From: Fimbriimonadales bacterium
GTDB lineage: Bacteria > Armatimonadota > Fimbriimonadia > Fimbriimonadales > JABRVX01
Length of the DNA stretch: 29,288 bases
NCBI GenBank assembly: GCA_045862955.1
Contig: BTVI01000038.1
Location: 1-29,288 of the forward strand
Direction of reading: 5' to 3'
Part shown: in pieces, positions 1 to 29,288 of the stretch
How the letters are laid out: the number at the start of each line of letters is the position of its first letter
Numbering within the stretch: position 1 is the stretch's first letter
Notes under the pieces: generated by a model
What the model saw: the letters and a program-made list of their open reading frames with translations, nothing else
Told to the model about the DNA's origin: nothing
The model's database searches: none
Position numbers and translations under genes: made by a program

Positions 1-192
1 CACCTGTGGCCATTCTGGGTAGCGGGCACGAAGGCGGGTGAAAGCGGGAAAAGAGTTGACGTCGGCCGAGTGCTGCGACAGGATGCAGCAGACGAGCTCC
101 TCGACCGGATCGAAACGGGGGCGGTGAGAGGCGCGGCCGTACAGGTCCTCGAGGCGTTCTACGATCGTTCGGATGTCCTTGCTTCGGGCCAC
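1..192 (-). CDS. nth: Endonuclease III / HhH-GPD base-excision DNA glycosylase, N-terminal part (runs off the left edge; not in the ORF track)
   Basis: Manual minus-strand translation: VARSKDIRTIVERLEDLYGRASHRPRFDPVEELVCCILSQHSADVNSFPAFTRLRARYPEWPQV. DPxEELxxxILSQ is the Nth-family N-terminal motif. Start is GTG 192 or in-frame ATG 318. Confidence 0.75.
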   Translation of the reverse strand, partial: MARSKDIRTIVERLEDLYGRASHRPRFDPVEELVCCILSQHSADVNSFPAFTRLRARYPEWPQV

Positions 193-388
193 GGCGTCGG
201 GAGTTTCGCCGCGGGAGTGGCGGAGACCTGCCTGGAGAGCTGTCCTAGCCCCGGCGCAGTCCTCGGGTTGGCTGAGCGCGATGGCATGGCGACCCGCGGC
301 GGACGTGGGCCCGGGCATGGAGTGCGAACTGCCACGGGTAGAATGCCACAGCGGCTCCGGCCGTCTTCCTTTCTCCTCAGGAGGTTCG

Positions 389-1540
389 ATGAAGCTTCAC
401 GAGTACCAAGCGAAGGATGTGCTGTCGCGGTTCGGCGTAACGGTCCCGGCGGGCCGCGTGACCAGCGACCCCGCCGAGGCAGGTCGCATCGCCGGGGAGT
501 TCGGCGGGAAGGCCGTGGTCAAGGCCCAGGTGCACATGGGAGGGCGCGGCAAGGCGGGTGGCATCAAGCTGACGCAGACCGCCGATGAGGCCGAGACGTT
601 TACACGCGAACTGATCGGAAAGCGATTGGTCTCTGTGCAGAACCCTGCAGGCATGGTCGTCGAGAAGGTGCTCGTCGCCGAGCAGGTGGACATCGCGAAG
701 GAGTTCTACGTCGCGATCACCCTAGACCGGGCGGCGCAGAAGGACGTGGTGATGATCTCGGCGATGGGAGGCATGGATATCGAGGAGGTGGCTCGAGAGC
801 ATCCGCAAGCTATTGTGAAGCTGTACGTGGACCCGGCGTGGGGGGTGGAGGATTTTCAGATCCGGGATGCGATCTCGAAGGCCGGGATTGACATTCAGGC
901 GCGCCGGCAGATGCACAGCATGTTGAGGGCATTGCTGCGAGCGTATCTCGGGGTGGACGCCTCGCTGGTGGAGGTCAACCCCTGCGCGCTGCTCACGGAC
1001 GGGCGACTGGTGGCGGCGGACGCGAAGGTGACGATTGACGACAACGCGCTGTTCCGCCGTGAGGAGTTCGCCGCATGGCGCGAGGAGAGCGAGGACGATC
1101 CCATCGAGGCTGAGGCGCACCGCAGGGGCATCGCCTATGTGCGACTCGGTGGCAACGTGGGAGTGATCGGCAACGGCGCGGGGCTGGTGATGTGCACGCT
1201 GGACGAGGTAGCGCGGGCCGGCGGTAAGGCCGCCAACTTTCTGGATGTGGGCGGAGGAGCGCAGGCTGACGTGGTTGCCAACTGCGTGGACTTGGTGCTG
1301 ATGGACCCGAACGTGAAGGGCTTGCTCATCAACATCTTCGGGGGCATCACGCGGTGCGATGAAGTGGCCAAGGGCATCCTTGCCGCTCTGGACCGCCTGC
1401 ACATCGGCGTGCCGGTGGTGTTGAGGTTGGAAGGCACGAGCGCAGAGGAGGGCCGGGCATTGCTGCAGGGGACGCCGATCCACGCAGCAGAGACGATGCA
1501 AGAAGCCGCCGAGCGCATCGTGGGGCTCGTGTCGGCCTAG
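389..1540 (+). CDS. sucC: Succinyl-CoA synthetase (ADP-forming) beta subunit
   Basis: MKLHEYQAK start, VKAQVHMGGRGKAGG, EVNP, DAKVTIDDNALFR, GNGAGLVM, ANFLDVGGGA, NIFGGITRCD. SD AGGAGG at 379-384 supports ATG 389 rather than 173. Confidence 0.97.
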   Translation: MKLHEYQAKDVLSRFGVTVPAGRVTSDPAEAGRIAGEFGGKAVVKAQVHMGGRGKAGGIKLTQTADEAETFTRELIGKRLVSVQNPAGMVVEKVLVAEQVDIAKEFYVAITLDRAAQKDVVMISAMGGMDIEEVAREHPQAIVKLYVDPAWGVEDFQIRDAISKAGIDIQARRQMHSMLRALLRAYLGVDASLVEVNPCALLTDGRLVAADAKVTIDDNALFRREEFAAWREESEDDPIEAEAHRRGIAYVRLGGNVGVIGNGAGLVMCTLDEVARAGGKAANFLDVGGGAQADVVANCVDLVLMDPNVKGLLINIFGGITRCDEVAKGILAALDRLHIGVPVVLRLEGTSAEEGRALLQGTPIHAAETMQEAAERIVGLVSA

Positions 1541-1603
1541 TCCTCGACCTCTGCTGTCAGCTGGGGCCAGGATAGGACGGCTCGCGGGCGAAGCTCACAC
1601 GAG

Positions 1604-2671
1604 ATGGATGTGGTTCTGCCGGATGAGTGGGCAGGAGCTATCGAGACGTTGGCGAGCACATCGGGGCCGACGATGCTGCTTGGGGCGCCGGACACCGGCA
1701 AGACCTCCTTGTGCCTGGCTCTGCTGCAGCGTTGGGCCGCAGCAGGCGAGACGGTGGCACTCATGGACTGCGACCTCGGTCAGAGCGAGGTGGGGCCGCC
1801 CGGCGCAGTCGGGCTCGGCTACGCGACCCAGGCCGTGGAGGGCTTCCACGCCTTGGACGATGAACAGATCGAGTTCGTCGGCGTGACGAGCCCGGACCGC
1901 AACCCGACGCAGTTCCTCGTATCTGCCGCGGTGCTGTGGAGCCGGCGGAGGGACTGCGCCAGAGCCGTGATCGACACCGACGGCCATGTGTTCGGTCCCG
2001 GCGCCCGAATGCAGAAGCTAGAGCTGGCGCGGCTGCTGAAGCCTAGTCAGGTATTGGCGTTGCAACAGGACGGCGAGATGGAACCGCTGGTGTGCCTACT
2101 CGAGCGGACGACCGGAGTCGAGGTGGTTCGTCTGACCCGCTCGCCGAACGCGGCGCGCCGCTCGCCGGTGTTCCGTGCGCGGAGGCGACAGGCGAAGTGG
2201 GCTCGCTACTTCCGCGAGGCCACCCAACACGTCGTCTCGCTCGACGAAGTGTGCTTCGCCGGCTGCCGACTCGGATCCGGAAGAGCTCTCGACAAAGCGC
2301 TGCAGGATAGGCTGGGGCGCGTTCTGCGGACAGCGGTCTTGCATGCAGAGGCGTTGCCGGGTGCGTTGTGGGTCGTAACTGAGACGCCACTGCCGGATGA
2401 GGCGGAGCCTCGGGCTCAGGAGCTGTTCGAGGTACGTCGGGTGTTCTGCACGCTCGCCAGCGACTACCCTGGACTGCTGTGTGGGATAGCAGGGCCCGAG
2501 GGACACACGCTGGCTCTGGCGATCCTGATGGGAGTGGACTTCGCGGCTAGGCGTGCGCGGCTGCTCTCGCCCGTGAGGGCAACGCAATCCATCGCGCGTG
2601 TGACTGTGGGGCTGCAACGGATTGGAGCCGACTACCGAGACCTCGGGACAATCCGGGTGTCACAGGTATAA
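1604..2671 (+). CDS. Clp1/Grc3/Nol9-family polynucleotide 5'-hydroxyl kinase
   Basis: Walker A GAPDTGKT, DCDLGQSEVGPPG (family DxGQ...PPG motif), IDTDG, and the Arg-rich lid RRSPVFRARRRQAKWARYF. Confidence 0.85.
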   Translation: MDVVLPDEWAGAIETLASTSGPTMLLGAPDTGKTSLCLALLQRWAAAGETVALMDCDLGQSEVGPPGAVGLGYATQAVEGFHALDDEQIEFVGVTSPDRNPTQFLVSAAVLWSRRRDCARAVIDTDGHVFGPGARMQKLELARLLKPSQVLALQQDGEMEPLVCLLERTTGVEVVRLTRSPNAARRSPVFRARRRQAKWARYFREATQHVVSLDEVCFAGCRLGSGRALDKALQDRLGRVLRTAVLHAEALPGALWVVTETPLPDEAEPRAQELFEVRRVFCTLASDYPGLLCGIAGPEGHTLALAILMGVDFAARRARLLSPVRATQSIARVTVGLQRIGADYRDLGTIRVSQV

Positions 2672-2678
2672 CCCACCG

Positions 2679-4193
2679 ATGACCGTTGCCGAGCATCTGC
2701 CTCAGTCCGGCTGGGCCGGTCGGGTGCGGCGAGTGTGGAAGCCGGGCTGTTGGCTGCCCTTGTTTTCGGCTCTGCTCCTGTTTGCGGCCTATCCTCCCCT
2801 GGACGTCGGACACTTCGCGTGGATAGCACTCGTTCCACTACTCTTTGCGCTCGCGGAGGGTGGATTCTGGCGTGGGTTCCGTCGGGCCTGGTGGTTCGGC
2901 ACTCTGTTCTTTTTGGGCAACCTAATGTGGCTGTTGCAGTTCATCGCGGACTGGACTGGATCGATGCCGCTAGCTCTCCTCCCCTGGCTGCTTCTCTCCA
3001 TCATCGAGGGCCTTTACATCGCGCTGTTCGGGGGAGCCGTTGGGCTCGCGTGTCGGCGGTTCGGGTCACTCGGCCTGCTTGTCGCGCCGCCTGCATGGGC
3101 GCTTACGGAGTGGTTGCGGTCGAGCTGGCCGGCAGGTGGCTTCGCCTGGGCGCAGCTGAGCTATACGCAGTGGAAGAGCCCGGTGCTGTTGGCTCCTGTG
3201 GCGGTCGGGGGGACGCACCTGCTCGCGTTCCTCATTGTGCTGACTGGGGTGGGGGTGGTCGTTGCGCTGGGCAAGCCGCAGCGCCCGGGAGTCGGCTTCG
3301 CGTTGCTCGTGGGGGTCGGTGCGGTCGTCGGCTACAGCCAGTTGCTGTTCCTCGACGCATTGCGTGTCACTCCCACGGTGCGTTTGGCCGCGGCGCAGCC
3401 TGCGTTCGATGTCATTCACTCGTCGGAGTTCGAATGGGGTGGCGAGTTCGAGCAGTGGAAGCAGGACCGGCTGGAGGCTGCCGGACTGGCAGGGGTGCGA
3501 GTGGTGGTGTTCCCTGAGAGTTATCAGTTCGCGCCGCCGAGACCGGAGCGTCCTCCGCCCACGGGATACATCGCGAGCGGTCACCGCGTGGTGGACGGCA
3601 AGGTGTATCACACCGCATACGGAGTCTCCCCGGACGGCACGGTGACCACGTACGACAAATCGCGCCTCGTGATCTTCGGCGAGTACGTACCATTCCGTGA
3701 CCGGCTGCCATTTCTACAGGCCTTCCGTGTTCCAGGTGGTGACGTCACGGCTGCTCCGCCCGGACGCCCGCTGCGCGTGCGGGGGCTCGACGTGGCGATT
3801 GGGATCTGCTTCGAGAATCTGTTCCCCGAAGTGCTGCGGGCGCAGGTGAGGCAAGGCGCGGACCTGATCGCCGTGCTTTCTCTGGACGACTGGTACCCGC
3901 CCGCAGGCATCGAGCAGCACGCAGCAGTGGCGGTGGTGCGGGCCGTGGAGTGCCGAAGGCCACTGGTGCGGTCTGGCTCGACCGGAGTGACCATGATCGT
4001 GACTGCGCGAGGCGTGGTCGTGGCAGATCTACCCATCGGCGTTCGGGAAATGGTTATTGCAGACGTTCCCGTCGCGCGCAGGACCGACGTGCCGGGTTGG
4101 CTTCACGACTGGTTCCCCTGGCTGTGCCTCGTTGGTGTGGTTGCTGCACTTGTCTGGCACAAGCGTGAGACGGCTGCACAGACAGAGCGCTAA
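2679..4193 (+). CDS. lnt: Apolipoprotein N-acyltransferase
   Basis: Multi-TM N-terminus (AYPP..WIALVP, EWLRS..GGFAW..LSYTQ) followed by a nitrilase domain with the E-K-C triad (FPES, YDKSRLVIFGEYVP, ICFE). ATG 2679 lies just after the upstream stop. Confidence 0.93.
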   Translation: MTVAEHLPQSGWAGRVRRVWKPGCWLPLFSALLLFAAYPPLDVGHFAWIALVPLLFALAEGGFWRGFRRAWWFGTLFFLGNLMWLLQFIADWTGSMPLALLPWLLLSIIEGLYIALFGGAVGLACRRFGSLGLLVAPPAWALTEWLRSSWPAGGFAWAQLSYTQWKSPVLLAPVAVGGTHLLAFLIVLTGVGVVVALGKPQRPGVGFALLVGVGAVVGYSQLLFLDALRVTPTVRLAAAQPAFDVIHSSEFEWGGEFEQWKQDRLEAAGLAGVRVVVFPESYQFAPPRPERPPPTGYIASGHRVVDGKVYHTAYGVSPDGTVTTYDKSRLVIFGEYVPFRDRLPFLQAFRVPGGDVTAAPPGRPLRVRGLDVAIGICFENLFPEVLRAQVRQGADLIAVLSLDDWYPPAGIEQHAAVAVVRAVECRRPLVRSGSTGVTMIVTARGVVVADLPIGVREMVIADVPVARRTDVPGWLHDWFPWLCLVGVVAALVWHKRETAAQTER

Positions 4194-5659
4194 GGCGAGA
4201 CCTCGAAGACCGTCTCGCCCGGGGAGATCGACTTTCGGACCTCCCGGCCGCCGAGATTCACCACCAGGGTGAACGAGCGGTCGGACTCGATACTCAGCTT
4301 TGCAGGCGACCGGCGATGCGCACGGGCGGCGCACTCGAGGTCCACGGTTCCTTCGCCGACCGGGAGGCGGCGTATGCCATGCTTGGCCGTCTGTCGCAGG
4401 TTCCAACGCACCTCACCGGCAGGGGCATCCACCTCGATCCCCAGAACGGACTCGATCAGTAGCGCGACTGCGGAGCATACGGAGATGCCCGTTGAGTCCG
4501 GGCGGGCGCCCTCGGCAGGTCGAAAGGCATTCGCGGCATACGCATCCCAGAGCTGTCCGGTACGGGCGAAGGTCTTGGCGAGGCCTTCGAGGTGGTTCTC
4601 TGCTGCTAGGAGCGCGATATCAGCGTAGCCTAGCTGTGCTAGACCGCGTATGACTAGGTAGTTCGCGATGGGTGACACGGCGCCGAGTCGCACGGAATCG
4701 GGTTGGTACAGCGGGTCGTCGAAAGGCAGGCTAGAGAAGCTGTGCGCCTGGAGGAAGCCTTTGCGGTCGGTGAGCCGCGCTACGACCTTGTTCGCCCTCT
4801 CGGACGAGGCGATGCCCGCGAACAGCGCGTACGCGCCTGCGATCGTGGCGCGCGGGATATGCTTGCCTTCGCGCTCGAAGCCGACATGCTGCGACACGGC
4901 ATCCACGTCGCAATAAAACCCCTCGTCTTGCGACCAGAGCACCGCGTTCGCGACTCCGGCTAGTGCCTCGGCCTGCTTGCGGAACCGTTGCTCCTCGGTT
5001 CGGTTCTCCAGCACGCGCGCCATGTCGGCGAGGCAGCGCGCATTCAGCGCCTGCAAGCTCGTCATCTCCACCGACCCGACCGCTGCCTGCCACGGCGGGC
5101 CGAGGCTGCCCCGTCCGGGGAGCAGAGCGCCCGCTGGCGTGCGCAGGTTGGAGTCCATCCACCAGAAGTTGCGGCTTAGGTAAGGGTAGGCAAAGCGCAG
5201 GCGGGAGCGGTCGGCGGTGACGAGATAGTGCTGCCACTCGGCCCAGGCGAGGAGGGGTGGACACACCTCGGCAAGGTCTGTCGGCGGTCTCGCGCTGCGT
5301 CCGTCCGATTCCAAAATGCCTGCGCTCATGAAGCCGTCCGCATGCTGCTTCCGATAGAAGTTGTCTAGGGAGATGGCGGTGGGAAAGGCCCGGTGGCCGT
5401 ATCGCCCGCATGCGACCAGCAGCGCCGTCTCGAGCTGGCGGACTCGGTCTTCGGACGCCCCTACGTACCGCGACACGAGCCCGTTCGCCTCTGTACCCTC
5501 GTGAATGCCGGAACGGTACAGCTCCCACGCCTTCCAGTAGAGCTCGACCCACCGCTCGCGGCCGTCGAGGAACGGCTCGGGAACCAGGCTACGCCAACCG
5601 TCGGCCTGGGTGGGCGAAACCGCGAGTAGGACGACAGGCAGCAGAGCGAGAACTGACAT
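4190..5659 (-). CDS. Secreted GH63/MGH1-like (alpha/alpha)6 glycoside-hydrolase-fold protein, catalytic motifs apparently degenerate
   Basis: Signal peptide; WVELYWKAWEL, LDNFYRKQHADGF, PPLLAWAEW, LWSQDEGFYCD, LIESVLGI scaffold motifs; beta-rich C-terminus. SD-like GAGG upstream. Confidence 0.75.
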   Translation of the reverse strand: MSVLALLPVVLLAVSPTQADGWRSLVPEPFLDGRERWVELYWKAWELYRSGIHEGTEANGLVSRYVGASEDRVRQLETALLVACGRYGHRAFPTAISLDNFYRKQHADGFMSAGILESDGRSARPPTDLAEVCPPLLAWAEWQHYLVTADRSRLRFAYPYLSRNFWWMDSNLRTPAGALLPGRGSLGPPWQAAVGSVEMTSLQALNARCLADMARVLENRTEEQRFRKQAEALAGVANAVLWSQDEGFYCDVDAVSQHVGFEREGKHIPRATIAGAYALFAGIASSERANKVVARLTDRKGFLQAHSFSSLPFDDPLYQPDSVRLGAVSPIANYLVIRGLAQLGYADIALLAAENHLEGLAKTFARTGQLWDAYAANAFRPAEGARPDSTGISVCSAVALLIESVLGIEVDAPAGEVRWNLRQTAKHGIRRLPVGEGTVDLECAARAHRRSPAKLSIESDRSFTLVVNLGGREVRKSISPGETVFEVSP

Positions 5660-5724
5660 GAAGCAACCTCGGACGCCGGGTTACCGTATCTTACCGGACG
5701 CCCGAGTGGCGTGAAGGGGTTCGG

Positions 5725-6372
5725 TTGAGGCAGAGTCAAAGCGGCGAGCTGCGCACGTGCGTGCACTGCGGCGGACAAGTGAGTCCTAACGCATCGGCGT
5801 GCCCCCACTGCGGTGCGACGCAGCCTTTCGGGGAGCCGTTCGCAGCGGGCGACCGAATGCGAGAGAGGTTTCGCAGTCATCGCCGTTCCTTACGGGAGTT
5901 GGCCGAGTGTCGGGAGTGTGCAGGACAGGTGAGCCCCGACGCGGCTATGTGCCCCCACTGTGGTGCGCCGGCACCCGCCAGAGCCTCCTACAAGCCCAGC
6001 GGAGAGTGGCGAAGCGAGAGGACCGTGCGTGGCAGACCGTTGGTGCACGTTGCCTGGGGCAGAGACCCGGTGACGGGGAAGCTGCGCGTCGCAAACGGTG
6101 TCATCGCCATTGGTCAGTTCGCAAAGGGTGACGTGGCGATCGGGCAGTTCGCTTACGGCAAGTACTTCGCCCTCGGGCAGTTTGCGGCGTCGTGGGGGCT
6201 CGCGATCGGGCAGTTTGCGATCGCCCCCCTGTGCGTCGCGATGCTCGGAGCAGGGTTGTTCACGCTCGCCCTCGTCGGCGTAGGGTTGAAGATGTTCGGG
6301 ATGGTCGGGATCAGCCTTTGGGACCTGATCCGGGGAACTGGCGGGGTGGTGGTGCCACCGAAAGATGGCTGA
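5725..6372 (+). CDS. Double zinc-ribbon membrane protein with Gly-rich (I/L)GQFA repeats
   Basis: CVHCGGQVSPNASACPHCGA and CRECAGQVSPDAAMCPHCGA; four (I/L)GQFA repeats; hydrophobic C-terminus. The TTG start is uncertain. The stop overlaps the next gene's start. Confidence 0.75.
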   Translation: MRQSQSGELRTCVHCGGQVSPNASACPHCGATQPFGEPFAAGDRMRERFRSHRRSLRELAECRECAGQVSPDAAMCPHCGAPAPARASYKPSGEWRSERTVRGRPLVHVAWGRDPVTGKLRVANGVIAIGQFAKGDVAIGQFAYGKYFALGQFAASWGLAIGQFAIAPLCVAMLGAGLFTLALVGVGLKMFGMVGISLWDLIRGTGGVVVPPKDG

Positions 6373-8149
6373 GCGCAGGTTCGTTCTAACGGTCTCGATC
6401 CTCTATCTGGCGATCTGCCTGTTTCCCAACCTTTTTGGGCTTGCTCTGGCTGGCGACCGTTTTTACACGGGCTTCGACCTGAACTCGGACGACATGTGCG
6501 TGTACATGGCGTGGATGGAGCAGGCTCGGCGGGGACACTTCCTGTTCGACAACCGTTTCACCACCGATGAACAGCCTCGGCTGACCGTACATGCTTTCTT
6601 CTTTGTCCTGGGCACCGTCTCGCGCGTGACCGGTCTGTATCACGGCACGGTGTTCCATGGCGCGCGCATCGTGTTCGGGTTGCTGTTTCTGCTCGCCGCG
6701 TGGCGACTGGTCTGCAGAGTGACGAAGGAGCATCGCGCGCGCCGTATCGCATTCGGTGTTTTGCTGGTCTCGGCAGGTATCGGCTGGACGATGCAGGGGA
6801 TGAAGGGTGTGACCGGTCCCACGGACCTGTGGCAGCCAGAGGGCTTTACCTTTCCCAGCCTACTGCATAACGCCCTCTTCGCATGCTCGCTGTGGCTGAT
6901 GGTGGAGGCGTGGCTCGCCATCCTGGACGCGAGAGAGCAGTGGCAACCCGTCCTGCGCGGGGCCGTAGCGATGCTGGTGCTGGGCAACATCCACACCTAT
7001 GACGTGCTCACGATGGCGCTCGTAGCGATCGCGTTCGCCAGCTCGCTGGCCGGCGCGAAGGCGCTGAGTCCTTCGTGGGGGTTCAGGTCCGGGCTCGTCT
7101 TGCTGGGCGCGTTGCCGTCGGTGGCCTGGCTGGCCTATGTGCGAGCGAGCGATCCCGTCTTCGCTTCCCGAGCCGCCACAGAGACCTTCTCTCCGGAGCC
7201 CTGGCAGTTCGTGCTCGGCTATCTTCCCCTGATACTTTTTGCTGCTGCCGCGGTGTGGCTGAGAGGGCGTGAGCACAGACCGCCCATTGTTTTGGGTTTC
7301 ATCGCGGCGGTTCCGCTAGCGGTACTGGCGGTGTTGTGCTCTGCGGGCACCCCGCTCAATCGGCCGCCCGAGGACGCGACGGGGAGCGGAATGCTTCTCG
7401 GAGCGGGACCATTGGCCCTGTTCTTCGCGGTGTTCGCTGCGCTGTGCGTTGGTGCCTGGGCGATCGGGCGTGTCGTGGGGACCGAGGGTCGCCAGCGGCC
7501 AGCGTTGCTGCTCATGGCTTCTTGGGCGTCGGTGGCGCTGTGGCTTCCCTACTTCCCCGCCCTGTTCCAGCGAAAGCTCACGATGGGGGCACACCTTCCG
7601 CTCGCCATTCTTACAGGCATCGCGGTTGCGGAGGTTCTGCACCGGTTGCCGGCCCGGATGCGGGGCTCCATCGCGGTTCCGGCTGCCGTGCTGACTCTGC
7701 TATCGCTGTCGAATCTCGCTTGGCTGCGCGGTAGCTTGGAACGGATCTCCTCGGACCTCTCGAGCACGGGCATCCATCCGGTGTATCTATCCCAGGACCA
7801 AGTGGCGACCCTGTCGTGGATGAGGACCCACCTGCCCGAGGATGCAACGGCGCAAGATATCCTGCCTTTTGCGTGCTTCATTCCCGCTCTCGCTGGGCAG
7901 GCCGTGTACGCTGGCCACTGGAGCGAGACGCCTGCGTTCGTTAGCCGGATCCGGACGGTGATGGGCGAGTTGTATGGCGGGGAACTGCAAGGGTACCGAA
8001 GTCTCTCCACGGAGATGGCGAGAGAACTCGGGGTTCAGTATTTGCTGGTCCGAAAGCCGCCACCGGACACCTACGAGCCGGACGAACCGCCCGCGGACAC
8101 GGAGGTTGCGTTCGAGACCCCATCCGTTGCCCTATTGCATGTGCGCTGA
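6365..8149 (+). CDS. Polytopic membrane protein, probable GT-C-fold glycosyltransferase-like
   Basis: More than ten hydrophobic segments, an acidic DD motif in the first loop (NSDDMCVYMAWMEQA), and a soluble C-terminal domain (VYAGHWSETP, GVQYLLV). Confidence 0.6.
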   Translation: MAERRFVLTVSILYLAICLFPNLFGLALAGDRFYTGFDLNSDDMCVYMAWMEQARRGHFLFDNRFTTDEQPRLTVHAFFFVLGTVSRVTGLYHGTVFHGARIVFGLLFLLAAWRLVCRVTKEHRARRIAFGVLLVSAGIGWTMQGMKGVTGPTDLWQPEGFTFPSLLHNALFACSLWLMVEAWLAILDAREQWQPVLRGAVAMLVLGNIHTYDVLTMALVAIAFASSLAGAKALSPSWGFRSGLVLLGALPSVAWLAYVRASDPVFASRAATETFSPEPWQFVLGYLPLILFAAAAVWLRGREHRPPIVLGFIAAVPLAVLAVLCSAGTPLNRPPEDATGSGMLLGAGPLALFFAVFAALCVGAWAIGRVVGTEGRQRPALLLMASWASVALWLPYFPALFQRKLTMGAHLPLAILTGIAVAEVLHRLPARMRGSIAVPAAVLTLLSLSNLAWLRGSLERISSDLSSTGIHPVYLSQDQVATLSWMRTHLPEDATAQDILPFACFIPALAGQAVYAGHWSETPAFVSRIRTVMGELYGGELQGYRSLSTEMARELGVQYLLVRKPPPDTYEPDEPPADTEVAFETPSVALLHVR

Positions 8150-8164
8150 GGGCGTCGCTGCCGA

Positions 8165-9892
8165 CTACGATGGATGAGCGTCTTCGATTTCTTCGAGCTT
8201 CAGCTTTTTCGGGATTTCGAAGATGAAGGTGGAGCCGACGCCGACCTCGGACTCTGCCCATATCTTCCCTTGGTGCAGGACCTCTACCAGGTGCTTGACG
8301 AGGAACAGGCCGAGGCCGGTTCCGTACACCTTACGGTTGTCCCGGTTGTCCACTCGGTGGAACTTTTCGAACACCTTACTCAGGTGCTCCTTCGGGATAC
8401 CCATGCCTTGGTCGCTCACGCTCAACCGCACCTTATCTCCGAGGTCTTCGAGCTTGACCCGGATGTCGCCGCCGTTGGGCGAGTACTTGATCGCGTTGCT
8501 GAGCAGGTTGGTGATGACCTGGTCTAGCTTGTCCTCGTCGCCGATGATGGTGTCCATCTTCTCGGGCGCATCGAGGTAGAGCTTATGGCGCGAGGTCGCT
8601 TGGCGCTGGATCATTACGACCTTCTGCGCGAGCTCCTTAATGTCCACGTCCGTGTAGTGCGGCTTCAGGGACTCGCCTGCTTCGATTCGGGCGATATTGA
8701 GCAGGTCGTTGATGAGGCGCGTAAGCCGGTCGCACTCCTGGTCTATGATGCCGTAGAACTCGCGGCGCTCGCTCTCTTCGAATCCTGCGTCGTCCATCAA
8801 GAGTGTGGAGATGAAGCCCTTGATGGCGGTCAGGGGAGTTCTCAGCTCGTGAGAGACGGTGGCCACGAAGGACGACTTCATTCGCTCGATGTTGCGAATG
8901 TCCGTGAAGTCGTTGAAGATGGCGACGATGCCGATGGGCTTTCCGTCCTCGTTTCGCACGGGTGCGCTTTGGACCTGGAAGATGCGCTCGTGCCCGTCCT
9001 CTGAGAAAGTGAGCTCCGCTCCTGCTCCGAACTCCTCCGCCTCACCGCCTTTGAGTGCGGCCAGGCCGCGCCGGAACATCTCGACGGCGCCTTCGTGATG
9101 GAAAACTTCGTCGAAGCGCTTGCCGTTTACGTCGCCCTGAATATTGAAGATCTGACGGGCCGAGGAGTTCATCTGGGTTATTCGACCCTCGGCGCTGACT
9201 AGGACGAGGCCGGCGTATAGGCTCTCGATGGTCTGCAGGAGTTCTTTGCGCTCCTCCACCACTTCCTGGTAGATGCGCATGTTAGTGATGACTGCGGCGA
9301 GGCTGCTGGCTAGCCTCTCGAGCAGTCGCACGTCTTCGTCGTTGAACTCCTCACCGTGCCGCTTGTTCCAAACGTGGAGGACGCCGATGGTCTGGCGGTC
9401 TATGACCCGGTTCTGCTCATCGCGCTTCTCGACGATGAGCGGCACGGTCACGCCATTGTAGATGTTGTAGTAAGCGACGTTTTCCTTGATGGTGCGGGGG
9501 TCGCGAACCGCGTCGAGGAATATCTGCGGTCGGCCTTCTCGGAAGACCTGCCCCGAGATGCCCTGGGTCGCCCGAACCCTCAGGGAACGGATGGTATCTT
9601 CGTCGACACCGTAAGCGGGCGGCATAGCCACCAGCTCGCCGCTCTCCCTCTCGTAGAGCATCCAGACGGTCTTCTCCGCTTGCAAAATCATGGCGATGCG
9701 CTGCACGAGACGGCGCAGCGTCATCTCCATTTCGTCGAGCGGGGTTGCCTCGATGCCCGAGTCGGGGGCTGCCTTCGTGGCCTGCAGACTGGTGTTACGC
9801 TGGTTGAGCTCTGCAATCTGTCGCTTGGCTTCTTCGAGCTGAGCTCGGAGCTGTTCGACTTCGGACTGCAGGGCGACGGTGTCGTTGTTCAT
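8165..9892 (-). CDS. Cytoplasmic sensor histidine kinase (coiled coil-GAF-PAS-HisKA-HATPase)
   Basis: H-box SHELRTPL, N-box NLLSNAIKYS, G1 DQGMGI, F-box VFEKF, G2 GTGLGL; GAF features GISGQVF, VPL, IGVLHVWNK, FNDEDVRLL. No TM segment. Start is 9892 or 9940. Confidence 0.93.
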   Translation of the reverse strand: MNNDTVALQSEVEQLRAQLEEAKRQIAELNQRNTSLQATKAAPDSGIEATPLDEMEMTLRRLVQRIAMILQAEKTVWMLYERESGELVAMPPAYGVDEDTIRSLRVRATQGISGQVFREGRPQIFLDAVRDPRTIKENVAYYNIYNGVTVPLIVEKRDEQNRVIDRQTIGVLHVWNKRHGEEFNDEDVRLLERLASSLAAVITNMRIYQEVVEERKELLQTIESLYAGLVLVSAEGRITQMNSSARQIFNIQGDVNGKRFDEVFHHEGAVEMFRRGLAALKGGEAEEFGAGAELTFSEDGHERIFQVQSAPVRNEDGKPIGIVAIFNDFTDIRNIERMKSSFVATVSHELRTPLTAIKGFISTLLMDDAGFEESERREFYGIIDQECDRLTRLINDLLNIARIEAGESLKPHYTDVDIKELAQKVVMIQRQATSRHKLYLDAPEKMDTIIGDEDKLDQVITNLLSNAIKYSPNGGDIRVKLEDLGDKVRLSVSDQGMGIPKEHLSKVFEKFHRVDNRDNRKVYGTGLGLFLVKHLVEVLHQGKIWAESEVGVGSTFIFEIPKKLKLEEIEDAHPS

Positions 9893-9957
9893 GCTTACTG
9901 GGTCCGGACTCCGCGAGTTTGACGCCAAATCGTATCGCATCCTATGGTGAGAGACGG

Positions 9958-9963
9958 ATTATA
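9958..9963 (-). promoter_or_regulatory. Putative sigma70 -10 element (TATAAT) for the histidine kinase
   Basis: Minus strand reads GGTATAAT shortly upstream of the kinase ORF. Confidence 0.5.
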
Positions 9964-10113
9964 CCGGTCCGTTTGTTCTCTCCGCCTAGGACGACCCTAC
10001 GAGAGGCAGGGCCGCGCCTGACGTTGGGGTTGCGGCGCCCTACTCCCACGTCCATTACGGCAACGGTGCTGCCGATGGACCTAGAGAAACTCCTGAAAAA
10101 ACGCTGGCGGGCA

Positions 10114-10142
10114 TGGAGATTCTGTGATTCGTGCTGTATAAT
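10114..10142 (+). promoter_or_regulatory. Putative sigma70 promoter (TGGAGA-N17-TATAAT) upstream of the PEP-CTERM gene
   Basis: Perfect TATAAT at 10137-10142 and a 4/6 -35 match at 10114-10119 with 17-nt spacing. Confidence 0.5.
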
Positions 10143-10278
10143 GGCTCTAGGCTCGCGAGTAGACGAGCTGCGATCTTCATTTACTGCCTCTTTCTTCCGC
10201 CCCGTGGGTGGTGGCCGAGTGTGCCATGTGCCCACAGGCCTTCTTGGTACCGTAATCGTTGGGCAATGAGTCGGTGTG

Positions 10279-10295
10279 TTGGCACAGCTTGTGCT
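10279..10295 (+). promoter_or_regulatory. Putative sigma54 (-24/-12) promoter
   Basis: TTGGCACAGCTTGTGCT: GG at 10281-10282, N10, GC at 10293-10294; close to the consensus TGGCACG-N4-TTGCW. Confidence 0.6.
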
Positions 10296-10371
10296 TGCGC
10301 GCAAGCGTAGAGCCGTATCTGTTGGCTCTGTCCAATTCGGTTTGCAAACCAGAGTAAAGGAAGGGTTGAGT

Positions 10372-11052
10372 ATGGCTTTCAATTCCGCTATGGCGAACCG
10401 GTTCGCGATCGCAGCAGCCATCTGCTTTTGCTCCGCGGCCGCAATGGCGGTGCCCGTCTATACGGATCCGGACGGTGGCAACCTTGACATAACGTTCCTC
10501 AATCCGGGCGGGGCGGCCGGCGACTTCGTGACGCTGATTCCCGACGCGTTTTCTGTGGGGACCGTGAAGCTCGGTTTCTGGGTGTTCACTCTTAGTGACG
10601 AAGCGGGGTACTTCTACACTTACCAGCTGGTAAACATCGATGCCGGCTCGATCGGCCAGGGACCTGGTTCAGCGTCACTTAGGTTCTTCGAGCTTTTCAA
10701 CATAGCGCCACACACTGTGCTGGGCCTCGGTGGGGGCAAGCATGGGGGTGCCGTGTACACCCCATGGGTCTACGTCGGCGACAACCTGTCAACGGCTACC
10801 TGGGTAGGCACGGGGAGTTCGTCGATCGACCCGGGAGAGACTTCGCCTGCAGTTCCCGATACCGCCGAGATGTATCAGATCCATAGTCTCGCTGGGCCGG
10901 GGAGCGGCATGCTCTACATCGCCACCTCATCGGGCGGAGGTTACACGGGCCAGTCGGTCAACGTGTGGGTTCCGGTTCCGGAGCCGGGGACCATCGCTGG
11001 ACTGCTGGCCGGTGGCCTTGGCCTCTGGGGCCTGTCTCGCAGGCGCAAGTAG
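10372..11052 (+). CDS. PEP-CTERM sorting-domain surface protein
   Basis: Signal peptide ending AAAMA; C-terminal VPVPEPGTIAGLLAGGLGLWGLSRRRK (PEP + TM helix + basic tail). SD-like AAAGGAAGG precedes ATG 10372. Confidence 0.92.
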   Translation: MAFNSAMANRFAIAAAICFCSAAAMAVPVYTDPDGGNLDITFLNPGGAAGDFVTLIPDAFSVGTVKLGFWVFTLSDEAGYFYTYQLVNIDAGSIGQGPGSASLRFFELFNIAPHTVLGLGGGKHGGAVYTPWVYVGDNLSTATWVGTGSSSIDPGETSPAVPDTAEMYQIHSLAGPGSGMLYIATSSGGGYTGQSVNVWVPVPEPGTIAGLLAGGLGLWGLSRRRK

Positions 11053-11084
11053 CTTCGATTCGGCTCCGCGGAGTTCTAGGAACT

Positions 11085-11110
11085 GGGCCGCCCAACGCGT
11101 GGGGCGGCCC
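11085..11110. terminator. Hairpin between the convergent PEP-CTERM gene and aroC
   Basis: GGGCCGCCC / GGGCGGCCC 9-bp stem with an 8-nt loop; weak U tail. Confidence 0.55.
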
Positions 11111-11111
11111 T

Positions 11112-12212
11112 TCATCTTGCCTCGCTGCCTGAGCCGCACTGAGCCTGGTGCAGCAGGGCGGCGTCCAAGAGAACGAGCGCCGTCATCGCCTCGACGATGG
11201 GCACGGCACGCGGGAGCACGCAGGGGTCGTGGCGGCCTTTCGCCTGGAACGAAGTGGCCTCCCGGTGTACGTTGACAGTCTCCTGAGGCTTCAGAATCGT
11301 AGCCGTCGGCTTGAATGCGGCACGAAAGAGCACCGGCTCTCCATTCGTAATCCCTCCCTGAATACCACCGGAGCGATTCGTTCGGGTCCTCACCTGCTTC
11401 TCCGTGTCGGCGTAGAACGGATCGTTGTGCTGGCTTCCAAGCAGTGCAGTCCCACCGAATCCGGAGCCGACCTCGAATCCCTTGCAGGCTGGAATGCTAA
11501 GCATTGCGGCGCCGAGCCGAGCCTCGAGCTTGTCGAATACCGGGTCGCCCCAACCGGGAGGTACGCCCCGTGCGACGCAGCCTACGACGCCTCCGAGCGA
11601 GTCGCCGTCCTTTCGAGCCTGCTCGATTGCCGCAGCCATCCGTTCGGCCACATCGGGCTCAGGACACCTTGTCGGATGGGCATCCACAAGCTCGCGCGAC
11701 ACGGCATCGGTATCAATGTCAGCCCGAAGACCGGCGACGCTCTCGACATAGGCTACGATGCTGACGCCGAAGCGCTCACGGAGCAGCTTCTGAGCTATCG
11801 CGCCGGCTGCGACCCTTCCTACGGTTTCTCGTGCGCTGGCCCTTCCGCCGCCTTGCCATGCCCGCACCCCGTACTTGGCCTCGTAGGTGTAGTCGGCGTG
11901 GCTCGGACGATATAGGTAGCGAATCTCCTCGTAGTCTCGGCTTCGAGCATCCTCGTTTCGTACCAGCAGAAGGATCGGGGTTCCTAGCGTCACTCCGTCC
12001 GAGACCCCGGAGAGGATCTCGACTCGGTCCGACTCCTTCCTCTGAGACACGAGGCGGCTCTGGCCGGGCCGGCGCCGGTCCAACTCCACCTGGATGTCCT
12101 GCTCGGAGAGTTCGAGCCGAGGCGGGCAGCCATCCACGACTGCGCCCACTCCCCCACCGTGGGACTCCCCGAAGGTCGTGACTCGGAAGACGCGCCCGAA
12201 GGTGTTGCCCAT
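11112..12212 (-). CDS. aroC: Chorismate synthase
   Basis: [78 protein letters not shown]. Confidence 0.98.
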
Positions 12213-12313
12213 GCCCACATTCTAGCCTGATTGGGGCCGCCTCCGCAGTGGGAATGGCATGGGGTAGAGTAACCGGGTTGCGGTCGCGACGCTCGGCCGC
12301 AGAAGGAGCGAAC

Positions 12314-13621
12314 GTGCCGACACTGGTTATCGTGGGCGCCCAGTGGGGCGACGAGGCGAAGGGCAAGATCGTGGACCTGCTGAGCTCCGAAGCGGACCTC
12401 ATCGTCCGCTTCACGGGTGGACACAACGCGGGCCATACGGTTCTAGTTGGCGAGCGGCTGGTGAAGTTCCACCTGCTGCCAGCAGGGATGCTGCACCCCG
12501 GCGCACGGGGGGTCCTTACCTCGGCTACGGCGATTTGCCCTAAGACGCTCGTCAGGGAGCTCGAGACCTTTGGAGAGGCTGTCACGCCGGATCGGCTTTG
12601 CATCTCTCGCGCCGCGCATGTCGTGCTGCCCTATCACGCACTGCAAGATGCCGCTGAGGAAGCGTCGCGGGGCAGTCGCAAGCTCGGGACGACCCGCCGT
12701 GGCATCGGCCCGTGCGCCATGGACAAAGCGGCACGAACGGGGCTGCGCATGTGCGAGTTCGTGGATGACGAGAGGCGCAGCACACTCTTGAGCGCTCTCA
12801 TCGAGGCGAAGAACCAGGTGCTGTGCAACGCAGGCGTCGAGCCCTTGGACGTGGGCCGGACTCTGGCCGAGTACGACGGTTACGCGCGAGTTCTGCGGCC
12901 ATACGTAGGTGAAGCCGAGGTCGTCGTTGCCGAGGCGGCGGCTGCAGGGCAGCGAGTGCTTTTCGAAGGTGCGCACGGCACGCTGTTGGACATCAACCTG
13001 GGCACTTATCCATACGTGACCTCCACGTGCACCACGGCAGGAGGTGCTGCAATCGGTACCGGGATCGGCCCACGGCAGATCGATCATGTCTTGGGGGTCG
13101 TGAAGGCGTACACCACTCGCGTTGGAGAAGGGCCGATGCCGACGGAGCTGCTCGGCGAGGAGGGAGACCGGCTACGCGAGCAGGGTCAGGAGTACGGAAC
13201 GACGACGGGCAGGCCGAGACGGTGCGGCCACCTAGACTTGGTGGGTCTGCGGTTCGCAGCCCGAGTCAACGGCTTCGACTCGATAGCTGTGACCCGTCTC
13301 GACGTCTTGTCTGGCTTATCGGAGCTGTCCGTGTGCGTGGCATACGAAGTGGACGGACAGACGCTGGAGCACTTCCCAACCGATACGGCTGTACTAGCGC
13401 GGTGCCGCCCCGTCTACAGAAAGGTCGCGGGCTGGACAGCCGACATCAGTACGGCAAAGTCGGAGACGGAGCTTCCGGAAGCTGCCCGAAGCTACCTCGG
13501 CATCATCTCCGAGGCTGTCGGCTGCCCGGTCTCGATCATCAGCGTGGGGCCGGAACGAGAGCAAACCATCTTGCGGGATACGTCACATTCGTGGATTTCG
13601 AGTGCATCCATAGCAATCTAA
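12314..13621 (+). CDS. purA: Adenylosuccinate synthetase
   Basis: GAQWGDEAKGK, GGHNAGHT, GTTRRGIGP, GTYPYVTS, KAYTTRVGEGP, EYGTTTGRPRRCG. SD AAGGAG precedes GTG 12314. Confidence 0.98.
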   Translation: MPTLVIVGAQWGDEAKGKIVDLLSSEADLIVRFTGGHNAGHTVLVGERLVKFHLLPAGMLHPGARGVLTSATAICPKTLVRELETFGEAVTPDRLCISRAAHVVLPYHALQDAAEEASRGSRKLGTTRRGIGPCAMDKAARTGLRMCEFVDDERRSTLLSALIEAKNQVLCNAGVEPLDVGRTLAEYDGYARVLRPYVGEAEVVVAEAAAAGQRVLFEGAHGTLLDINLGTYPYVTSTCTTAGGAAIGTGIGPRQIDHVLGVVKAYTTRVGEGPMPTELLGEEGDRLREQGQEYGTTTGRPRRCGHLDLVGLRFAARVNGFDSIAVTRLDVLSGLSELSVCVAYEVDGQTLEHFPTDTAVLARCRPVYRKVAGWTADISTAKSETELPEAARSYLGIISEAVGCPVSIISVGPEREQTILRDTSHSWISSASIAI

Positions 13622-13704
13622 CGGGTCCCGCAGGACGAAAACCGGTGTAAACTGGAAACGTCCGCCCTTCAAGACCGTCTAAGATGGGCGGAGGACGATG
13701 CGTC

Positions 13705-14409
13705 ATGCGAAAGAGGAGTGGAGTCTCTGGTTCGACCCTTGTAGCGGTCGTGATGGGGCTAGTCGTAGGCACGGCCATCACGGTCCAGGAGCTCCGTTCC
13801 CGGGAGCTTGCGGAGCACCCAGAGACCGCCGCGAACATGCTCGCGACACCGCGCGAGTTCGCTTCCCGAGTAGACCCGCAAGCTTTCATCCCTGGCTTCG
13901 ACCCGGACGAGGACGTGGATCGGGTGCTGCAGGTCCTGGCCGAAGCGGAGGACGAGTCTCAGGCGCAGCGCCAGACGCCCCGGGTAGCACAAGCCCCGAA
14001 GATGTCGAGCCCCGCTCCAGCCAAGAAGGTGCTTGCCCAAGCTCCCAAGCCGACTCCACCGGCACCAGTGGCGGAGCGGTCCGACCCTCGACTCAGCCTG
14101 CGTGACCTGGAGGAGTTGAAGCAACGGCTGATGGCCTATGCCGACGTTTCCAGCGAAACCGGCGAGCAGGTTGCTTCGAGCGAAGCGGACATTCGGCCAG
14201 CTGCCTCGCCAGAGATGCGCACGGTGGCGACCTTCCTCGTAATGAAGCAGTCTGGTCCGAGGGTCCTGGTGTGTGTGCGGGACCGTTTTGGGACCCAGGT
14301 GTATGAACTGGAGCTGAGCGGGGACATGGCCACTCGCCTGAGTCAAGACGCGCCATCGGTGGGTGACAAACCCGCCTTGCTACTGTTTCAACGCTTCCTC
14401 TTGCCGTAG
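13705..14409 (+). CDS. Hypothetical membrane-anchored or exported protein with a Pro/Ala-rich linker
   Basis: SD GGAGG at 13690-13694; basic N-terminus, one hydrophobic helix, and a PAPAKK..PKPTPPAP linker. Confidence 0.65.
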   Translation: MRKRSGVSGSTLVAVVMGLVVGTAITVQELRSRELAEHPETAANMLATPREFASRVDPQAFIPGFDPDEDVDRVLQVLAEAEDESQAQRQTPRVAQAPKMSSPAPAKKVLAQAPKPTPPAPVAERSDPRLSLRDLEELKQRLMAYADVSSETGEQVASSEADIRPAASPEMRTVATFLVMKQSGPRVLVCVRDRFGTQVYELELSGDMATRLSQDAPSVGDKPALLLFQRFLLP

Positions 14410-14454
14410 TCGGGACACTCGGTCCGAAACTGCCACGCTGCTACAATGCACCTC

Positions 14455-14943
14455 GTGGCAAACAGTCGTACCAGCTTCGAGCCCCTTCGTGGCGTGACCG
14501 ACGTGCGTGTGCGAACGGGGCTCTGTCACCTACGCCTCGAGGGCCTGGGGCGTGAGGACCTAATGACCCGACGCCTTCACGCGTTGCAGTGCCTTCGGGA
14601 CGCAGGCGTGAAAATTGACTTTCTAAAACTCACTGCCGATGGCTTCGCCTGTGTGGTGGTAGAGGAGGACGCTGCGAAAGCCATTGAGGCACTGGCACAG
14701 GGTGACGGTCGCGTGGCAGAGTCGCATGGCCGAGCGCTCCTTTCTGTCCACTGCGTGAACATCCGCGATCAGGTGGGGATCGTCGCCAAGATCGTGGAGG
14801 CGGCGACCGCAGCTGGTGCGCGCATCGAGCAGGTGGGTGACTCCCATGACCGCATCCTGTTAGTGGTGGAGCAAGAGGCTGGGAACAAGGCGGCGGACGC
14901 ACTCCGAGCAGCATTCCAGTTGGGGGCTCTCAATGCGGATTAG
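14455..14943 (+). CDS. Stand-alone tandem-ACT protein resembling an aspartokinase regulatory (beta) subunit
   Basis: AGVKIDFLKL...ALLSVHCVNIRDQVGIVAKIVEA...QVGDSHDRILLVV...AADALRAAFQL parallels the DapG C-terminus. Its stop overlaps the aspartokinase start. Start is GTG 14455 or ATG 14446. Confidence 0.8.
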   Translation: MANSRTSFEPLRGVTDVRVRTGLCHLRLEGLGREDLMTRRLHALQCLRDAGVKIDFLKLTADGFACVVVEEDAAKAIEALAQGDGRVAESHGRALLSVHCVNIRDQVGIVAKIVEAATAAGARIEQVGDSHDRILLVVEQEAGNKAADALRAAFQLGALNAD

Positions 14944-16291
14944 GGTCCTGAAGTTCGGCGGCACCAGCATAGACGACATCGGCCACCGCCACCAGGCAGC
15001 TCTGAAGGTGATCCGGGCGAAGGAGGATGGCTATGCACCCGTGGTGGTGGTGAGTGCGCCGGGGCGGGCCGGGGCTCCGTACGCCACCGATACGCTCGTG
15101 AATGCGCTGCGCGAGGCCGACCCCGCCGTGCCGCCCCACCCGCGAGAGCTAGACATGCTGATGGCGTGCGGGGAGATACTGTCCGCCGTGATGTTCTCGC
15201 ACCTGCTCGTGGTTCTGGGCCATCCGGCCACGGCGTTCACCGGTGGTCAGGCGGGGATCGTTACGGATGCGGTCTTCGGGAACGCTCGCATCCTAGAGGT
15301 CAACCCTACTGACCTGCTGAGCGTGCTCCGCGAAGGACGGATCGCGGTGGTGTGCGGGTTTCAGGGAGTTTCGGCGCCGCCCGAGGGCGCCGTGCACGGC
15401 TCGCTGACCACTCTGGGCCGCGGAGGAAGCGACACGACGGCAGCTGCCCTCGGCGCCGCGCTGAAGGCCGAGGCCGTGGACATCTACACGGACGTGGACG
15501 GCGTGAAGACGGCGGACCCGAAGTTCGTGCCCGACGCGCCGACGCTTCGGCGCCTCACCTACGAGGAGGTTGCGGAGCTGTCTCACTTGGGCGCGAAGGT
15601 GCTCCATCCGCGCGCAGCCGAGATTGCGATGATGCACCGCATCCCGCTCTGGGTGCGGAACACGTTCACCAATGATCCGGGCACGCAAATCGTGCCGTCG
15701 GACGAGTTTCCGGGGCGGCGGATCACCGGCTTGACCAGCTCCGGGCAGTCGGTGTTCCTGCACTTCACGCTGTCGGACGATCGAGATGCGCGGCGGATCG
15801 AGACCGAGATATTCCGCCTGCTCGGGGACGAGGACATCGTGCTGCTGATGCTGGGTATCGGTCCGCGGGGCTTTTCGTTCGCGGTGCCACGAACGCAGTA
15901 TCCACGCGTGCGTGACCTGCTGGATGGGCTGGTGATCCCGTGCGATGACGGCAAACGCATGCACATCGTGCAGATAGGAACACTGGGGAGCCCGACTGCG
16001 CAGGCGCAATTCAACCTGCTGATGAAGTCGGGGTGCGCGCAAGACATCGGCTTCGTCACCGCAGAGGTCACGGAGAACTGCACAGTGGTGTCACTGGTAG
16101 CCTACAACTACCTCGACCAGCCGGGGGTGTACTACGACGTGCTGTCGGCGCTGCACGCGGCAGGAGTGCCGGTGTGGCAGACGGCGGACAGCGAGAACTC
16201 CATCTCGTGTCTGGTGCCGGAGACCGATGCGAAGCGCGCCGTCTCCGCCCTCCACGACCATTTCCGCTTGTCGGAGCAGGTGGAGGACTAG
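14933..16291 (+). CDS. dapG: Aspartate kinase, DapG/aspartokinase-I type
   Basis: KFGGTS, VVVSAPGRAGAPYATDTL, TTLGRGGSDTTA, YTDVDGVKTADP, GAKVLHPRA, and a C-terminal ACT pair (QTADSENSISCLV..AVSALHDHF). Confidence 0.9.
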   Translation: MRIRVLKFGGTSIDDIGHRHQAALKVIRAKEDGYAPVVVVSAPGRAGAPYATDTLVNALREADPAVPPHPRELDMLMACGEILSAVMFSHLLVVLGHPATAFTGGQAGIVTDAVFGNARILEVNPTDLLSVLREGRIAVVCGFQGVSAPPEGAVHGSLTTLGRGGSDTTAAALGAALKAEAVDIYTDVDGVKTADPKFVPDAPTLRRLTYEEVAELSHLGAKVLHPRAAEIAMMHRIPLWVRNTFTNDPGTQIVPSDEFPGRRITGLTSSGQSVFLHFTLSDDRDARRIETEIFRLLGDEDIVLLMLGIGPRGFSFAVPRTQYPRVRDLLDGLVIPCDDGKRMHIVQIGTLGSPTAQAQFNLLMKSGCAQDIGFVTAEVTENCTVVSLVAYNYLDQPGVYYDVLSALHAAGVPVWQTADSENSISCLVPETDAKRAVSALHDHFRLSEQVED

Positions 16292-16299
16292 TTCTGCGC

Positions 16300-17277
16300 T
16301 TAGGTCCAGTCTCCGAGGTAGAGGACTTCCTCTTCGAGGAGCACGCCGAAGCGGTCGTGGACGCGGCGCTTGACGAGCTCGGCCAGTGTACGGAGGTCTC
16401 GTGCGGACGCGCCGCGGCGGTTCATCAGAAAGTTGGCGTGTTTGGGGGACACCCAGGCACCACCGACACTCTCACCCTTGAGACCCGCTTCCATGATTAG
16501 GTAGCCCGCGGGGACGACGCCCGCCTGCTTCATCTCGTCGGGGAGTGCTGAAAGACGCTCCGCCAGGGACCGGTCGTACACGTTCTTGAAGAAGGACCCG
16601 GCGGAGGGGCCGGGGGGCTGCTTCATGCGGCGTTGCCTTTGGAACTCGCTTGCGCGGGAATAGATGGCTGCGGGGTCGTCGGGCGTGAGGCGGAGCGTGA
16701 CGGAGACGAGCACTCCCTGTCGGGTGCCCCTGCGGAGGCAGGAGTCGCGGTAGCTGAACTCGAGCCACTCCGGCCCGACCTGCTTGCGCTGGCCACCCTC
16801 TACCACTTCGACACTGGTGACGAGGTCCCCGATATTGGCGCGGTAGGCGCCCGCGTTGGACACTAGCGCGCCACCCACCGTACCGGGGATGCCCACAGCA
16901 AACTCCAGGCCGCCGAGGCCCGCCTGTGCGGCAGCGAGGAACAGGTCTTGGAACCAGACGCCGCAATCCACACGGGTTTCCTCGCCCACCTGCATGCGGC
17001 CGGTGCATGCGTGGATGACCAGGCCGGGCACACCCTGGTCGGAGACCAAGACGTTGGAGCCGGAGCCGAGGACGGTGTAGGAGATGGCGAGCTGTTGGGC
17101 GAGGATTGCTGCCTCGGCGAGCTGGTCGGCGTCGTAGGTAGAAACGAGGTACTGGGCGGGGCCGCCGACGAGGAGCGTGGTGCGCGGGCGTAGGGAGACA
17201 CGTTGGCGCACCGCCTCGGGCCGGGAGAGGCCAGCGCGGAAGGCTCGGATTCGCTCGTCGAGTTCCACCGAGGACAT
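16300..17277 (-). CDS. murB: UDP-N-acetylenolpyruvoylglucosamine reductase
   Basis: LGSGSNVLVSD, GIPGTVGGA, NAGAY, FSYRDS, KQP..SAGSFFKN, KHANF, EEEV. The true start may be GTG 17268. Confidence 0.96.
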   Translation of the reverse strand: MSSVELDERIRAFRAGLSRPEAVRQRVSLRPRTTLLVGGPAQYLVSTYDADQLAEAAILAQQLAISYTVLGSGSNVLVSDQGVPGLVIHACTGRMQVGEETRVDCGVWFQDLFLAAAQAGLGGLEFAVGIPGTVGGALVSNAGAYRANIGDLVTSVEVVEGGQRKQVGPEWLEFSYRDSCLRRGTRQGVLVSVTLRLTPDDPAAIYSRASEFQRQRRMKQPPGPSAGSFFKNVYDRSLAERLSALPDEMKQAGVVPAGYLIMEAGLKGESVGGAWVSPKHANFLMNRRGASARDLRTLAELVKRRVHDRFGVLLEEEVLYLGDWT

Positions 17278-17548
17278 GATACCGTGGGGGGGTGCCCCGG
17301 CGCGGTCCTTCGGTTCGATTCCGGTGCTCCCTGACTGCTAGTAGGCGGACGCGGGCCGGGGCATGGAGTCCCGTGATGATGCAGTGGGGGCGGCTGAAGC
17401 ATGGTGAGCGAGACGCGTCGCAGGGACTGCGAAACTACCGGGTGGGAAGGAACGATTTGAAGGTAGGTCGCGTTCGCCTTTTCGTACGCATGTTTAGCGT
17501 AGCCACGGATTGGTCCCGGCAACCCGGGACGGAAAGGAGCGGCAGAAT

Positions 17549-19171
17549 ATGATCGTTCGAAGCGTTACGTACCTCGTTTCAGCGACTGCACTGGCTGTGG
17601 GGGCGTTCGCGCAAACCCTCGTGGACCCGAACCTCACCTTCGACACGGTGGTCTCCGGGCTGACAACTCCCATTTCCATCGCCTTCCTCGATGCGGACGA
17701 TTTCTTGGTGATCGAGAAGAGCACGGGACAGGTGAAGCGTGTCCAGTCGGGTTCGGTCACCGCGACGGTCCTCGACCTTCCGGTAATGAGCAACAGCGAG
17801 CGGGGACTGCTCGGCATGGCCCTGCACCCCGACTTCCCTGCTACGCCGCATGTCTTCCTTTACTACTCGCGCTCGACGGGCGGGGCGGACAACGTGTCCT
17901 GGGAGGATAATCGTGTCGAGCGATTCACGTGGACCGGCACGGCGCTAACCGACCCGCAGCTGATCATCGCCTTTCCGCCTAGCTCGCTCGGCAACGGTCC
18001 GAATCATGACGGCGGGGTGATCCTGTTCGGCCCTGACGGCAAGCTGTACGGCGTGACCGGCGATCTGAACCGGAACGGCTACGAGCAGAACAACCAGAGC
18101 GGTCCGGTCGCCAACGTGGGCGGCATCTTCCGTCTGAATCCCGACGGGTCCATCCCCTCGGACAACCCGTTTGTGGGCGATGGGCGCCCCGAGTTCGAGC
18201 GGCTGGTCGCCTATGGCGTCCGCAATAGCTTCGGAATGAGCTTCGACTCGAAGACGGGTATGTTGTGGGATACGGAGAACGGTCCCACCTCCTACGACGA
18301 GGTGAACATGGTTCCGTTCGGCTTGAACAGCGGGTGGAACAAGATCATGGGGCCGGACGACCGGGACCCACAAGGGCTCGGCGACCTGTACATGATCTCG
18401 GGAGCGTTCTACCGGGACCCGGACTTCAGTTGGCTCTCTCCCATCGGTGTTACGAGCATAGTCTTCCTGCATTCGGCCAAGTTCGCGCCTGGACTGCGCG
18501 ACCAGTGCATCGTGGGGGACAACAACTTCGGACAGCTCTATCGTTTCGACATGAACTCCAACCGGGATGGCTTCGTGCTCTCCGGAAGTTTGGCTGACAA
18601 GGTTGCTGACAGCGCTACCGAGCGCAACCTCGTTCGCTGGGGCACCGGCTGGGGCGTCGTCACCGACTTGAGGATCGGCCCGGATGGGAACCTGTGGCTC
18701 ACTTCTCTGTCCCTCGGCAGAGTGTATCGAATCCGGGCGGTAACGGCTCCTGATACTTTAGCGGGCAAAGTGACGCTGGGGAGCTACGGCGGGGTTCCGA
18801 CCGGGGTGCCGCTCAGCATCGAGCTTCGGACGGGAGACACGGTCGTCGAGACGCTGACCACGACGGTCGGTGCGTTCGGCGAGTATTACGTTTCGCCGTC
18901 GTCGGCTGGGACGTTCGATGTGATTGCGAAAGCGGGACACTGGCTCTCGGTGCGCCACGACGGTGTGAGCATCAGTGGGGACGTGGTTCTCGATCTGAGC
19001 TTCCCTTACAATGGCGACGTCGACGGCGACGACCTGATCGGGCTGGCCGATCTGAACACTGTGCTGCTAGATTTCGGGGGCACGGCTGCGGACATAGACG
19101 GCAGCGGCCAGACGGATCTCTCGGACCTGAGCACCATCCTGATTAACTTCGGTAGGGCAGGCGAAGGTTAG
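17549..19171 (+). CDS. Secreted PQQ-dependent sugar dehydrogenase (GSDH/YliI family) with a C-terminal X-module + dockerin-like domain
   Basis: SD AAAGGAG; signal peptide ending AFA; ERGLLGMALHPDF, NHDGG, FGPDGKLY, YGVRNSFG, TENGP..DEVN; two Ca-loop-like repeats GDVDGDDLIGLADL and DIDGSGQTDLSDL. Confidence 0.9.
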   Translation: MIVRSVTYLVSATALAVGAFAQTLVDPNLTFDTVVSGLTTPISIAFLDADDFLVIEKSTGQVKRVQSGSVTATVLDLPVMSNSERGLLGMALHPDFPATPHVFLYYSRSTGGADNVSWEDNRVERFTWTGTALTDPQLIIAFPPSSLGNGPNHDGGVILFGPDGKLYGVTGDLNRNGYEQNNQSGPVANVGGIFRLNPDGSIPSDNPFVGDGRPEFERLVAYGVRNSFGMSFDSKTGMLWDTENGPTSYDEVNMVPFGLNSGWNKIMGPDDRDPQGLGDLYMISGAFYRDPDFSWLSPIGVTSIVFLHSAKFAPGLRDQCIVGDNNFGQLYRFDMNSNRDGFVLSGSLADKVADSATERNLVRWGTGWGVVTDLRIGPDGNLWLTSLSLGRVYRIRAVTAPDTLAGKVTLGSYGGVPTGVPLSIELRTGDTVVETLTTTVGAFGEYYVSPSSAGTFDVIAKAGHWLSVRHDGVSISGDVVLDLSFPYNGDVDGDDLIGLADLNTVLLDFGGTAADIDGSGQTDLSDLSTILINFGRAGEG

Positions 19172-19212
19172 CTCATTTCGCGCAACTTAGCCCGCTGGAG
19201 ATTTGTCTTTTG

Positions 19213-19237
19213 GGGAGGTGGCCATGCGTCACCTCCC
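19213..19237 (+). other. Intergenic 10-bp stem-loop between the two dockerin-bearing genes
   Basis: GGGAGGTGGC-catgc-GTCACCTCCC with one G-U pair and no U tract. Confidence 0.55.
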
Positions 19238-19289
19238 GCCTTCGCGTGTGCCGCGACGGCGGGAACATGGGAATGGAGGCAGTCTTTTC

Positions 19290-21272
19290 ATGCTGCAATT
19301 AATGATTTTCGCCGCCGCGACAGCCGCGATGGCGGCTCTCGGTACTTCGATCGTCGTTGCTCAGGAAGCCATCGAGGTGCCCAGTGAGCGCGCCACCTTC
19401 GTCGGAACAGTGCGGTTCGCAGTAGACAACACTGCGGCAATGCAGGCTCGGAACGCCTTGCTCGATGTTCCTCGGACCATCCGAGCCGTCCCCCAGGGTC
19501 CGAGGCCTCCGTTTACGGGCCGGAGCGGCCCTCGGTTCCAAGGGGCTCCAGAGCCAGTTAGGTCGCTATTCGGCAGCGGCTCACCGTCCGTGTTTCCTGG
19601 GCCTAACGAGTCCGGCCTCACTCCGGGTGACCCTCAGCTATCTGCTGGGCCGAACCACGTGGTGGCGTGCATCAATGGGCAGATCGCGTTCTATCGAAAG
19701 GACGGCACGAACACTTTCAGCGTGTCACCGAATGCGTTCTTCGCGTCTTTGGGTAGCTACTACCTCGTCTTCGACCCGCGGACTTTTTATGACACGTACA
19801 ACCAGAGGTTCTGGGTGCTTTACCCAGCGATACTGAACAGCTCGTGGAACAAGAGTTATTTTCTGGTGGCTCTTTCCGACGACTCCGACCCGAACGGGAA
19901 CTGGTCTTTGTGGGCTCTCGACTCGAGCATGAATGGGAATCAGAACACTACCAACTGGTCCGACTATCCGGGCTTCGGGCACACAGAGAATGCCATCGTG
20001 TTCACTGCGAACATGTACACGAGTGGTTGGGGTTGGGCCTACGGCAAAGTTAGGGTTGCGCTGAAGCAGCAGTTCTTGTCGGGCAATCCGAACATAACAT
20101 ACACCGACTTTTGGAACTTCACGGACGCCTCGGGCGCTCAGGCGGCCAGCATGCAGCCAGCGCGGACGAAGGGTATGGCGAACATGCCCTACTTCTGCAG
20201 CGCCGGTTGGAACAACCGCCTGAACGTGTGGGGCATCCAGAACGTGACGACTACGCCGACGCTGGTGGCGCGCCAGGTATCCATCCCGAGCTACAGTGGA
20301 CCACCCAATGCGAGACAGCGCGGTGGTAGTGTCACGCTGTGGACAGTGGACGACCGCATCTTCGACGTGCAGTGCCGCGATAACCGGCTGACCATTCTTC
20401 ACAACACCGATCAGGGTGGGTACTGCGCGCTGCGGTGGTATGAGTTGGATGCGCTGAACATGCCCACTTCGGTGTCGCTGGTGCAGTCGGGTGTGCTATC
20501 TGCTGCGAGCACGGACCAATACTTCGGAGCTCTCGCAATGAACGGCTGTGGCCACATGGCTGCTTCCTTCAGTCGGTCGTCTTCGAGTGAGTACATCTCC
20601 ATCTACGGTGCGGTCCGCTATGCCGATGCTGCGCTGGGAACGTTCGGTGCGCCGTTCGTCATTCGTGCTGGGACCCGCTACTACACGGGCGAAGGTGGCG
20701 GCAACGTTCGCTGGGGCGACTACTCGGCTCTGTGCGTAGACGGTAGCGATGACATCACGTTCTGGGGCCTGAACATGGTGCCGGACCCGGCATCTTCCGG
20801 CCTGTGGGTTACCGAGATCTTCCAGATCGATCCGGGTCGTACTGCCACGATATCCGGTGTCGTCACCCTCGAACATTACATCGGATCACCCGCGGGGCTT
20901 TCGGGCATCCTGGAGCTTCGTGCGCCGGGCACTGGTACCGTGCTGCACAGCTATCCGATTACGTTGGATCCCAGTGGAGCCTTTTCGATTACTCCGGCGC
21001 ACTTCGGCAACTACGACATCGCGCTGAAGCTGTCACACTGGCTTCGAAGGGTGGTTCCAGCTACGATCACATCTGGAACCAACTATGTGCTGATGACGCT
21101 GATCAACGGGGACGCGGTTCCCGATAACAGCGTGGACCTACTGGATATCAACAAGATCCTCGCTCTGTTCGGAACCGGGGATTCGTTGAGTGACCTGAAC
21201 GGAAGCGGTATGGTGGATCTCGCGGACCTGAATATCACGATGATGAACTTCGGACTGACGGGGCAGCCGTAG
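19290..21272 (+). CDS. Secreted probable beta-propeller protein (PxDP...AGPNHVV / DYP / RWGDYS type) with a C-terminal X-module + dockerin-like domain
   Basis: SD GGAGG at 19275-19279; signal peptide; PGDPQLSAGPNHVV, FDPR..YD, SDDSDPNGNW, WSDYPG, RWGDYS; C-terminal GDAVPDNSVDLLDI and DLNGSGMVDLADL. Confidence 0.8.
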   Translation: MLQLMIFAAATAAMAALGTSIVVAQEAIEVPSERATFVGTVRFAVDNTAAMQARNALLDVPRTIRAVPQGPRPPFTGRSGPRFQGAPEPVRSLFGSGSPSVFPGPNESGLTPGDPQLSAGPNHVVACINGQIAFYRKDGTNTFSVSPNAFFASLGSYYLVFDPRTFYDTYNQRFWVLYPAILNSSWNKSYFLVALSDDSDPNGNWSLWALDSSMNGNQNTTNWSDYPGFGHTENAIVFTANMYTSGWGWAYGKVRVALKQQFLSGNPNITYTDFWNFTDASGAQAASMQPARTKGMANMPYFCSAGWNNRLNVWGIQNVTTTPTLVARQVSIPSYSGPPNARQRGGSVTLWTVDDRIFDVQCRDNRLTILHNTDQGGYCALRWYELDALNMPTSVSLVQSGVLSAASTDQYFGALAMNGCGHMAASFSRSSSSEYISIYGAVRYADAALGTFGAPFVIRAGTRYYTGEGGGNVRWGDYSALCVDGSDDITFWGLNMVPDPASSGLWVTEIFQIDPGRTATISGVVTLEHYIGSPAGLSGILELRAPGTGTVLHSYPITLDPSGAFSITPAHFGNYDIALKLSHWLRRVVPATITSGTNYVLMTLINGDAVPDNSVDLLDINKILALFGTGDSLSDLNGSGMVDLADLNITMMNFGLTGQP

Positions 21273-21295
21273 GTGTAACCGCACGGTCGCTTGCA

Positions 21296-21331
21296 GCAGT
21301 GGCCCCGGCGCACGAGCGCCGGGGCCACTGC
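21296..21331. terminator. Perfect 16-bp hairpin between convergent genes (likely bidirectional terminator or 3' stabiliser)
   Basis: GCAGTGGCCCCGGCGC-acga-GCGCCGGGGCCACTGC; no clear U tract. Confidence 0.75.
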
Positions 21332-21357
21332 CATCATCACCGATTCTTCGCAACGGA

Positions 21358-24300
21358 CTAACGCATGGCAGAGGCGTGCATCAGTGAACCGAGAAGGTCT
21401 GCGACGTGTGCAAGTCCCCTACCACCCGTGAGCTGCTGCAACCTGCGGTCAGCGTCAATCGGTCCGATCCGGTTCGTAGCGAAGTCCTCCATCACGCCGC
21501 GAAGTCTCTGCAAGTACTGTCGCTGCGCTGGCGGCATGCTCGACAGCACATTACCTAACTTCGAGTCCAGCTCTTTCACGAGTCCCCTGCAGTTCTCCTG
21601 CATAGTGTTGTAGCGACCGAGAGATGGGTGTTGCGCAGGAAGTTCGTTCACCTTGAACTTCGCCACCTCGCCTGCCTGAGAAGCCCACTTGGGGTCTACT
21701 CTGGAGATGAACACGCTCCTCTCGCCCTTGCGGCCCAGCCATGCTAGGTCCTTGTACGCCTCGGGGTGTCCGCTGGTAGTGAAGTTGACGAACGCTTGGT
21801 CTGGGTTGCGCCCTGTCACCTTCTTATATGCCTCTTCGAGGTACTTCTGCCCGGCTTCTTGGAAGTGGTGAGGACTGCGCGGCTCACCGTTCTGCGTAAG
21901 TCCCTGCCGCCACGCCGCATACTCCGGGTTGGGAACCGGCTTGCCACCCTGTATGATATATCGCGGAGGCTCGACCGCCCCGAGGTCCATGTCCATGCTA
22001 GCTCTCCCGGCACTCGAGGCGTTTCGGAACTCGCGGATTTTCTGTGGGCTCCAGCCTTCTCGCTTCATGATAGCGTCCAACTCCGCCTTGACTTTGCCGT
22101 TGATCTGGCGCTCGTGGGAGCGGTACCAGTTTCCTAGTTTGGCATCTCCGGCTCGGACTGCCTGGTTGAGCTGCATCTTCGCGGCGAACGAAGACTTGAT
22201 AGCTGCGGCGGCGTCCTCGGCTTCGCGTCGCAGCTTCTCTATGACATCTCTGGAAGCGCCGGACTTCCCTGCCTCCGCGAGCTTCTCGGCCCTGCTCTTG
22301 AACAGTTTCACGAGAGCACGTCCGTTGGCTGCTTCGCTCTGGAAGCGGGCGGCTTCGATCTGCTGCTGGACGGTGGGCCACTTTCTGGTACTCGGAACGC
22401 CTTGGGAACTCTTGCCCGCCATTGCTCCTGTGATCGACCCGATCACACGTTTCAGCACGAACGAGGTCGCAGCAGCCTTTGCCACATCCCATGCGGCTCC
22501 TGCGATGCCAGACCGCTCGTAGCCGTCATAGGCCGATACTGCCAGATAACCAACCTGGCCCAGAGACTGGACTCCCTGTTTGAGTGCTTTGGTAGGTCCG
22601 CCTCCGACGTAGCCCGTAGCACCCATATAAGCACTATAGATGAGTGGTCCGCCCGCAAAGGAGGCAACGAACATGGCGTTGTCCGCAAGGGACTTGATCT
22701 CTTGGGCCTTCTCCATGCAGTAGTTGGCAGTGTCGGCCTTCTCCTGCTCCTTCGCCATCTCGCCACTCCAGTGCGCCTGCACTCGCTCACCGACCAGACG
22801 AACGGCATTGCGCATCTGCTCCATGTCTCGGGTAGCCATGGTTTCGGCGTTCAGGTGCCTATCCACGAAGGCTCGCAGGTCTCGCCGCTGCTCGTAAGGG
22901 AGCATCTCGAGAAGCCGCGGTACCGCCGCCTGAAGTCGCGTTATCTCTGCCCACTCTTGCGCCATTTCCCTGCCCTGCGCGGCCATGCGCTGTAGGCAGT
23001 ATGCGTCGAACTCGGTTCTGGTTCTGATCCACTCACCGGTCTTTACGCGCTGAATGGCATCTTCCTCGGCCTGGATGTTGGACCGCGCGCACATGAGTTG
23101 CCACTCGATCGACTCACGCGATGCGGGGTCCTTCGCATCGGCCAGCTGTCGCTCTAGCCCCCGGATGCGGTCTCGGAAGTAGGCTATGTTACCTTCGTGG
23201 AATTGGATCTGCTGCTCGTTCGCCTTTCTTTCGAGGTCGGCCAACGACTCCTCGATTGGGTCCTCGGCGATCTCCTCGTCCTCGCCCGCATACACGTACA
23301 CATAGTGGCGGAACGACTGCGCAGCACGACCCGACGTGGCCGCCCAAGTGTTGTCCTCTGCCTTGAACTGTATGCGGAATCGCGCACCAGGAGTGGCGGG
23401 GGGCAGTGCCAGCTTGACCGTCTTCTCGTCGGAGATTTGGCCGCCCACCGGACGATAGTCTTTGATACGTAGGAACTTGTCCGAGTCCACGGTCAACCCT
23501 GCTACGTAGTAGTGGGTATAGCCGTCCTGCTCGTACTTGCGGGTAGATGGCGCCATGCCAACGAATGGCGAGTCCACGGTGAGATAGAGGTTCAGACCGC
23601 ACACCGCGCCAGGGCCTCCCCCGGCGAGGCTCTCGATGTCCCCTTGCACATCGTCCGTTAGCACGAGTCGGATATCGAACGGCTCGTTGGGGCGAATCGT
23701 GGCGGGCGGGATCGACCAAGCGACAGTGGTAATACGGTTGCACTTGCCGAGGACGCGGCCACCGGACATACTCCCCTGGCCTCCCGTGGTGGCGTTCACT
23801 TTCAGCGAGTTATCGGTGAAGGAGACATCGGGAGTGAAGTCGTATCCGGTCTGACCCCTATCATCCTTCTTTTCCACCTTTTCTAATCGCCACACTCCCG
23901 GCGTAGCGGCTTTCTCTGCCACTATGATGGTAGTGGTAGCCTTAGCGATCAGCTTCTTCGTTTTCGGGTCGGTGGCCGTGGCGGTACCCGTGTAGGTGCC
24001 GGGCTTGTCGAAGATGCGCCCGATGGGTTCCATTCCACCCGTCAGCGACTTCCCGTCGCTGAACTGCCAGTCGACCTGTACGCCGCTCGGTAGGTTCTTG
24101 CCCACGGGAGTGAGCACGACTTTCTTGTTCAGTTCCGCTTTGGCTTTGGCGGGCTTGATGGCGAAGCTGGGCAGCAGCTTCTGGGTTTCATCGAGAAGCG
24201 ACTTGAAGCGTCGCCTCGCCTCCTCTTTCTGCGCCGCTGGGTCGGGTGGGTCACCCAGCGCACTGATCTCCTGGCGAAGCGACTCGAGCTCTGCGAGGAG

Positions 24301-25995
24301 TGACTTGATCGCCTCCATGTGCAGCCTGCCGAGCTCGACGGCCTCCAGCGCGCCCTCGTCGTCACCCAATCCCGCGCAGGTTGCGGCTTCGAGCTGAGCT
24401 TGGTCGAAAGCGATCACGGCCTCTGCGAGGGCGCCACGTACCTGCAGATACCGGTCGAGCAGTGGGAGCAGTTTTTCGAGGTACTCGATGGCCTCGGGTG
24501 AAGGATGGTCGAAGAACGGTGCCCACTGCGCGCTGAAGGCTAGGTCTTCTTGCGGGCTCATCTCCCCATAGACCAAGCGCATCGCCTCTACGACCGCGCT
24601 CACGAGTCCCGTGTACTGCGCCTCGGTCATGCTCCGGATCTCTATGTCTGGGGTTAGGCGGACGGGAGGGGTGTTAGTGAGAACGAGCGGCGGAGGCATC
24701 GAGCTCGGGGGCTCCAGAGAGTAGGTCGGGAGGTCGAACAGCACGTTCGTAGTGGCATCTGCAACGGCAGGGGCCTCTCCGCGCACCTCGGCCAACCGGT
24801 TCTTCAGGCTCGCGATGACGATTTCGTCCCTCGGGTTGGCGCGCTCGCAGAGCTTCAACGCCTCGGCCAGCAGATTCTCGGCCTCCTGGTTTTTGCCCTG
24901 CTGGTGCAGGCACCACCCGAGTGCGCTCGCGGTGATCGGCCAATCGGTGGGGTCCTTGCCGTTCAGCTCTTCTTTGCGCTCAAGCGCCTCACGAAGCACC
25001 GGCTCCGCCTCTGTGAGCTTGCCGAGGTCCCGTAAGGTGATGCCGAGGTTGTTGAGCAGGTGGGCGTAGAGGATGCTCTCGGTTGCCCTAGCTCGTTGAT
25101 AGATACGGCGTGCTTGGAGCAGGATCGGCTCCGCCTCGGAATGGCGCTTCTGGATGGTGAGAATGGAGCCGAGGAGTCTGAGGTCGTTGCCCGACTCGAT
25201 GGAGCCTACGCCATAAGCGCCCTCGCTGATTGCGACGGCCTCGTGAAGGACCTTGATCGCCTCGGAGTCCTGCTTCTGGTTGAAGAGGCACAAGGCGAGG
25301 GTGGAGGTGGCCTGCGCATGCTCCTTCGTGCCGTAGCCGAAGCGGGACTTGGCCAAGTCGATCGCCTGGCGTGCCAGATCTGCAGACTTGGGGTCGGACT
25401 TCGCCTTGTTGGCGGCCTCGATGAGTGCGTTGAACTGCTTGCGGTCATCTGCCGAGGGCTTGGGGCGGGGTGGAGAGCCGGGCTGTGCCCACGCCGAGTG
25501 GGAGAGCACCTCGAGCGAGCCCACCATCGCAGGGAGGCCCGGGCCGCCGGGCAACCTACCGGCATACAGTGGGCTGCCGGAAAGCAGAGGCTCCATCCCC
25601 GCCTCTACCGGGGAGCCGTCTCCGACCGCCATCCACACCCGGTTGCCGATGCGCCGAATGGTGATGTGTGCCGAGCCTTCGCTGGGCAGAGGGGCCGCAG
25701 TGAGGCTCTTCCATCCGCCGTCTTGCCATTCGAGAAGGGGTACGCGCTGTTCGGTGATGGATAGGCGGATGGCGCCCCGTAGCCCCGGATCCCCGGATTG
25801 GATCACCGCTCCAGGCTTCTCGCAACGAATGGCCAGTTCGAGTGCGAAGTCGGCGACGGGATAGACGTCATCGAGCAATACGGATGCCGAAGCATCGCGC
25901 AGTTCGATGGGATCGGTTTGCTGCGCGTGGGTGGCGATGGCGGCCAGCAGCAGGATTGGGATCAGCCGGCAGATACCCAGGCTCGGATTTTGCAT
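21358..25995 (-). CDS. Large secreted multidomain protein (1545 aa): signal peptide, degenerate LamG-like domain, TPR repeats, helical region, PKD domain, coiled coil, Gly/Ala-rich hydrophobic segment, unknown C-terminal domain
   Basis: SD GGGAGGAG before ATG 25995; LIPILLLAAIATHA signal; TPR e.g. LNNLGITLRDLGKLTEAEPVLREALE; PKD-like VDWQFSDG..FDKPGTYTGTATATD. Confidence 0.85.
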   Translation of the reverse strand: MQNPSLGICRLIPILLLAAIATHAQQTDPIELRDASASVLLDDVYPVADFALELAIRCEKPGAVIQSGDPGLRGAIRLSITEQRVPLLEWQDGGWKSLTAAPLPSEGSAHITIRRIGNRVWMAVGDGSPVEAGMEPLLSGSPLYAGRLPGGPGLPAMVGSLEVLSHSAWAQPGSPPRPKPSADDRKQFNALIEAANKAKSDPKSADLARQAIDLAKSRFGYGTKEHAQATSTLALCLFNQKQDSEAIKVLHEAVAISEGAYGVGSIESGNDLRLLGSILTIQKRHSEAEPILLQARRIYQRARATESILYAHLLNNLGITLRDLGKLTEAEPVLREALERKEELNGKDPTDWPITASALGWCLHQQGKNQEAENLLAEALKLCERANPRDEIVIASLKNRLAEVRGEAPAVADATTNVLFDLPTYSLEPPSSMPPPLVLTNTPPVRLTPDIEIRSMTEAQYTGLVSAVVEAMRLVYGEMSPQEDLAFSAQWAPFFDHPSPEAIEYLEKLLPLLDRYLQVRGALAEAVIAFDQAQLEAATCAGLGDDEGALEAVELGRLHMEAIKSLLAELESLRQEISALGDPPDPAAQKEEARRRFKSLLDETQKLLPSFAIKPAKAKAELNKKVVLTPVGKNLPSGVQVDWQFSDGKSLTGGMEPIGRIFDKPGTYTGTATATDPKTKKLIAKATTTIIVAEKAATPGVWRLEKVEKKDDRGQTGYDFTPDVSFTDNSLKVNATTGGQGSMSGGRVLGKCNRITTVAWSIPPATIRPNEPFDIRLVLTDDVQGDIESLAGGGPGAVCGLNLYLTVDSPFVGMAPSTRKYEQDGYTHYYVAGLTVDSDKFLRIKDYRPVGGQISDEKTVKLALPPATPGARFRIQFKAEDNTWAATSGRAAQSFRHYVYVYAGEDEEIAEDPIEESLADLERKANEQQIQFHEGNIAYFRDRIRGLERQLADAKDPASRESIEWQLMCARSNIQAEEDAIQRVKTGEWIRTRTEFDAYCLQRMAAQGREMAQEWAEITRLQAAVPRLLEMLPYEQRRDLRAFVDRHLNAETMATRDMEQMRNAVRLVGERVQAHWSGEMAKEQEKADTANYCMEKAQEIKSLADNAMFVASFAGGPLIYSAYMGATGYVGGGPTKALKQGVQSLGQVGYLAVSAYDGYERSGIAGAAWDVAKAAATSFVLKRVIGSITGAMAGKSSQGVPSTRKWPTVQQQIEAARFQSEAANGRALVKLFKSRAEKLAEAGKSGASRDVIEKLRREAEDAAAAIKSSFAAKMQLNQAVRAGDAKLGNWYRSHERQINGKVKAELDAIMKREGWSPQKIREFRNASSAGRASMDMDLGAVEPPRYIIQGGKPVPNPEYAAWRQGLTQNGEPRSPHHFQEAGQKYLEEAYKKVTGRNPDQAFVNFTTSGHPEAYKDLAWLGRKGERSVFISRVDPKWASQAGEVAKFKVNELPAQHPSLGRYNTMQENCRGLVKELDSKLGNVLSSMPPAQRQYLQRLRGVMEDFATNRIGPIDADRRLQQLTGGRGLAHVADLLGSLMHASAMR

Positions 25996-26166
25996 AAAAC
26001 TCCTCCCGAGATCACCGGCGCGGGTGCGGTTCATTAACATGAATCGGCAAACGCGAGAGGGATACCCAGTGTTCGTCCTGGCTGCTTCGAGGATGGGTGG
26101 GGAGGTTCCCACAGCACCCTTGGGGGCGCGTCGGATGTGGGGTTAGCAAGTTTTTCTCCAGTGGGC

Positions 26167-26195
26167 TTGCAAATCTGCGAGTTCTGTGTTAGTAT
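26167..26195 (+). promoter_or_regulatory. Sigma70-type promoter, TTGCAA-N17-(TGn)TAGTAT
   Basis: -35 TTGCAA at 26167-26172, extended -10 TG at 26187-26188, TAGTAT at 26190-26195. Predicted TSS about 26202. Confidence 0.65.
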
Positions 26196-26845
26196 GTTGT
26201 CAATCGGGAAGAAAGCCTCGTTGCTTGCGTAACTGATCGGTGACATTACCTCCGTACGCTTCTACGAGACTTTACTGATTGATAGCAGGAAGCAGACCGG
26301 TTTCGACTGCGAAAGCCGTTAGTTCTGGTGTAGAGTTCCTGCTTCTCGACAATAGTTCGGCTCGAACTCGCCGAGTTCGGAGTCCGAATAGGTTCGTGAA
26401 ATGGTTTGGGAAAGAGAACCCCCGATGCGAGCGGTCCGCGATACCCTGGAAACCGGCGGCCCGAGCGGCGCCCGTCCCCGGCTGCGGGTTTATCCCGCGG
26501 GTAGGGGGCGCGCACGCAGCCGACGTTCGAGGTGCGGTCCGCTTGCTGCTGAGGATCTCCGACCCCCGACGAGCCGAGTGCTTGTGATGACAAGCCATTC
26601 GACGAAGGGGCGCGCGGCTAGGCCACCGCGCGCCCCTTGCTTCAGGCATCCCTACGGTCTGCTTGCAGGCAGACCCCTTCTTCCGCGAAGCGTCACCTTA
26701 CTGGAAATGGAGGACGCCCAAGTTGTTAAAACGTGACCTCCAGCGCCCTCGTTCCAGAAGCTTTCGCGTCGGCCTCCCCTCGCGCAACCTCCTCCTAGGC
26801 GCCTCGCCGGGCACCGCGACGACTCGCGAGCGCTTCCGGGCTCGC
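26196..26845 (+). ncRNA. Candidate long structured RNA (5' leader or independent ncRNA); no family recognised
   Basis: Nested and tandem helices tile the region, many with G-U pairs that work only on the + strand (pairings listed in findings). No convincing CDS. Confidence 0.55.
26605..26638 (+). terminator. 13-bp GC-rich hairpin inside the leader (possible attenuator or terminator)
   Basis: AAGGGGCGCGCGG-ctaggcca-CCGCGCGCCCCTT followed by GCTTC (weak U tail). Confidence 0.55.
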
Positions 26846-26918
26846 ATGCTCCCCGCACGCCCTCTCGCTCCATTCAGCTTCCAACACTTCTGCTCAATGA
26901 GGAGGATCAGAATCTTAG

Positions 26919-29288
26919 ATGAAGCGAACGAATCTGCTTCACGTCGTCTTCTGCGCACTGCTCTTGATGGGCAGCGCAGCACTACACGCCCAGGCACCGA
27001 TCTTCGATCGTGGCCTTCCGACGGCGAACCTGAACAACGCTGCCGGAGCGGACCGGAGCAACGTGGCATGGGGCTTCGGCTACGATGCTGGCCCGCCGCC
27101 AGAGGGCAACAACGAGTGGTTTAGCGGAGATGACTTCGTACTGCCGGCGAACGCCCATGGCAAGGTATGGCGTGTGACCAAAGTACGTATCTGGGCCGTC
27201 GCCGGCGCTGCCGGGGACCCCAATTTCAAGTTGGGTGACCGGTACTATCGCGTCACGCTCTACGGAGCAGGTGGACACGGAGCGATCGTGCCTATCAAAT
27301 CTGGTGACATCGGAGCCGGCACCAATACCGCACTGATACCTGGCACGAGCACGCCGAACCCAGACATCGTCTTCACGCCGGTTCAGTATTCAGGTGGATA
27401 CGACTACCAGGGCAGCTCTGGCGCATACCTCCAGATCTGGCAGACCGACTTTTCGAACTGCGACTGGCTCGTTCCCGGCGGACAGCCGATCCGCTTCGGA
27501 GTTCATGGCCTAGTCTATGACAACGTGAACCATGTGTGGTTCAACCACGCATCGAACGCGGCACGGAGTGGCTCGACACAGGACGGCGCGGACGATCTGA
27601 TGCGGTACTTCTATATCCATAACTTGGAGAGTGGCGATGGGCTCTGGAACTCCCATGGATACGGATGGGACAAGTCCAGCGACATCAACGTGCAGGTTTG
27701 GGCCGAAGAGGTGGAGTTGCCGCTACCCGGCTTCCCCGTAGACCTCAACGGCACCTACATCTGCCCGAGTATTACTGATGCCGGCCTCTCCTATCCGGGC
27801 ATCGCGATGGCTTCCACGATGGCCGATCCGTACTTCGGACAGGTGATCGAGCGGAGCGGTCCGGGCTCTCCGGTCTGGAACCCGAACGTGCTCGAGGGCA
27901 CCCATACTCCGTTCTCCGATGCCGTGAAGCCACCCAAGCTCTTAATGGTGCCAACGATAGGGGTGTGCTGTGCCGCCGATCTCGATCTGTCTGGAATGTG
28001 GAATTCCACCGACGACTTCGGGATCGCGCTCGTAGACGGCACGGTTGTCGCCGGGATCCGAGTGACAGACACTGGGGCTGGGTACAAGTTGGAGCTTGCT
28101 AGCCGGCTCGTGGGCCCACCGTGGACGCTCTCGCTGGGCGGCACGCCGTACACTGCGAATGCCGACGAGACCAGGTTCCATGTGCGGCTGCACGTGTACA
28201 CGGACGGCGGCCTGTTGGCTTATGTCACTCCGCTCAACGGCACGAACGCCGGCAAGGAGCAGGACTTGGCGCAGACCGGGCAGTGGGTTCCTAGCCCGGC
28301 GCTCGGCGCTAACGTCGCGTTCACCGCAGGGTTCACCTCGATGAGTCCAAAGGCGCTGGCGGTTGCTGGCATCACTAACTTCCAGACTAACAAGCCGGCA
28401 GACGTCATGTACCTGTTCTCGGACGATCCATACGTGAAGTCCGCAGAGCTGATCGGCTATCGCTTCGGGATGGCCAACATGGCGCAGAGCGCGTTCGGCT
28501 ATCAGGCTTGGCTGTCTTCTGCCGGCGCACAGGCGTACTCCGGTGGAGGCTACACCGCATTCCCATATCCGTTCCACATCCAGCCATTCGGGGCAGCGAT
28601 CGACGGACAGGTGGGATATGGTTCGCCTCCGGTGTATGTGGACTCCTCGCTGGCGCTGTACGCGTTCTCTCCCACTGCGCAGGGTACTGCGTGGATGTGG
28701 CTCAACACGAACAGCGGTCCGCCGAACAACTTCCCGACGCGCTGGACCAACACATTCGGGCAACCGATCTATCCGTTCGACTTCCTCACTGGTGACGCGG
28801 CGCATCTGGAGTTGTCGAATGGGATCGTCGTAGATGACACGGCGCCGACGTTGACAGGTCTGGTGGCGACGCAGTCGCACGGCAACGTGCTGAACGGCGC
28901 GCAGCCGGTGATGCTCGGCAACCTCACGATCTGCGTGGATGCCACGGACGTGGGGCCGCTCGTGAATGGCTCGGGACTGGCTAACAGGCCGCTCATCTCC
29001 ATTCCGGAGTTCGGCATCAGCAACCAGCCGATGTATTCGGGCACGGGGAACACCTTCTGCTACGACTACACCGTGACGAGTCTGACACCCTGCGGCACTG
29101 CCAACATCACCATCACTGCCGAGGACGACGCGGGGAACGCGGCAACGCCGGCTACCGGTACGCTGACGGTGAACACCACCAACGTCAACATCACCGTCCA
29201 GATGGCAGGCGGCTTCGCAGCCGGACCGGTTACGCGAGAGATCCTGTTCACCGTCGGTGGAACGGGAGGGTCCAACCCGCCGATCACG
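26919..29288 (+). CDS. Large secreted multidomain surface protein, at least 790 aa, truncated by the window end (absent from the ORF track)
   Basis: SD GAGGAGG at 26899-26905, ATG 26919, open to the window end: MKRTNLLHVVFCALLLMGSAALHA|QAPIFDRGLPTANLNNAAGADRSNVAW...GWDKSSDINVQV...YVKSAELIGYRFGMANM...IVVDDTAPT...ITITAEDDAGN...FTVGGTGGSNPPIT. Confidence 0.9.
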   Translation, partial: MKRTNLLHVVFCALLLMGSAALHAQAPIFDRGLPTANLNNAAGADRSNVAWGFGYDAGPPPEGNNEWFSGDDFVLPANAHGKVWRVTKVRIWAVAGAAGDPNFKLGDRYYRVTLYGAGGHGAIVPIKSGDIGAGTNTALIPGTSTPNPDIVFTPVQYSGGYDYQGSSGAYLQIWQTDFSNCDWLVPGGQPIRFGVHGLVYDNVNHVWFNHASNAARSGSTQDGADDLMRYFYIHNLESGDGLWNSHGYGWDKSSDINVQVWAEEVELPLPGFPVDLNGTYICPSITDAGLSYPGIAMASTMADPYFGQVIERSGPGSPVWNPNVLEGTHTPFSDAVKPPKLLMVPTIGVCCAADLDLSGMWNSTDDFGIALVDGTVVAGIRVTDTGAGYKLELASRLVGPPWTLSLGGTPYTANADETRFHVRLHVYTDGGLLAYVTPLNGTNAGKEQDLAQTGQWVPSPALGANVAFTAGFTSMSPKALAVAGITNFQTNKPADVMYLFSDDPYVKSAELIGYRFGMANMAQSAFGYQAWLSSAGAQAYSGGGYTAFPYPFHIQPFGAAIDGQVGYGSPPVYVDSSLALYAFSPTAQGTAWMWLNTNSGPPNNFPTRWTNTFGQPIYPFDFLTGDAAHLELSNGIVVDDTAPTLTGLVATQSHGNVLNGAQPVMLGNLTICVDATDVGPLVNGSGLANRPLISIPEFGISNQPMYSGTGNTFCYDYTVTSLTPCGTANITITAEDDAGNAATPATGTLTVNTTNVNITVQMAGGFAAGPVTREILFTVGGTGGSNPPIT

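Follow-up and report, generated by a model that had tools for sequence, protein, structure and literature searches.

A conserved, uncatalogued non-coding element of about 580 nucleotides, likely a plus-strand RNA, ahead of a secreted-protein operon in a Fimbriimonadales genome

The window, contig C38 of 29,288 nt, comes from a 3.36 Mb genome with 62.7% G+C (G000). In the gap between a divergent 1545-residue TPR/PKD gene and the open frame starting at nt 26919, it holds a non-coding element of about 580 nt that matches no catalogued RNA. The element is strongly conserved in a second genome of the same genus (G001), and it is likely an RNA of the + strand. The source records name the G001 proteins Fimbriimonadia, and we take the phylum of these genomes to be Armatimonadota. 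The stretch occurs in runs whose records give bioreactor, sludge and aquatic metagenomes as the source. The first-pass annotation of this gap had proposed an undescribed cis-regulatory RNA or a large non-coding RNA. That it is conserved, non-coding and uncatalogued holds, and both options are still in play: we tentatively favour a leader of the attenuator type, unusually large, that would serve the secreted-protein operon downstream, and see in a stand-alone RNA a lesser possibility.

The sole homologue found lies at the same locus in G001. The two sequences align over nt 26163–26777 in 615 columns, with no indel. The first-pass annotation had put the length at about 715 nt; the element is there, but it measures about 580 nt from its likely start and does not extend to nt 26918. 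Identity is 24/63 just upstream of the element and 29/37 across the promoter, so that conservation sets in at the −35 box, and it ends sharply at nt 26777. Within these limits, the 5′ domain (26200–26389) is identical at 122 of 190 positions (64%), the central domain (26390–26604) at 185 of 215 (86%) and the 3′ domain (26639–26777) at 129 of 139. The long hairpin at 26605–26638 keeps 33 of its 34 bases, and nt 26563–26712 are identical at 145 of 150; the 3′ part as a whole is 93–97% identical. The linker that follows (26778–26918) is identical in 90 of 144 columns, with several indels. For comparison, 386 kb of G001 gave 82.6% identity overall, 94.5% at codon position 2, 64% at codon position 3 and, as a neutral yardstick, 55% at 39,717 fourfold-degenerate sites, while the 6S and SRP RNAs of the same two genomes are 96% and 98% identical. 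The identity of the element's 3′ part is reached by 58 of 7635 windows of 208 nt. Judged from these comparisons, the centre and 3′ part are under strong purifying selection. The control on intergenic identity was noisy, with unmasked genes left in, and is not usable. The element is single-copy in the genome.

It is scarcely credible that this conservation is that of a small protein gene. The frame at 26401–26736 would encode 111 residues, and in G001 it carries the annotation of a hypothetical protein; gene predictors call it, its start and stop are the same in both genomes, and the changes show a slight third-position excess (10/10/17). Against this, 9 codon changes are synonymous and 20 non-synonymous, and the third positions of the frame are 85% identical versus 64% in real genes. 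A coding pattern is absent in all six frames, and no other relative of the frame turned up among 72 candidates scored.

A likely sigma-70 promoter occupies nt 26167–26195 of the + strand, with the −35 box at 26167–26172, a TG at 26187–26188, the −10 box at 26190–26195 and an alternative −10 box at 26193–26198. Its sequence, TTGCAA-17-TAGTAT with the TG before the −10, has 8 of 12 matches, which is below the threshold of the promoter scan (0 sites). In G001 the −35 hexamer is invariant and the −10 at 26190–26195 is not kept; both genomes share a TAnnTT hexamer located 3 nt beyond it. By eye, the site is of the same type as the promoters before the tRNA genes of this genome. The promoter that had been called good is plausible at this level of match. 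Transcription would start near nt 26200–26205. An imperfect inverted repeat, assigned to neither strand, lies over the −35 box (26163–26184, −10.9 kcal/mol). It keeps 20 of 22 bases in G001, with both changes preserving pairing on the + strand (G-U/G-C), and it may be an operator, or an RNA hairpin if the start lies further upstream.

The remaining parts are all read on the + strand. The 5′ domain is variable with conserved islands. It contains a hairpin at 26239–26250 and a helix at 26285–26291/26336–26342, each with one two-sided change, and a GNRA-type loop at 26311–26314, which is GAAA in G000 and GCAA in G001, so that GNRA is retained. A candidate antiterminator strand, predicted only, lies at 26252–26266 and is complementary to 26603–26617, with 13 of 15 positions pairing. 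The central domain consists of a long irregular rod from about 26404 to 26570 and a hairpin at 26575–26601. Next comes a 13-bp G+C hairpin (26605–26638) with a weak U tail, together nt 26605–26646, which is likely a 3′-end hairpin, either a terminator or a decay-blocking structure. Its energy is −28.7 kcal/mol, its tail has 4 U in 8, and the terminator scan does not call it. The conserved 3′ domain comprises a hairpin at 26656–26675 and nested helices at about 26697–26768, and closes with a CCTCC run complementary to a Shine-Dalgarno sequence. The poorly conserved linker carries the ribosome-binding site of the gene (26899–26905). Neither the promoter scan nor inspection by eye gave a promoter-like site from the end of the element to nt 26919; thus, the operon is probably transcribed through the element. 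Three local devices were considered and rejected. A conserved anti-Shine-Dalgarno switch is not seen, as the site is predicted to be paired in both genomes with partners that differ and are non-conserved. For a leader peptide after the Shine-Dalgarno-like run at 26709, the start codon is not the same in the two genomes, and neither is its frame with respect to the gene (by eye). A CsrA-type GGA array shows no enrichment (by eye).

The TPR/PKD protein (21358–25995, − strand) has Pfam matches to both TPR and PKD, is present as an exact protein in the collection and occupies the same place in G001. On the other side, the frame at 26919–29288 (+ strand) is the first of three tandem secreted-type paralogues of about 1000 residues. 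It is open for 790 residues and cut at the contig end; contigs C38, C93 and C75 have 141-nt ends in common and place the three paralogues in tandem. The family measures about 970–1180 residues, so the description of a giant surface-protein gene was too strong. The first paralogue has a swappable N-terminal domain, a dockerin/EF-hand-like C-terminus and a signal peptide judged by eye. Its orthologue in G001 spans 998 codons, interrupted by an in-frame stop that follows codon 256, and this split form is recorded on several contigs. The single G001 copy is 80% identical to the first G000 paralogue in the N-terminal domain and 83% identical to the third in the core, which suggests collapse or shuffling of the paralogue array by recombination. 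Of 228 genomes of the class, 21 contain the core, frequently as tandem copies. Among the aligned members, Dockerin_1 matches in 10 of 21 and EF-hand_6 in 11, and a few Ig-like families match weakly. A single core sequence found no match among solved structures; its best Atlas score is 0.79, a lead only. A strong hairpin stands 3′ of each gene in the downstream operon.

The 11 long-range or nested helices and the hairpins listed in the first-pass annotation can all pair at their positions, with 26377–26385/26553–26562 needing a bulge; the GC-GAAA-GC cap by itself is worth only −0.1 kcal/mol. The folding excess expected against shuffled sequence was obtained: nt 26196–26918 fold with z −3.84 on the + and −3.80 on the − strand, and 0 of 20 shuffles did as well. 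With the long hairpin left out, nt 26196–26604 still give z −4.4 (+) and −3.8 (−), so the excess is not owed to that hairpin alone. The central domain gives −3.7 (+) and −2.1 (−), nt 26639–26918 give −1.0, and the 3′ domain alone gives only −1.7. In comparison, 25 random 409-nt windows of the genome ranged from −2.4 to +1.7, and the 6S RNA, RNase P RNA and tmRNA of this genome gave −4.0, −2.4 and −0.8. Among 150-nt windows, only 26525–26750 is clearly below −2.5 in both genomes; the folding signal upstream of it therefore comes from long-range pairing.

The G001 sequence allows the same helices to be treated as a blind prediction. Of 122 pairs, 95 are unchanged and 27 changed; 9 of the changed pairs are kept, two of them by changes on both sides, and 18 are broken. 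The number of kept pairs equals the null (p 0.66), and the broken pairs are somewhat fewer than in a block-matched null (18 versus 26, p 0.02). Not every helix survives: the 5′ closing helices and 26377–26385/26553–26562 break in G001, and the hairpin 26826–26845, once counted as part of the structure, sits in the poorly conserved linker. Helix 26355–26364/26570–26579 conserves 8 of 10 pairs and costs 10–17 kcal/mol relative to the free fold. Helices with high predicted probability in both genomes are 26239–26242/26247–26250, 26285–26291/26336–26342, the rod 26414–26559 (including 26428–26434/26539–26545, 26436–26440/26533–26537, 26457–26460/26519–26522 and 26482–26488/26494–26500), 26575–26601, 26605–26638, 26656–26675 and 26701–26706/26752–26757. 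Consensus folds over the whole element reach z −5.0 (+) and −5.2 (−), with two-sided changes not above a column-shuffling null; the consensus rod has three such changes (p 0.16). Covariation between the homologues does not exceed the null in any segment or on either strand, a result of low power with two sequences that does not refute the fold.

Selection on a + strand RNA had been proposed from G-U pairs. Conservation and a folding excess are seen; folding alone leaves the strand unfixed. Only 10 of the 122 helix pairs are G-U, and in G001 seven one-sided changes keep pairing while six give A.C, so the G-U pattern does not fix the strand. The strongest folding signal comes from near-perfect palindromes and is strand-neutral. 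We infer the + orientation because the promoter marks the exact start of conservation, the GNRA loop is kept and the central rod folds better on that strand. An RNA of the minus strand, either leading into the divergent TPR/PKD gene or acting in antisense to gate the hairpin of the + strand, is very improbable. It would be consistent with the slightly better folding of nt 26570–26777 on the minus strand (z −5.3 versus −4.5), the six changed pairs that are A.C on the + strand and the unstranded contigs described below. However, no promoter-like site lies upstream of 26777 for such a transcript (scan in G000; by eye in both genomes), conservation starts exactly at the + strand −35 box, and the loop and rod favour +.

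No known RNA family accounts for the element. Rfam 15, whose families include riboswitches, T-box, OLE, ROOL, GOLLD, HEARO and raiA, gave no match in the whole window, in nt 26100–26950 or at the G001 locus, in agreement with the earlier view that no common RNA was recognisable; the best score in 26100–26950 was 19.9 bits (E 0.45), where the cut-off is 41.2. The earlier exclusion of tmRNA, RNase P, SRP and 6S RNA is likewise upheld, as the genome's own copies lie elsewhere, on contigs C2, C18, C23 and C7, respectively. A group I intron, defined by a P3–P7 core that includes the G-binding site and by its removal from the transcript, was rejected: RF00028 has no match in G000 or G001 at E 1, and no joint appears in the contigs of four runs. 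The stretch 26404–26420 presumably resembles P4/J4-5 of the group I consensus (by eye), and no recognisable P7 elements follow it. A group II intron or an ORF-less HYER-type RNA, whose mark is a domain V hairpin bearing the catalytic triad close to the 3′ end, was rejected as well, RF00029 having no match at the locus in either genome. ANTAR target RNAs carry two short hairpins with six-base AnnGnn loops, the second overlapping a terminator. G000 and G001 each encode two ANTAR proteins, and the search for such a target in the element gave one AnnGnn-type loop common to both genomes (at 26400), 200 nt from the hairpin and with no conserved partner.

Searches for further homologues returned only short or partial matches. 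By BLAST, four of 61 relatives matched, including the genome itself, and the two besides G000 and G001 did so over only 27 and 47 nt. Among 228 genomes of the class, 18 matched at E 0.01, all except G000 and G001 over 47 nt or less; among 401 genomes of the phylum three matched, two of them shortly. Covariance models built from the two sequences, and hence weak, were prepared for 26570–26780 (R1) and 26390–26580 (R2). They hit 4 and 2 genomes among 151 relatives and 3 and 1 among 151 phylum genomes, with no third copy there or in five picked genomes each; six weak R1 matches, when inspected, were partial, confined to a lone hairpin or inside coding frames. Exact-pattern scans gave 17 loci in metagenomes (one 19-mer), 10 in genomes and 0, 15, 26 and 0 in viral contigs, none extending past the pattern, and the phage and plasmid collections had no match to the element. 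Nineteen stretches upstream of related arrays in 16 other genomes, some of which may miss the first gene of the array, gave no nhmmer or R1 match. R2 on seven of these had a best E of 0.089, in a coding region, and the sliding z in 14 such regions was never below −2.8. The upstream gap of about 445 nt in one further genome (G002) is unrelated to the element (score 28 versus 25 ± 3.4). As the arrays of the 16 other genomes are without it, the element would, within the genomes searched, be something that this genus has added. No description of it was found in the main-text literature covered.

The sequence of the element is represented in RNA libraries. Among the 24 runs listed, 20 contain the stretch or part of it, six of them being RNA runs. 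RNA-library contigs, obtained in three studies, cover 26239–26646, 26253–26612 and 26212–26541, all within 26212–26646 and at least 99% identical; they are unstranded and carry no ends or levels, and an RNA library can hold DNA. Three RNA runs and one DNA run, chosen for containing words of 26100–27400, were compared. The coding parts of 25300–29288 have no close-matching contig in the three RNA runs; in the DNA run, 27 of 30 bins are covered. The idea that the element RNA outlasts or outnumbers the mRNA was dropped, since contigs cannot rank levels and the runs were chosen by words of this very region. The DNA run has a hole around 26513–26803, over the G+C-rich hairpins; the right ends of the RNA contigs (26541, 26612 and 26646) thus say nothing firm on termination.

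In the attenuator-type leader that we tentatively favour, transcription would begin near 26200–26205, and the RNA would fold into the variable 5′ domain, the rod of about 170 nt and a hairpin. By default the 13-bp hairpin would form, and a stable RNA of about 440 nt would be released or left by decay. Alternatively, the strand 26252–26266 may capture the 5′ arm of the hairpin (26603–26617) before the 3′ arm is made, closing the upstream domains into a large junction. The polymerase would then continue via the conserved 3′ domain into the three paralogues of about 1000 residues and the genes behind them. The trigger would most likely be a protein or ligand binding the invariant core at about 26391–26420/26554–26601. 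The start, the strand, termination, the alternative helix and any switching are all predicted only.

The layout of promoter-like site (26167–26195), leader and operon is the same in G001. When the two sequences are cut at 26625, the 5′ arm of the hairpin pairs with 26252–26263 at a consensus probability of 0.90–0.98. Both G001 changes in 26252–26266/26603–26617 keep pairing, and the upstream strand lies in a conserved island (13/15) of the variable 5′ domain. No other shared site upstream is better, and its support is marginal when the 5′ domain is shuffled (p 0.047) and not significant when all of the upstream region is taken (p 0.44). As long as the 3′ arm has yet to be made, the alternative helix costs 0 to 3.4 kcal/mol relative to the free fold. 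Once it is present the hairpin wins by 14–21 kcal/mol, and any switch would therefore need to be kinetic or assisted. Far-upstream pairing involves 10 of the 13 arm bases; among 24 control cases, namely 12 other hairpins on both strands, one reached 10 (10/16). The genome has 418 perfect stems of at least 11 bp, and the 70 longest listed are mostly without U tails, so 26605–26638 looks like an ordinary 3′-end hairpin of this organism. It is, however, the most conserved of 14 long hairpins (13 others: 0.60–0.93, one unaligned), which is what a second partner for its arm would lead one to expect. The conservation of 129 of 139 bases 3′ of the hairpin goes beyond the needs of a simple attenuator. 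These 139 nt, the invariant complementary segments and the inverted repeat over the −35 box are not accounted for by the attenuator reading, which keeps alive a stand-alone RNA and a constitutive booster of expression. That related arrays in 16 other genomes work without the element was also counted against the attenuator reading.

As a stand-alone structured RNA of about 440 or 580 nt, the element would be a new class acting in trans or in a ribonucleoprotein and sharing only its promoter with the operon; this is possible, if doubtful. The long hairpin would then be an internal helix, and pseudoknots could form by 26400–26408/26591–26599 with 26393–26397/26602–26606 and by 26422–26429/26765–26772. 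Conservation of the 3′ half near that of housekeeping RNAs on both sides of the hairpin, the absence of indels in 615 columns, the sharp ends and the RNA-library contigs from three studies all fit. The element is also kept in G001 despite the in-frame stop in the first gene there, and it is absent from related operons, whose expression thus does not require it. But it was found in two genomes only, at the same locus, and with both copies at one locus cis and trans action are indistinguishable. Known large RNAs spread over many genera or phyla, as PMC5737381 describes for ROOL. Furthermore, no conserved 3′-end hairpin follows nt 26777. The candidate pseudoknots are invariant, with no covariation, and cost 5–9 kcal/mol as nested alternatives, and a 14/16 long-range duplex arises in 22% of shuffles. 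A further reading, which we consider unlikely, combines features of both: an ornate RNA of about 580 nt and of a new class, present in amounts that suffice for assembly out of community RNA, would have a pseudoknotted, ligand-binding or catalytic, near-invariant 3′ core and would refold between a terminated form of about 440 nt and a full-length form that licenses the variable surface-protein array.

It is more unlikely still that the element is a constitutive leader that boosts expression, by stabilising the mRNA or by loading the polymerase for processive read-through of the operon hairpins. The operon is long, encodes large secreted proteins and has its strong hairpin after each gene. The conAn2 regions measure 260–600 bp and show poor conservation between genera (PMC8191782), and structured 5′ UTRs stabilise S-layer mRNAs (PMC3666127). 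On the other side, G000, G001 and G002 have one NusG match each and no specialised NusG paralogue, and no small conAn1-like gene lies directly upstream on the + strand. Stabilisation calls for a hairpin at the 5′ end, yet conservation is lowest in that part of the element, and stability does not demand near-invariance of 200 nt. Least probable of these larger alternatives is an origin at the level of DNA or of history, as clustered palindromes that bind proteins, as a mobile element or an intron remnant that came in behind the promoter and was domesticated, or as a short tract that the two species exchanged recently. The strand-neutral palindromes and the lack of covariation would suit it, as would restriction to one genus, expected for an insertion, and the presence of both species in bioreactor or sludge samples (run records for the sequence of G000). 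Yet the element is single-copy with no terminal repeats seen, there is no group I or II intron match and no joint in contigs, and identity grades smoothly from 64% to 97%. In addition, nine of the 12 changes in 26570–26777 lie outside predicted stems (9/106 versus 3/102, p 0.14), and the long-range rod has z −3.7 on the + strand.

Terminator/antiterminator leaders comprise transcription-terminating riboswitches, T-boxes and protein-controlled attenuators. The element resembles them in its order of promoter, structured leader, strong hairpin with a predicted exclusive upstream partner, and operon. It differs in having no Rfam family, about 350 nt between the competing strands, a weak U tail and 139 conserved nt beyond the hairpin.

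Large ornate RNAs are at least 500 nt long with conserved sequence, have multi-junction folds with pseudoknots that covariation supports, and occur as discrete RNAs in varied gene contexts. The element has about 580 nt from its inferred start, 64–97% identical by domain. ROOL averages 581 nt (PMC5737381), and OLE is about 600 nt (PMC12054373). Size, a predicted multi-domain fold, possible pseudoknots and the lack of a known function are what the element shares with OLE, ROOL and GOLLD (PMC5737381, PMC12286853, PMC12054373). Unlike these RNAs, it has no score to their Rfam models, occurs in one genus, sits between a promoter and an operon, is absent from the phage and plasmid collections searched and has no covariation support from its two sequences.

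For their action at a distance, the conAn2 regions depend on an upstream protein (PMC8191782). Like conAn2, EAR and put, the element is a cis element of several hundred bases heading a long operon with internal hairpins and is poorly conserved across genera. In contrast to them, it has no sequence match, belongs to another phylum and comes with neither a conAn1-like gene nor a NusG paralogue found. EAR and put act without a dedicated factor, and the missing factor would leave processive antitermination possible.

Lactobacillus S-layer mRNAs are stabilised by long structured 5′ UTRs (PMC3666127), and in cellulosome operons stem-loops set stoichiometry via processing (PMC4423207). With the latter the present operon shares strong hairpins between dockerin-like genes. 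A long folded leader before large secreted surface-type proteins is the likeness to the S-layer 5′ UTRs. Unlike those, the element has its conserved core in the interior and a variable 5′ end, and an S-layer identity of the downstream protein is only putative.

Few bacterial non-coding RNAs exceed 500 nt; those described are ribozymes or housekeeping machines, or have a function that is still unknown. An uncatalogued RNA of more than 500 nt from a little-studied phylum, whose core matches second codon positions in its degree of conservation, is a concrete target for cryo-EM and structure probing. Should the leader reading be true, the distance of about 350 nt between the competing strands and the conserved domain past the terminator would be unusual for an attenuator. 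Both would then hint at a sensing RNA of a new sort, in control of a surface array whose variation arises through tandem duplication and the swapping of domains.

An imperfect inverted repeat covers the -35 box at window positions 26163-26184. Seventeen of its bases are invariant between the source genome (G000) and the same-genus genome G001, and the G001 changes within it (2/2) preserve pairing on the + strand. A short direct repeat is present in the 5′ part of the conserved element, at 26233-26245 and 26275-26287, with the copies 42 nt apart; it is nearer to exact in G001 than in G000. The 5′ end of the RNA could pair with either copy.

A G-to-A variant at window 26380 was seen in one RNA run, and the variant base is identical to that of G001. 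The helix 26377-26385/26553-26562, which the first-pass annotation had proposed, is disrupted by this substitution.

The same-family genome G002 has a gap of about 445 nt from a likely promoter to the first array gene (L134:9001-9540). Its sequence is unrelated to the element, no unusual folding was found in it, and a 9-base palindrome is repeated within it. Genome-wide, G000 contains 418 perfect hairpins of at least 11 bp, and U tails are mostly absent from the 70 longest of them. A palindrome family recurs in G000 as several near-identical copies on contigs C8, C11, C12, C15, C21, C22, C33 and C47, and may be a REP-like repeat. Response-regulator ANTAR proteins number two in G000 (L202 on contig C24 and L206 on C1), two in G001 and one in G002.

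Elsewhere in the window, a tRNA-Arg(ACG) call at 18258-18336 falls within a predicted GSDH-family frame (17510-19171), and one of these overlapping calls may be wrong. The minus strand encodes a 1545-residue protein (21358-25995); it carries TPR repeats and a PKD domain, and its long C-terminal half has no domain assignment.

The first operon gene of G001 contains an in-frame TGA (L009:2255-3025; L012:2262-5255), located exactly where the N-terminal domain meets the core; the counterpart codon in G000 encodes tryptophan. Several contigs on record carry the split form. A tRNA-Sec is present in G000.

The operon of G000 includes three paralogues in tandem (window 26919-29288 and contigs C93 and C75), whose N-terminal domains differ; the contigs that carry them share identical 141-nt ends. 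The single copy in G001 looks like a recombinant of the first and third paralogues. Many genomes of the class carry similar tandem arrays, which may reflect cassette-type variation of a surface protein.
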